Shown: positions 1 to 64,000 of the stretch, one piece after another
Position numbering within the stretch: the first letter of the stretch is position 1
Layout of the letters: every line of letters begins with the position of its first letter
Origin: Cetorhinus maximus
Lineage: Eukaryota
DNA length: 64,000 nt
Reading direction: 5' to 3'
NCBI RefSeq assembly: GCF_964194155.1
Contig: NC_135891.1
Span: forward strand, 102,300,001 to 102,364,000
The notes under the pieces: generated by a model
Told to the model about the DNA's origin: nothing
Databases searched by the model: none
What the model saw: the letters and a program-made list of their open reading frames with translations, nothing else
Program-made: the position numbers and the translations under genes

Positions 1-36
1 ATTAAATTATCCATCTTATTGTTTAAAAATGCATAC

Positions 37-175
37 CTTTAGTGCAAATAAATCACTTTCCAAGCTGTGCCCAATTAATATGGTTCCAGCACTGAACATG
101 TTCAGTAATACTGCCTGTACATCACGAATAGTTATTGTTGTACTCTCCATATCCTCCTCTGTTACACCAGAAAAT
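37..175 (-). CDS. REXO1: REXO1 coding exon (probably exon 14), DEDDh exonuclease domain, ExoII motif
   Basis: Minus strand: tgtag|ATTTTCTGGT...GCACTAAAG|gtatgc. Translates (R)[46 protein letters not shown]; 139 nt, phase matches the preceding exon. Not in the ORF track. Confidence 0.95.
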
Positions 176-329
176 CTACATAAATAAAAGAAGAAAAAGT
201 ATGAGCTGCCTCATTACAAACAGGGTACCAACACAGAAGAAACACCAGGCCACTAAGATACAACAGCAATCTAGATGCAAGCAAGTTATGGGCTTTAAAA
301 TAATCATTGGATTTTGAGTTATGCACTTA

Positions 330-800
330 ATTACAATACCCGTCTCCTTGATCGTTTACACCTGTCCTTCATACAATCCATCAGAACTGATTTGGAGAGA
401 CGCAGGGTTCTCAAGAGGGTTGCAGGGCTGGTGGATGTAACAATGCACGAGGATGAAAATTTTAAAATCAAGTCATTGCTGGGCCGGGAGCCTACTGGGT
501 CAATAAGCACAGGCATGATGCGTGAACAGGATTTGGTGCAAGATATGGCCAGCAAAGTTTTGGAAGAGTTCAAGTTTATTAAAGGTAGAAGATGGGATGT
601 TGGCTTGGAGAGCATTGAATAGTCGAGTGTGAAGGTAATAAAAGCACAATGAGGGAAACTGAGAGAGTGGCAGTGACAGGCTATATGATGGAGGTGGGAA
701 TAGGTGGATTTTGTGATGGAGGGAATAAGGGGTTGGCTCTGGGTCAAATAAGACATCAAGGCTGATAACAGTCTGGTTCAGTCATTGGTCAGGAAAAGGA
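330..800 (-). mobile_element. Degenerate L2-clade LINE fragment (RT C-terminal/3' region)
   Basis: Resembles the L2 fragment at 17765-18730 (shared ...ggatgagaatttt.aaatcaag.cattgct.g.c.gggagcc.a.tg...); the ORF 331-759 looks like decayed L2 ORF2. Confidence 0.5.
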
Positions 801-1547
801 ATGAAACAGGTAGCCAGGGAATGAAATTTGTGTCAGAGGCTGAAGGTAATAACTTTTAGTTGGAATTGAAAGGCATCCCTGAATGCAGGATCCTAAACTT
901 GCTGAGACTGAATGATAGTTAAATGAGTTGAAACTAAAATTTTCATGCTTAAAGGAACAGCGTGTGCGTTTGGTGCTTATCTTGGATTCTGATTGTTTTC
1001 ACTAGTTTACACTCATTTTAAATTTGACCACTCTAATGAAGTTGGGAGGATACTTGGATCTAAATTGGCACTGGCAAACTGGGCACAAAATTTGGTGCAT
1101 TTTCAGGTCTGAATTTCAGCTTGCATTCAAGGAGGAAACTCCAAACCAGTAGAGCTAAGATTTTGTATGAATAGAAGGTTCACTAATGCAATTGCCTAAA
1201 AGTAGATCAGTACCCAAACTTCATAAGCATTGAATTTAAAGGTTTTAAGTTATACAACAGAGTAGAAAGGAGGACTGGGTGAATAACAAAGTAGCAATAC
1301 AATCAAGGGGTTCAGATGATGTCTAATCTAGAGAAAAACTATTGCAGCCCATTAGTCAACTGATGCCCAAAACCAAAGTAATGTCTCAATCCCAAACCAT
1401 GTGCATAGCATTTTTATTTCATAATTTAAAGTAGTTTCCCCATACCCTAATTATGTAAAATGACAAGTCTTTTCTGCAGAAGCACCCCAGCCCAAATGGA
1501 GAGCGGATTGTTTTAAATGGCAATTACACGAAATTCATCACTCCACT

Positions 1548-1900
1548 GCTTTTGCTGTGGCTCAGTTAATAGGTACATCACCTTGCATGATACTGAGCTA
1601 GCTCCGACCCAGGTTTGATCCTCGATTCTGCCGAGTTAGCTGACCTCATCTGAGCAGCAACGGTTGGGAAGGAGTAAAGGGACGGGGGATAATATCATCC
1701 CACTGCTAAATAGCGTACATCTGTGCACAGGATTGGGCTTAACTGCCATGCCCGGTTTGGCTGAACGACCCGCTGACAATCGTTGTCTGGGCTTGCACAC
1801 AGAGTTTCCACTTAGGTCAGACATCAGTGTGCTGATGGCATGCAAACGGTATCCCAGCAAGAACCAGAACTTTGGCAGGGAAAAAGGTGAGGGAGAAGGG
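1548..1900 (+). mobile_element. tRNA-derived SINE resembling AmnSINE2
   Basis: A-box-like gtggctcagttaatagg, B-box-like ggtttgatcc, then gagttagctgacctca. Related decayed pieces recur near 13400-13600 (-), 39760-39990, 42400-42690 (-) and 59930-60070. Family name is from a recalled consensus. Confidence 0.45.
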
Positions 1901-2323
1901 AATACCAATTTTCAAAAGGGAGGAATTGGATTAATGGGAAAGTTTACATTCATATTTATTATGGAAATTAAATATGACTTGCATTATTATTGCCCCCCCT
2001 CAATTACATCTGAACAACTCAGAGGAACAATTTGCGAGTTGCTGGAAAGTTTGGAAATTACAGAATTTGATCAAGACTTTTATTTTCAGCATAAATGCTT
2101 CAAGCCTACATAACTACTTACAAAGATAAAATTTACATTGTGGAAATGACCAGTCTCCTTTCTGCATAGTTATGGTCATCCCTCATCATTGTAACTAGTT
2201 CTTGGCAGTGACTCATCTTAATCAAAGCCTAAGTTAACTAATAACCGCAAGAACTAAAGAGCTTGTAATGATAAACTAAGTGTAACAAGTTGTTAAGAGT
2301 TGCCACTTAATTATTAAACATAC

Positions 2324-2439
2324 CTGGTGTTATAATCAATGACTTTACTGTCTGGTTTGACAAATGTATCATAAACCACCTTTAGATCTGGGTTGATAAC
2401 AGTCAATCTGGTCAGCTCCAAACCTTGCTTTGTGTAGCA
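2324..2439 (-). CDS. REXO1: REXO1 coding exon (probably exon 13)
   Basis: ccttccag|TGCTACACA...AACACCAG|gtatgt; [38 protein letters not shown](R); 116 nt. Confidence 0.96.
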
Positions 2440-3337
2440 CTGGAAGGAGAGTCATCCAGTTATTAAATAAAGATGAGAAGGAAAGCTATAACACAATGCA
2501 AAATTTCACATTACTGTAAATGGGTACATACCTAAATTCCCCTTTAATTTATATATTTGGCTCATAAAATAGTATTTCTGACATCTATAGAATTGTAAAA
2601 CTAATTCAGGATGGATTACCTTTTGCAAAATTAGGGTCCTAAAAACTTACTGTTCATGTTTTTTGTTGAATAGATTGTTATGCTTTCAATAAATAGCATT
2701 GAACAAGGCACCATTGGCGCAAAATATTTCTGCACATCTGCACTGTATAATATAAAATGAACGAGCATATTCAGTGGAATCCTGTCCTACTGATTAATTT
2801 GACCAGTAGCCCAAATTATCACTGAAACCAACTGATGAGTATATCAGAAGCTAGCACGCCACAAATCCCATGTTTTCAGTATTGCATAGAATTCACTAAT
2901 GCTTGAAAAATCTGTTCCGCCCCTCTGTACAGCTCAGCATGTCAGTGCTTCTACCTTGTTCAATTCATGGCTCTTGGCCAAAACCCAGGATGCTTAATAT
3001 TGCTCTGTGGCTTCAAGTGTTATTGAGTATTGAATAACAAGGCACAGCAGTGCACTCAGTATCCTCAGGATCCTTTCCAGTTTTTTCCCCTCAGCCTCTG
3101 GGCTTCATTAGTTATGCAAAAACAGATGACCTGCTCCATGCCTTTGCCAACAATGCTGCCATGCATCATAGACCAGAATGATTCTCGCCTGATTCTTCCT
3201 TCCATTTGGAAGCTTCAAACAACACAGCTGATTTTAGGAACTCAGCTGTATGGAAGATAACTGGCACAAACCCATATTTTTATTTATATATGATATATAC
3301 ACACACTAGAATAATGCAGTACATTGATATTCCTTAC

Positions 3338-3448
3338 CATCTCACAATCCAGGGCAAAGATACCTGGGTTTTCATCTGGTGGCATTTCTTTATCAAACGT
3401 CTTCATGAAACCAGCTAATTTTTCTTTACGACCATCCTGTACATGTTG
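3338..3448 (-). CDS. REXO1: REXO1 coding exon (probably exon 12), ExoI motif ALDCEM
   Basis: ttcttgcag|CAACAT...GAGATG|gtaagg; [37 protein letters not shown]; 111 nt. Confidence 0.96.
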
Positions 3449-4420
3449 CTGCAAGAAGAATACATTCAAAATAATATAAAAGGTTTAATAAATGGTTGCA
3501 GGGACTGTTTCAATATATCATCATTATACAATGTTTCATGGAAATGTTCACTTTAGCCTCAAAACGCCCCACTGGCAGTTGCCTTCACAGCTAATGGCAT
3601 TAACTGTAGTAATCCAAATAAACCAACCTTAGTTTACAACAGGCACTGAAATGAGCAATGGCAGGCTCCTATCATAATTTACTCACACAATGACCACATA
3701 GATCATTGACAACCATCATGGGTGGAAGGCCTGCCCGATTTGGAACAAGCAGAAACCTCAGCTCAAAAGGGAGATTAGAGGGACAGCTGCAACATCTGTG
3801 CTTGTGCCACTGGCCTCAGGGGGCTGAGAGCAGTTTGCATACCTATCCCCCTTCTCTGCTGCCACTTATAGAAGCTTATTTACTTGTTCAAAAAGTGATC
3901 AAAGGAATGCTGGGATATTGTGTTTTGGCATAAATAGTTTCAAATATCAGACACTAAGCAAATCAAGAGATTTGGAGATAAGACAGGAATTGAGGTAGAT
4001 GATCTGCTATAAGCTTAGTGAATGACAAAGCAGATTCGAGCGGCTATAATGCCTTTTGCTCCTAATTCATACGTTCCTATGGGCAGCCAAGTACGGTCAG
4101 TAATACAGATCACTGGTCAGGCTTCATTTGGAGCACTAAGTTTTGAGTTCATCTCCTTTGGAAAGATATATGGTCAGTCCATTTATTAAGGTGTAAAATA
4201 CATTAGTGTGTAAAATACATTAAGTAAATAAGGCTTGGCACACTGAAATTATAGACTCTAGACAACCTTCAGTGTCCATCATTTGACCACCTCTTGAATA
4301 TTTTATGATGTGGTTCTTTCCCGATAGACTACATGAAATTAGTGTTCATTTTGTTTGTTCAGGCGAGGTCCCATGCCATTATTTGAAAAGGAACAAGTCT
4401 CCAAAATTGTGGCTAAATTC

Positions 4421-4717
4421 TGTTGTATGATGTTGTATGTGCCTGCATGCCATTGTCGTGTAAAGGTGCTCAGCAGAACAAGGATTAAAGTGGGACTGGA
4501 GAATAGCATCGCTCACAGTATGATGCATAGTCACATGGTAATAGACTCAGAAGTCAAGAGAGTACACTCTGGAACCTACCTGGAGGTAACAGTACCATGC
4601 ATGACAGTAACCTGGGATCTGTAAATAGTTAAAGGTTAACAACAAAGGGTTCATGTTTAAAAATACAAGTCTCAAGATCTCATCATTGAGACATCTAAAG
4701 AATCCATGTTTACAACA
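4421..4717 (+). repeat. 5' LTR
   Basis: Aligns by eye along its length with 7928-8199 (gcctgcatgccattg...ctggaacctacctg...gacagtaacctgggatctgtaaatagttaaaggttaac...gagacatct.aagaa.ccat...acaaca). Starts with a duplicated tgttgtatg. Confidence 0.9.
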
Positions 4718-4735
4718 TGGTAGGCAGTGGTGGGA
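4718..4735 (+). promoter_or_regulatory. Primer binding site, tRNA-Leu-like
   Basis: TGGTAGGCAGTGGTGGGA abuts the LTR end and matches the complement of a vertebrate tRNA-Leu 3' end (TGGTGGCAGYGGTGGGA) with a 1-nt insertion. Confidence 0.7.
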
Positions 4736-6119
4736 GCTCCTAAAAGATATCACATTAACCCAGAATTGTATCTCAAGGTATGAAACACTAAAAGCAGCTG
4801 CAGCCAAACTAGAGAGACGTGTACCTAAGGAGAAAACTTGAAGAAACAATTGCAGAAGTTTCTCTACAGCCTTAGAAGTTGAGGGATTCATCAGAGTGAG
4901 TGGTAGCTTATTGCAAGAACCCCAAGTGACATAGAGCAAAATGGAAAAAAAAACCTGGTCGGATCACACTGACAGGTAAGCAAAAATACAAAAATTGCAA
5001 AATCCCGAGTGACGCAGAATTAAGGAACCTGGTCAGATACGGGTGAGCAAAAGTACAAAAAAATAGCTGTACTTACATTATGGAATAGGTGGCAGTCCCA
5101 CGGCACAGCATAACCATAGAGCAGCTGGAAGACAGTTGCAAGCTAAAAAACCCTATAAAAATAAAATTGGCTGGCAGGGTTGAGAAAGAAACATGCAGGG
5201 CACAATAAAAAAAAAGGAAAATGCCTGCAGAGTTTAAGAGACAGGGAACCCCCTTTCAGTGGGGAAAAAAAAAGTTTCTTATCAAAGACCAAAAATAGAG
5301 ATCGCTACTGTTCAAGAGTTTAAGACAAACAGCGCAGGGTAAAAACAAAACAACGAAACCTGTAGAGCTGACAGCTCGTGGCTTCCAAGAAAAACGCGCA
5401 CCCACCGAAACTCTCAAAACGCCACGGTCAAAGAGACCTGCAGGGTTTAAAGAAAGAAAGAAAGAAGAAGTGCTGCAGTGATTTCTCTAAAGTTTTAAAG
5501 AAGGCCCATGATCACAGGGATACCAAAAAAGTGCAGCAAAAATTACTGGGAGAAAACCAGCAGGCTGCAGACAGCCCCCAAAGTTCAAAATAAACAGGAT
5601 CTACAGAGTTCAAAAAGAAGAAAAGAGAAGAATGCGCTGCAGCTTAAAATTTTTTTAAAAAACCTACAGCCGCGATCACTGGGAAGCCTGTCAAAAGTCA
5701 GAAAAGTGCAGGAAAATCAGTGACAGAACCGACTGCTGCAGATAGCCTGGAGTGAAAAAAAATGGTTACTGCAATAACAGTCTTAAAGGGGTAATGAAAT
5801 TTAAAGCTGTAACTATAAGAAAACACAAACAGCCATCTACAGCACATTAGATGAGCCAGGCACATTTCTGCTATGGAAAGGGCTAATGCAGACCCAAGAG
5901 TGGGAGTCTTGATAAGACAAATTTTAATTTACAGAAGAACCGCAAGATTAAATAAGGAATAAGTAGTACAAGTTGTTGAGTTTTTATTCATCTTGGTGGT
6001 TCATTTGCTGGCGAAGTACTCCACAGTCAACGTATAAATCCATATTCAACATTTGGTGAGATATTAAAAGGCTTTGATAGATATTCTAAACTCTCAGTAA
6101 AACACAGAGTAACAAGAGG

Positions 6120-6212
6120 CCCCAGAGAGAGGGGGCAACCAAAAGACCCCAGAGAGAGAGAGAGGGGGCACCAAAAGACCCGAGAGAGAGGGGGCACTAA
6201 AAGACTCCAGAG
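6120..6212 (+). repeat. Three ~28-32 bp tandem units inside the LTR element
   Basis: ccc(a)gagaga(ga)ngggggca(a)c(c/t)aaaagac repeated three times just upstream of the captured coiled-coil segment. Confidence 0.85.
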
Positions 6213-6299
6213 CTAAGGAGTAAGATGGCAGTACAGAGTGAGCAGATAGCTATGCATGAAGGAAAGCTGAGGTAAATCAAAAGAAGCAAAAATGTGTAA

Positions 6300-7198
6300 A
6301 CATCAAATGAGGCTGTTCTACAGGAAAATGTTCTCATCAGAGCTGAACTGGAAGATCTGAAGTGTAAGATTCATGCTGAATGTATACCTCTGAAAACACA
6401 CAATACATCGAAGTCTTCAATGAACCAAACTGTTCAAGATCTGAACAAAACTTTCAGAGATGGCACAAAGGTGCCAGCCAGAGATAACAACCATCAATTT
6501 CACAGTTGGAAAATCAAAGTAGGATTGGGAAAACTTAACCAAATGTACAGCCAGGCAAAACAGCAGGCAGAAAAGGCACGCAAAGAAGTTGCGACCCTGA
6601 AAGACTCCTCGAAGAATCAATATGTAGCCATGGAAAAACATGTGGAGCTAAAAAGAATGTTGAATATTACTTCAGAAAAAGTGGTGCTGAAATTATCAGT
6701 AGCAACAAAATGACGCAATGAAGCCCAGAGTGAGTTGGCAAGAGGTCAACAAGAAAACAAAATTGAAAGAACTGATTGTGCCTCAAGATCAAATGCAAAA
6801 GGAATGCGTAACCATTCAGCAACATGAAGAAATGAAGACCGTCTTATACAGCAGAATGGAAGCATGGCAGAAGAAACTCGAGGAGACTACTGAATTACAG
6901 GAAAACTCAAGACTAAGCAAGCAAGCTTCACAAAGAAAAGGAAAACCTGTTGAAAGACCTTCACATGTTACCAGAATTCCTTCGGACAAAGTTTATTCCT
7001 CTGGAAAATTACGAAAAGGAAAATGAATTTAACGTCACTCTGAACAAACTGAAGAACCAGTTGGCAGAGAAGACCCAGCAATGTTCAATATTCTAGGAGG
7101 AAGCTGAAAGCTACAAGAAACAGACTGAAGAGCTGATGAAGCAGTTGAATGAAAAAGAGGCATTGAAAGGAAAAGCCATAGCGCTTTTCAAACCGTGA
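6300..7198 (+). pseudogene. Decayed UACA-like (UACA/RAI14/ANKRD24 family) coiled-coil fragment inside the LTR element
   Basis: Collinear frameshifted segments QENVLIRAELEDLKCKIHAECIPLKTHNTSKSSMNQTVQDLNK / LKDSSKNQYVAMEKHVELKRMLNITSEK / QDQMQKECVTIQQHEEMK / EFLRTKFIPLENYEKENEFNVTLNKLKNQLAEKTQQCSIF*EEAESYKKQTEEL resemble the recalled UACA coiled-coil repeats (e.g. NQYVPVKTHEEVKMTLNDT; LKDQLSEQTQKYSVSEEE). Confidence 0.72.
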
Positions 7199-7927
7199 GT
7201 GGATAATGAAGTCATAAATTGCACAGCTACAGAACTGAAACAAGATAAGACTTCGCCGGAGAGACCTAGCCAGCCGTGAAACCAAAATGAAGGACAAGGA
7301 TAAAGTTGCTGGCAGAAAAAGAAAAGACAGAAATACGATTGGAAAATGTAAATCCAACACTGAAGTGCAAGGAACTGGAAGGAGAAACAGCACTGGATGT
7401 CTCAGATGTGCTGAGAGCTACTGCGCTGAATGAAAAGATTCAGAAGCTTGCAGAACGATTTGCAAATAAAACAGCGAAGAAATGTTTGGCTGAAATTGGG
7501 AAACAAGTGGAAATGAAGGTTCTATTTATAAAACGTCCATGTTCAGTAAGAGCATGGCGGACACCATGGAAAAAGAAAATTTGAGTCCGCTCTAGGATTG
7601 AATAGAGCACACATTCCCATCAGAAGGAACGGGGCAGACCCACAGTGTTTGAAAAAAAGCAGACAAGTTTTTAAAAAAGAGAAACGCAACTCGAAGGAGT
7701 GCAAAAAGTGAATCAAATGGAGACAGTCAAGTACCAGAAACACAGAGTACTACCACCATTCCTCCAAAAATGACAGACAAAGATGTGGAAGAACCGTCAA
7801 GCCTTAAGACCATCTGAATTTATAAAGTCAGAGACTTGATACGGGGAGAACGGACAGCAAGTAAAGATAATATTACAAATAGTTATGCTCCGTTGAAAGG
7901 GAAAGTTTTCTTTGGAGAAGAGGGGGG

Positions 7928-8199
7928 TCATGGCCTGCATGCCATTGATATGTAAAGGTGCTCAGCAGAGCAAGGTTTAATGTGGGACTGGAGAATTGCA
8001 TCGCCCACACTATGATGCAGAGTCACATGGCAATAGACTCAGAGAACAATCTAGAGAATACACTCTGGAACCTACCTGCACCATGCATGACAGTAACCTG
8101 GGATCTGTAAATAGTTAAAGGTTAACAATAAAGGGTTCATGTTTAAATATGAAAGTCTCAAGATCTCATCGAGACATCTGAAGAACCCATATCACAACA
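7928..8199 (+). repeat. 3' LTR (preceded by polypurine tract 7914-7927; contains AATAAA)
   Basis: Direct repeat of 4421-4717 ending ACAACA; AATAAA at about 8127. Confidence 0.9.
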
Positions 8200-8380
8200 A
8201 CATCCTTCCCTCAATCAACATGGCCAAAAACAGATCAACTAGATAGTTATTTCATTTCTGTTTGTTGGATGTGTGTGTAAATTGGCTGCTGCATTTGCCT
8301 ATACAGCAGTGACTATTCTTCAAAAATAGTTCATAGGATAAAAAGCATTTTAGCTAACTTGAGATACTATATAAATGATG
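8200..8380 (+). mobile_element. 3' part of a DeuSINE (SacSINE1-like) split by the LTR element; 5' part at about 4345-4420
   Basis: ...cccatgccattatttgaaaagg...ggctaaattc [LTR element] ...tccctcaatcaaca...cagat...aaattggctgctgcatttgcctat...cagtgacta.tcttcaaaa... matches the Deu core seen uninterrupted at 34545-34950. Confidence 0.65.
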
Positions 8381-8800
8381 GTGCTATATTCTCTTTTACA
8401 GTGACATGAAGACATTTAATACTTGCACATAGAAAAGAGCAATACACGCGGATGACTCTGACTTCAACAATTTTGCCGATGTCACAACTTTCTGTGCACT
8501 AGCTGCAGATTAACTGACCAAAATATGGGGGAATCAATTTACACAGCCTAATTGAGAAGCAGATACCCCATTTCAGTAAAAAGAAATCTTCAACTCAAGT
8601 TAACAGTATTAAACTTGGATGTTTATATACCCATTTTAATGCTGCCAGTCTCCAAACTGAGTAGTATGGACATTCTGATCTGCAATTAATTTACACCACA
8701 TCACTATAGATACCTGTGTGTTAGATTATTTCTCAACATGTTCTTTGGTCCTAATAGTTAATGAGCACATGATCTGTCGCCCTTAATCAGCCCTTCTTAC

Positions 8801-8874
8801 CTTTGCTGTCTGACACCCGGCAGATCCTACTGCTCCTCCACAGCAACTGTACTGGGTTTCCCAACCACCAGGTA
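8801..8874 (-). CDS. REXO1: REXO1 coding exon (probably exon 11)
   Basis: tttcag|TACCTGGT...GCAAAG|gtaaga; (I)[24 protein letters not shown]; 74 nt. Confidence 0.95.
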
Positions 8875-10003
8875 CTGAAATGTAAACAATAAGATTAAAA
8901 AAAATTCTCACATGATTTTAAAAGGAACAAATTCTAGAACTTCATTTGCATGTTTTCTGTCAGAAGTAGAATGTTCTGATAGTGTCAATTTGCCAAACTG
9001 TGTATGGGCTATTTGTAACAAAAGAATTCATGATACAAACTTATAAAAGGAGATAAACTACAGCAAAAATATCAAGGGGCATAGCATCAAAACATGCTTT
9101 AGCCACTCAGTAGGTCCAAAGGTCAGGATTATGGAGCCTGGAAAGTCATAGAATTACATCGAGTATACAGCACAAAAAGGTCATTCATGCTCATCTGTGT
9201 TGGAGTTTATACTCTAGATGAGTGCATTTGCCTCATCTTAGCATTTCAGTGCATCTTTCTATTCTTTTTTCCTCTCGTGTGCTTGCTCAGTTTCCTTTTG
9301 AAAGCATCCAAGTTATTTCCTGGTGTAGGGAATTCCACATTTTAACTATTCTGAATAAAGGTATTTCTCCTTATTTCCATATTGGATTTATTCGTACCCA
9401 TCCTGTCCTTATAGTTCCTTGTTTTTGATTCTCCCACAAGTGGAAACATTCTTGCCACATTTACCTTGCTCAGCTCAATTTTAATTTTAAAAGACCCTTA
9501 TCACGTCACCTCCCCAAGTCTTCTCTTTTCCAAAGAACAAAGTCCTAAACTGTTCAATCCTTCTCAATATCTATAATCTTAGCTCTAGTACCATCCTTGT
9601 AAGTCTTCTATCAATTTCTCCAGTGCTTCTAAGTCCTTTTTATATACACAGCACTCTTAAGTGCCGTTTGGCCAGCATCCTATACAAGTTTAAGACAACT
9701 TTACTAGTTTTAGGTTCCATACCTCTAGAAATAAACCCCAGTGCTTTGTTAGAATTTTTAATTACTATGTTGATCTGAAGCACGAGTGATGTTTTTTATT
9801 TTTCCTGCCAAAGTTCATCACCTCACATTTATCTATGTTAAAGTTCATTTACCACTTAATTGCCTGATCTGCAAGTTTTCTAAGGTTTCTTGTATTAATT
9901 ATGCTACATTCTTCCTCGGTGTTAACTACAGGCCCCCCACCGAGTTTGATACTTGCAAATTTTGTTACAGTTACTTGCTTCCAAGTTCAAATTATTAATC
10001 ACT

Positions 10004-10229
10004 AAGATAAAAGCAAAATACTGTGGATTCTGGAAATCTGAAACAAACACAAAAATTGCTGGAAAAACTCAGCAGGTCTGACGGCATCTGTGGAGAGAAA
10101 GACAGAGTTAACGTTTCGAGTCCATATGACTCTTCTTCAGAACTGAGGAACTGAGAACAGTTAACTTGGTCTTTCTCTCCACAAATGCTGTCAGACCTGC
10201 TGAGTTTTTCTGGTAATTTTTGTTTTTGT
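10004..10229. mobile_element. Fold-back mini-insertion of two inverted Penelope termini with a hammerhead ribozyme
   Basis: Left arm ...ggaaaaactcagcaggtctgac.gcatctgtggagagaaagac is the reverse complement of right arm gtctttctctccacaaatgctgtcagacctgctgagttttt. Flanked by ttcaaattattaat / ttcaaattgttaat. Confidence 0.85.
10105..10144 (-). ncRNA. Minimal type I hammerhead ribozyme (Penelope-associated), intact core
   Basis: Minus strand AGTT-CTGAAGA-A-GAGTC(ATATG)GACTC-GAAAC-GTT-AACT: CUGANGA and GAAA boxes, helix II, palindromic ACGT helix III, AGTT/AACT helix I. Confidence 0.75.
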
Positions 10230-11439
10230 TTCAAATTGTTAATGTCAATTACGGATAACAATGGCCCGAGCACAGATCCTTGTGAAACAATGATTTCTAC
10301 GTTCCTCCAGTCTAAGTAACTACCCTTTACCACTACTCTTTTTGTTAGCCAATTTGTTATCCATTCAGCTATTTATCTTTCGTCGTAAACCCTAACCTTT
10401 GTCATGAACTTCACAATTGGTTCCTTATTGAAGGCCTTTTGATAATCCAAACATATGACATCTACTATATTATTCTCTTTCCAATACACATTCCAGGAAT
10501 TTGATCAGGCTAGTTATGCATGGTTTAGCCTTTCAGAGCCATGCTATCTATTGATTGCATTTTCTGTCTCTAGATGCTCTTATCAGTTCTTTTAGTTTTT
10601 ATTCCAGTATCTTTTCTATCACAGACCTTTACCAGTCCTCTGACTCTGTTTCCTCTTCTAAGAAACTATTAGAGTGTCTCTGCTATCTCCCCCCTAGTTT
10701 CCTGGAGAATGTCAGGATGCAAATGATCCAAATTTGGGGTTTTATCCTCTTAGTTTTGCCAGTTGTCAATTATTTTCTCCCTTTTTATCCTAATCATACT
10801 AATCTTCTTTAAGCCTAACCTCCAATGGGGTGTCAATTTCATTACCTTTAGTAAAAGCTAAGGAAAAAGTAGTTATTCGGTATTTCTGCCATTTCTCGAC
10901 CATTACAAAAACGGCCAGCCATTCAGTAGATGCAGATTGCCCTCAACTAGCCCACAGCCACACAGAGGGCTATTTGAGTTTCTAGGTATAGTCTTTTGCT
11001 GTACACCAACTGATTTCTAAAATGGATGAGCTTACATCACAGATGTAAGTCAGGTAGCTTGAAGTCAGGTAGTCTCTCCTTCCTTATCACCCAACCTGGG
11101 GTTCATCCCCATTCAGTTCACCATAATGCTGCAGCAACTGCCTTGGAGGTGAGTAATCTGTTGATGAGTTACTGATGAGGCAGTTCCATAGAGGTACAAA
11201 ATAATGCCATCTCCTGAATTTTGCCAAGGAGGGCCTTTGCTGCAATACAACTTAATGTTAAGAGGCCAAATATTGAGAGAACAGGCAGCCATTTGGTGCT
11301 GGTCTCACAACACCTGCTGCTTTCTCATTCTTTAGTTGTAAGATTTTGTGTGGGAGCAGTTCAGTTACACAGGAGTACAAATTTCTAGATAGCAGAGAGC
11401 TACGCAATGTTTGGAAAGTACAAGGTAAATCTCCAGGCT

Positions 11440-11600
11440 TCTTGAAAGTAAGTGGCTATTTCTGCTCTTGACCTTCTGACCTATGTTGGTGAGGTGGTCC
11501 TTGTAGGGAAGTTATTCCAAAATATTCTGGCTTTGGGGGCACATGCCAGCCCTTTTCCATTCAAAATTATTAAATCTGGACAATCAGATCCCGATTACAG
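11440..11600 (-). mobile_element. Short Vingi/Ingi-like LINE RT remnant
   Basis: Minus-strand translation ...YKDHLTNIGQKVKSRNS..., preceded by a decayed PxYxGIT-like motif. Confidence 0.4.
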
Positions 11601-12594
11601 TGGTATTGGATTGGTACCAAGTCCTTTAGGAATGTTAGCAATAATTTCAATTTGTGATTACAAGCATACTTTTATGGAAATCAGAAATTTGTGGCCTTTA
11701 TTATAATTTGTTTAGCTATGTAGCAAATTTTATGGCTTACTTTTCCACTGCCCCAAAAGTCCAGTACCTACAGGAGAACTGATGAAAGAATTTTTCCAGA
11801 TTGGAGCTGGGTAAAGATCAATGTTTTGAAAGGAGACACAGGGGAGTGGCAACATTGGAAAGGGGATTTCAAGGATCTGGAAGTGGTGTATTAGGGGTGT
11901 GAAAACAGTAGGCAGGATTTCGGGAATTTGGTGCGATATGGTTGGAAGCTGGCTTACCAGTGGGGGGGAAACTGCCACATGTGGGCATACTGATAAGGGT
12001 ATCAATAAAGTGGCAAAGGACAGGGTGAGGGAAAGAACCTTGTGGGATGCTGAAGCCCTCACTGCCACATTACCAACCACGGCCCAGGAACCAAAGTGGA
12101 TGTGGGCTTGGAATACAGCAATAACGGCTTTCTCCAGGACAAGTGGACGAGGGGGCGGGTTGTGATGGATACAAGGAAAATGGAAACTTGGGGAAGGTGT
12201 TTGGAGCAGGAAGTTCGGAGGTGGTGGTGGGAATGGGTAAACGAGAATAAAAGCTGTTATCAGAGATTCATCTTGTAGGAAGCTGCTCAATACAGGCAAC
12301 CAGTCGGTTCCCACCATCATCTCAAAAACTTATTCAGGTCATCCTTAAAGCAGATACATACACATTGTTTTTGTATGGTTAATGAAAAGTATTGCAAGTT
12401 GCAAGGGCTGCATGGTTAGAAAACAGTTCCAGTCAATAATCGCTGAATGACAGATGGGCCTTTTGTAGATTATAATGGTATAGTACCAACACATCGAAAC
12501 AAACAATGTTATAACTTTTATACTGAATTTTTGAACATTAGCCAGCAAGAAAGGCAAAGGGTCAGTGAATATTACTGTTCATTTGAAGCAGGGT

Positions 12595-12930
12595 TCATTT
12601 TCGTGTAACCTAATAGAGGCCTTTCAGATTAAAAAAAAGGGTTCTATAGAGTAGAGGTAAGGAAACTGCTTTCAGTTGTAGGGGAGACCAAAGCTAAGGG
12701 TCATAAATATAAGTTAGTCACGAATAAATCCAATAGTGAATACAGGGGAAATTTCTTCGCTCAGAGTGATCAGAATATGGAATTTTCTAACATAAGTAGC
12801 TGAGGTGAATAGCATTATATTGATAGAGTTAGATGAAGTAGGTTGGAGGAGGCTAGTGCAGAGCTTAAAAAGCAAAGGCCATTGTAACAAAAGGTTTGTT
12901 TCTGTGCTGTATGTCCTACATAGTTCTATG
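12595..12930 (+). mobile_element. Degenerate CR1 LINE 3' end
   Basis: ...acctaatagaggcctttcagatt...ggtcataaatataag.tagtcac.aataaatccaatag...; similar to 19150-19500 and 44786-45206. Confidence 0.65.
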
Positions 12931-13104
12931 TAACATGTTAACTCCAATACACTCACATGAATGAAGATTCTTAAAACTAGTCACAGCAAAGCAGAATTCT
13001 ATTCAAATATTGACTGATGTAACATAAAACTGTACCCTGATCATGTAGCAAGCTTTTTCTTTATGATTATCATTTCCTGAATTAAATATCAAAATTGAAC
13101 TCAC

Positions 13105-13218
13105 TTTTATGTCGGCGTAACCGTCCCCAGTGGTAGTTGCACTCTTCTTTGCGGATACAATCCCCACTAATAGAAACACTGTACTCAGCTCCACAACGAC
13201 TGCAGATCCTTGTTAAAG
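13105..13218 (-). CDS. REXO1: REXO1 coding exon (probably exon 10), Cys/His-rich region
   Basis: aatttag|CTTTAACA...CATAAAA|gtgagt; (P)[37 protein letters not shown]; 114 nt. Confidence 0.96.
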
Positions 13219-14399
13219 CTAAATTTAAAAAACACAAACTTGAAATATCTGCATATTTTAGGCAGTCAAGTGTCAATACACAAATGTACAATACACAAAT
13301 TCAGCCACATTATATTTCTAGAAGTTGTCATCACACGTCCTTTAAGCATTTGTTAGCTCAGGTTTTCTCGCCTTCTGAAGGCATGCTTCCACAAATTCTA
13401 ATGATCCTCCAAGCGGCCAAGTGAAAATCAGTTGGACATTCAATTAAGCAAGGCATCATAACAGCTAATCCAATCACCCTACAGCCAAATACTTGTACCT
13501 AATAACAAGAGGTCACTGGACAGCATTTAGGATCAGGAATGTTGACCCCCCCAAATACAACCCAGGCTGAGACAAACTTATTCAGCACAGACCAGGTTGT
13601 GAAGAAAGCAGAGCTTCGCAAAGCTTAAACAAGAACTTTTCTGTTTGCATAAATCATATACAGTATGGATAGCTATCAAGCATCATACCTTCCCTTCTTA
13701 CACTTGTTGACAACACTGCAATTGTTAAAGAGCACCATGTTCCCCAATTTACCTCAAGCAATGGCACAGGAGTTCTATTTAATAACATAGCTGTTTTTGA
13801 ATGAATCAGAGTTGAGTGACAACTGTCATTATCTGCCAGTGAGAAAATGGAAGCCCAATGCCAAGATGTCATGAAGTTGCAAGCAAAGCCTTTGGACCTG
13901 AAGATTAGCCAGAATGCAGGAGTTGAACCTTGGGGCTCATCAGGTCAAACATTGCCAAAACATTAGTTAGATGTGAGACCAAGACAAGGCATTAATTTTA
14001 ATTTGCCATATTAATTCATGCGTCTTTCAAATGGCTTTTAAAATAATTCTTTATCTAGAGATCGTTGACAAAGCTAGATTCTAGAAAGTTGGCCTCCATC
14101 TAGTGATGCAGGAACATCACCTCACTTGTAAAAGCATTGTATCAGAGTGTGTGCAAATGTTCGGAGTTTTCCAAATGTCTTGCAGCCTAATGCACTGTGT
14201 TGGAAATGTATTCTGAAGGAGATATTTAACCTCTTGTGGTTTAATCTTTATGTTGGAAAAAGTGCCACATTGTGTGTTTTTACTTCAATGTATTACCGCA
14301 CGTAAATAAATTTTACTATCAGATTTAAACTGATTTCATCAGTTTGAGTGTGTGTGGAGTTTCCTGCCTGTCAAGTGGGCAAGAACAAGATTGGCATCT

Positions 14400-14870
14400 C
14401 ACACGGGCCTCTGGTGTAGAAGAGTTATTGGCCCGTAACTTCCAGGCTCTCCAGCGTCGGATTTGTGGGGTACCGCAAAGATGCGCTGGGGAATCCCGCT
14501 GGGAAGTTCCCAGGCAAGGGTTTGCATGGCAGTTGCCCAGGAATGCACACTTCCTCTGGGCAATTGCGCTGCGCTGGGAACCATCTGAAACCCCACCAAG
14601 ACCTCTGACCGATGGACCCCCCCCCACCAACCTGGACACCCCCACCCCACAAATCCTATGCACTTACCTTCTCCCTGGCCTGTTAATTTCCCTGACTCTT
14701 TAAATTTAACTGCTTGACGGCAGCAAGTGCCATAAAAAGAGTGTGGCGTCACTGAATACGTTGCAGCTACAGTTCGTTGGGGCCTGCAAGGAGTCTGTTG
14801 ATGGAGGCCCCAAGCAGCTCCAGTGAAAAGAAGTGGCAACGTAATTTAAGGCCAGGTAAGTAGGTATTTA
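14400..14870. mobile_element. GC-rich repeat fragment, probably a non-autonomous DNA transposon (Harbinger-like)
   Basis: Abrupt GC/CpG-rich block in an AT-rich intron with several overlapping non-protein-like ORFs. Family call is tentative. Confidence 0.3.
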
Positions 14871-16330
14871 TTTCTTCTAATTTCTGTGGGCCAGCACTTT
14901 CCGACATTAGTCAGAAGTTATAGCCCATTGTCTTATTCCCATCACACAAGTTTCAATTCATTGAAAACATCACGTCTACAAATTGGAATTTCCTATTCAA
15001 AAGAAAGCTGTAGAGTCAGAGAGTCATTTACAGCACAAAATGGATACAAGGTGATTGAAACACTCAACTTTTCTCAGTTCTTAACAATCCAGATTACTCA
15101 AGTCACACATTCTAACCATTAGATTATTGGAATGAATTTTATCACCAAGTTTTAAGCATCTCAGCAAAACTATTGAATGATCTACAATCTAGCTAGACAG
15201 CCTAGGTCTTCTAAAATAGCATAACTCGCCATAAAATAAAGTCTATTGTCACCATCCTCGTGAGCACTGTATGGACGCACACCATACCCTACTTCTACAA
15301 GTTGAAGGCGTAGAACTTCAGTAGCAATTGCTTGTTACTCTGCAACCCAATAATTATTTGTCAAGGAACGAAAACAGAATTACCTGGAAAAACTCAGCAG
15401 GTCTGGCATGGGTATAGACGTAGGCTGTCTAGCTATAGCTGTAGCAAATAATTATCAGTGTCTCTCCACTGTATGTAGAATTATCAGTGGATCTGTTACC
15501 ACCATCCAGGGCAGAGTATCCCATATTTCTTTGTGCACAAGATGCAATCTGCACAAGCTATAAGTTTACGTATGGGAGCTAGTCTATTATTCGTCTTTGA
15601 ATTGTAACAACTATCATTCCTTATTCAGTCTATGTCACTGAGGGCTGATCAATTGTGGGCGCCCACTTCACAAGATTCTACACATACAAAGAAATTGAGT
15701 TGTATTTTTAATACCAATAAATCCGATTTCTTTACATCTAAGCTACAACTTAGAACATGCATTTAAAGTGCCCAATTTGTCACTTTCTTCCAAACAGGTG
15801 ATAACATCAATGCTTAGTAACTGGCTATAAAATGCAGCTTTCCAACTGATCGTCTTTACATGAGCTTTCACAGACAAGGAATCAAGCAGGATAAATTAAT
15901 TCATTTGATTGATCTTACCTTTTACAAGACCAAAAGTTTTTGGTAAAGTTAAACATATTATGTACTGCTCTCTGGGTGTAATAAATGCGACACACAAATA
16001 AACTAATTTTTCATGTGTTTGGTAGTGTTGTAAATAATTTACTCAACCAGCAAAGCTATTAAAGATAACAGTCTCTTATTTTTAGAAAATATGTTCGAAA
16101 TTTGATGTTTGCCGATTATGGTATTCTACAAGTGTGATGTGCCTCAAATAATTCTAAAACAAAACCATAAAGGAGCCTGGAATTTATTTTATTTTTCAGA
16201 GAACTGAGCAAGACTCACAGCTTAAAAAAAGAAAAAAAGGATATATTTAGAGATGTGTATTATATTTCCAATGATAGCAAAGAATTATGTTTAAAAATAT
16301 TTGAAAGCACCATTAACTTTTTGATATCTA

Positions 16331-16822
16331 CAGGTCGAATATTCTTCATCTGTAAACCAGAAAACTGAACACATCCAAAAACCGCACTGTTTTCGAACCC
16401 CATCGACCTTTAGTCTCTGACCCGAGCCGACATGACCTGATCTGATCCTCGCCAACCGCACCCGACCTTTGGCACAGGAAGTCTCTGACCCGAGCCAACA
16501 TCAACCTTGCCGATGGCACCTGAATTTTCGTGCGGGAAGTCTAGTTGTTTGTCTGCACTGTTTACCCTGTGAGCCCTCTCTCACAAGCAGAATCACAGAT
16601 GGTGCCACATGTGGGAAATTATAGGCACCCCCTGTATTTATTATTCAGTGGTACATCTTACTTTTCTACCCATTTTATTTATTTTAGACCATAGCTAGCC
16701 TAGGCTTCGGTCATTGTACTGCAAGTAGCCCTAGGCCTATATGCAATATCTGAAAACCAAAATTATTTGAAATCTGAAATGCAATCAGCCCCAAGGATTT
16801 CAGATAAGGGATACCCTACCTA
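16331..16822. mobile_element. Tigger/pogo-type MITE
   Basis: TA|CAGGTCGAATATTCTTCATCTG ... CAGATAAGGGATACCCTACCTA|TA: degenerate TIRs like the Tigger4/MER46 terminus with TA TSD. Internal duplicated unit agtctctgacccgagcc.acat. Confidence 0.7.
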
Positions 16823-17764
16823 TATTAAAAGGCTTACACCTGCTCATAATCATAGAACCTTCCACTGTCATACTTGAAAATGTTTCCTTCATAAAACCCA
16901 ATGTCGATATTTATGGTAGACATTATTTGCCGGCTGTAATCACAGTGTCCCACATTTGGTGGCGCTGCAGCACCTCAATTTTGCAAGTCTATCTCCTCCA
17001 CTCGTAAGCAGAGAAACTTCAATACTTGAGCCAACTCTACTAACTTTTCCGAACTGCCATAAGTTGTGATTTAATGATATTTGAAATCAAAATATTATGT
17101 AAAAATTACATAGAAGTTAAGGATAAACTTTGAGATTCCTAAACAGGGACTCAATTACATAAATGCAACATGGTGATGCTGCCAGACCTGCTGAGTTTTT
17201 CCAGGTATTTCTGTTTCTGTTTTTGTTTTGGATTTCCAGCATCCGCAGTTTTTTTGTTTTTATAATTAATTTCCTGCCCTCCATCCCAATTTCACTTGGT
17301 TACAACTCCTCGCATGCATCATCACAGATATTTGATTAGTACAAATTGATTTTAAAAAGCCATTATACAAATGCATCTTTGTTTTAACTGGTAAGGCTAG
17401 TTTTATGCCCTTTTGTTTGGGCAACTTATTTGGGTAGACAAGTAACAGGCATAATCTGGACACCTAGAACTGAATCACTTGCAGAAGTTTTAGAAATTTA
17501 ACTTTTTTTGCACTATTAAGCCGTAAAAAGTCCATTGAGTCTTTCTGCCATTAGGAATCATGTCCACGCTCAATTAAGTCAGATAGCTCACCTAGTTTTG
17601 GTAGTTAGCAACTGAATTAGTCAATCTAAGCTTCAGCAGCAGTAGAAGAGTTACAAATTGGCCTAGAGTGGAGAAAATTTTATCTCCTGATCACTATCCA
17701 AAAACCCATGCTAGAAAAGTGTGAGAATAAACTTGCAGAATGGATGATTTATTGGCAAATGAAT

Positions 17765-18730
17765 TTCAATAACAACTTGCAGTTATATAGTGTTTTAAAG
17801 AAATAAAACGTTCCAAGGCACTCCCACAGGAGTATTATAAAACAAAATATGACACCAAGCCACATAAGGAGATATTGCATCAGATGACAAAAGACTTGGT
17901 CAAAAAGGTAGATTTGAAGAAGTGTCTTAAAGGAGTAAAGTAGGGTACAGAGGCAGAGAGGCGTAGGGGGGAATTTCGGAGCTTAGGGCCTAGGCAGCTG
18001 AAGGCACATCCAATGGTGGAGTGGTTAAAATTGGGGATGTTCAAGGGACCAGAATTGGATGAGTGCACTTATTTCAAAAGGCTGTGGGGCATGAGGCGAT
18101 TCCAGCGATAGGGAGGAGCCAGGTCATGGTGGGATTTGAAAACTAGGATGAGAATTTTCAAATCAAGACATTGCTTGACTGGGAGCCAATGGAAGCCAGG
18201 GGAGATGATGGCACCATGGTAATGTCACTGGACTGGTAAGAGACCCAAGGCCCAGGCTAATACTCTGGGGGCATGGGTTCAAATCACACCAAGGAAGCTA
18301 CTGGAATTTAAATTCAATTAATAAAGCTGGAATATAAAGCCAGTCTCAGTAATGGTGACCATGAAACCATTGCCGATTAATGTCCTTTAGGGAAGGAAAT
18401 CTGCCATCCTTACATGGTCTGACCTACATGTGACTTCAGACCCGCAGCAAGGTGGTTGACTCTTAACTGCCCTCTGAAAAGGCCAAGCAAGCCACTTAGT
18501 TCAAGGGCAATTAGGGATGGGCAACAAATGCTGGCCTTGCCACACCGCATGAGCAAATAAAAAAACGTGGGAGACCAGCCAGGAACGTGTTGGAATATTA
18601 CAAAGGTATATGTATATGACCAAGGATTTCAGCAGATGAGCTGAGACAGGGCAATGTTACTGAGGTAGAAACAGGTGGTCTTAGAGATAATGTGAATATG
18701 TGGTTGGAAGCTCATCCCAGGGTCAAATAT
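17765..18730 (-). mobile_element. L2 LINE 3' fragment interrupted by an HE1-type SINE
   Basis: L2-type tail (caacttgca.ttatatag.g..tt...) and AFSCLGPKLRNS (L2 ORF2 C-terminus) in ORF 17880-18068; resumes after 18566. Confidence 0.65.
18199..18565 (+). mobile_element. HE1-type tRNA-derived V-SINE
   Basis: tRNA head (ggtaatgtcactggact...gggttcaaatc), central tttagggaaggaaatctgcc.tccttac.tggtctg core, LINE-shared tail caagggcaattagggatgggcaa and A-tail. Confidence 0.85.
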
Positions 18731-18734
18731 GAAA

Positions 18735-19500
18735 TGATCGTAGCTAAGTGTGAGGTGGTGCATTTGGGTAGGAGGAATAAAGAGGCCATAAGCTGCCTGA
18801 ATAGTACAAGTCTAAACTGGGATGACAAGCAAAGGGGTTTGGGGATGCAAATAAACAAGTCACTAAAAATAGCAACAAGTTATTAATAAGCCGTTGAGAT
18901 AAAACAAATCAAGCATTGGGGCTCATTTCTAGAGGGAGAGAATTGAAAAGCAGGGAAGTCATGTTGAACCTGTATAGAATCTTGGTTGTACCACACTTGG
19001 GAGTAGTGTATAGTTTTGATATCCATATTATAAACAGGATATACAGGCATTACAGAAGGTGCCAAAAAAACAGCTGCAAAGGTGATATCAGAAAGGAGAA
19101 ATTATAACTATCTGGAAAAGCTAAGCAGGCTGGGGCTCTTTTCTGTAAAAATAAACATCAGAGAGGCAACCTGAGACATAGAGACAGAGAATGTTTCCAC
19201 TTGTGGTGTATTCAAAAGCCAGGGACCATAGGTACAAGAGTCACTAACAAATTCAATAGGGAATTCTGGAGAACCATTTTTACCCGAAGAGTGGTAAGAA
19301 TGTGGAATGAGTTAGCAGAAGGGGTAGCTGAGGAAAATAACACAGCTGCACCTAAGGAAAAACTAGAGAAATGCATGAGGGAGAAAAGATTGGCTGAGTA
19401 TGCTGAAAGAATTAGATGAAATGGGAGGTGGTTTGTGTGGAGCATAAATGCTGGCATAGACCAGTTAGGCTGAATGGTCTTTTTCTGCACTGTAGGCTTA
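18735..19500 (+). mobile_element. Degenerate CR1 LINE 3' portion
   Basis: KCEVVHLGRRN, LGLISRGRELKSREVMLNLYRILVVPHL, FTRRVVRMWNEL motifs. Confidence 0.8.
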
Positions 19501-19986
19501 ACGCAATGTCTGGTGACAGTGGCTCAGCTGTGATATATTTAAAGCCAAATAGTCCACCATGTTTCAGACCGGGAGTTTCTGCATGTTTTCCACCCAGATA
19601 TCAGTGCACTGGGTAGCATTGACCATAATAGCAAAAAATATCATGGAAGTTAAAATGTAAGCCAGCTATACCCACAGCCACTTACACTTCAATCTCTGTG
19701 ATTTATTATACTGGTTCAAAAATCAATTTGCCCAAAGTAGTCCCCAACCACTAAACTGGCCGCTCCCCCAGTTTGGCATGGTGAGTTTTCAGAGATTGTG
19801 CATCTGAAATTATCCCAAATGTCACAGATGCCTGTGGTTACATTAATTCATCATGACCTGCAGCTGCAGCAACCAGCAGTCAACTGAAGCCTCACTCAGG
19901 TTTGTTTTTAACCTGATACAACAATTGCTTTAAATTCTGTTTAAATAAGTTCCAATTCAGTCAACTGCTCACCCCTTGGTACAAGA

Positions 19987-22900
19987 TTTTTTCTTATTTG
20001 TTCATGGGATGTAGGGATAGCTTATTGCCCATCCCTAATTGCCCCCAAGGTGGTGGTGGTGAGCTGCCTTCTTAAACCACTGCAGTCCACATGGTGTAGA
20101 TACACCCACAGTGCTGTTAGGGAGGGAGTTCCAGGATTTTGACCCAGCAACAGTGAAGGAACGGAGATATATTTCCAAGTCAGGATGGTGAGTGGCTTGG
20201 AGGGGAACTTCCAAGTGGTGGCGTTCCCATGTGTCTGCTGCTCTCGTCCTTCTAGGTGGTAGCAGTCATGGGTTTGGAAGGTGCTGTTTAAGGAGGCTTG
20301 GTGAGTTCCTGCAGTGCATTTTGTAGCTGGTACACACTGCTGCCACTATGCATTGGTGGTGGAAGGAGTGCCAATCAAACGGGCTGGCTTGTCCTGGGTG
20401 GTGTCAAGCTTCGAGTATTGTTGGAGCTGCACTCATCCAGGCAAGTGGAGAGTATCCCATTACCCTCCTGACCTGTGACTTGTAGATGGTGGACAGGCTT
20501 TGGGGAGTCAGGAGGTAAGTTATTTGTCGCAGGAATCCTAGCCTCTGACCTGCTCTTGTAACCACAGTATTTATATGGTAAGTCCAGTTCAGTATCAGGT
20601 CACTGCTAACCCCCAGGATGTTGATAGTGGGGGATTCAGCGATGGTAATGCCATTGAATGTCATGGGGCAATGGCTGGATTCTCTCTTGTTGGAGATGAT
20701 CATTGCCTGGCACTTATATAGCTTGAATGTTACTTGCCACCTGTCAGCCCAATCCTAGATATTGTCCAGGTCTTGCTGCACTTGGACATGGACTGCTTCA
20801 GTATTCGAGTCGTCGCGAGTGGTGCTGAATATTGTGCAATCATGTGCGAACATCCCCACTTCTGACCTTATGATGGAAGGTCATTGATGAAGCAACTGAA
20901 GGTGGTTGGGCCTAGGACACTACCCTGAGGAACTCCTGCAGTGATGTCCTGGAACTGAGGTGATTGACTTCCAACAACTAAAACCACGTTCCTCTGTGCT
21001 AGGTATGACTCCAACCGGCAGGGAGCTTTCCCTCGATTCACATTAACTCCAGTTTTGCTAGGGTTCCTTGATGCCACACTCGGTCAAACACTGCCCTGAT
21101 GTCAAGGGCAGTCACTCTAACCTCACCTCTGGAGTTCAGATTTTGTCCATGTTTGAACCAAGGCTGTAATGAGGTCAGAAGTCGAGTCATCCTGGCGGAA
21201 CCCAAACTGAGCGTCAGTGAACAGGTTATTGCTAAGCAAGTGCTGCTTGATTGCACTATTGATGACCTCTTCCTTCATTTTATTGATGATCGAGAGTAGA
21301 CAGATGGGGCGCCAACTGACCGGGTTGGATTTGTCTTGCTTTTTGTGGACAGAACATACCTGGGCAATTTTACACATTGCTGGGTAAATGCCAGTGTTAT
21401 AGCTGTATTGGAACAGCTTGGCTAGGGGCGTAGCAAGTTCTGGGGCACGTCTTCATTACTATTGATGGAATATTGTCAGGGCCCATGGCCTTTGCACTAT
21501 CCAGTGCCTTCAGCTGTTTCTTGATATCATGTGGAGTGAATCAAATTGGCTGAAGACGGGCATCTGCGATGCTGGGGACCTCTGGAAAAGGCTGAAATGG
21601 ATCATTCACACTGCACTTCTGGCCGAAGATTCTTGCAAATGCCTCAGCCTTATCTTTTGCACTAATGTGCTGGGCTCTCCCATCATGGAGATCATCAACT
21701 CCAGTGGAGTTGTTTAATTGTCCACCATCATTCATGACTGGATGTGGCGGGACTGCACAGCTTAGATCTGTTCTGTTGGTTGTGGAATCGCTTAGCTCTA
21801 TCACTTGCTGCATATGCTGTTTGGCCACAAGCAGTCCTGTGTTGTAGCTTCACCAGGTTGACACCTCATTCTTTAGGGATGCCTAGTGCTTTTCCTGACA
21901 TGCCCTCCTGCACTCTTCATTGAACCAGGGTTGATTTGCTGGCTTGGCAGTAATGGTAGAGTGGGAGATATGCCGGACCATGAGGTTACAGATTGTAGTT
22001 GAGTACAATTCTGCTGCTGCTGATGGCCAACAGTGCCTCATGGTTGCCCAGTCCAGAGTTGCTAGATCAGTTTGAAAGCTAGCCCATTTACCATGATGGT
22101 AGTGCCACACAACACAATAGAGGGTATCCTCAATATGAAGACAGACTGTCTCCACAAGGACTATGCAGTGGTCACTCCTACCGATATTGTCATGGACAGA
22201 TGCATCTGTGGCAGGCAGGTTGGTGAGGATGAGGTCATGTATGTTTCCCCCTCATTGCTTCCCTTGCCATCTGCCACATTCTAGCAGCGATGTGCTTTAG
22301 GGCTCAGCCAGCTCGGCCTGTATTTGTGCTACTGAGTCACTCTGGGTCTATCACCCAGAGTCCATTCTGTGCCCTTGCCTCCCTTAGTGCTTCCTCCAAG
22401 TGGTGTTCAACATGGAGGAGTACTGATTCATCAGCTGGAGGGTTGGGGTAGGGGGGGGAGGGGGGGGTTGCAGGCAGTACATGGTATTCAGCAAGGGGTT
22501 TCTATGTTTGATCTGATGCCATGAGGCCTCATGGGGTCCAGCATTGATGTTGAGGACTCCCAGGGCAATTCCCTCCCGACCACTGTGTCACCACCTCTGC
22601 TGGGTCAGTCCTGCCAGTGGGGCAGGATATACCCAGGGATGGTGAGGGTTGTGTCTGGGACATAGTCATACTCATAGAATCATATCTTACAGACAATGTC
22701 AGGCACTCTTCAGTGAACCAGACTAGTCTGTGAGACAGCTCTCCCAATTTAGGCACAAGCCAAAAGGAGTTAGTAAGGACTTCAGTCATCGTTTCCAGGT
22801 GGTGTCTCCAGTTTCATTCCTTATTGACTTTTTAGCCGTTTGATGCAATGGAGTGGCTTGCTAGGCCATTTCAGAGGGCATTTAACTTGGATTCACACGT

Positions 22901-23100
22901 AGGCCAGACTAGGTAAGGACAGCAGATTTCCTTCCCTAAAGGACATTAATGAACCAGATGGGTTTTTATGACAATCGGCAATGGTTTCATGGTCAGGTTT
23001 CAAATTCAAATTTCACCTCTGTCATAGGATTTGAACCCCGGTCAGATTGTCTCTGGATTACAAGTCCAGTGACAATACCACTACGCCAATGCCTCTCCCT
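19987..23100 (-). mobile_element. Near full-length HER1-type LINE (APE endonuclease + RT) with a tRNA-derived HE1-like 5' head
   Basis: EN start LVPKLGELSHRLV; QPWFNEECRRAC; RT motifs QFGFRQ, ALDIRAVFDRVWH, GVPQGSVLGPTTFSCFINDL; 3' tail gggcaattagggatgggcaa. 5' end 22845-23100 has A box TGGCGTAGTGG and B box GGTTCAAATCC. Multiple frameshifts. Confidence 0.85.
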
Positions 23101-23369
23101 ATTGACCAATAGTCAATTGAAACCACTGGTCTGGTTCTTCAGCTGCAGCAATTATTTAAACTGAATATGTTCAGGTTAAGTTTAATTCAGCAATCTTGAG
23201 GCCCTATTGTCCATGTTCCAATCAATATTCAATTATGTTTGATTTCATTGCTGTTTTGCACTAATTCATGGGAGATTTTATGTTTTGAGTTTATGCAAAA
23301 GAGTTTGTGCAGAACCTGGTGTACAACTTCACCTTGGCAAAACTGGTGCAGCGTCCAGTGAATTTTCTC

Positions 23370-23753
23370 GATTACACTCCAAGTGGAAACTCCAGGGCCT
23401 GGCAGGCAAGCGTGTTCGGCGGTCCTGGGAGGCGTCAGGAACGGACTGCTGACCGCAATCAGCACCCGACCGTGATTTCACACTGGCTGGCCAATTCACA
23501 GCCAGCCAGCATGAAACGGGCGCTGAAAAGCTCAGCGCTGCTGGCGGGGGGTGGGGGGGGAGAGGAGGGCTGGTGATGACGTTCCTACGGGCGAGCGCTG
23601 AGAGAAAGCTCCCTGAAGGCAGAGAGCTGCCTAAGGGAGCTGCAGGCCCGAAAACCACACAAACACGGGGTGACGTTGGGATGCTCGCCCGATGTCTTCT
23701 CCGGCAATTTTATGCCAGGCGCACGCCTGCCCACAGGGCGTAAAATTCTGCCC
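23370..23753. mobile_element. GC-rich DNA-transposon-derived fragment (Harbinger-like terminus aaaattctgccc)
   Basis: CpG-rich block ending ...gggcgtaaaattctgccc; family call from recalled shark repeats. Confidence 0.35.
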
Positions 23754-24402
23754 TAGGTCTCAGTCTAGATGAGGGATGTCCAAACTGTGGCTTGTGAAGC
23801 AGTAACTTTATCAATCCACACAACTCAGTTGAGCCTTCAAGCAGCCAAAAGGTTAGGTTCAGGCTCTCACACACAGAATTTTCACTTGAGCATTACCTTG
23901 GATGGCAATAAGCAACAAATGTTTCTAAAATAATGACATTCAGCCAATATGACAAGTTTGGGATGTCTGATTCTTAAAAGCTGCTCTGGCATCATCAAAG
24001 AGCCTGGAGGAGGAGGAAATTGGCAGATATAAAAACAAGTCTGAGATATTAGAAGGTATAGTGAGCAGAGTATTATTTCAGGTAATTAAAAAGCAGTTAG
24101 GGGAATTTAAAACTGCCACTGAGTTTTACAGTAAAGAGTGAAAATTCTAGATTGCAAGATGTGCAAGAGAAATTTATTACAACTTCAAAATTCCAGCTCT
24201 ACAGTTTTGTTTGGCCATTGACAACAGAAGTTATTTTGCTTATGCTAGAATTCAGAATTTGTCTGTTTGCTTATTATGAGCACTTTAATTTTCACAGTAC
24301 AAAATTAAAAGGTATCTGAAAGAAATAAATCTGTTGGACCCTGTTATAGGGTCCTTTTTTTTTAAAAAAAAGGACTTTTACTGGTGGTATACATTTACTT
24401 AC

Positions 24403-24543
24403 GGTCAGTGTTATTCTTTCTCTCATCCTGATTATAAAGCACTACAATACCAGGCTTCTCTGGATGAGGTCTTGGGTAGGAATTTTCTTGCAATTGCTCT
24501 TCTGTTAAAACATACTCTGTCAGCTTCTTGTACAGCATGGTGC
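24403..24543 (-). CDS. REXO1: REXO1 coding exon (probably exon 9)
   Basis: attgcag|GCACCATG...GACC|gtaagt; (G)TMLYKKLTEYVLTEEQLQENSYPRPHPEKPGIVVLYNQDERKNNTD; 141 nt. Confidence 0.95.
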
Positions 24544-24574
24544 CTGCAATGAAATAAATTTGCATCATATTTGG

Positions 24575-24760
24575 GACAGGTTGCACAGTAATCATTTTAT
24601 CTTTAGGATCCAAGTTTGAATCCAGCCCAAACTGAGTTGGACTACTTTCCCCCACAGCTGTAATGAAATTAGTTTCAACAGTCTAGATCTTCTTCCTAGT
24701 GTATTGAAATGCACAGCACAACACTGATCAAAATTTGTCAGTAAATTGACAGTTTAATTC
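24575..24760 (+). mobile_element. LF-SINE-like remnant
   Basis: tttatctttagga...gtttgaatccagccca...atgaaattagtt...ttcctagtg...cacagcacaa...aaattgaca parallels the recalled LF-SINE consensus. Confidence 0.4.
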
Positions 24761-26014
24761 CAAGCTGAAATAAGGATGCTACGCTGTTGCTTTAGGCATA
24801 ATAATTATTTTGAATCATTCCAATTCTACCCTTGAATTTGAAGGTCTTGATGTTAAATTGCTTAAATGTAAAAACAATCTGGCCATGATATTTTTCCCCA
24901 CAAACTTCACCCCAAATATAGATCCAGTATATTTTTGTTTACATTTTAACAAGGTTCTGCTGATGGTGTAAAAAAATTGTTCCATAGTCATTTTTATTTT
25001 GGAGAAGCAAGTCCAATTTATCTTAGTGCGATTTCATTGTATTTTCCCAAGTTTTTCACAATTTTGGCTAAGGGTCAATTTAGAGCTTACCTATACAAAG
25101 TGGGCACATGGAAATTCCTGGAATGCGGCAGTTCAAATAGCCTCACCTCTTGCAGTAAGGGAGATAGTTAATCATAGTTATATTTTGCTCTGTGCATTGG
25201 GTAGTTTAGTCACCATTTTTATATTTTTGGGTTTTTTCTTAATACTTTATTGTTCTTGTTGCTGATATTCAAATTGGATAAGACAAAATGGTCAAGATGG
25301 GCATTCTTTTCAGGATTCCAAACATACTATATCATGTAGTCAACAGTTCATGAAAGAGCCAACAAGGGCAGATGCATGACACCTGAAGCATTTTATTTGC
25401 CCTCTTCATTACCTCGAGTACTATCTCTAGACAACTTTAGCATGTACTTCAATGTCATAGGGGAACCCAAACTATAACTTCTCTTTTCTCCTGCAGATTC
25501 TGCCAAACCTGCTGTTTTTATTCCAGTTTTCCAACATTTACAACGTTTTTTTTTAAACATGTCCTTCAGGACTCAGCCAGCTTAGACATTAGTGGTGCTA
25601 TCAAATCACTCTAGGTGATGGGCATAAAAGTTTCTCACCCAGAGTAAGTTACTGATGAATCAGTGCTCCTCCACACAGGAAAGCGCTTGGGAGAAGCACT
25701 TAGGGTAGCAAGGGCACAGCAGGAAGAGCAATCTGCTCTCAATTTAACTTTTTAATCCCTCATATAATTGTGGTGAATCTGCACTACACTCTCTTCCAAG
25801 GCCGATCCTGGTCTTCGATGCCCAATATCAAATATTGTACTGGAGATGGAGTCTGGCGAAGGCTCTGTATAACCAAAGAATTACTTCCTCACATTTGTAT
25901 TTTTTGATAGACTAGAATCCAAGCTCAATTCCTCATTTACCAACTATTTAATTCAGATTCAGATACAAGAAACTTTGGCATAAGGCAAGCCTACTGACAG
26001 GCTACCTCTGTATT

Positions 26015-26155
26015 GCCAAGACCTCATGCCCTGCAATTCACCACATGGACTGCAGCGGTTCAAGGTGGCAGCTCACCACCATTTTCTCAAGGGCAATTAG
26101 GGATGGGCAATAAATGCTGGCCTAGCCACTGACACCCACACCCTGCGAAATAATT
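26015..26155 (+). mobile_element. HER1-type LINE 3' end fragment
   Basis: caccacatggactgcagcggttcaag..ggcagctcaccacca...ctcaagggcaattagggatgggcaataaatgctggcc, same as the 3' end of 19987-23100. Confidence 0.8.
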
Positions 26156-26365
26156 TTTTTTAAAAAATTCCACTTTTTGCCATAAAACCAACGGCATATT
26201 TTGCACGTAGATGCTGCAAATAAGCCTGAAGAAAAAATTTCCCCACAGTGTTTGGGGGCTTTGAATGATGATTAAGAGCTGTTTAGAAACACCATACACT
26301 ACTTGCACTTCATTGGAACTTTGCAGTCATTCCTGTCTTTCATCCCTTCTCAGTATAGTCCCAAA

Positions 26366-26513
26366 AAAGTTGGGTTTAAAAAGTTGGGTTTATAAAGTTG
26401 GGTTTATAAAGTTGGGTTTATAAAGTTGGGTTTATAAAGTTGGGTTTATAAAGTTGGGTTTATAAAGTTGGGTTTATAAAGTTGGGTTTATAAAGTTGGG
26501 TTTATAAAGTTGG
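26366..26513. repeat. 14-bp minisatellite (AAAGTTGGGTTTAT) x ~10.5
   Basis: Directly visible; units identical except the first. Confidence 0.97.
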
Positions 26514-27586
26514 CACCTACCAAAGCTGTAATTGGAACAGATGCCGCTATCTTTATTGTGGACAACATTGCTCTACTCCTTTTTCTATAGATAGACTCAA
26601 AGTATTTTGTCTACCCTTGATTGTTATCCAGCAACTACTTCTGCAAAGTCCATTTGTGTGGACAAGATCAGTCTGAAATGTAATATCCCCCCCTGAAAAA
26701 ATAGCCTAGCAACATTCCCAGTTATGGATCACACTTGAAATAGTCAGAGCATAGGTCTTATTCAGTAAGGCCCTAAGAATCAGTCCTTTCAGACAGCAGG
26801 ATGAGAATGCAGCAAGAAAACCAAAAGAAAATGGTGGTTATTTCCATTTAAATACCTAGAAATGGAAAACCAAAAGTGAAGTTTAGCAAATTTTCTCAAA
26901 AGTACCTAACTGAGCTACACAAATGTATTTTGTGATTGCAACTTGCACGTTTGAGTAATGACCTCAATCATCTCAGTTCATATGCTTGGAAATTCTTATT
27001 TTCCTTTCAGTATTTAATGACCAAATGGTAATATAATAGTCAGATAGCTGGATATTTATATCTTATTTTATAGCAACCAAAATGTGGGCTCAACTTGCAA
27101 GTTCTGGATACATGAGGAATTGAAGCATGATAATGAAGTCAGTTAGCAAGACTGTAATCAAAACCCAAGGAGGTTAAGGTATCATTAATCTGCAGCAAAG
27201 TTGACAGTAGTTTATGACTGACCACAATCTAGGTGACAGCCTTTGCAGTTCACTCCTAGATGCTGTTACCAATCTTCAAAGATTTATAGTACAACATATA
27301 ATATGCATGTGGTAGATAGGGAATGCTGCTAATCTTCTGCCAGTGCTACTTTGGTACTGGCCAGATTGAACTTGCCTCTCAATTTCTTCTCTTCCTGTGG
27401 TGAAGGGCCTGATCTTTATTCAGTACCTCCCCAGCATCATGACAAAGATCAGCAATGCACTCTGCTCAGCACCACAACACAGCATATTGGGAGTTCCAAT
27501 TCACTATATTATCACATTACATGCAGGTTCCAACTTAGATTGAGTAAGAACAGATAAATATCAATATGTTAGAAACCTTCACTCAC

Positions 27587-27712
27587 CTGTAAGTTCAACA
27601 TCTTGCTGCTTTCCAGATCTATTTAGAGTGAAACTTGTCTTCATGGCCAACTTTCCCCCAAGCAATGTTTCATGTGACTGGACTTTCTTGTTTGCACATA
27701 CAGCAGCAGGCT
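27587..27712 (-). CDS. REXO1: REXO1 coding exon (probably exon 8)
   Basis: cactcag|AGCCTGCT...CTTACAG|gtgagt; (K)PAAVCANKKVQSHETLLGGKLAMKTSFTLNRSGKQQDVELT; 126 nt. Confidence 0.93.
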
Positions 27713-28035
27713 CTGAGTGAATACACAGAATTAATCAGAACCTTTTGAGAGTACTCAAAACAAGCCTGTAATGAATGGCATTCCAGGAGGAAACAAACTA
27801 TACAGAGAAACACTAAATGCACATCTCTACCACAGAGACATTTTTTCTCTGGTTTGCTTTCCACCAACAGTTTTCTCTAGTATAACTAACATGAAGCAAT
27901 GCTTGTTGTTCCACCAAGAAGCACCTGGTTCTGAATGGTGTCAGTTGACAAAATTTTCAGTAATGTAGTTTACTAATTCCATACATTTCACACTTCCTAC
28001 ATACTTCACCTCCTAGTGTCCATAGTTTGAAAAAC

Positions 28036-28347
28036 AGATTATATAAACATTATTGAACTTGGTTATTTAATAAATTGCTGATTTGCAAAAACTGTCAGTT
28101 TCACATGGAAAGTGTAAAAGGCATGAGGATTAGTAGACTGGTGTTTTACCTGAAAGCACACATTCTTAGAACACGAATCTACGAGACAGCGAGGTGTTTA
28201 GTAGATTCGTGTTCTAAGAATGTGTGCTTTCAGGTAAAACACCAGTCTACTAATCCTCATGCCTTTTACACTTTCCATGTGAAACTGACAGTTTTTGCAA
28301 ATCAGCAATTTATTAAATAACCAAGTTCAATAATGTTTATATAATCT
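28036..28347. repeat. Perfect 147-bp inverted repeat with 18-bp spacer
   Basis: 28036-28182 is the exact reverse complement of 28201-28347; spacer gagacagcgaggtgttta. Confidence 0.97.
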
Positions 28348-29149
28348 CGGTGTAAACAGCTAAGCAGCATCTGGGTACTCAGAAACTAAGGATACCAAAC
28401 TGCTTTTAAACAGCATGAGGGTGGTATTCATTTAACATAAATTCAGCAATTGGTTTCCATTTGCAACACTAAATGAACGTAGCAGGAATCAAGTGCCAAG
28501 GTCCTGAAATACTCTGAAGTGAAGCAGATTGGGATAACACCCACTGCGGAATCTCATTTTACTTTCTTTCACTCAGGTTGGACACTGAAGTCAGACTGAG
28601 GCAGAAACTACAAGCCAAACCTCTTCATAGCACCAAACACTCCCTTAAAAGCCCAATTATTCAATGTAAAAATTAACTAGTTCAGAAATGCCTTTCAATA
28701 AAGTGTTTAAATATTTGTTAAATTAAATCAAGATGTCTCTGACTGCTGGCAGATTTGTTGCAGAATCTATAGTTTGTTAACATAGTTATTATTTACACCT
28801 CCTTGTTTTAAACATCTGACAGGTTGTGCAAGATTGGGTATCAGACTACATCAATATCTTGCTGTCTTTTTTTCTTTCTCTATATGATTTCACTGGGAAA
28901 TAAATTTGATCAAGTAGACTTAGCCTATAAGCATACATCTGGATCCTTTCAAAATGACACAAGAATGTCGGCATACCAACTATTCTCCAGTAACTAAAAG
29001 ATTGCAATTAGTAGTTATCTGTTAAACTTTAACAACGCTAATCAATACACGGTGGAGAATGAAGATGGAAGTTTCAGTTCATAAAGGACACACAATCTGC
29101 TTATGAAACTTGCTGTCCTGATGTACACTTAAATAACAGTTTTGAATAA

Positions 29150-29850
29150 AAGCTCAATCTGCAATAGGGATTTCTGCTAGCATCCACCATTGCCCCTTAG
29201 ATTTTTCCAGTAGATCAACAATCATTGTTCCTCTCCACATTTCACTCTAGATTGACCTTTCAATCGTAAACAAGGCCCTTCCATCCATGACACATTGCGG
29301 ACAATAGCATAACCACCATGGATTGGCAGAAACTTGGATCATGGGCAACGGCATCTTGCTCCTTACTAAGGCCTCCCCACATGGTTATACTTTCCATCAC
29401 CTTCCCTGCCCAAATTGCCAGTGGTAGTTTGGCATTATCAAATTACACTGCTATTCCTCCCTGTTCCTCTGGCACCTTCGACCCAGCTCATCTCTCCTTT
29501 AAAATTTTCATTCTCTATTATGTTCCCAGTTCCATCCTGAATTTTTCCCCAGATGCCACCCCCTCCCCCACCCCCCGCCACCCCACTCCCTCAGCCTCTC
29601 ACAGAACTTCTCCCAATGCTCTAATTTCAATCTTCATCTCAACTCACTCCTCTGATTTCACTCCCAATCTTCCTAAACTGCCCCCTCCGTTTAAACGGCA
29701 TCATAATAATGGACACCCTTTTGAAGTTGCCATCTCACAAGATTCCTCTACTTTCATGGTTTGAACCACTGAAAAAGCCATCTGATCAGCTCCTTGTAGC
29801 CCTCACCACCCCTCAAGACACTAATAATTGCATTTTCAAGTTGCCTAATG
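29150..29850 (+). mobile_element. Old L2-like LINE endonuclease-region remnant
   Basis: C-rich decayed sequence with gtaaacaaggccctt.ccatccatga, typical of the L2 ORF2 N-terminus; no intact ORF. Confidence 0.4.
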
Positions 29851-30710
29851 CCTATAGGCTTTGTATTTCTATCCTTTACCTTACATCTACCTTTGATGTC
29901 ACTGTCCTCAGCAAAAGCTTTCCCCATCCCAGTCATGCTCCTGATGTGCCCCATCTTTGCACCTGCAAGTACAAGAGGTGTAGACCTGAGTGTGTCTGTT
30001 GCGCAACTGGTTCAGCTATCCATTACCAAGTATGTCTGACATCAAGCATTAATCAGGCCTCACTCACAAACTTTAAATCATTAATTTCTCTTCTCCAAAA
30101 GATGAGAGGAGCTCATAGATTTTTCACCTAAAATTGAAATCATCCATTCAGCTACCACTGCTACTGCCCCCACACTTGCAGTTGCCCACCAAGTCAAATA
30201 CCCTCTCAGGTCCTCCCTTGCCCTAGCCTTATCACAGATCTTTCTCTAGATTCTCTCCTGTCTCACCCCCTATCCTCTTATGAGATTGTCTATGAGACTT
30301 ACCACCTGCTCTCTTAACCATTTTCCATTGAGCTGCTGATCACCTAATCTTCTTTACCTGGCCCCATGCTAGCTTAACATTGTAAGATCTGGGATCAGGG
30401 CTAGAGCATGGGGGGGGAACCTTAGGGTCACTTTTCTATATTAAAGGCACTATATAAATGGAAGTTATTGTTCAAGTGCTCATGGATGCTATATGGTTGG
30501 TTTCCTTATATTCCTTGGATGTCAAATAGGCAAAAGACACTCATTGAAGACACGCTGATCACTGATGTAAACAAACACTTGGGCAAGTTACCAGAGATTG
30601 TCACTGAAACTTACTAAATAGTCAATGCCTTCAGGAGGAAAGTGAACACAGGCAAGAGAAAAGTATTATAGCCTGATGGTAAGTAAACTAAGTATCATAT
30701 AGCAACATAC

Positions 30711-30834
30711 TCTTTGTAGGTGATGGCATGATATCATTTTGACTCCTCAGCTTCTTTAAGGTATTTACAGCCACATTCAGGTACACTGTCCTACTAGTGC
30801 TTCGGTGATATACAGCCTTCTCTTCACTCAAGGC
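30711..30834 (-). CDS. REXO1: REXO1 coding exon (probably exon 7)
   Basis: ttgcag|GCCTTG...ACAAAGA|gtatgt; [41 protein letters not shown]; 124 nt. Confidence 0.96.
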
Positions 30835-31843
30835 CTGCAACAGTTAAATAGAAATATCACAGCTGGTCAAGTATACTTTATACATAACAATGATACAACT
30901 GTAAAAACATATCCATGTTGAAGAGATAGCATGGGTTCCCATTTTCTACTGTAGCAAGGTTAACCTACATTTACTCATTTGACAGTAATACAGCAAAGTA
31001 CAAGGCTGAGAGGCAAGTTACAAATTTACCAGGTTATTTTGAAAACCAGAATTAAGACAGCAAATATATGCAGGCTAAAGTTCCAAATGTCCTCATATTA
31101 AACAACATTTTTTATTTTAACACTAAAAATGTAGTGTCACAGAATACTTTGCAAGAATTTTAAATATTGCCCGAAAAATGCAGTATTTAAAATTCTTACC
31201 TTCATCCTGAAGTTTCTCCCCAGCCTTTTCCAATCCTACCTCTACAACCCCCTCCAGCCCCGTCCTCAATGGTTTGGTCCTCAAACTCTACCTTTCTACT
31301 ATCTTCCCATTGGTGGCAGAGTCTCCAGCCACCTTGGTCTTATTCTCTGGAACCAGCTTGCCAAACACTTCTTTCTCTAATTCTCTCTACATCTTTAAAA
31401 ACCATCTTACAACCCAGCTTTTAAGTCAACTTTTCCAATTCCCTTTTTTATGGCTTAGCACTTTGTATCCTGGATAAAACATCGTGGAGCATTTTACTGC
31501 ATTTATCTAGCAACTTTTAAAGCAAGTGGTGATGAATTTTATACTCATAGCATTATCTTTTTTTCAAATGCTGTTTGGTCAGGGCTCATTTTTAACATTT
31601 GCAGGTTATATTTTGAGAGCAAGGAGAAATTAATTAGACAATAATGATTTTGTGCTTAATTATAACAAAAAATCAGTCCCAGATTAAAATGAGCACATTT
31701 ATGCAAAATCACTTGGCATGTGTTCCTTCGAAAATTGTTAAGTTTTTAACAATTTAATTAAATTCTTAGAAAGCTTCACTATTAGGATTGGCATGCATTT
31801 GCCCAACAATTTTAATAACATACCATAGAATAAAATCTTGTAC

Positions 31844-31978
31844 CTTTTCAAAAGCCATTTGTTCAGATCCACAGAATTTCAAACATTCATCAATGAACAC
31901 GTTCAAATATCGCTGTCTCACATTGGTCGGAACTTTGGAGCCATATTCTGTAGGAATTGTGGGTCTCTTCAAGCTTGG
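31844..31978 (-). CDS. REXO1: REXO1 coding exon (probably exon 6)
   Basis: aaacaag|CCAAGCTTG...GAAAAG|gtacaa; [45 protein letters not shown]; 135 nt. Acceptor chosen by phase. Confidence 0.92.
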
Positions 31979-32110
31979 CTTGTTTTTGCAGAAAAATAGT
32001 AAAAGAGATGGTTTTATTTAGTTCTGGTGCTTTTTCTAATATTTAGAACAGATTTCAACCTATATACTTTCTCAGATAGCAGAAGTCAACATTATTTTGA
32101 TGCAAGCATG

Positions 32111-32292
32111 AAATAAAAGCTAAATACTGCAGGCGCTGGAAATCTGAAATAAAAACAGAAAATGCTGGAAAAACTCAGCAGGTCGGGCAGCATCTGTGGA
32201 GAGAGAAACAGGGTTAACGTTTCAAGTCCACATGACTCTTCTTCAGTGTTGGCTCTCAAGAAGAGAGTCATACGGACTCGAAACATTAACTA
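32111..32292. mobile_element. Penelope-terminus mini-insertion with two inverted hammerhead remnants
   Basis: Minus-strand CTGAAGAAGAGTCATGTGGACTTGAAACGTTAAC, then plus-strand agagtcatacggactcgaaacattaact. Flanks share attttgatgcaa. Confidence 0.8.
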
Positions 32293-33414
32293 TGATTTTG
32301 ATGCAAATACATGCTACCTTGTGAAAATGCTGCACTATAAACCTGAACCCACCCTCAGAGAAAAAAAAAACTTTTGTAGAAGATGCACCACTTAACATTT
32401 AAAAAATTCTTTCATGGGTTGTGGATGTCACTGGCTCAGCCAGCAATTTTTATTGTCCATCCCTAATTGCCTTAAGAATTGCCCTCCCCTGGAGAACTCC
32501 AAATGCAAACTAATTTTTTGCTTCAAAATAAAGGTATGACAGTTTATCCTGTAGTTATAAGCACACACTACTTTCCTCCTTACTCTCAGAAAACATTTAA
32601 ATATACATTATTTATTCAACAATTGGAGGCAACAGTTCAAGAAAATTAGGTGCGAATATCTAGGTTTTTTACCATCCATTCTCATGAAATCATCAGCTTT
32701 ATTAAAACACCAAGTTGCAAGTATTGTTCTGATTTTAGTCAAATGAAGGTGATGGTACCATTGAATAAGACACCACAAAGTACAAATTTGAATGGAAAGA
32801 CTCAATGCTGGTGGGAATGGAAGAAAGTGCACATCAATTTAGCACAGATGAATGCACCAATCGTGTACAAAACAACAACAGTTAAACTGTTTCAATGAGA
32901 CTGCTGCACAATCTTCTGGGTACTGATGATTGCGTAAACTTAAAGCATCACTATTACCAATTTACAATGTTATAGGTGGTGCTCAATAATACTCCTGAAA
33001 ACGCAGCAGCACTCCTGACCAATAATTATTCTGCATAGAGCATCTCACTGCAACCCTGCAACATTTACATGTTGAATACATGTAAATAAATGTTTTTAAC
33101 ACAAATTTAAATTGCAAGAAATAGTCAGTTGTCTTGGCGTAAACAGTTATTTCCAGAAAATGATTATACAATAATATATAATATTCAAGCCAATGAGACT
33201 ACAATTTTTTCTTTTTGAAAACCAGTATTTATTCACAGCAAATAATTCCAACACAACGTCCACTGTATTTAAAAATAAACACCGAAACCCAAGAAGATAT
33301 AAAATAAATATAAATGCAGACAAAAATACTTCTGCATTTTCTAATCAAAATATAAGCTACTCCTGTTACATATCTATACATTCTAGAATGAAAAAATTAA
33401 TTATTTTATACTCA

Positions 33415-34262
33415 TGAACGGACCCAAGGCCATCACTTTCGGCCATGAAAAGAGCCCAGTCTACCCTCAGATTACCCTGGAAGGGTAAGGTATCTCAAAA
33501 ATTTGAGCAACAGGTGAAGCTAGCTGTTACACACTGCTACTGTGCAGTGGCAACATGAGTGGTATTCAGCACTAACAGGATGCTGCTGTCAAGCCAAAAA
33601 GATGTTCTGTTTATCACACAAATGAGTAATGTGGTATATGAATTTCAGTGCCAGTGTGATGCTAGTTATTAAGGCCATACACCCCAAAGGCTGGCGGATT
33701 GTATCAAACAGCATGTCCCAGCTACTGTTTGCAATGGGCAGAGTACAGACCATACCCAACCAAACGCAAAACACAGTGTCCAACGTTAGATGTGATTCCG
33801 TGATTAGGCAACATTTGCTAAATAATCCTCAGTGTGCTAAGAATTATGCTGACAACCAATTTTAAGATTGTCAGTTGGGCTCACAGTGTGACGCATCTGT
33901 GTGTACTGGAAGCTACATATATTAATACACAGGGCCCTGTTCTGTGTAGACAGAAAGAACATGTACACACATTGCGCCTGTTTCAGCTAAACAAAGAGAT
34001 AGCCATTTGCTGGTTCATTCTTCAGGGCAATGCCTTGACTAATCAGGGTCAAGCTGCCTGGTTTAAATTTAAAACAATGTTTGGCAGCTAAATGTCGTTC
34101 ACCATCACTGGTACATTCTCCATGGCAACACCACTTGCCAACCAATCAGCACTCTCTTCACATACAGTATATATTGTTGCTTTCCCCTTATATTGGTATT
34201 CTTGCTAAGTGTCCTGGCAAGTGCAAGACAAAAAGCTTAGGCATATCTCTTTTTTTCAGCAA
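33415..34262 (+). mobile_element. Penelope-like element, second (Poseidon-type) family: GIY-YIG end and 3' region
   Basis: SNVVYEFQCQCDASY, DSVIRQHLLNNPQCAKNY, VLEATYINTQGPVLCRQKE across frameshifts. Confidence 0.8.
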
Positions 34263-34544
34263 TATTCTGGTGTTGTATATTTTGCAGAAAACGTTGGGTT
34301 ATAATATCTATATGGAGGTCCAAAATGTGGAAGACATATTATTACAACATAATGACAGACTAAAAGAACATAAACAAATAGACAACATTAGAAAAAGGAA
34401 AAAACTAATACAATTTGCTCAAGGCCACCAAAAGACTGAAAACACAAGCAATTACAATATATGTTATTGCCAAAAATAAAACCTCAAACTCATTTTGGTA
34501 CCACACTGATTAAGGAATACCTTAGCCAATTAAAAGTCTTAACA

Positions 34545-34950
34545 ATGCTTACGGCTCAATGGATACACATTTGCCTCCGAATGAGATGATCATGCATTTA
34601 TACCTAACACTCGGATTTGAGCAGATCATTTAGGCTGATTGTTCAATGCTGTCCTGAGGGGTTGTTGCACTGTTGGAAGAACTATCTTTCAAATGAGATA
34701 GTAGATGGACACCATGGCATTTTTCTTTGAAAAAGATTACTTTACCAGTATCCCTGCTGACATTTATCCTTCAACCAACACAAAAACAGGTCATTTGTTC
34801 TATTTATCACAGTGCTGCTTTGGAACTTTGTCAAGTGCAAATTGGTTGCCATTTCTGCCAAAAAAACAAGCCAACACTTTCCAGAAGCAATGAATTGGTT
34901 GTTAGGTGGTTTGGGATGCCCTGAGGATGTGAAACATGTTAAGAGAAATT
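34545..34950 (+). mobile_element. DeuSINE (SacSINE1-like)
   Basis: tRNA-like head ggctcaatgg, taggctga...ctgagggg.t..tgcactgttgga, ccatggcattt..tttgaa, caaattgg.tgcc, tttgggatg.cctgagg.tgtgaaa. Confidence 0.65.
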
Positions 34951-35578
34951 TGGTAGAGTAAGTTAGGAAAGAGCACTTTCGCAAGCAGGTGGGGGGACAG
35001 AGGAGAAGAGAGGCACAGAAAAGAAGAGCCTGAAGACCAAAAGCTGCAAGAAGAGAAGTCATTGTGCCCTCCCCGTCCGGTCATAATATGAAAAGTATAT
35101 ACCCCACATTGGAGTAAATCACTGCCCGAGTTTATTGTTTTAGCTTACCTGATAAGTTGGAACAAGTTTATGAAGTTCTCTCATTAAAGTAGTCTCATGA
35201 CTGAACTTTGGCCAGTCCATTCCTATAACAATTAATGGCTCAAAATACCCCAAAGTCAAATAGGAACAAAGATTGCAATTTGTCTCAGTCTGGTGGAATG
35301 AAAGTCTTGTCCCTCCATAAGATAAGTTTGCAGAGTGTCGAAAAGGTCTCACGTCAAATAATTTTGGTAGTCTCACCCTGGAATGATACTTAAGGTTGGT
35401 ATCCATAATAGAAATGTCAGACTAATGCAGAAGGAAGAAGTTATAATTGCATAGTTGGAATGATTGTATGGCACATTGCACCAATTGTAAAGTCTAAATA
35501 TATCAGCAATTCTAGCACATTTCTTTCTGAAAAATTCAGTTATTACTAGCTTCACTGAAACTCCAAGGTATTACTATC

Positions 35579-38165
35579 ACATAGAAAAATAGGAGTAGGT
35601 CATTTGGCCCTTCAAGCCTGCTCCGCCATTCAACATGATCATGGCTGATGCTCTATCTCAACGGCATACTCCCGCTCTCTCCCCATACCCCTTGATGCCT
35701 TGAGTCTAGAAATCTATTTCTTTCTTAAATACATTCAGTAACTTGGCCTCCATAGCCCTGTGATAGAGAATTCCACAGGTTCACCACCCTCTGAGTGAAG
35801 AGGTTTCTTCTTAACTCAGTTCTACCCTGTATCCGGAGACTGTGACCCCTTGTTCTAGGCCCACCCCCAGGCAAAGGAAGCACCCAGTCTGTCCAACCCA
35901 GTCAGAATTTTATACATTTCAATGAGATCCCCTCTCATTCTTCTAAACTCCAGTTAATACAGGTCTAGTGGCCCAATCTCTCCTCATATGACAATCCTGC
36001 CATCCCAGGAATCAGTCTGGTGAACCTTCGCTGCACTCCCTCTAAGGCAAGTATATCCCTTCTTAGGTAAGGAGACCAAATCTGCACACAATACTCTAGG
36101 CGTGGTCTTACCAAGGCCCTGTATAGCTGCAGTAAGACATCTTTGCTCCTATACTCATGTTCTCTCATGAAGAAGGCCAGGGCACCATTTGCCTTCTTAA
36201 CCGCTTGCTGCATCTGCATGCTTGCTTTCAGTGATTGGTGTACAAGGACATCCAGGTCTCTTTGTACATCAACATTTCTCAATCTATCACCATTTAAATA
36301 ACACTCTGCCATTCTGTTTTCCCTACCAAAGTGGATAACTTCACACTTATCCACTTTATACTGCTTCAGCCATGTAATTACCCACTCACTCAACTTGTCT
36401 AAAACGCCCTGAAGCCTCTTATCCTCCTCACCACTCACATTCCCACCTAGTTTTGTCATCAGCAAACTTGGAAATATTACATTTGGTTCCTTCATCCAAA
36501 CCATTGATATTGATTGTGAATAGCTGGTGCCCCAAACACTGATCCTTATGGTACACCACGAGCCACCTCCTGCGCCTCCAAAAAAAAGACCCTTTTATTC
36601 CTACTCTTTGTTTCCTATCTGCTAACCAATTCTCAATCCATGCTAATATATTACCCCCAATCCCATGTGCTTTAATTTTGCACACTGACCTCTTATGTGG
36701 GACTTTATCAAAAGCTTTCTGAAAATCCAAATACACCACATCCACTGGTTCTCCCTCATCTATTCTGCTAGTTATGCCCTCAAAAAACTCCAGTAGGTTT
36801 GTCAAACATGATTTCCCTTTCATAATTCCATGTTGACTTTGTCTAATCCCATTGATATTTTCTAAGTGTCCTGTTATCACATCCTTTATCAATTCTAGCA
36901 TTTTCCCTGCCACTGATGTTAAGCTAACCAGTCTGTAATTCCCTGTTTTTTTTCCTCCCTCCTTTTTTAAATAGCAAGGTTACATTTGCCACCCTCCAAT
37001 ATGCTGGGGTTGTTCCAGAATCTACAGAATTTTGGAAGATGATAACCAACGCATCCACTATTTCCATGGCCACCTCCTTTAGGACCCTGTGATGTAGATT
37101 ATCAGGCCCTGGGGATTTAATCGGCTTTCAGTCCCAGTAATTTCTAAATTTTTTTTAAATAATACTAATTTCCTCAATTCCTCCTCCTCACTAGACTTTT
37201 GGTTCCCTAGTATTTCTGGGAAGTTGTGTGTATCTTCCTCCATGAAGATAGAACTAAAGTAGCTGTTTAATTGCTCTGCCATATTCTTTATTATAAATTC
37301 TCTCGTTTCGGACTGTAAGGGACCTACATTTGTCTTCACTAATCTTTGTTTTCTTAATATTTATAGAAGCTTTTACAGTCCTCTTATGTTCCTTGCAAGT
37401 TTACTCTCATTCTCTATTTTTCTCCTCTTAAATCAATCTCTTGGTCCTCCTTTGCTGAATTCTAAACTGCTCCCAATCCTCAGGCTTGCTACTTTTTCTA
37501 GCAGCTTTATATGACTCCTCTTTGGATCTAATACTATCCTTAATTTCTTTTGTTAGCCATGGTTGGGCCACTTTTCCTGTTGTGTCTTGCACCAGAAAGG
37601 AATCTATAACTGTTGCAATACATACATTAGTTCCTTAAATATTAGCCATTGCCTATCCACCATCATGCCTTTTAATGAAGTTCTCCAATCTATCTTAGTC
37701 AACTCAGGCCTCGTACCTTCATAGATCCTTTGTTTAGATTTAGGACCTTAGTTTTGGATTGGACCACTTCATTTTTTTCCAACCTAAGGGAGAATTCTAT
37801 CATGTTATGGTCACTGTTCCCTAAAGGGCCGTGGACAACAAGATTATGAATTAACCCCTTCTCATTGTGCAAAACAAACTCTAGGAGCACCTGTTCCCTA
37901 GCTGGTTCCTCAACGTACTGGTCTAAAAAAAACAATCTCATACACACTCCAGGAATTCATCCACCACAGTATTGTTGCTAATTTGGTTTGCCCAGTCTCG
38001 ATGTAGATTAAAGTCACCCATGATTACTGTCGCACCCTTGTCACATGCATATCTAATTTCCTGTTTAATACTGTCCCCCTACCTTACCACTTCTATTTGG
38101 AGGCCTATATACAACTTCCACTAATGTTTTCTGCCCCTTGATGCTTCTTATCTCCAGCCAGACAC
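35579..38165 (-). mobile_element. CR1 LINE, 5'-truncated ORF2 (EN end + RT)
   Basis: GPLGNSDHNMIEF, SQHGIMKGKSCLTNLLEFFE, VYLDFQKAFDKVPH, SKFADD, LYRALVRPRLEYCVQIWSP; frameshifted. Confidence 0.95.
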
Positions 38166-39399
38166 AAAAGGAGCTATATCAAATATTTCACTAATGCTAT
38201 CTGACATGCTGCTATAGACAAATTAGGAGAACCACAAGGTTACTACTGTATCATATGCAGAAGAAAATATGAAATGGCAAGTAACAGAACTGCAGTCACA
38301 GATTGTAATCGACTATTTGTTGGGTAAAGTTTATTGCATATTTTTTTCGTTCTCATTACAGAGGGGTAATGACAGCAGAAAACTCTCAGCATGAGTGCCT
38401 ACAATACTTGTAAGCTAGAAATTCAAGTAAAGTGCCATAGAGATATATTAAAATAAGCGTCCGAGTGATACAAATCTCTGATCTGTCATAATCACATCGT
38501 TGAAATATCCTTAAAAAAAAGACTTTTCCAACACAACTACTTTGGTAAACAAAACCGAAAGCAATGATCCACAGCCAACAACCACAGAATTTGCAAGCTT
38601 TGGAAAGATCAGTTTCAAAAGAAGTTGCAAGCAGCTGGACAAGACAGCATTACGCAAACGATAAAAGATATCAGCAATGATATAAAAGCAAAATACTGCA
38701 GATGCAAATCTGAAATATGAACAGAAAATACTGGCAATATGCAGGTCTGGCAGCATCTGCTTTGGCACCTTTCTTTCAAAACCAATCTTTTCAAAGCACA
38801 CAAAAATCTCGGTGTTGGCTGGGAAATCATTTATTTCAAATTTGTTTTCCAAAGTAGATGCATCAGACAGGTTCTTCCTTGAATATTTCAACACTGTAAA
38901 TGCGAGAGATCAGAATCTGTCCTGCTTTACTTGAGATAATGGATATTAACCCTCATATTTTTTTGATGGTGTCATAAAGTACAAAAGCAGAAAAATTCAA
39001 ACCAGATGCCACGTCGAAAATTTCCACTGTGCAGCCCCTAATGAAAGGCAATGTCATGTGCTATGAGGAACGAAAACCTAATGCAATGTAGCTTGTGGAG
39101 AATGGAGCCAGTTACATGGCACACAGGAGAGGCAGGGCAGAAGGTACCAGACTGCTACTGAGAACACGGAAATGAAACCCCACAGCACAATCCAACTTTA
39201 AGAAAGGAGGAAGCTATTGAGAAAAAAAAAAACAAAAGGGGTATATTAGCCTGATACAGAAAGAGAAATAAAACTTCAAACTAATTGCTGCAACAAAATC
39301 TGAACCAGAAGCTGCAGTGAGAAAAACAGTTACACTACTGTTCGGAACGCTCCAATTCCCATTCTTTAGCATGTACGGAGACAACATATGGAAGTTTAC

Positions 39400-39563
39400 C
39401 TTCAAAGTGGGAGCATGAGCTATCCTCCTCTGTGCTGTAGTAGATACAGTTTTTGATGCCATACCAGCAATGGTTTGAGATTTTAAACTGAGGTTGCTGT
39501 TTCTTGGGCAATTAGGAGATACTACAGTTCTATTTAAAGATTCCGTCTTCAGCTTTACTGGAG
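39400..39563 (-). CDS. REXO1: REXO1 coding exon (probably exon 5)
   Basis: actttag|CTCCAGTA...TTGAAG|gtaaac; (S)PVKLKTESLNRTVVSPNCPRNSNLSLKSQTIAGMASKTVSTTAQRRIAHAPTLK; 164 nt. Confidence 0.94.
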
Positions 39564-40002
39564 CTAAAGTACACAAAACACATTACTAAAATTCTGAATT
39601 CAACAGTAAATATTGTATCCATATAATATTTATAAAGGATAATAAACTAAAGTTCACAATTGTACCTTTAGGTATAAACGCAATACTCCTGACAGCATAA
39701 ATATATACATGATTGATATTCACTATTCTAGAAAGATGAAAAGCACTTGAACAGAAATCAGTGCATTGAAGTGCAGTCTATGAAAGTCAAAAGAGTGACC
39801 TTTAATCTGTGTTTGAGTTATTTGATGTTAGAAAAGGTGCTGTAGAGGCCCCAAAATTGGATTTGGCACTATAGAGCTGGTAAAAAAAGTTAGGCACCAG
39901 AGCTCCTGCCCTTTGCACTACTAGTTATCAAAAGTGTGCATCGTGCAGATGGCAGATCATCCGTGAAGCTCCTCTTGGTAAAATAGCCTGCTAATGTTCA
40001 CT

Positions 40003-40207
40003 AAGATAAAAGCAAAATACTGCAGGTGTTAGAAATCTGAAACAAAAACAGAAAATGCTGGAAAAACTCAGCAGGTCTAGCCGCATCTGTGGAGAGAGAA
40101 ACAGAGTTAACGCTTCGAGTCCATACGGACTCAAAGCGTTAACTCTGTTTCTCTCTCCACAGTCGCGGCTAGACCTGCTGAGTTTTTCCAGCATTTTCTG
40201 TTTTTGT
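40003..40207. mobile_element. Palindromic Penelope-terminus mini-insertion with a perfect 14-bp TSD
   Basis: TSD tgctaatgttcact at 39989-40002 and 40208-40221; symmetry centre gagtcc-atac-ggactc is hammerhead helix II. Confidence 0.9.
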
Positions 40208-40289
40208 TGCTAATGTTCACTGTCCAGCCTCATACATTAAAAAAATGGTTGCTTCAACAAGGTACAAGGGTTTTAATGAGAGCCACAGC

Positions 40290-40580
40290 AAGGAACATAA
40301 TGAGACAGGAACAAGAGTAGGCCATTTGGCCCCTCAAGCCTGTTCTGCCAATCAGTTAGATCATGGTTGATCTGTACTATAACTCATCTTTTTGTTAGGC
40401 AAAGATATTGAGGGTTACAAACTGCCTCGGCCCCATAACTGTCAATACCCTTCCCTGACAAAAATCTATCAATCTCAGTTTTGAAAGTTTCACTTGATCT
40501 TGCCTCAACATCTATGGGGGGAGCGGGGTGGTGGCAGGGAGCCTGCGGGCAAGAGTGTTCCAGATTTCTACTACCCTTTG
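40290..40580 (-). mobile_element. CR1 LINE 3' end
   Basis: VEARSSETFKTEIDRFLSGKGID plus CR1 3' UTR (gagtaggccatt.ggcccctcaagcctg). Confidence 0.75.
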
Positions 40581-41158
40581 GACACATTTCCTTAAATGAG
40601 TCATTTCAGGCACCAGAGATTCAAAAATAGTTTGAATAATACCAGCCCCATACAAGGGGAAAACTGCACTTTCAAACCAACATCGAGGAGATGAATAAAG
40701 ATCGCGTTATTCTACTTTTGATTGGAATTGTGCCCTCAACACACCTCGAACTCAAGGACAACTTCAGGAATGCTGCAACATGATACACCGCAGAATTTCT
40801 GGATGGGTCTGTATCTTCCATTCCTCACAAAGTGCTCTTGATTCCAAAAAGTTGTGGAGCTTTGAGTTCTATTAAACAAATTCTATTTTAATAGAGCCTT
40901 TTCACTTACTGTGTGGAATAACCCTACTGCATATTTGCATTTGCTGCCTTTTTCAGATAGAGAGAAAACGCTGAATCCTAACTTGGTCAACAACCAATGG
41001 ACAATAATGCAGGCCCAGGGACACGTGGAAAAGCAAATTGGTCATGGGTCAGAGGTGAAAGGGAGTTCGGGTCATAAAATTACTCTAAGGAGTTATGAAT
41101 ACACCTGAATCAAAACATTTCCATGTGGTGTTACACAAAAACAGAAAGGACAGCTTAC

Positions 41159-41363
41159 ATTGTTTTGCTGACGGCATTGCATCTGCTTTTGGCTTATGTG
41201 CAATTCTTCTCTTCTCCGCTCGATTGGTGAAAGATGTGCTAACTGCTTTTTCCACTTCTGCCAGCTGTGCAGCTTGCTGCTGTGCCATCAAACTCCGCTG
41301 ATAACAAACCTCCTGAGCAGTAAGTCTACGAAAAGGACGGATGACTGGCTTCACTGGTTCCAC
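41159..41363 (-). CDS. REXO1: REXO1 coding exon (probably exon 4)
   Basis: aattag|GTGGAA...CAAT|gtaagc; VEPVKPVIRPFRRLTAQEVCYQRSLMAQQQAAQLAEVEKAVSTSFTNRAEKRRIAHKPKADAMPSAKQ; 205 nt. Confidence 0.95.
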
Positions 41364-41695
41364 CTAATTAAAAATAAATTTTGTCACATGCATTCCTATT
41401 ATTGCAAAAGGGTTCTGTTTTCCCTCTAAAATGGAAAATTGCAATCACATTTTATACATAAAATTGAAGCTTGAGAGCATTTTTTTTTAAATTCAAATCT
41501 GTAAATCATATTTTAAAAATGTTTTATTTCCATTTACTGCTACAGTAACTTTTCAGCCAAACTCTGATTCATCACTTAGTTTAGGCAAGATATAATAATG
41601 TAGACTGTAAACCAAGAGTTCATGAGTTAAAAATCACACCACGGTAACGTACATTGTATTCAAAGCACAGAAACAGGCCATTCAGCCTAACAGGA

Positions 41696-42083
41696 CGGGG
41701 GATGGTGGCTTAGTGGTAATGTCACTGGACTAGTAATCCAGAGGCCCAGGCTAATGCTCTGGAGACATGAGTTCAAATCCCATCATGGCAGCTGGTGGAA
41801 TTTAAATTCAATTAAAATGAAACTGAAGTTTCAGTAATTGCAACAAGGAAACTATTAATTGTTGTAAAAGCCTATTTGGTTCACTAATGCCCTTTAGGGG
41901 AGGAAATCTGCCATCCTTACCTGGTCTGGCCTACATGTGGCTCCAGACCCACAGTAATGTGGTTGACTCTGAACTGCTCTCTGCAATGGCCTAGCAAGCC
42001 ACTCAGCTCAAGGGCAATTAGGGATGGACATCAAATGCTGGCCTTACCAGCAATGCCCACATCCCATGAAATAGTAAAAAAAA
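41696..42083 (+). mobile_element. HE1-type tRNA-derived V-SINE, full length
   Basis: A box tggcttagtgg, B box gagttcaaatcc, V core, tail caagggcaattagggatgg...cccacatcccatgaa and A-tail. Confidence 0.88.
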
Positions 42084-43010
42084 TCCGTGTTGATACTTAT
42101 GCTCCATACAGCCCCCAAACAGACTACACCTATCCCCATCAACATATCCTTCTATTTCCTTCCCCCAAATTGTGAAAAAGAATTCAAAAAAGTGACCACT
42201 AAAACTGCCAGGGTAGAAATATTGCTCCTGTTACCTGGTCCTACTTAATGCATGCCACCTTTGTTTTGTGGCTTCCAGTCATTTGCAAAATGGCCAATAT
42301 ACATAAGAAAAATTGAAAGCACCAGTCAGCTAGCTGCATTATCCTTAGTATAGATGGGGCAATTTCATAAGTTAACAGATTCCTAAATGCAAGAATAACT
42401 TTCCCCTTGTCCATCTCCTAATGGTAGAGACTTGCAGTCAGGTAAGCTACCACAGGAAGTGGCAACTTGCTGGAACATCACAGTTGAAAACTATCACTGC
42501 TGAGTTCACCCTTTCTTACTTAACACCTCATTCACACTTCCAATCAGCGGTTAATTTTCTTTTACTGAGCCCAGGACCAAAAGGCAAATTGTAGTGTTAT
42601 AATCACCAGCAAACTCTGCATAAATTCACAGCTGAATGATCTTCCTGGTCTGAATTTTCAGTGCCAACCTGCTTATCTACTAAGTTATCAAGCAAAGTCC
42701 AAAATCATATCAAGTTCACAAACAGTATCATAATGATCAAGCTAATTTCTAGAACTTAAGTCTTTAAAAACTGGGAATATTCGCAACTGTGCCATACAAA
42801 AACCACTAAACATACTAAAAAAGTAGTACTTCTCAGCACCACATTTTGTAATGCATAGATTAGTGTGCAGGAAGTAAACATGTTCACTTGTGCAATGCAC
42901 TCTTAACTTTGATGTTAAGTTGAAACAGCAAATCTAATGCAGGATGAATAGACAGATAAAGTGACCTAAATACATGAAGTCATGATGGTAAACCTTAATA
43001 TTCGACTTAC

Positions 43011-43106
43011 ATTTTCTTGTTTTGAAACATGTGAAATTCTCCTTTTCTGCCCTGGGAAAAGTGTGGTTAGACTGGGTTCTTTTTCTTCATTAGCTTCCAT
43101 AGACAC
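43011..43106 (-). CDS. REXO1: REXO1 coding exon (probably exon 3)
   Basis: atgtag|GTGTCT...GAAAAT|gtaagt; VSMEANEEKEPSLTTLFPGQKRRISHVSKQEN; 96 nt, phase 0-0. Confidence 0.95.
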
Positions 43107-44785
43107 CTACATATGAAACAAAAAAATTGCTGAGTACAAATTTGAAAGTCATGGAGCACTTCTAACCAAAAAGCAGGAGAATCAGTTTCCTAAGCTACAT
43201 CTAACAAGAAGTCAACTGTTAACAATTGAGTTTGCAGTCTTATTACACATACTGCACATCGGGTGGAGGGGGGGGTGGTGCACTATCAAGTTACAAGTTA
43301 ATAAGTAAAACTGCACACCAGGAAAATCCCAGGCAATGTCTTTAGGGCTTTCAGTATATTGTAACTGAATAGTAACTGAAAGTAGTTGTTACACAAGTTC
43401 TTCGTGAGAAGAGTATTTTCACTTTCAAACTAAACTTGGATAGAATAATACAAGAAAATGCCATCAATTTAGTTCTCATTTTAGACATAGTAATTCTTCC
43501 ACCGGAGCTAAATTCAAGTGTTCTCTCCACCAGCAAAATGCACGCTCAACTGATACTCAAAGAACACCTAGAAGTAATAAAGATCAAAAAAACCTGAAAA
43601 ATGAGGAAAATCAAAGAAAAATTAGGAACAGTAACTCCTGAGGCTGATCGACCAAGTGCCAGGAACAGTTGCGCATGTATATCAACTTGCACTGCATCCA
43701 CCAGTTTCTCCCACCAGACACTATTGGTGTGCGCCTGTCAGCTGGTGTCAGTATGGTTTGCGCTTGCACGATCAGTGACATTGTTCCATCTGCCCCTGCC
43801 CTCCCACCCCCACCACTTGCCTGCTGTCAACCATCCCAAGCTCTCGCCAGCCCTCCCCCAAAATCTTGCTGTGCAGTGTTCCTGTTTCCAGCCGTTATTG
43901 AGCCATGATCTATCTGGCAATGGTGATGATCAGCTAATTCAAGGTGCTAAAATAACACTGCGTCTACTATATGCATGGTAGTCCAAAAATTCTTTGCACC
44001 TCAGTTAGCTCTTGTAAAATTCTATTGTACGAATTTATATAACATGAGCACATGTTGGCCTGTTTGCAGTCTGAGAAATAATGTACAATTGTAACCTTGT
44101 AAGCAGAGGATTTAGATAGAGAAAATAAAGAGAAACTGTTTCCAGGACTAAATGCTTAGTAACCAGAGGGCACAAAAAAACCTTTTTACAGAATGAGTGG
44201 ATCGGATTTGAAACGCACTGCCTGATAGGGTGATGGATGCAGATTCAATAGGGAATTAGATAAATACTTGAAGGAGAAAAACTTGGAGGAATACGGGGCA
44301 AAAGAGGAGTGGGATCAACTGGATTGCCCTTAGAAAGACGTGGCAGACTTGATGGGCCAAAAGCCTCCTTCTGTGCTGTATTAGTCTCTGATTTTAGGGC
44401 AGGCATGCTAAATGGGTCCTTTGCATCTCTTATCAAACATCAGCCCCAGCCAGGTATGGGTGCTTCTTAATTTTATTCCATAGAAGCCAATGATCTTAGG
44501 TGGGGTAAAGGCTGTCAAGGCCAATAAAGTTACTGGACCTGATGACATTTACCCCAGGGTGTTGAAAGAAGTTAGAGATTATTATGCAAGGTGGTAATAT
44601 ACATTCAATAGGTCTGGCATTGTTCCAATACTCTGAAGGGAAGCTCAGAGAGTTCCAATATTTAAGATGAGGAGTGTGGAAATTATAGGCCAGGCTTAAG
44701 AATGATTAGGACCGGAAAAAGATATTGAACTCTCTCTGGCAGTTAGTCTGACACTGGAAGGCATTAGAAAAGATGAGATGCACCT

Positions 44786-45206
44786 CTGGAATTCGCTGAA
44801 GTTTAGAAGAATGAGGAGGGATCTCATAGAAACCTATAAAATTCTAACAGGACTAGACAGGGTAGATGCAGCAAGGATGTTCCCGATGGTGGGGGAGTCC
44901 AGAATCAGGGGTCACAGTCTGAGGATATGAGGTATGCCATTTAGGACTGAGATGAGGAGAAATTTCTTCACCCAGAGAGTGGTGAGCCTGTGGAATTTGC
45001 TACCACAGAAAGTAGTTGAAGCCAAAACATTGTATGTTTTCAAGAAGGAGTTAGACATAGCTCTTGGGGCGAAAGAGATCAAAGGATATGGGGAGAAAGT
45101 GGGAGCAGGCTATTGAGTTGGATGATCAGCCATGATCATAATGAATGGCGGAGCAGGCTCGAAGGGCCGAATAGCCTACTCCTGCTCCTAGTTTCTATGT
45201 TTCTAT
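44786..45206 (+). mobile_element. Younger CR1 LINE 3' end nested in older CR1 debris (about 44500-46100)
   Basis: FRTEMRRNFFTQRVVSLWNLLP; tail ...cctactcctgctcctagtttctatgtttctat. Confidence 0.9.
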
Positions 45207-45445
45207 CAGCACCTGGAGAACGTCAGTATTGTTTTAGGAAATGGAGATCCAGTTTCACTTACTGAGCTCTTTAAGGAAGTGACCAAAATTAGTGGATGAT
45301 GGCAACCTAATCGACTTTCTATACTTCAGGTTCCAGAAAGCATTTGGCAAAATGTCACTGGTCAGATTTGGGAAAGCAACGTTGGCTTTGGATTTAATTG
45401 CTAGGAAATAGAAAATTAATACAATAATTGGCCAACAAGAGTTTG

Positions 45446-45698
45446 TCACCACCGTCAACACCCCTTTGTCCTTTTGCCTATGACATCTCTGGCAATCTCT
45501 TCTTTGCCTCCACCTATCACTGGCCCTCTATCCAGCTCTACCTGTCTCACCCCCCTCAACCAGCTTATATTTCACCTCATTTCTATTTTTCTTTAGTTCT
45601 GATGAAGAGTCATACGGACCCAAAACATTTACTGTATTCCTCTCCGCAGATGCTGTCAGACCTGCTGAGTTTTTTCCAGCTATTTTTGTTTTTGTTTG
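45446..45698 (+). mobile_element. Penelope 3'-terminal fragment with degenerate hammerhead
   Basis: Closely matches 54210-54460; ctgatgaagagtcatacggacccaaaac (GAAA box mutated); flanked by agagtttg repeats. Confidence 0.88.
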
Positions 45699-47359
45699 AG
45701 AGTTTGATTAGCCACTTTGAGTATCTTGTTCAGTTGGTCCTCAGACATGTTGGGCATGTCAGGAGAGGGTAGTGAAAATAATTTCCATTCTTAGGTCTAC
45801 TGGCCATTGAGGCAGGAGAATTTTCATTAGAGAGAAACAGTCTTTGAAAAGACATTTTTAAAATGATGAAGGGAATACATTCCATCAAGTTGGATAGACT
45901 AGTTAAGAATTATAGGAATGGGAAAACTAGGGAACAAGTTTATAAAACACATAGGCATAGAGATGGGTTAGATGCTAGGGAGTGTGTATTTGCATAGTGT
46001 CATCGTTCTTGGCAAAAGATTACCAAAGCATGCAACGTGCATATGTTCTTTGAATTCTTTCTAAAGGATGTTAAACATATTACTGAGACAGGAGGTAAAT
46101 TCAAGTAATAAAAGGTATGAGTTCCAAAGAAGAGTCATATTGGATACAAAATGTCAACTGTTTCTCTCTCCATAGATGCTGCCACAGTTTCTCCAGCACT
46201 TTTCTTTTATTTCAGACCTCCTACATCAGCAATCTTTTGCTTTTATTAGAATAAAAAAGGTAAGTTGCAGGGTAGCTGAAAATGGGAAACTCATAAGTGT
46301 GGTCTCTTTGTGCTTGCACGAGTGGTTCAGGGTGTTGAAAGGAATTTCTGACAAGATGGTCTTTTTCATTCCTCTTCTTTGTACGTCAAATGATTCAGCT
46401 CTAGTTTATTATGAGCATAGTGAAGTCAAAAGATATCAAAGTTCAGATTTTCTGAAGTCCAAGTCCTGGCTATAAACGAGTGGCAGGTTCTAAATGAAAA
46501 TTTGTAGCAATAAATTGAAATGATAACATTTTATTTTGCCTTCATATAATTCATCAGGTATTCTTACAATATGTCAAACACTTGCTATTTCTCCCTTTTG
46601 CTACTGAAGCAACATTTTGCTGCATTAGAGCAAGCTACCAAAGAGGTGTCAGCCCATAAACTTCCAGCCAAGCTATTTTCATAGGATAACTGAAAACTGG
46701 ATCATAGGATAATGGCAAAAGGTTTTTTTAAAAAAAAGATCTTAAAAGGCCTTCATTTCCGTCAAAAAAAACTTAAGCACCAACGGACTGCAGACAGAGC
46801 ACGTATATTGTAATACAGCTTTATGTTAGGAGAAGCCATGGTAGTAGCAGATCTGTCAAAACACTGAAGGTGATCAGTTAGTAACAACCATTAATTAATC
46901 TTCCCTCCTGCTCACTCTGAAGTATGACCAGCAGAAAAGCATAGTCAAATGTTCACTATACCATATATTGTTCTATACTATAAATAGAGGTCTAGCAATA
47001 ACGGATGAATTATATGAAGGACTCTTATTCTCTAGGGAAGACCAACCCTCTTGCTTCAGCTAATTATCATTTATGGCACAGTGGAATGGAAAGCACAGAA
47101 CAAAAAACTCCTTTGGGGGAAAAGAAACAAAAATAACTTGCTATTAGCTCCATAATTTGATTGTATTTCTTCTCAATTACATGCCTTCTAGAGCAAGCCC
47201 ATCTTTTATTTGGGGGAGCTCAAGTGAACTCAACATTGTCCTATTGGCAGATCCAGAATTTTTTGCTCTTTAACTACACAAAGATCGTCAATTTACTGAG
47301 AAACAATGACCACTAAAGACTTCCAAGCAGTGAAGCAAAAAACCATGAGGATAATTCTG

Positions 47360-47920
47360 ACAATATTACAGCCTACACTTTTGGTTGATAAATGGAAAGT
47401 AGCGTTCTCACCGCACAAACATCACAAGCAATGCCCATCACCAGGAGAAAGATCATGACCATTAACATTCAGTGGCATTACCATCACAGAGTTTCCCACC
47501 ATCAACTCCCTGGTAGTCACCGTTGACCAGAAACTGAACTGAACCAGTCATCTAAGTGTTGTGGCTACTAGATCAGGTCAGACGTTGGGTATTCTCTGGT
47601 AATTGGCTTACCTCCCAGCTTCCCAAAGCCTCTTTACCAGCTATAAAACACAAGTCAACAGTGTGATGGCAAACTTTCCATTTGCCTGGTTGGACACAGC
47701 TCTTACAACACAGGAAGTTCAATACGATCAAGGACAAGGCAGTCTGCTTAGTCAGCACCCCATTCACTCCATCATTGGATAGCACTGAAGCAGCATCTTC
47801 ACATGAATGCAGCTATCCAAGAAGGTGGCTAACCATCTTCTTAGAGGAAACTAAGAATGAGCAATAAATGTCAGCCTTGGCAGCAACGTCCATATCCAGA
47901 GACTGAAGTTTAAAAAAAAG
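47360..47920 (+). mobile_element. Degenerate HER1-type LINE 3' fragment
   Basis: acattcagtggcattaccatcac.gagtttcccaccatcaac...gttgaccagaaactgaactg.accag parallels 20400-20750 (opposite strand). Confidence 0.7.
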
Positions 47921-48994
47921 GAAAAAATGCCAAACACAGACCGGCAAAAGAGGTACTTTTAATCAACCGCCGGTTAATTAAGTTGCTTGCGAAAGACACC
48001 AACAAAATTATATATTTTTATCTAGATTTAACTAGTGAAACTCCCTTTAAAACTTTCTCATCAAATGAAAGTATTCAATAGAAAATAGTTGCAGCTTACA
48101 TTCCTGTATCAGTTTATTTTGATACATATGTTGCAAGGCAGCTCAAACTGGCTTTCAAACTGCAGGTCATGGGGAAGAAGCCATTAACTAAGCGAGCACA
48201 GACACAATCGCAAACTTGAAACAGGCTGGATTTCAAAATGTTATCAAATAGCTTTGTACTAAATACCAAATCTTATTTTACCTACTCAAGGAATTAGATA
48301 TTTTTAAAAATCTTTGTATTATAAACATAGCATAGTTACATTGTTTTCTCATTGTGTTCGTTCAAATTTAGAATAAGGTCTGATATATTTCTTTGCCATT
48401 TTTAGGACTGAAGTGGGATCTTGTGGCAGAGTAAAAATTATTCAGTACCAATAACTTGTTATTCAAAATGGCTTACAAGAGAAGGAATAAAACCCAGATT
48501 TAAGGTGTAAGCTCTTTTACCAATATTAGCTGATGCTTGTATATTCATAGAAAGCAACTGCCTGGAAATTGTCTTGGTGTTAGTCATTTACAAAGAGAAG
48601 ACGTTCAACACAAGGAATGGGGATAGCAGTGTCAACTATACCCTGATCTTTACAGTTTAAGCCTTAATCATATGCTCTAGGCTGTAGGTCAACCCATGGC
48701 TGGACCTTGCAGACTTGACCTGCATAAATCATCCTTCTAAACAATTATTTCTATATAGAAATAATCTAGAAACAAATATCAGCAACCAATCCAATAGACT
48801 TCGCTGTTAGATAAATATGCAAATTGATGGAGTTAGTCATAGAGTCATACAGCACAAAAACAGGTCCTTCGTGTCTGTGCCAGCCATCAAGCACCTATCT
48901 ATTCTAATCCCATTTTCCAGTACTTGGCCCATAGCCCTGAATGCTATGGCGTCTCAAATGCTCATCTAAATAATTCTTAAACGTTGTGAGGCTT

Positions 48995-50235
48995 ATGCAC
49001 ACCCTTCACCAGCGCACGCCTCGATGGGACCTAGATCTAGAGCAGGCTCGGGTTCGCAATCTCGTGTTCACCACATGGACATGTGTCCACAGCAGAAGGA
49101 GGCAAGTTCAGCCGAGCTCCCTGGCAATCTGAGGACTGCTGGGAAAGAGGCATCTGCGAGATCCTAATCAGGTGACAGGCCTCTGGATTCAATCTTCGAA
49201 CTCATCGTGGAGAGTCAGCAGAAGGCGGGGGAACATCACACAGAGCTGCTGGAAGCCCACAACAGAGTGGCACACATGTCAGAGGAGTGTGTCCGCCTGC
49301 TCTCTGATGAAGTGGTGCCCACATGTGCGCATATGGAGGTCTCCATTGGAAGGATGGCTGACACCATGGAGACCCTGGTCCAGCAGAAGGCAGTGATGAA
49401 TGCAGACCTGCACTCCATTGCGGTAGCCATGGGTGAGTTCCTGCAGTGGCAACGCAAGAGGGAAAAGGGGCACTTCAACATCCCTCGAGGTGCTCCTTCC
49501 CCTCAAGGAGTCAGGCTGGGGCCCTCAGGCACCTGGTGGCAAGAGGAGCGACAGCTGGACACCACTCAGGAATCTCAGTGGCTGTCCTCTCCCTCCTAGT
49601 CTCCTTTGCCTGTGACCCCCTCAACCTCAGTCACCATAGAGGGAGCATTTGGCTCACAGGAGGACAACCAAAGCAAGCCGGGACCCCTAAGGCTTTGGCT
49701 CTCCAGAGGACCCACGCCAAAGTCATCAGAGGCCACAGGGCCAACCATTGCACAGGCTGTCTCCACCCCTGCTGCAGATGTCAGGGCAGCACCGAGAAGT
49801 CTAAGGCGTTGAAAAGTTAAGAAATTCTGATCACAGTTCGTTGCATGGCTGAACACATTTTGTCACTTTACAATCTGAAAATATGTTCACTTTCATTGAA
49901 TAGTGTGTAATGGTGTGCGTCAGCTTCATTTACATCCATCATGAGTCAGCCCCCTGTATCCCATCCCTCCCCCAATGCAGTCGGAGCACGAGTGATTCTG
50001 GAGGGAGAAGTGTGTATGTGGCAGAGCTTCGTGCAAACACTCTCCCACGCACGCGGAGCTTTCCTCCATCACACTCATCTCAATGTCCTGAGCATTTTCA
50101 ATGCTGCCTGCTGGGGTTCACTTTCAGTTGTCCATCTGAGCTGACCTATATCTCCGCCCACACACTGATCACACTCCCAAGCAGCACCTGTTCTCGCCCA
50201 CCACGAGTCTCATTTCACTTTTGATTTAAAAAGCG
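48995..50235 (+). mobile_element. Probable Harbinger-type DNA transposon internal fragment (Myb/SANT partner ORF C-terminal remnant)
   Basis: GC-rich block with ORF 49207-49599 (coiled-coil-like, MEVSIGRMADTMETL); no DDE motif seen. Call is from recalled shark repeats. Confidence 0.4.
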
Positions 50236-51002
50236 TGGTAGTGGCACAGTTTTACTTCAGGTCCCCCCCCACCCCCCCTTTCCCCCCACCCAGTCACCCA
50301 CTTCCTTTCCCCCCATTACTGTTGACACCCTGGCCACCTCCCCACCATCATCTACCATTCACAACCCTTGGCAGCAGAATAATGCATCCTGTATTATTCA
50401 ATACAGGTGAAAATGTGCCAAAGTCAGGTTCTAATTCTTTTCAAGTGAATGCTGGGCAATGTCAAAGTTTAACTGGCGTTCAGGTTGCAGATCACAACCC
50501 TGGCTTTGGTTATCTTTGTTAAACATAATTGCCAAGATGAATTAAGAGGCTACAAGACATTCCGATTAGGAAACCATGCATTCTACACAGCTTAATCGAA
50601 GGTTTAGCCTTCATCTTATGAAGGCAATAGCCCAGATTTTGCAGCTGTAATGACAGGGAAACTATCAGCAGACACAGTCATTACAACTGTGAATTTGACA
50701 GCAATATTTGACATCTGCATTTATACAGTTAACTTGGAAATCTAGAAATCAATGATTCCTTGCTACACCACAGGGTATGGTATTGAAATCCAGGGAGATT
50801 GAAATCCTAAGGAATCACTTGAATTGCCTTTAATACCTTCATTAAAGTTTTCACTTGAAGGCACAAAATAAACTTATATTTACATAGTGCCTTTAATGCA
50901 ATAAAATATCCCAATACATGTAACTGTCCTGCAAAATATAATTTTTTTAGAAAAATTTGTTGCTTAAACCATAATTAGAAAGTTCAATTCTGAATTTTTA
51001 AA

Positions 51003-51313
51003 ATTTGTTCATGGGATGTGGGCATCACTGGAATTTGCTATTCCTTAATTGCCCTGTTCAGAGGGTATTTAAGAGTCAACCACATTGCTGTAGGTCTGGA
51101 GTCACATGTAGACCAGACCAGGCAAGAACAGCAGGTCTTCCTTCCCTAAAGAACATTTGTGAACCAGGTGTGTTTTTACAACAATTGATCATTAGACTTT
51201 TAATTCCAGGATATTATTGAATTCAAATTCCACCATCTGCTGTAGTGGGATTCGAACTTGAGTCCTCAGCGCATTACCAGTACAGTGACAATACCACTAC
51301 GCCATCGCCTCGC
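51003..51313 (-). mobile_element. HE1-type V-SINE (variant head/tail junction)
   Basis: Minus strand: tggcgtagtggtattgtcactg...gttcgaatccc...ccctctgaac|agggcaattaagg...cccacatcccatgaacaaa. Confidence 0.85.
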
Positions 51314-51898
51314 CATATGATGCAATTTCATTACAAATGAAATGTGCATGCTTACATGTAGTTTTCCTATTGTAAATGCTGGTTTAAAACGTATACACTA
51401 TACATTATATGAACACTACTGGTTCTCCATTGAGATTATGCTGTCATAACACTGAGGGTTATGTAATGTCATTCAATGTACTAGGACCACTATTTTGTTA
51501 CAACTGAATAAGTCAAATTGCATTATTACATGATATTCTTGGATTTTTGTTGGTGTACTGGAGTCAAATAAGACATTAAGTAGCACTGGAGTTCTCCAGA
51601 GCTTTCAAGAACTGGTGGGGATTTGTTCTTATTGGCAGCATTGAGGAAAAGCATGTTGGAAAATGACGATGCTGGGAGAGCAATCCTGGGTTAACCACTA
51701 GTGAGGTGAGGAGAAAAGGGAAGAAAGGGGCATTGCTCTGGACACCTCAGAATCAATCCTCTATCAGAAAAATAGAGATTACGTCTCGGAAAAAGGAATT
51801 AAATACACTCACAACCAACCAAAGTTCGGAAATGTTACGAGTCAGTTGAAATATTTAGGCTTTTTAAAAAAAAGACAAGTTTAAAATCTATATTTTCA

Positions 51899-53280
51899 AA
51901 AAAAAGAACTGGAAAAACTCAGCAGGTCTGACAGCATCTGCGGAGAGGAATACAGTTAAAGTTTCGAGTCCGTATGACTCTTCATAAGAACTAAGGAAAT
52001 ATAGAAATGTGATGAAATATAAGCTTGTTGAGGGGGTGGGACAGATAGAGCTGGATAGAGGGCCAGTGATAGGTGGAGGCAAAGAAGAGATTGCCAAAGA
52101 TGTCATAGACAAAAGGACAAAGGGGTGTTGACGGTGGTGATATTAGCTAAGGAATGTGCTAATGGTGACATTAAAGGTAGAAAGCAGGACAAGCAAGGGA
52201 CAGATAGCCCTAGTGGGGGTGGGGTGGTGGGGAAGGGGTTGAAATGGGCTAAAAGATGGAGATAAAACGATAGATCGAAATAAATTTAAAAATAGGTCAC
52301 AAAAGAAAAATATATATTTTTTAAATTATAAATTATTGGAAAATTATAAATTATTGGAAAGGGGGTGGGGATGGAGGAGCGAGTTCATGATCTGAAGTTG
52401 TTGAACTCTATGTTAAGTCCGGAAGGCTGTAGCGTGCCTAGTCGGAAGATGAGGTGCTGTTCCTCCAGTTTGCATTGAGCTTCACTGGAACATTGCAGCA
52501 GGCCAAGGGCGGACATGTGGGCATGAGAGCAGGGTGGTGTGTTGAAATGGCAAGCGACAGGGAGGTCTGGGTCATGCTTATGGACAGAACGAAGGTGTTC
52601 CATAAAGCGGTCACCCAGTCTGCGTTTGATCTCTCCAATGTAGAGGAAACCGCATTGGAAGCAGCGAATGCAATAGACTAAATTGAGGGAAGTGCAAATG
52701 AAGTGCTGCTTCACTTGAAAGGAGTGTTTGGGCCCTTGGACAGTGAGGAGGGGGGAAGTAAAGGGGCAGGTGTTACACCTTCTGCAGTTGCATGGGAAGA
52801 TGCTGTGGGAGGGGGTTGAGGTGTAGGGGGTGATGGAGGAGTGGACCAGGGTGTCCCGGAGGGAACGATCCCTGTGGAATGTCGCCGGGGGGGTGGTGAA
52901 GGGAAGGTGTGTTTGGTGGTGGCATCATGCTGGAGTTGGCGGAAATGGCGAAGGATGATCCTTTGAATGCGGAGGCTGGTGGGGTGACAAGTGAGGACAA
53001 GAGGGACCCTATCATGGTTCTGGGAGGGAGAGGAAAGAGTGAGGGTTGATGCGCGGAAGATGGGCCGGACACGGTTGAGGGCCCTGTCAACCACCGTAGG
53101 TGGAAAACCTCAGTTAAGGAAGGAGGAAGACATGTCAGAGGAACTGTTTTTGAAAGTGGCATCATCAGAACAGATGCGACAGAGGCGAAGGAACTGAGAG
53201 AATGGGGTGAAGTCCTTACAGGAAGTGGGGCGTGAGGAGCTGTAGTCGAGGTAGCTGTGGGAGTCGGTAGGCTTGGAATG
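51899..53280 (-). mobile_element. Penelope-like element, left arm (RT C-terminus + GIY-YIG + 3' region)
   Basis: KPTDSHSYLDYSSSRP...FSQFLRLCRICSD; NLVYCIRCFQCGFLYIGEIKRRLGDRFMEH...LEEQHLIFRLGTLQPSGLN. Confidence 0.95.
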
Positions 53281-53294
53281 AAATTGAGGGATGT

Positions 53295-54493
53295 CTTTCC
53301 TACCTCCTGCGCATCCGCCCTCACTCCTTCCTCTCCCTCCCAGAACCATGATAGGGTCCCCCTTGTCCTCACTTATCACCCCACCAGCCTCCGCATTCAA
53401 AGGATCATCCTCCACCATTTCCGCCAACTCCAGCATGATGCCACCACCAAACACATCTTCCCTTCAGCCCCCCGGAGGCATTCCGCAGGGATCGTTCCCT
53501 CCGGGACACCCTGGTCCACTCCTCCGTCACCCCCTACACCTCAACCCCCTCCCACAGCACTTTCCCATGCAACCACAGGTGTAACACCAGCCCCTTTACT
53601 TTCCCCATCTTCACTGTCCAAGGGCCCAAACACTCCTTTCAAGTGAAGCAGCACTTCACTTGCACTTCCCTCAATTTAGTCTACTGCATTCGCTGCTCCC
53701 AAAGCAGTCTCCTCTACTTTGGAGAGACCAAACACAGACTGGGTGACCGCTTTGCGGAACACCTTCGGTCTGTCCGAAAGCATGACCCAGACCTCCCTGT
53801 CACTTACCATTTCAACACACCACCCTGCTCTCATGCCCACATGTCCATCCTTGGCCTGCTGCAATGTTCCAGTGAAGCTCAATGCAAACTGGAGGAACAG
53901 CACCTCATCTTCCGACTAGGCACGCTACAGCCTTCCGGACTTAACATAGAGTTCAACAACTTCAGATCACGAACATTCTCCTCCATCCCCACCCCCTTTC
54001 CGATTCCCTTTTTTCCAATAATACATAAATTTTAAAAAATATATATTTTTCCCCACCTATTTTAAAATTTATTTTGATGTATCGTTTTATCTCCACCTTA
54101 TAGCCCATTTCGATCCCTTCCCCCCACCCCACCCCACTAGGACCATCTGTCACTTGCTTGTCCTGCTTTCTACCCTTAATGCCACCATTAGCACATTCCT
54201 TAGATAATATCACCACCGTCAACACCCCTTTGTCCTTTTGTCTATGACATCTTTGGCAATCTCTTCTTTGCCTCCACCTATCACTGGCCCTCTATCCAGC
54301 TCTACATGTCCCACCCCCCTCAACCAGCTTATATTTCACCACATTTCTATATTTCCTTAGTTCTGATGAAGAGTCATACGGACTTGAAACGTTAACTGTA
54401 TTCCTCTCCGCAAATGCTGTCAGACCTGCTGAGTTTTTCCAGCTATTTTTGTTTTTGTTTCAGATTTCCAGCATCCGCAGTATTTTTTGCTTT
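53295..54493 (+). mobile_element. Penelope-like element, right (inverted) arm
   Basis: Reverse complement of about 51899-53062 with scattered substitutions; GIY-YIG ORF 53643-54035. Confidence 0.95.
54359..54397 (+). ncRNA. Minimal type I hammerhead ribozyme in the Penelope 3' region
   Basis: AGTT-CTGATGA-A-GAGTC(ATACG)GACTT-GAAAC-GTT-AACT. Confidence 0.78.
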
Positions 54494-55344
54494 TGTCTGT
54501 TATAGCTGACTGCTTAAGAAAAATTAGATGTTAAAAAAATAGAAGTATTTAAGTGACTTGGCCAGTTTACCTTCTACATGCCAAAGAGAAACTATATTAC
54601 TGAATCACAATGGCTATATGGCCATTGACAGACAGGAAGGGCACACACTTATGTTTCTATAATAATTACTACTACTCTGAAACTTCCTGGAATGGTACTT
54701 ATTGTAAATCTGAGGATGCGCTGCATTTGAAGTCTAATTATTTGCTCCTAGGAATTAAGCAAGAGATTACAGATATCTTTTGCATCCCTTAGTACTACTT
54801 TGTACTGTAGCAAAAAGACAGAGGTGTGACAGATAGACCTACTACTTCTAGTATGGAAGGAAGGAAAGAAAATAGATTTAACCTGAAGGGAAGTAGAGTG
54901 GTGCAGTATCAACATTGTACTACATAGGATTGGGATCAGAGTCAGAGTCACATCATATGCAGAGCACTGAGAAGAGACTCCTCCCCACTCTCTCTCTCTC
55001 TCTCACATGCCTAATTACACTGTTAAGAGAGGCAACGATAGATACTTCTGAATAAAATTCCCTCTAAACTAGATGGGTGTGCAACTGTGCAGCAATCGGC
55101 AACATGCTGAACAGGGACAAAAGACTGTACACAAACAATGGTCCCTTTAAGATGCACACATACACAGCAATCTTAAAGGTATTGCATAATGAAGGGAAAT
55201 CTGTGCTCAGACACAGTTGGTGTAAAATCCAACCTCAAGGAAAAAAGTGATGGTTGCTTGCATTCAAAAAGACAGAACAAAACTTAGAAATTGGCTCCAA
55301 TAAGGTGAAATATTTCAAAACAAAGAACACAATTAGATTCTTAC

Positions 55345-57239
55345 CTGCTTGGAAACTCTGCCCTTATCTTCATTCTTTACTTCTTTAGACTCATTGAAAA
55401 TCCTTAGACATTCCTCCATAGGATCAGACTCAAAATCAAAATCCTTTTCAAGACCAGGGAAATCAACTTCATCCTCTGAAGACAAAGATCTTTGTTGCAA
55501 GATTCCCCCCGTTTCACCATCACTCGAACTGGTATAGGGGTCTCGGTCAGAGTTTGAATCTGACTTATAAGTCGCTGCAGCAACTGGTTTACTGGTGCTT
55601 TCATCATCACTACTGTCATCACCAAACAAGTCTGTGTGACTCAGTGTTCGCTTTGTAAAGCTTGCATTTTTTTTTCTGTTTTCTGGATGTATTGCTTTAT
55701 CTTTCAGGGATTTTGACTCCTTGATCTCCTCATCCTTCCTTTTATTACCTACATGAATCCCATTTTTATGCATTAATGCTTTGGATTTTGAATTGCCATT
55801 ATCTTTGTCAGATTTCTGAATACTTGTGATCATAACTTCATGGCATTTGATTTTTCCTGCACTATCCAATGAGCTATATGATCTAGATTTTGATCGCTTT
55901 TCACTTTTTACCCCATTCAATTTGCTCATTTTTCCTTTCTCTATCTTTCTACTAGAACTTCCATCACTTTTAACCTTTTGCTTTTCTTCTTTGACCTTAT
56001 GTTTCTCATCACCTTTGCGTTTCTTTTCAGCAACTGAGACATCACCATTCTTTTCTTTTTTTTTCAATTTCTCCACTTGTTTTTCTTGCTTAATTTCTAA
56101 TCTGTTTTTATTGCTTTTTATTTTCCCCTTCTTGCTAGCTTTCTCCAATTGGTGGGAAGTTTTGCTTTTAGTGCTGTCTATTTTGTCCTTTTTCACTGTC
56201 AGTTTTGAGCCACCTAGGTCACTACCTTTATCCTTTTTCTCTCTACTTTCTCGACCCTGGAGTTCTCCCTTGTTATATTTTGAAATCTTAGAAGAATGAC
56301 TGGTAGACTTCAACTTCTGTTTCCCTCTGTTCTCCTGTTGTTTACTCTCAAAGCCGCAAACATCGTCTACATCATACTGAACTGCAATCTCTTTCACAGC
56401 CCGTTTATTCAAGTCTTTAGCCTTTAAAGATAATCCTTCATCTGACTTATTGTCACAAAACACAGGATTTTGAAACTTCGAAGTGTCCCCATGACTTTGC
56501 GGATAGTTATTACTAAGTTCATCGTCAGAGTCTGGGAACTCCATATCCACATCACAGGCGCCCAAGTTCAATCGATGGCAACGCTTCTTTGTTGCTGCTG
56601 TATATGGCTCCTCCAAGCTGTTCTCTCTGGGCCTCTTGGTTCCATGTTCCTTTGACTTTTTTTTGCTCATCAGCCGTGCTGAATAGTTCAATAAAGGATC
56701 ATACTCTAAATCAGTGCATGGCTTGGTGTTGTCGATCACATATTTATTACTGGGTACAGAGGTAGCATATTTGACTGGCTTAGTCACAAGCGTTGGAACA
56801 TATTTTAATGAATTACCCTTTGCATCAGCTTCATCATCTGTATCCAAAGTATATTTACTGAAACGAGCAGTAATTGAAAGTGGAGTAGGGGTGTACTCTA
56901 CATTACTATTTAGGCTGTAACTGTCTGGATTATATTCTAAAGAGTTTGTCAACTTATTCTCAATAGGTAAAAGCTTTGTGCAACTCTTGGTCTTGCCAAG
57001 TGCCTTCTGTGTAGTTGGTGTTGAAGGCACATACTCCTCCTCTGCATCCAGAAGATCCTCATATCTTGACAGCTTTTTCTGCTCTTGTTCAACTTCATTC
57101 TTGACCGCCTCGATGGCTTTGTTGACCAGTTCCAATTCCAGCGTACTGGAGCTGGATTCCGTAAGGTCAGCTGATATTTCATCTCCATTTCTGGATGAAC
57201 CCTTAGGAAGCTCAGGATTATAAGGGTCATAACCAAGCT
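55345..57239 (-). CDS. REXO1: REXO1 large coding exon (probably exon 2), EloA-BP1 region
   Basis: tctttctttag|AGCTTGGTTAT (LGYDPYNPELPK) ... ELELVNKAIEAVKNEVE, PCTDLEYDPLLNYSAR, RTLSHTDLFGD, DSDPMEECLRIFNES-type motifs ... AAGCAG|gtaaga; 1895 nt open. Confidence 0.97.
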
Positions 57240-60200
57240 CTAAAGAAAGACAAACATTAAAGTACAGTAAATATTAAGTAAAGGGCTCAAATGGATCTAC
57301 AAAATTAAATTAATCTTCTACATAAATACAGTTTCTTTCGAAGTAGACCAGAATAAACCATTAAAATGAATCTAAAGATCACTTCACAAAAGTACACTTG
57401 CACATGGCAAGGTAATTACTATTTCAATTTCTTGCCCTTTCTTTTTACTCTTTAAGCACTTCCTTACCAAAGCAAAAATACTATTACATAACTTATAAAT
57501 TTGAACGAGTAGCATGAAGAGAAGAGGAAACTGATGGCAATATTCTAAAGTCAGAATTGAGATGGTTGCATCTTGATTTAGGAATTTAACCATTAAACTG
57601 AGCCTGCTGTTAACTGAACTAGATAAACAGCAAAATGTGCATGAAAATGTACTTGAGGAAATCACAAACAATAGCTTCAAAGGGCAATTCCTCTGCTGTT
57701 CACAGCATTTATTTCAGCTAGTTGCAATTGTGATGATTTGTATTAATATGTATATAAAGAGTTGTGCACTTTCTCCACCTGTATCTTTCTCTCCCCAATC
57801 CAATAATTTTCCAAAGTTCCGGGACTGACTGCCGCTGGGGTGGATGTTGAATGGCAGCTAGATAATACTCCACTGAGTAAAACAGAACCAACAAATCAAC
57901 ATCTAACCGGAGGCACCCCAGGCACACAGATTTCGACAGCTGCTTCAAAAGTACCATTGATAAAGGCTTGGGAGTTTTATTTTTTTGCTTACCCATTGTC
58001 ATCACAGAAATAACACATGGCAAAGCAACTCTTACAACAGATGTCAAAATATATAAGCCAAAAGGGGTAAACAAGTGTTACAACCATATACCTATTAAAA
58101 ATTCGCTGACTTTTTTTTTTAAACACACAATCTATTATTCTCATGCAGATATTATTGATGAGATGTGTGCCTGCGCACACACTATTCCTGCTGTAGCTAC
58201 AAACATCAGGACAATGTAATGTGCTAGTGCGCCTTGACCTGAAACCAAGCTATCTTCACACTCTGACATAAACTTAAACTGAAACTTAAAATATATCCAT
58301 TTTTGAAGACTACTCACATCATTTATTAAAGGGGCTTTCCCAACCAATTTTTAGTTCCCCAACGGTTTTTTTTAATACCCGGTACTGGTTCCAATTAAAC
58401 TGTTATGCACCCAATTTACATTCTTGTTTTGGTAGGCTACAGCACAAGAAGAACAGGTTGTAGTTATCCATGATTTTTGACAATAATTATAGCAAAATAA
58501 ATTCAAAGATAATCCAAAGTCATCAGCCTGAAATGTTAACTCTGTTTCTCTCTCTACAGTTGCTGCCTGACTTGCTGAGTATTTCCAGCATTTTGTTTAT
58601 TTCAGGTTTCCAGCATCCACTCCGCCCCTGCGCCTCCCCCACCCCCATCCAAGGACAAGGATCTATATCAGGATGGAGATATACTCTCACAACTAGAAAG
58701 CAAATGATGTTCCATTATTTTTCACCAGCAACATTTGGTCATAAAGGATAATTTTCTGGTAAGCAGTGACCTGTACCAGACCAAGCATCACTGCCAAGTC
58801 CCAATCCAGAGTGACATATTACTACAGCCTAGCAAAACAGATGCCTTTTTAAAAGGCTCCCATACCACTACTTCACCTGTTAATCTTATTGTTGCTGAAT
58901 GTGATCTGTGTATGCACAAATCAGTTAACAATTGAACAAAAAAATTGTTCAATATATTCGAAAACAGACATTGCAGGATCACATATTGAAAAAAGCTAGG
59001 TAGTTTCTGCTCCATAACATTAAGTCAGGAACCAAGAAACCCTATGATTTAATTTGGTTTCATTTTTACTATATGTCCAGTGCCTGGAAGTTCAGCAGTT
59101 GAGGAAACTGACTAAACGGTTTCGAACAACTTGTTCTAACGACTGTCATGAAGGTAGTCGCCACATTTCTGAAGTTATCAACTCTAAAATATTACTAGAC
59201 GTGCATTATCATGTTAATATCCTTACAAAGTTGCCTTTTTAAACATTAAAAAAAACGTCTTTTAATTTGTAAAGTCACTGGTATTGGTTTTCACACAAAG
59301 AAATACATGTTGTTGCAAAATGTCTTTATGTTGCTTTCATGCAATTCTTCTGGAATCTCTCCCTCCCTAAAACAGTAACAGTTTCCCCTAAATTCACATA
59401 AGTGTAATAAACTTAAAAATAAGAACCCTATAACAAAGAGGTTAGCCCAGTGTTAGGAGGGCCAATAATTGGAAATCTTGGACTTAGTGCTCACATCGAT
59501 ACCAGGTGACCAAGGGTCCACCTGCGCCATTATTATTCAATCGAAGCGGCTGTGGCCATAAAATTAGCATAAATCCAGGAAATTCATGATTGCCATTGAC
59601 TTGAATGGGACAGTGTAGCTATGATTAGCAACTAGTCATGGATTTGGCAAAAGGCATTTTTGCAAAAGTTCCAGGAAATTATTGCACTGTGAATATGGCA
59701 TAACACAATTACATCATCATTCACACTGCACCATAATTTACTATTGCGCTGCTCTGTAACTCTCTCTCACCTTAATTTCCTGGGATTTTTGAGCTGAAGA
59801 ACAGACCCAACAGTGTATATGTGCCCTCAGACTCCTGCATACAGCTAAATAACTAATTTAGTTCAGCAAACTAAAGGGATATGGAATTTATGGAGGCACA
59901 AAGTTGGTACCCCCTGACAATGCAAATTGTAGTTTATACTGAGCTATATAGAACAAGATGGTCACATTTTCATTATCTGATCCATACTTGAGTTAGAAGA
60001 TCTCAGCTACAGCAAAAACACAAATTCTATAATTAGCATCAGCACGCTGAGTTTAGGGAGCAAAATCAAATAGATTGCTTGTTCGTTTTTAAGTTATTTA
60101 CCAGCATTGAGGTATAGTTCAGCAGGTAATGGCAGCTTTCTGATACCTACCTTGGATTCATTTTTATTTGTAGATTCAGCGGATAAGATAAGGGCAGGCA

Positions 60201-62274
60201 GGGAGCCAAAGCTAAATCCTATTCCCACCTGACACTTCCACTTGTGTATTTTCCAACAAGGGTCAGACTAAGATACATAACTAATAAAAATCACGTTTCA
60301 GAACAGAATGTTTCAATCGCATCATTACTCGCACTTTCAGGATCTGAATGGCAGGTACTCAAAATCTAAGGCTGAGCACCTACTTTGGTCACTGTATGCA
60401 GAATAAATATTACAAAATTTGTCATTTCAGTTAATATTTTGCAACTGTTTTGCAAGTAACCTAATGGCTAATTGTTAGTAACACTGAATATGAAAGGAAA
60501 AATACATTGCTTAATTTAGCAACGTGCTCTAAATAAACACATAATGAAGCAATAGTCTGATGGAGTTGTACCTGTACCGAGCAACACACAACCCGCTGTA
60601 CGCTACAAGCTAGTCCTTAATAAAGGTAACTGCTATTATTTTTTAAAACTCATCTATAGTTGAATATATATACTTTAGCATACTAAACAAAGCATTTTAT
60701 CTTAAATACACTAGTTTTCAAGCTGATCTGCAAAATTCCTCTCATGGCTATATTAAAATAGAAGCAAATGTAATATCTTCTGTATAGTGTAAATACTTAA
60801 ACTAAAAAAGGCACAATCTTATACTCATTATAAAACATGTTTTGATATACTTGTACACACATGCAGTACACATCAAATATTTTAAGCATTATCTACCTAG
60901 AGAATGATTTACCTACAGTACAATGCCATTTGCTATTCTTTTCCAAAGTCTAAAATTAGAACTGCAGACAGACAAACAGTTACCACAATTCTGGTCGCTC
61001 AGCAGGTATAAAATATACTTGTTCATGTCTTCCTAGAATTTAACTTTGCAGCATACCACTCACTGCACCACTCATGTTTGCAATATGCACTACCAACAAG
61101 GGACCACTTGGCTTCTGAAGATAATATGCTTGTGGTATCAGAGATCCCAGGGTTACGCAGCTGCTAATATCTCAATAGACCATCCCCTAAAAACACCTCA
61201 GTAAAAGAAAAGTACACATGCTTCAGTGATGATTTCACCTTCAATTTACACTTCATAATTTTGAACAGTGTTCAAGAATGTGCATATTAATTACTTACAC
61301 CACTTACATGATTCCACTGGCCTGTAGGAAATTTCTGAGATGCAAATTAAAGCTAGTCAAGAGATAATTGTTCTCAATTCAAAAAGAACAATTCCTATAC
61401 TAGAGCTCCTCCAAATCCCCAGCATGTAGTGTGGTTTTCTGGGGTCAACGGGCAAGCACAGCTCAGGCTGGATTGAATTCACAGCCCCCACTGTTCCCAA
61501 TGGATTTGTTCCAAGATGCTCCTTGCAGGACTATAATGAGCTTACACTCAAAAATCAGCCCTGAAAACAGTATATTTACTGCTTACACAACACTTCAATT
61601 TCTAACCATGAGGCAACTCCCAACTCTTGACTGTTGGTCCCAGTTGAGGGACCATGGGGAGTTGAACTCAGCTTAAGTCAAAAATATCTAAGTGCGACTC
61701 ATGCAAAAGTAAAGGCAGCTTTGAAACAGCCACACAGGTGAGGTGCTATTCTCTGTGTTGAGTTACCCAAATCCACTGGGGTGGCATTGGGTGCACCCCT
61801 GCCCTACAGTGGGGATGAAAAGTCAACCCTTGCTCCACACCTGACTTATGCATGATCGCTATTAAAACATTCCCTTTGTGGGCATAAGATGAGGAAAGGC
61901 TTGGCTGCAATGCCATCTCCAATAGACTGATCAACTTAACTTACCCATGTAAAATGGCCATGCAAGAGCCACCAAAAAGGACCTTAGAACACTTAAAGTC
62001 AAAAATAGGAGACACAATTGTCAAAAAAGTCTGTAATTTTACAGCCACTTCAAAGTTAACAAATATGCCCAAATTTATCTAAAAAGGTCAATTCATTAGT
62101 GCTAAGAGGCACCAAGATGATATTAAAATGTCATACCAACCACATCCAAATTGTTATACACTACGTTTCTGAATGTCCCTCTTAATGCAGTCTTGACTCT
62201 CACCTGAGCATCCAGTTTTTCCCAACATGGGTGAGCAAATCAGATTCAATCGAATGCTGATCTGTGCTCAGCAC

Positions 62275-62700
62275 CAGAAGGTACATTTATTGCAGTACAA
62301 GTAAAATAATTCTCAGAAAGTCCCAAGCAATTTTACAGCCAATGAATTACTTTTGAAGATGTAGTCACTGTTGTAATAGAGGCTACTGCAGCAGCTAGTT
62401 TACCCACAGCAAGATGTCACAAACGTCAATGAGATGGAAGACAAGTTAACCTGATTTTACGTTGATGGATAAATGTTAGCCATGAATCCAGTAAATCTCC
62501 TCTGCTCTGCTTTAAATAGTGCAATGTGATCTTCTATAACCACCTGAGGAGGCAGACGAGATTTAGCATCTCGCCTGAAAACTGGCACATCTGACAATGC
62601 AGTTCTTCTTCAGCGATGCACTGAAGTATCTGCCTAGATTATGTATTCAAATGGGGCTTGAACCAACGACCTTCTGATGCAGTGGCTAGGGTGGCTATCA
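62275..62700 (-). mobile_element. DeuSINE (SacSINE1-like)
   Basis: ttttacagccaatgaa.tacttttgaag.tgtagtcactgttgtaa...ggataaatgtt.gcca...ctgacaatgcag...tgcactgaagt.tc.gcctagattatgt...cttgaacc.acgaccttctga. Confidence 0.75.
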
Positions 62701-62737
62701 TGGGCCAGATATAAGGTGTTCTTCCTAAATGAAGCAA

Positions 62738-64000
62738 ACTATATAGGAACAGAAGGCGGCCATTCAGCCCATTGAGTCTGCTCCGCCATTCAATATGATC
62801 AAGGCTGATTGAACACTTCGATGCCTTTTACCTACACAATCCCCATAACCCTCTATGTTATTGTTAATCAGAAATATATCAATCTCTACCTTAAACATAC
62901 TTAATGACTGAGCTTCCATGGCCCTCTGGAGTGGAGAATTCCAAAGATTCGCAACCCCCTTGAGTAAAGAAATTTCCCCTCATTTCTGTCCTAAGTGGTT
63001 GCCCCCTTACTTTGAAATTCTAGACTCCCCAACCAGGGGAAACATCTTACCTGCATCTACCCTGTCTATTCCTTTAAGTATTTTATAGGTTTCAATGAGA
63101 TTACCTCATTCTTCGAAACCCTAGAGAATACAGGCCCAATTTGCCCAATCTCTCTTCATAAGACAGTCCCACCACCTCCCAGAATAAGTCTGGTGAACCT
63201 TTGTTGCACTCCCTCTATGGCAATAATATGCTTTCTGAGGTAATGGGACCAAAATTGCACACAGTACTCCAGGTGCAGTCTAACCAAGCTTCTATACAAG
63301 TGAAGCAAATCCTCTTGCGATAAAGGCTAACATTCCATTAGCCTTCCTAGTAGCTTGCTGCACTTGCATGTTAGCTTTCAGTAACTTATGGACAAGGACA
63401 CCCAGGTCCCCTTGTACATCTACGCTTTCTAATCTCTTACCATTTAGGAAATAGTCTGCACATCTGTTCATTCTACCAAAATAAATAACCTCACATTTTT
63501 CCACATTATATCCCACCTGCCATGTTCTTGCCCAATCACTAAGTCTATCCAAATCCTCCTGTAGACGCTTTACATCTTCTTCACAACACACATTCCCGCC
63601 TAGCTTTGTATCATCTGCAAACTTGGAAATATTACATTTGGTCCCCACATCCAAATCATTGACACATATTGTGAACAGCTGGGGCCCAAGTGCTGATCCT
63701 TGCGTTACCCCACTAGTCACAGCCTGCCAACGCGAGAATGACCTGTTTATTCCTACTCTGTTTGCTGCCTGTTCGCCAATCCTTAATCCATGCCAGTATA
63801 TTGCCTCCTATTCCACGTGCTTTTATTTTGCTAATCAACCTCCTGTGGTGGACTTTATCAAAAGCCTTCTAAAGATCCAAGTATACGACATTCATCGCCT
63901 CTCCTTTATCAATTGTATTAGTAACATCCTCAAAAAACTCCAACAAGCTTGTCAAACATGATTTCCCATTCACAACTCAATGCTGACTGTGCCCAATCAG
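62738..64000 (-). mobile_element. CR1 LINE RT and 3' end, continuing past the window edge
   Basis: VTSGVTQGSALGPQLFTICVNDLD...SKFADDTKLGG...KCEVIYFGR. Confidence 0.95.

What the first reader, a model, noticed from the sequence alone, without database searches (positions are those of the whole stretch)
4421..8199. Pol-less LTR retroelement whose cargo is a captured UACA-like host coiled-coil segment
Seen: two ~280 bp LTRs, a tRNA-Leu-like PBS and a PPT, with no RT/IN motifs between them. About 0.9 kb (6300-7198) translates across frameshifts into four collinear repeats of the form [KQ]xx[YCF][IV]xxxx[HY]xxxK, with no intron-sized gaps. Recalled knowledge: these match in order the central coiled-coil of vertebrate UACA (family UACA/RAI14/ANKRD24). 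Inference: an LTR element transduced part of a host gene and may have spread as a non-autonomous family. Such gene capture is known in plants and oncoretroviruses, but I know of no such shark family. It lies antisense in a REXO1 intron, so REXO1 pre-mRNA would contain antisense UACA-like sequence.
Basis: partly seen in the sequence, partly recalled or inferred. Interest (0 to 1): 0.85.

Follow-up and report, generated by a model that had tools for sequence, protein, structure and literature searches.

The report
Shark retrotransposon fusing two host genes
This is one decayed copy of an old, widespread shark retrotransposon family that lacks its own copying enzymes and carries pieces of two host coiled-coil genes (UACA and the nuclear-pore protein TPR) joined to the start of its capsid gene in one reading frame, which was likely translated and kept by selection while the family spread.

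Summary
Window 4421-8199 has two LTRs (8% apart), a tRNA-Leu-type primer site and a polypurine tract, no pol, and lies antisense in a REXO1 intron. 6261-7249 is three pieces of the host's single 2.7-kb UACA exon (75-78% DNA identity), so 'no introns' says nothing there. New: the frame starts in a Gypsy gag N-terminal remnant and runs on into host TPR. Older subfamilies join seven TPR exons across 15 kb without introns, proving mRNA capture. About 116 UACA-bearing copies were examined; searches list thousands of candidates; the same junction occurs in a catshark. Copies decayed neutrally (omega 1.01) and all 33 aligned ones are broken. Yet over 491 codons their shared frame has no family-wide break except one CpG-prone codon, where about 10 would be expected, and founder-lineage UACA changes are conservative (p=0.0006). 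That signal was not significant for TPR or between subfamilies. Best reading: a non-autonomous Gypsy family whose Gag-coiled-coil fusion likely helped its own RNA into helper particles (mechanism inferred). LTR capture of host mRNA is known; this scale and selection in a vertebrate Gypsy were not found in ten searches.

The parts
4421..4717 (+). 5' LTR with TG...CA ends
4718..4735 (+). Primer binding site, tRNA-Leu type (assignment recalled); same type in pol-bearing Gypsy relatives
4736..5834 (+). A-rich leader, variable between copies; no protein family found
5835..6110 (+). Broken remnant of the first ~95 codons of a Gypsy gag
6113..6212 (+). Repeat linker; in the family the unit spacing is mostly a multiple of 3 (166 of 210; 24 nt commonest)
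6261..6470 (+). UACA piece 1 (about residues 694-769 of the Carcharodon protein), 76% DNA identity to the host exon
6481..7147 (+). UACA piece 2 (about 801-1026), 78%; follows a 102-nt deletion shared by the family
7132..7249 (+). UACA piece 3 (about 1174-1210), 75%; follows a 450-nt deletion shared by this subfamily
7250..7425 (+). Coiled-coil-like middle segment of unknown origin (about 115 codons in older copies); neither UACA nor the held TPR region
7426..7467 (+). TPR remnant, weak (74%, E 0.005); stronger in sister copies
7477..7537 (+). TPR remnant matching the last captured host exon (80%, E 3e-12)
7538..7708 (+). Lys/Arg-rich end of the family's shared frame
7780..7822 (+). Stretch resembling the last codons of a Gypsy pol (motif likeness only)
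7914..7929 (+). Polypurine tract
7930..8199 (+). 3' LTR; flanking 5-bp target duplication decayed here (3 of 5 bases)

Best explanation
This is a decayed copy of an old pol-less Gypsy-type LTR family of sharks in which the start of gag is joined to pieces of the host genes UACA and TPR (TPR copied from spliced mRNA) in one shared reading frame that was likely translated and kept by selection, likely because the fusion protein helped its own RNA into particles made by a pol-bearing helper. Shown: anatomy, both donors, intron loss in TPR, many copies, neutral decay after insertion, an open shared frame. Inferred: capture by template switching in a helper's particle (0.85); translation and protein-level selection in the founder lineage (0.75); stepwise in-frame trimming into subfamilies (0.85). 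Least sure (about 0.4): the Gag N-terminal domain would dock on helper Gag, the long coiled coil would oligomerise or space, and the basic tail would hold the RNA that made it. A benefit in cis is argued because a trans-acting benefit would be shared by cargo-less competitors.
For: Donors: UACA; TPR by Pfam PF25481 over cut-off in 3 of 11 peptides scanned and by 10 of 20 copies aligning in one piece across six host exon junctions that span 15 kb. Gag: a profile of copy peptides hits 8 of 20 integrase-anchored loci at full-sequence E up to 0.42 (best 2e-6), all on the integrase strand upstream of it; profile-to-sequence probability 92%, E 6e-7; one such locus has protease, RT, RNase H, integrase in Gypsy order. 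Frame: 1 of 334 UACA codon columns and 0 of 156 downstream columns have a stop in half the copies, against 17 and 30, and 13 and 10, in the other frames; 0 of 243 in TPR; each copy has since gained on average 4.8 frameshifts and 4.7 non-CpG stops over a branch (about 0.15) shorter than the stem (0.20). Links in frame: gag to linker 29 of 49, linker to UACA 39 of 63. Stem changes conservative: mean BLOSUM 0.80 against 0.09 expected from the same mutation types, p=0.0006; like host-lineage changes.
Against: End-to-end gag-to-UACA phase is not enriched (21, 14, 19 of 54); only short-step tests are. Shared TPR changes are not significantly conservative (p=0.15) and synonymous excess between subfamilies is not significant (8:18 against 129:476, p=0.33). 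41 of 189 host-invariant UACA sites changed, about as often as variable sites, so UACA's own function was not kept. In-frame deletions are weak evidence: 48-96% of microhomology pairs in these genes are in frame anyway. No helper sharing the LTR was found. No intact copy among 33. The docking and RNA-binding steps are untested.
Confidence: 0.5

Rival explanations
1. The frame was kept open only because translation protected the RNA (escape from nonsense-mediated decay); the protein did nothing useful.
For: Subfamilies differ freely in which UACA and TPR pieces they keep; no significant residue-level constraint in TPR or between subfamilies; conserved host sites changed as often as variable ones.
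Against: Stem changes in UACA are conservative after matching mutation type (p=0.0006); 0 of 39 go to proline against 34 of 538 neutral singletons (alone not significant); the gag N-terminus is retained in three diverged LTR types.
Confidence: 0.25
2. The selection signal predates capture: the donor was a lost UACA duplicate or a host chimeric retrogene, and the element carried it passively.
For: The stem cannot be split into time in the host and time in the element; significant constraint was seen only on the UACA stem.
Against: Only one UACA giant exon in this genome (1 match, 150 of 201 candidates scored); the open frame extends through gag, linker, middle segment, TPR and tail, which are element-level joins; basal copies sit close to the host branch.
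Confidence: 0.13
3. The cargo worked through TPR biology: a TPR fragment that aided nuclear export of the element's RNA or blunted silencing at the nuclear basket.
For: TPR is a nuclear-basket protein tied to mRNA export and, through SPOCD1, to piRNA-directed transposon methylation in mouse (PMC7618654, passages).
Against: SPOCD1 binds TPR residues 775-877, whereas the captured part is the N-terminal coiled coil around PF25481; the abundant subfamily of this window deleted most of TPR.
Confidence: 0.1
4. This insertion matters to the host through antisense UACA-like RNA in REXO1 transcripts.
For: The geometry is real and the insertion is shared with at least one other species.
Against: The copy is 75-78% identical to UACA, intronic, broken, and decays like the rest.
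Confidence: 0.02

Closest known systems
LTR-mediated retrocopies in animals (Tan et al. 2016, PMC5131818; passages read)
   Same: Host mRNA pieces between LTR-element parts, intron loss, several parental genes in one chimera, sense orientation, often in frame.
   Different: Those cases are young and single or few-copy; here an ancient family with at least about 116 examined copies and thousands of candidates, several subfamilies, and signs of selection on the fused frame.
Maize Bs1 (as described in PMC5131818)
   Same: Pol-less LTR element with pieces of several host genes that went on transposing with shared switch points.
   Different: Bs1 has one to five copies, is in plants; here a vertebrate Gypsy family orders of magnitude more numerous with coiled-coil cargo only.
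Crocodilian ERVs CrocERV29 (KIT-ligand) and CrocERV31 (nectin3) (PMC4299795; passages read)
   Same: Ancient vertebrate LTR elements that captured host mRNA, with purifying selection on the cargo.
   Different: Those are retroviruses, 6-9 copies, whole host ORFs as separate genes; here a Gypsy-type element, fragments fused to Gag, pol lost.
Gag-onc fusions of acutely transforming retroviruses, and TPR-kinase fusions (both recalled, no call)
   Same: Truncated Gag fused in frame to host sequence, helper-dependent; TPR's N-terminal coiled coil as a portable oligomerising part.
   Different: No kinase or signalling domain, no env, germline amplification rather than tumour outgrowth.
Host-gene fragments incorporated into TE proteins (PMC3597677; passages read)
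   Same: Captured fragments under selection inside TE proteins.
   Different: That survey does not contain the words UACA or coiled (0 occurrences in the main text; supplements not read).

Membership tests
Ty3/Gypsy LTR retrotransposon, non-autonomous | Paired LTRs with TG...CA ends, primer site, polypurine tract | tested here: met
Ty3/Gypsy LTR retrotransposon, non-autonomous | Target-site duplication | tested here: met
   perfect 5 bp in 6 of 11 readable solo LTRs, 12 examined; decayed at this copy
Ty3/Gypsy LTR retrotransposon, non-autonomous | Gag homologous to that of elements with PR-RT-RH-IN order | tested here: met
   Pfam, the representative search and fold searches gave no independent match (56, 70, 97, 114)
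Autonomous Gypsy element | Own pol (RT, RNase H, integrase) | tested here: not met
Mag clade of Gypsy | RT phylogeny with reference elements | not testable with these tools
   likeness of gag, LTR ends and 5-bp duplication is recalled; no reference set; one search found no paper
Endogenous retrovirus | Retroviral gag/pol and env | tested here: inconclusive
   no env-like ORF or Pfam hit and the gag matches Gypsy-order elements; no RT tree was made
LTR-mediated retrocopy | Host exons joined without introns inside the element | tested here: met
   TPR: six junctions in 10 of 20 copies; UACA cannot be tested, single exon
LTR-mediated retrocopy | Microsimilarity at element-to-host switch points | not tested
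   only internal deletions were examined: 6- and 9-nt matches in UACA, a 13-nt repeat in TPR
UACA | Best hits are UACA, collinear, not generic coiled coils | tested here: met
   4 of 4 hits; DNA-level match to the single host exon
TPR | PF25481 and exon-by-exon match to the host gene | tested here: met
TRIM / LARD (definitions recalled) | Interior without coding capacity | tested here: not met
   shared open frame of at least 490 codons

The most novel reading that the evidence does not exclude
A vertebrate retrotransposon parasite built a new protein from the Gag N-terminal domain and two or three captured host coiled coils, and used it in cis to board helper particles, reaching thousands of copies in galeomorph sharks: host structural proteins domesticated by a transposon, the reverse of Gag domestication.
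Probability: 0.4. Interest if true: 0.9.

Novelty: new variant of a known kind. Interest (0 to 1): 0.78.

Why it matters
Gene capture by LTR elements in animals is known mostly as rare, low-copy events. Here one capture lineage became a major repeat family, and its dated series of subfamilies records mRNA capture, exon shuffling of unrelated genes and trimming under an open-frame constraint. It makes a standing question testable from genomes alone: do transposons gain from the host sequence they carry? Practically, these copies will confuse UACA and TPR annotation and read mapping in sharks (a catshark copy is already filed as a hypothetical protein; family contigs pile onto the host exon).

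Tried and rejected
Nei-Gojobori dN/dS among copies gave 0.54; rejected as a composition artefact, since a codon model gives 1.01 and 0-fold and 4-fold sites diverge alike. Stem dN/dS could not be split from the host branch; laying another species' contigs on the host exon was swamped by family copies. Helper search: none of 20 LTR-first loci had a pol interior (7 cargo, 2 truncated, 10 solo, 1 tandem array); 30 integrase loci gave no LTR or tail match beyond the locus that supplied the query; related pol-bearing elements share the primer type but not the LTR. Gag remnant: no hit among 1.84 billion representatives, low-confidence model (pLDDT 53), no clear fold match. Middle segment: no source in Pfam, PDB, longer proteins, the Atlas or the held host regions; an own-genome search returned only full-length family-like matches (40 scored of 1356). 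A -449 value for the second deletion is an alignment-end artefact (-450 in 25 of 33 with distant anchors); a -91 value and two stops came from a missed host exon, corrected. Expression: no RNA holder listed; one guessed RNA run held only short family-like pieces. The first tree run timed out; the tree uses 11 of 33 copies. Earlier-findings look-ups were empty.

Full report
Observation. The element is real: LTRs at 4421-4717 and about 7930-8199, 22 mismatches in 263 bases, a primer site of tRNA-Leu type (recalled) and a purine tract. No pol domain is present. REXO1 exons flank it on the minus strand.

UACA cargo. A sister copy's 208-residue ORF finds only shark UACA proteins (4 hits of 1023 candidates, best E 8.6e-42). 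The host gene is single and encodes residues 408-1315 in one 2.72-kb exon, 94.7% identical to the Carcharodon protein. The window's cargo is three pieces of that exon at 75-78% DNA identity. All 33 mapped copies have the same three blocks, separated by deletions of 102 and 450 nt. Because the source is one exon, lack of introns is uninformative here.

A family. The cargo search scored 40 of 4792 candidates, all 80-85% alike apart from one short piece at 72%; protein searches filled their 150 scored places from 7201, 3651 and 2451 candidates. These are lower bounds, not copy numbers. About 116 distinct UACA-bearing copies were held. Of 20 loci picked by LTR, 7 had cargo, 2 were truncated, 10 were solo LTRs, 1 had a tandem array, none had pol. 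Six of 11 readable solo LTRs have a perfect 5-bp target duplication.

Gag remnant. Upstream of the cargo lies a peptide that Pfam and a 1.84-billion-protein search do not recognise. A profile of natural copy peptides does hit the 5' ends of pol-bearing elements in the same genome, on the integrase strand (profile comparison 92%, E 6e-7). One of these has protease, RT, RNase H and integrase in Gypsy order. They share the primer type, not the LTR, so they are relatives; the helper itself was not found. Mag-clade likeness is recalled, not tested.

Second cargo: TPR. An older group of copies with LTRs about 70% like this one carries a longer coiled coil after UACA. It passes the Pfam cut-off for the TPR domain PF25481. 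The host TPR gene was located and 120 kb fetched. Ten of 20 copies align in one piece over about 640 nt across six exon junctions that span 15 kb, then two more exon pieces after deletions of 96 nt and of 159 or 186 nt, depending on a host exon limit. This is direct evidence of capture from spliced mRNA. The window's subfamily lost most of TPR and keeps remnants at 7426-7467 and 7477-7537. A segment of about 115 codons between UACA and TPR in some subfamilies has no identified source. Subfamilies differ in which UACA and TPR pieces they keep.

Age. A tree of 11 copies and five host proteins places the family near the lamniform-carcharhiniform split; origin from this genome's own recent lineage is rejected (AU p=0.005), as is a Mustelus sister position (0.010), while three deeper placements are not told apart. 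A Scyliorhinus torazame protein has the middle-to-TPR junction of this subfamily, though its LTR context could not be seen. This very insertion is shared with another species: contigs of run X14 cross from flank into both LTRs at 95-97% identity.

Selection. After insertion the copies decayed neutrally: omega 1.01, star-like tree with 5% internal length; none of 33 is unbroken over the 491 codons examined. The founder differs. In the UACA register only 1 of 334 codon columns has a stop in half the copies (a CpG-prone codon, 19 of 33), and 0 of 156 downstream, against 17, 30, 13 and 10 in the other frames; 0 of 243 in TPR. No small frameshift is shared inside the blocks; a 1-nt gap in 12 copies lies at the edge of homology. 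The stem is 0.20 substitutions per residue, longer than the tips (about 0.15), on which each copy gained about 9.5 breaks; the chance of none is 7e-5 at equal length and 0.008 at half. Short-step tests put gag, linker and UACA in one frame (29 of 49, 166 of 210, 39 of 63), although the end-to-end test across the indel-prone linker does not (21 of 54). Stem changes in UACA are conservative (p=0.0006 after matching mutation type). Against: no such signal in TPR (p=0.15) or between subfamilies (p=0.33); host-invariant sites changed as often as variable ones (41 of 189); and in-frame deletions are expected from microhomology alone.

Mechanism. Shown: two donors, RNA route for TPR, amplification without pol, open shared frame. 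Inferred: co-packaged host mRNAs were copied in by template switching in a helper's particle, as described for animals in PMC5131818; later switches at short repeats trimmed the cargo. The protein probably needed to be a coiled coil, not UACA or TPR as such. A pol-less element gains from a protein mainly if it acts on its own RNA, so I favour a Gag-headed, coiled-coil, basic-tailed adaptor that joined helper capsids (about 0.4 for this step). Rivals: translation only for RNA stability (0.25), selection in a lost host duplicate (0.13), TPR-specific action at the pore (0.1; in mouse SPOCD1 binds TPR 775-877, outside the captured part, PMC7618654). The window's copy itself is most likely inert.

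Known and new. LTR capture of host mRNA, multi-gene chimeras and secondary spread are known (PMC5131818; Bs1), as is selected cargo in crocodilian ERVs at 6-9 copies (PMC4299795) and in TE proteins generally (PMC3597677); for all four papers cited I read passages only, no supplements. Ten searches listed no paper on a UACA- or TPR-bearing shark element; repeat libraries such as Repbase and Dfam were not searchable and may hold an unannotated entry. Verdict: new variant of a known kind, interest 0.78.

Noticed in passing
L067:829-1180; L092; L096: An LTR of this family followed by a tandem array of a short unit made of the LTR end plus the primer site, in at least three loci.
   Followed up: no
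G000:C2:181.90 Mb (L174): A second locus with EloA-BP1 exons, a REXO1 paralogue.
   Followed up: no
L256:4402-4854; L211:2010-3277: Single copies with internal duplications: TPR exons inserted inside a UACA piece; repeated UACA parts.
   Followed up: partly
L253, L259, L236: Variants that keep UACA exon nt 1997-2278, which this window's subfamily lacks, so the founder held a longer piece or captured more than once.
   Followed up: partly
L177-L196: A large pol-bearing Gypsy family with the same primer type, about 210-bp LTRs, all seen copies broken (150 scored of 26,414 candidates).
   Followed up: partly
window 41699-41790: A tRNA-Thr-like call by ARAGORN inside REXO1, possibly a SINE head.
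   Followed up: no
L103, L099, L254: LINE-type RT fragments inserted into family copies (type recalled from motifs).
   Followed up: no

Follow-up and report, generated by a model that had tools for sequence, protein, structure and literature searches.

A tRNA-like head at the 5' end of a Zenon-type LINE in a shark REXO1 intron and its relation to neighbouring SINEs

Introduction

Two working rules are applied to LINEs and SINEs: the former are transcripts of polymerase II and the latter of polymerase III (PMC10886601), and, according to the accessible text of PMC5786205, the head of a SINE is joined to LINE parts afterwards. The locus described here raises the question of whether these rules hold for a protein-coding LINE that itself starts with a tRNA-like head, and of how such a LINE is related to the SINEs lying near it.

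The window, i.e., the whole 64-kb stretch that was analysed, is shark DNA, and the greater part of REXO1 lies in it on the minus strand, with coding exons between 34 and 57240 (tblastn); the large exon shares 98% identity with a named protein of a lamnid. An atlas search with the host exon sequence produced nothing usable. The LINE sits in a REXO1 intron, flanked by the exons 24550-24404 and 13225-13106, and is in sense orientation to the gene.

The window harbors several other features. A GC-rich segment, probably another repeat, lies immediately upstream of the LINE (23300-23750). In a large foldback (51898-54486), the inverted arms are nested, about 1.2 kb long, and 91-94% complementary, and a third, partial copy of it is present at 45446-45674. 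A near-perfect hairpin at 28036-28347 has arms of 153 nt, 99% complementary, and a loop of 6 nt, while at 26366-26513 a 14-nt unit with a telomere-like G/T core is repeated in tandem (10.6 copies, 99% matches). An abundant family of short palindromic repeats includes several head-to-head pairs (10007-10246, 15367, 17176, 32113, 40006-40224, and 58535), and a segment of about 240 nt occurs twice, 3.5 kb apart (4441-4684 and 7933-8170, 90-93% alike). Finally, fragments of another, CR1-like LINE family with RT, 76-77% alike, are found on the minus strand at 35974-37124 and 63159-63998.

Organization of the LINE Copy

The LINE and its parts are as follows:

19987..23099, minus strand: Zenon-type LINE copy, 3113 nt, near full-length and decayed (published consensus lengths 3288 and 3293)
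23020..23099, minus strand: tRNA-like head, with A box 23088-23078, B box 23037-23028, and a tRNA-like anticodon arm between them
22851..23019, minus strand: LINE 5' UTR body, common to the SINEs, V-domain absent, with copy-specific deletions
22790..22850, minus strand: LINE-specific linker from body to endonuclease, with an ATG at 22817
22140..22789, minus strand: APE endonuclease region, broken (tblastn to P0022; 3' limit approximate)
22660..22721, plus strand: copy-specific inversion of 62 nt inside the endonuclease (reads and translation)
20035..21452, minus strand: reverse transcriptase and C-terminal region, broken (Pfam RVT_1; tblastn to P0020 and P0051)
19987..20044, minus strand: 3' tail common to the SINEs, with an A-rich end (tail alignment)

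The initial annotation had described a minus-strand head with A and B boxes that runs into a linker and the APE endonuclease, with neither SINE tail nor A-tract nor room for an ORF1. This description was borne out: both boxes are present, and in the 19987-23099 copy the sequence is continuous from head to linker to endonuclease, SINE tail and A-tract being absent between them. The body is the 170-nt stretch that separates the linker from the tRNA-like head. The linker is directly joined, as had been claimed, but the length of about 70 nt given for it was not reproduced, since it spans 62 nt before the homologous endonuclease begins to align (22789); by eye, it is about 20 nt shorter in this copy than in the published consensus. 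Because the endonuclease homology begins at 22789, which is 62 nt past the body and 310 nt from the LINE 5' end, the space is too short for an ORF1. The ATG of the linker is shared by this copy and the two published consensus sequences.

Downstream of the linker, the endonuclease sequence LVPKLGELSHRLV was read at 22759-22721 on the minus strand. P0022, the tblastn match of this region, carries Pfam Exo_endo_phos, and Pfam RVT_1 was found on 21126-21452 (E 1e-7). Despite decay, the LINE is collinear with the single APE-RT proteins P0020 and P0051 (tblastn), with a single ORF2 for APE and RT; its coding frame closes with a stop at 20035.

The frame contains many stops, frameshifts, and short deletions, together with the internal inversion, and the copy is dead. 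At least 218 reads have an opposite-strand joint 22659/22721, and the plus-strand translation of 22660-22721 is the endonuclease piece missing from the minus strand. Moreover, loose ends of reads at 22885/22888 and 22995 mark the body deletions specific to this copy. The LINE, an old copy, closes at its 3' end with a short, A-rich sequence containing six A. No target-site duplication above chance was detected for the LINE (69 of 200 random windows scored equally); a 12-nt exact flank match at 23151/19872 was rejected as such a duplication, lying 50 and 115 nt from the LINE ends. The search with the linker and endonuclease start as a protein query yielded no candidate; a metagenome pattern scan gave four distant loci (23-36% identity), and pattern scans for relatives retrieved none from genome contigs and none from viral contigs.

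Recurrence of the Junction in Reads and Published Sequences

Four out of 24 sequencing runs (X1, X16, X18, and X21) were compared with 22480-23290 at 80% likeness; none of the 24 is recorded as RNA. In the raw reads of X21, the depth is 0-1 on the unique flank of the LINE and 1749 reads at the linker position 22845 (1567 with a letter not found at this locus; 246 start places). It is 1383 reads at 22837 and 1256 at 22832, and drops to about 200 at 22788-22815; the linker reads therefore have their anchor in the body and span the junction. The endonuclease has depths of the same order as the linker (1712 at 22607 and 2501 at 22751), and the body peaks at 12,996 (22949). X21 is a capture library, and its read depths therefore give no copy number.

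The variant at 22845 was also found in contigs (at least 128 of X1, 25 of X16, and 46 of X18). X16 and X18 come from other organisms, and the body-linker junction is thus crossed by other copies in three organisms. These two runs may be RNA, and they enter here as sequence, not as a sign of expression. At least three X1 contigs join the endonuclease to the body (22761 to 22851), and in X18 its connection to the linker (22758 to 22807) is seen in at least one contig. Among the X18 loose ends listed, both routes out of the body are represented, namely the SINE tail at 22851 (43) and the continuing linker at 22839 (11). Reads and contigs connect the linker with the body alone; for the tRNA part and the coding part, the connection is given by this copy and by published consensus sequences.

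The accessible text of PMC13343379 (2026) describes Zenon LINEs, without ORF1 and with a poly-A tail, in five elasmobranchs, and has them as still absent from repeat databases. In the available portion of its Supplementary Table 2, the junction motif occurs in five rows, two of which were compared over 400 letters each. CarCar_Zenon-1 (3288 letters) and RhiTyp_Zenon-1 (3293 letters) have, in that portion, the tRNA head first, then the same body and the same junction. These consensus sequences run from the head across the junction, and the gap left by the reads is therefore closed. Starting at the A box, this copy and CarCar_Zenon-1 have 39 of 40 letters in common by eye; compared with the published Zenon, 35 of 35 letters before the junction and 21 of 26 after it agree (first 400 letters). 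Furthermore, the majority read letters at 22850, 22849, 22845, and 22832 are those of CarCar_Zenon-1. The tail motif had no match in the table, where the sequences are incomplete and the comparison covers their first 400 letters.

Comparison of these sequences establishes that the family is one of compact LINEs with a single ORF, in which the tRNA head regularly forms the 5' end, because the junction recurs in the reads and in two published consensus sequences. A LINE of this organization had been proposed at the outset, with a junction unique to this copy named as the observation that would speak against it; reads in three organisms and the two consensus sequences agree with the proposal.

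The LINE is best filed as an elasmobranch Zenon, an assignment made by consensus identity over the first 400 letters and by structure. It is a variant within the known Zenon clade, whose tRNA head we did not find remarked in print. In the accessible main text of PMC13343379, the words "tRNA" and "promoter" do not occur, and the accessible passage with "SINE" is the title of a reference. No description of a tRNA-headed Zenon was found in the literature searched; most subscription journals, Repbase, Dfam, the authors' Zenodo set, and bioRxiv supplements lay outside that search and may note one.

SINEs and LINE Fragments in the Window

Three SINEs and two LINE fragments bear on the relationship between the two classes:

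18199..18545, plus strand: SINE with head, body, and LINE tail; breakpoint after caagccact
41696..42080, plus strand: SINE with the breakpoint type of the 18199 copy, after caagccact (ARAGORN tRNA call and alignment)
50990..51316, minus strand: SINE with the head subfamily nearest to the LINE; breakpoint after ccctctgaa, about 20 nt earlier
26039..26152, plus strand: 5'-truncated copy of the LINE 3' end (sequence comparison)
47384..47906, plus strand: older remnant from the 3' part of a related LINE (70% identity over 318 nt)

The SINEs at 18199 and 41696 had been reported to share the LINE head up to caagccact and then to jump to its last 60 nt or so. The alignment upheld this: up to caagccact they score 197.5 and 250.5 against the LINE head (shuffle maxima 42.5 and 62). 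The SINE at 51316, absent from the initial annotation, is a third one. All three end in the last ~60 nt of the LINE, with tail scores of 44, 62, and 58.5 for the copies at 18199, 41696, and 51316 versus shuffle maxima of 36.5, 31.5, and 35, respectively. According to the alignment, all three have tRNA-derived heads with A and B boxes, the B box showing single changes in those at 41696 and 51316. Target-site duplications above chance were found for none of the three (70, 21, and 110 of 200 random windows were equal, in the same order).

In a four-way alignment, the informative sites group the LINE head with the SINE at 51316 in 13 cases, with that at 18199 in four, and with that at 41696 in three; these 20 sites include several poorly aligned ones between 23024 and 22977, and also 22868 and 22863, both past the breakpoint of the 51316 copy. 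The grouping of the LINE with the latter holds in the tRNA part and in the body alike, some sites being poorly aligned. Judging from these sites, the SINEs at 18199 and 41696 belong to a head subfamily different from that of the LINE. An origin of the SINEs by internal deletion of the LINE, as originally suggested, would best fit the copy at 51316.

The body had been taken for a V-SINE core, and the SINEs and the LINE had been connected with HE1 and HER1. HE1 is listed as a V-SINE in the accessible parts of PMC3747384 and PMC4824008. The motif common to the V-SINEs Racla, Empe, Thedo, Crag, and Ante (PMC5804259 supplement) had no match in the 64-kb window at up to three mismatches. The V-SINE reading of the body was given up, and the identity of the SINEs with HE1 was rejected because the V motif is absent, HE1 and HER1 being compared by description only; the LINE, in turn, matches the published Zenon consensus. 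A motif search for copies of the SINE body in the supplements of PMC4824008, PMC5804259, PMC11481361, and PMC4758252 and in 12 of the 33 files of PMC10294476 did not retrieve any.

The Head as a Putative Promoter

The Rfam tRNA match to the head (23020-23087) is weak, with 14.9 bits and E 3.6, under the gathering score of 29; at the gathering threshold, Rfam had no matches across the window. ARAGORN called a tRNA-Thr(agt) at 41699-41790, which is the homologous head in the SINE at 41696. The LINE head folds no better than shuffles (z 0.40), and among the heads and tails folded the z-score was never beyond -0.9. The A and B boxes are intact, by eye, in CarCar_Zenon-1 and RhiTyp_Zenon-1. Most likely, the head represents a putative internal type-2 RNA polymerase III promoter.

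The coding strand of this LINE copy contains three TTTT runs and no T5. The count of three compares with 5.87 expected from composition (P 0.13, not significant) and with 3.16 under dinucleotide shuffling; the CR1-like fragments used as a control have five TTTT in 1151 nt (35974-37124) and four in 840 nt (63159-63998), as expected. At the run of 22762-22764, other copies carry different letters (e.g., 92 of 116 reads at 22762), and at that of 21589, two shark homologues have Pro, not Phe; these two of the three runs, the third being at 20983, look like decay of this copy.

Polymerase III transcripts are uncapped. An uncapped polymerase III RNA is hard to square with the translation of a protein of about 950 residues.

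Proposed Mechanism and Alternative Explanations

The SINEs consist of the two ends of the LINE, joined at two different breakpoints. The explanation that we favor, with moderate confidence, is that the locus is a dead copy of an elasmobranch Zenon whose regular tRNA head would act as a polymerase III promoter, and that the SINEs would have arisen by loss of the middle. With the putative promoter inside the head, each full-length insertion would carry its own promoter, in a SINE-like manner. The transcript would be copied from its 3' tail by target-primed reverse transcription, which is established for LINEs generally. If the reverse transcription jumped between the tail and the body end, or if the middle was deleted, the product would have both promoter and tail; such a deletion product would be a working SINE in one step, and more than one breakpoint could be used. 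The protein could be supplied by host polymerase II read-through of intronic copies.

A more far-reaching reading would make the element LINE and SINE at once. Polymerase III would transcribe the 3.3-kb RNA of this autonomous, protein-coding retrotransposon, using an internal promoter of the tRNA type that has been conserved among distant sharks; translation would be cap-free, and new SINE families would form by single deletions. We advance it tentatively, as somewhat short of an even chance.

The head may also be fixed in the LINE without being a promoter. Polymerase II would then produce the RNA, starting in the body or reading through from the host, with the tRNA-like fold as a processing signal, e.g., for an RNase P cut at the 5' end, comparable with the 5' ribozymes of R2 and RTE. 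This would yield an equally sharp 5' boundary, and six LINE clades with 5' self-cleaving ribozymes are mentioned in the accessible text of PMC5786205; moreover, the copy lies in a host intron on the sense strand, and its depletion in T-runs is not significant. On the other hand, the A and B boxes are, by eye, the best-kept parts in both consensus sequences, and the same head is found on SINEs, whose definition makes them polymerase III units. Cutting would likewise leave the RNA uncapped, and the translation problem would stay. We regard a processing signal as unlikely.

Another possibility is that the direction was reversed: a SINE with head and body would have come first, a 5'-truncated Zenon would have captured it by template switching, and the SINEs would form an older, independent lineage with the tail alone in common. 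The moth element Persaeus, derived from Zenon, is without tRNA homology in the accessible description, which implies that the head was gained at some point. The different head subfamily of the SINEs at 18199 and 41696 also points in this direction, as does the ratio of body to linker reads, which is roughly 7 to 1 in X21 (12,996 at 22949 vs. 1749). Against it, the body is not the widespread V-domain, and the SINE at 51316, which combines the head subfamily of the LINE with a breakpoint of its own, would need at least one later deletion or swap. Such a capture seems to us rather improbable; as far as transcription is concerned, it is compatible with, and not exclusive of, the favored explanation of a polymerase III promoter in the head.

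Lastly, a one-off chimera, in which a tail-less SINE adjoins a 5'-truncated LINE by chance, agrees with the lack of a target-site duplication enclosing both parts and is nonetheless excluded, its probability being negligible, by the recurrence of the junction in three organisms, where more than 1000 reads have letters that differ from this locus, and by its presence in both published consensus sequences.

Significance

A tRNA head that is built into an abundant LINE family would open a way from LINE to SINE in a single step, and the headed LINE would identify the source of one SINE body. It also makes testable the polymerase III transcription of a natural 3-kb coding retroelement and, then, its translation. 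In the annotation of shark repeats, this LINE will lose its 5' end to a separate SINE entry.

Comparison with Known Systems

The elasmobranch Zenon sequences CarCar_Zenon-1 and RhiTyp_Zenon-1 share with this LINE the first ~330 nt, including the head and the junction. They are of the same length class, with one APE+RT frame and no ORF1, and no structural difference emerges from the accessible portion of the published set.

The HE1 V-SINE and HER1 LINE of sharks likewise comprise a tRNA-headed SINE with a 3' tail common to its partner LINE; HE1 possesses a V-domain, whereas the SINEs of the window lack the V motif, HE1 and HER1 being known here from partial descriptions only. Other shark repeats are described in the accessible parts of PMC5499810 and PMC1513397, and CR1-Zenon is a SINE partner via its tail in bivalves, according to the portion of PMC11481361 available.

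In Lepidoptera, the accessible text on Persaeus and Zenon (PMC6740152) reports that Zenon repeatedly gives rise to short elements made of its own 5' and 3' ends, i.e., internally deleted derivatives without a tRNA head. Persaeus has, in that text, neither tRNA homology nor a polymerase III promoter, in contrast to the tRNA-like heads of the window SINEs; an assignment of the latter to the Persaeus-type SIDE class was rejected on account of these heads.

For bipartite SINEs of the Bov-tA model, RTE and Vingi are the only reported sources given in the accessible text of PMC5786205; these SINEs have a body from the LINE 5' UTR and a tail from the LINE 3' end, as here. According to the same text, their tRNA head was added after the deletion and the LINE has no head, whereas here the LINE itself has one. 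RTE-1_DAn and related elements, also from that text, are LINEs with a tRNA-like sequence matching many SINE2 elements, like the headed LINE described here; they belong to the clade RTE, not to Zenon.
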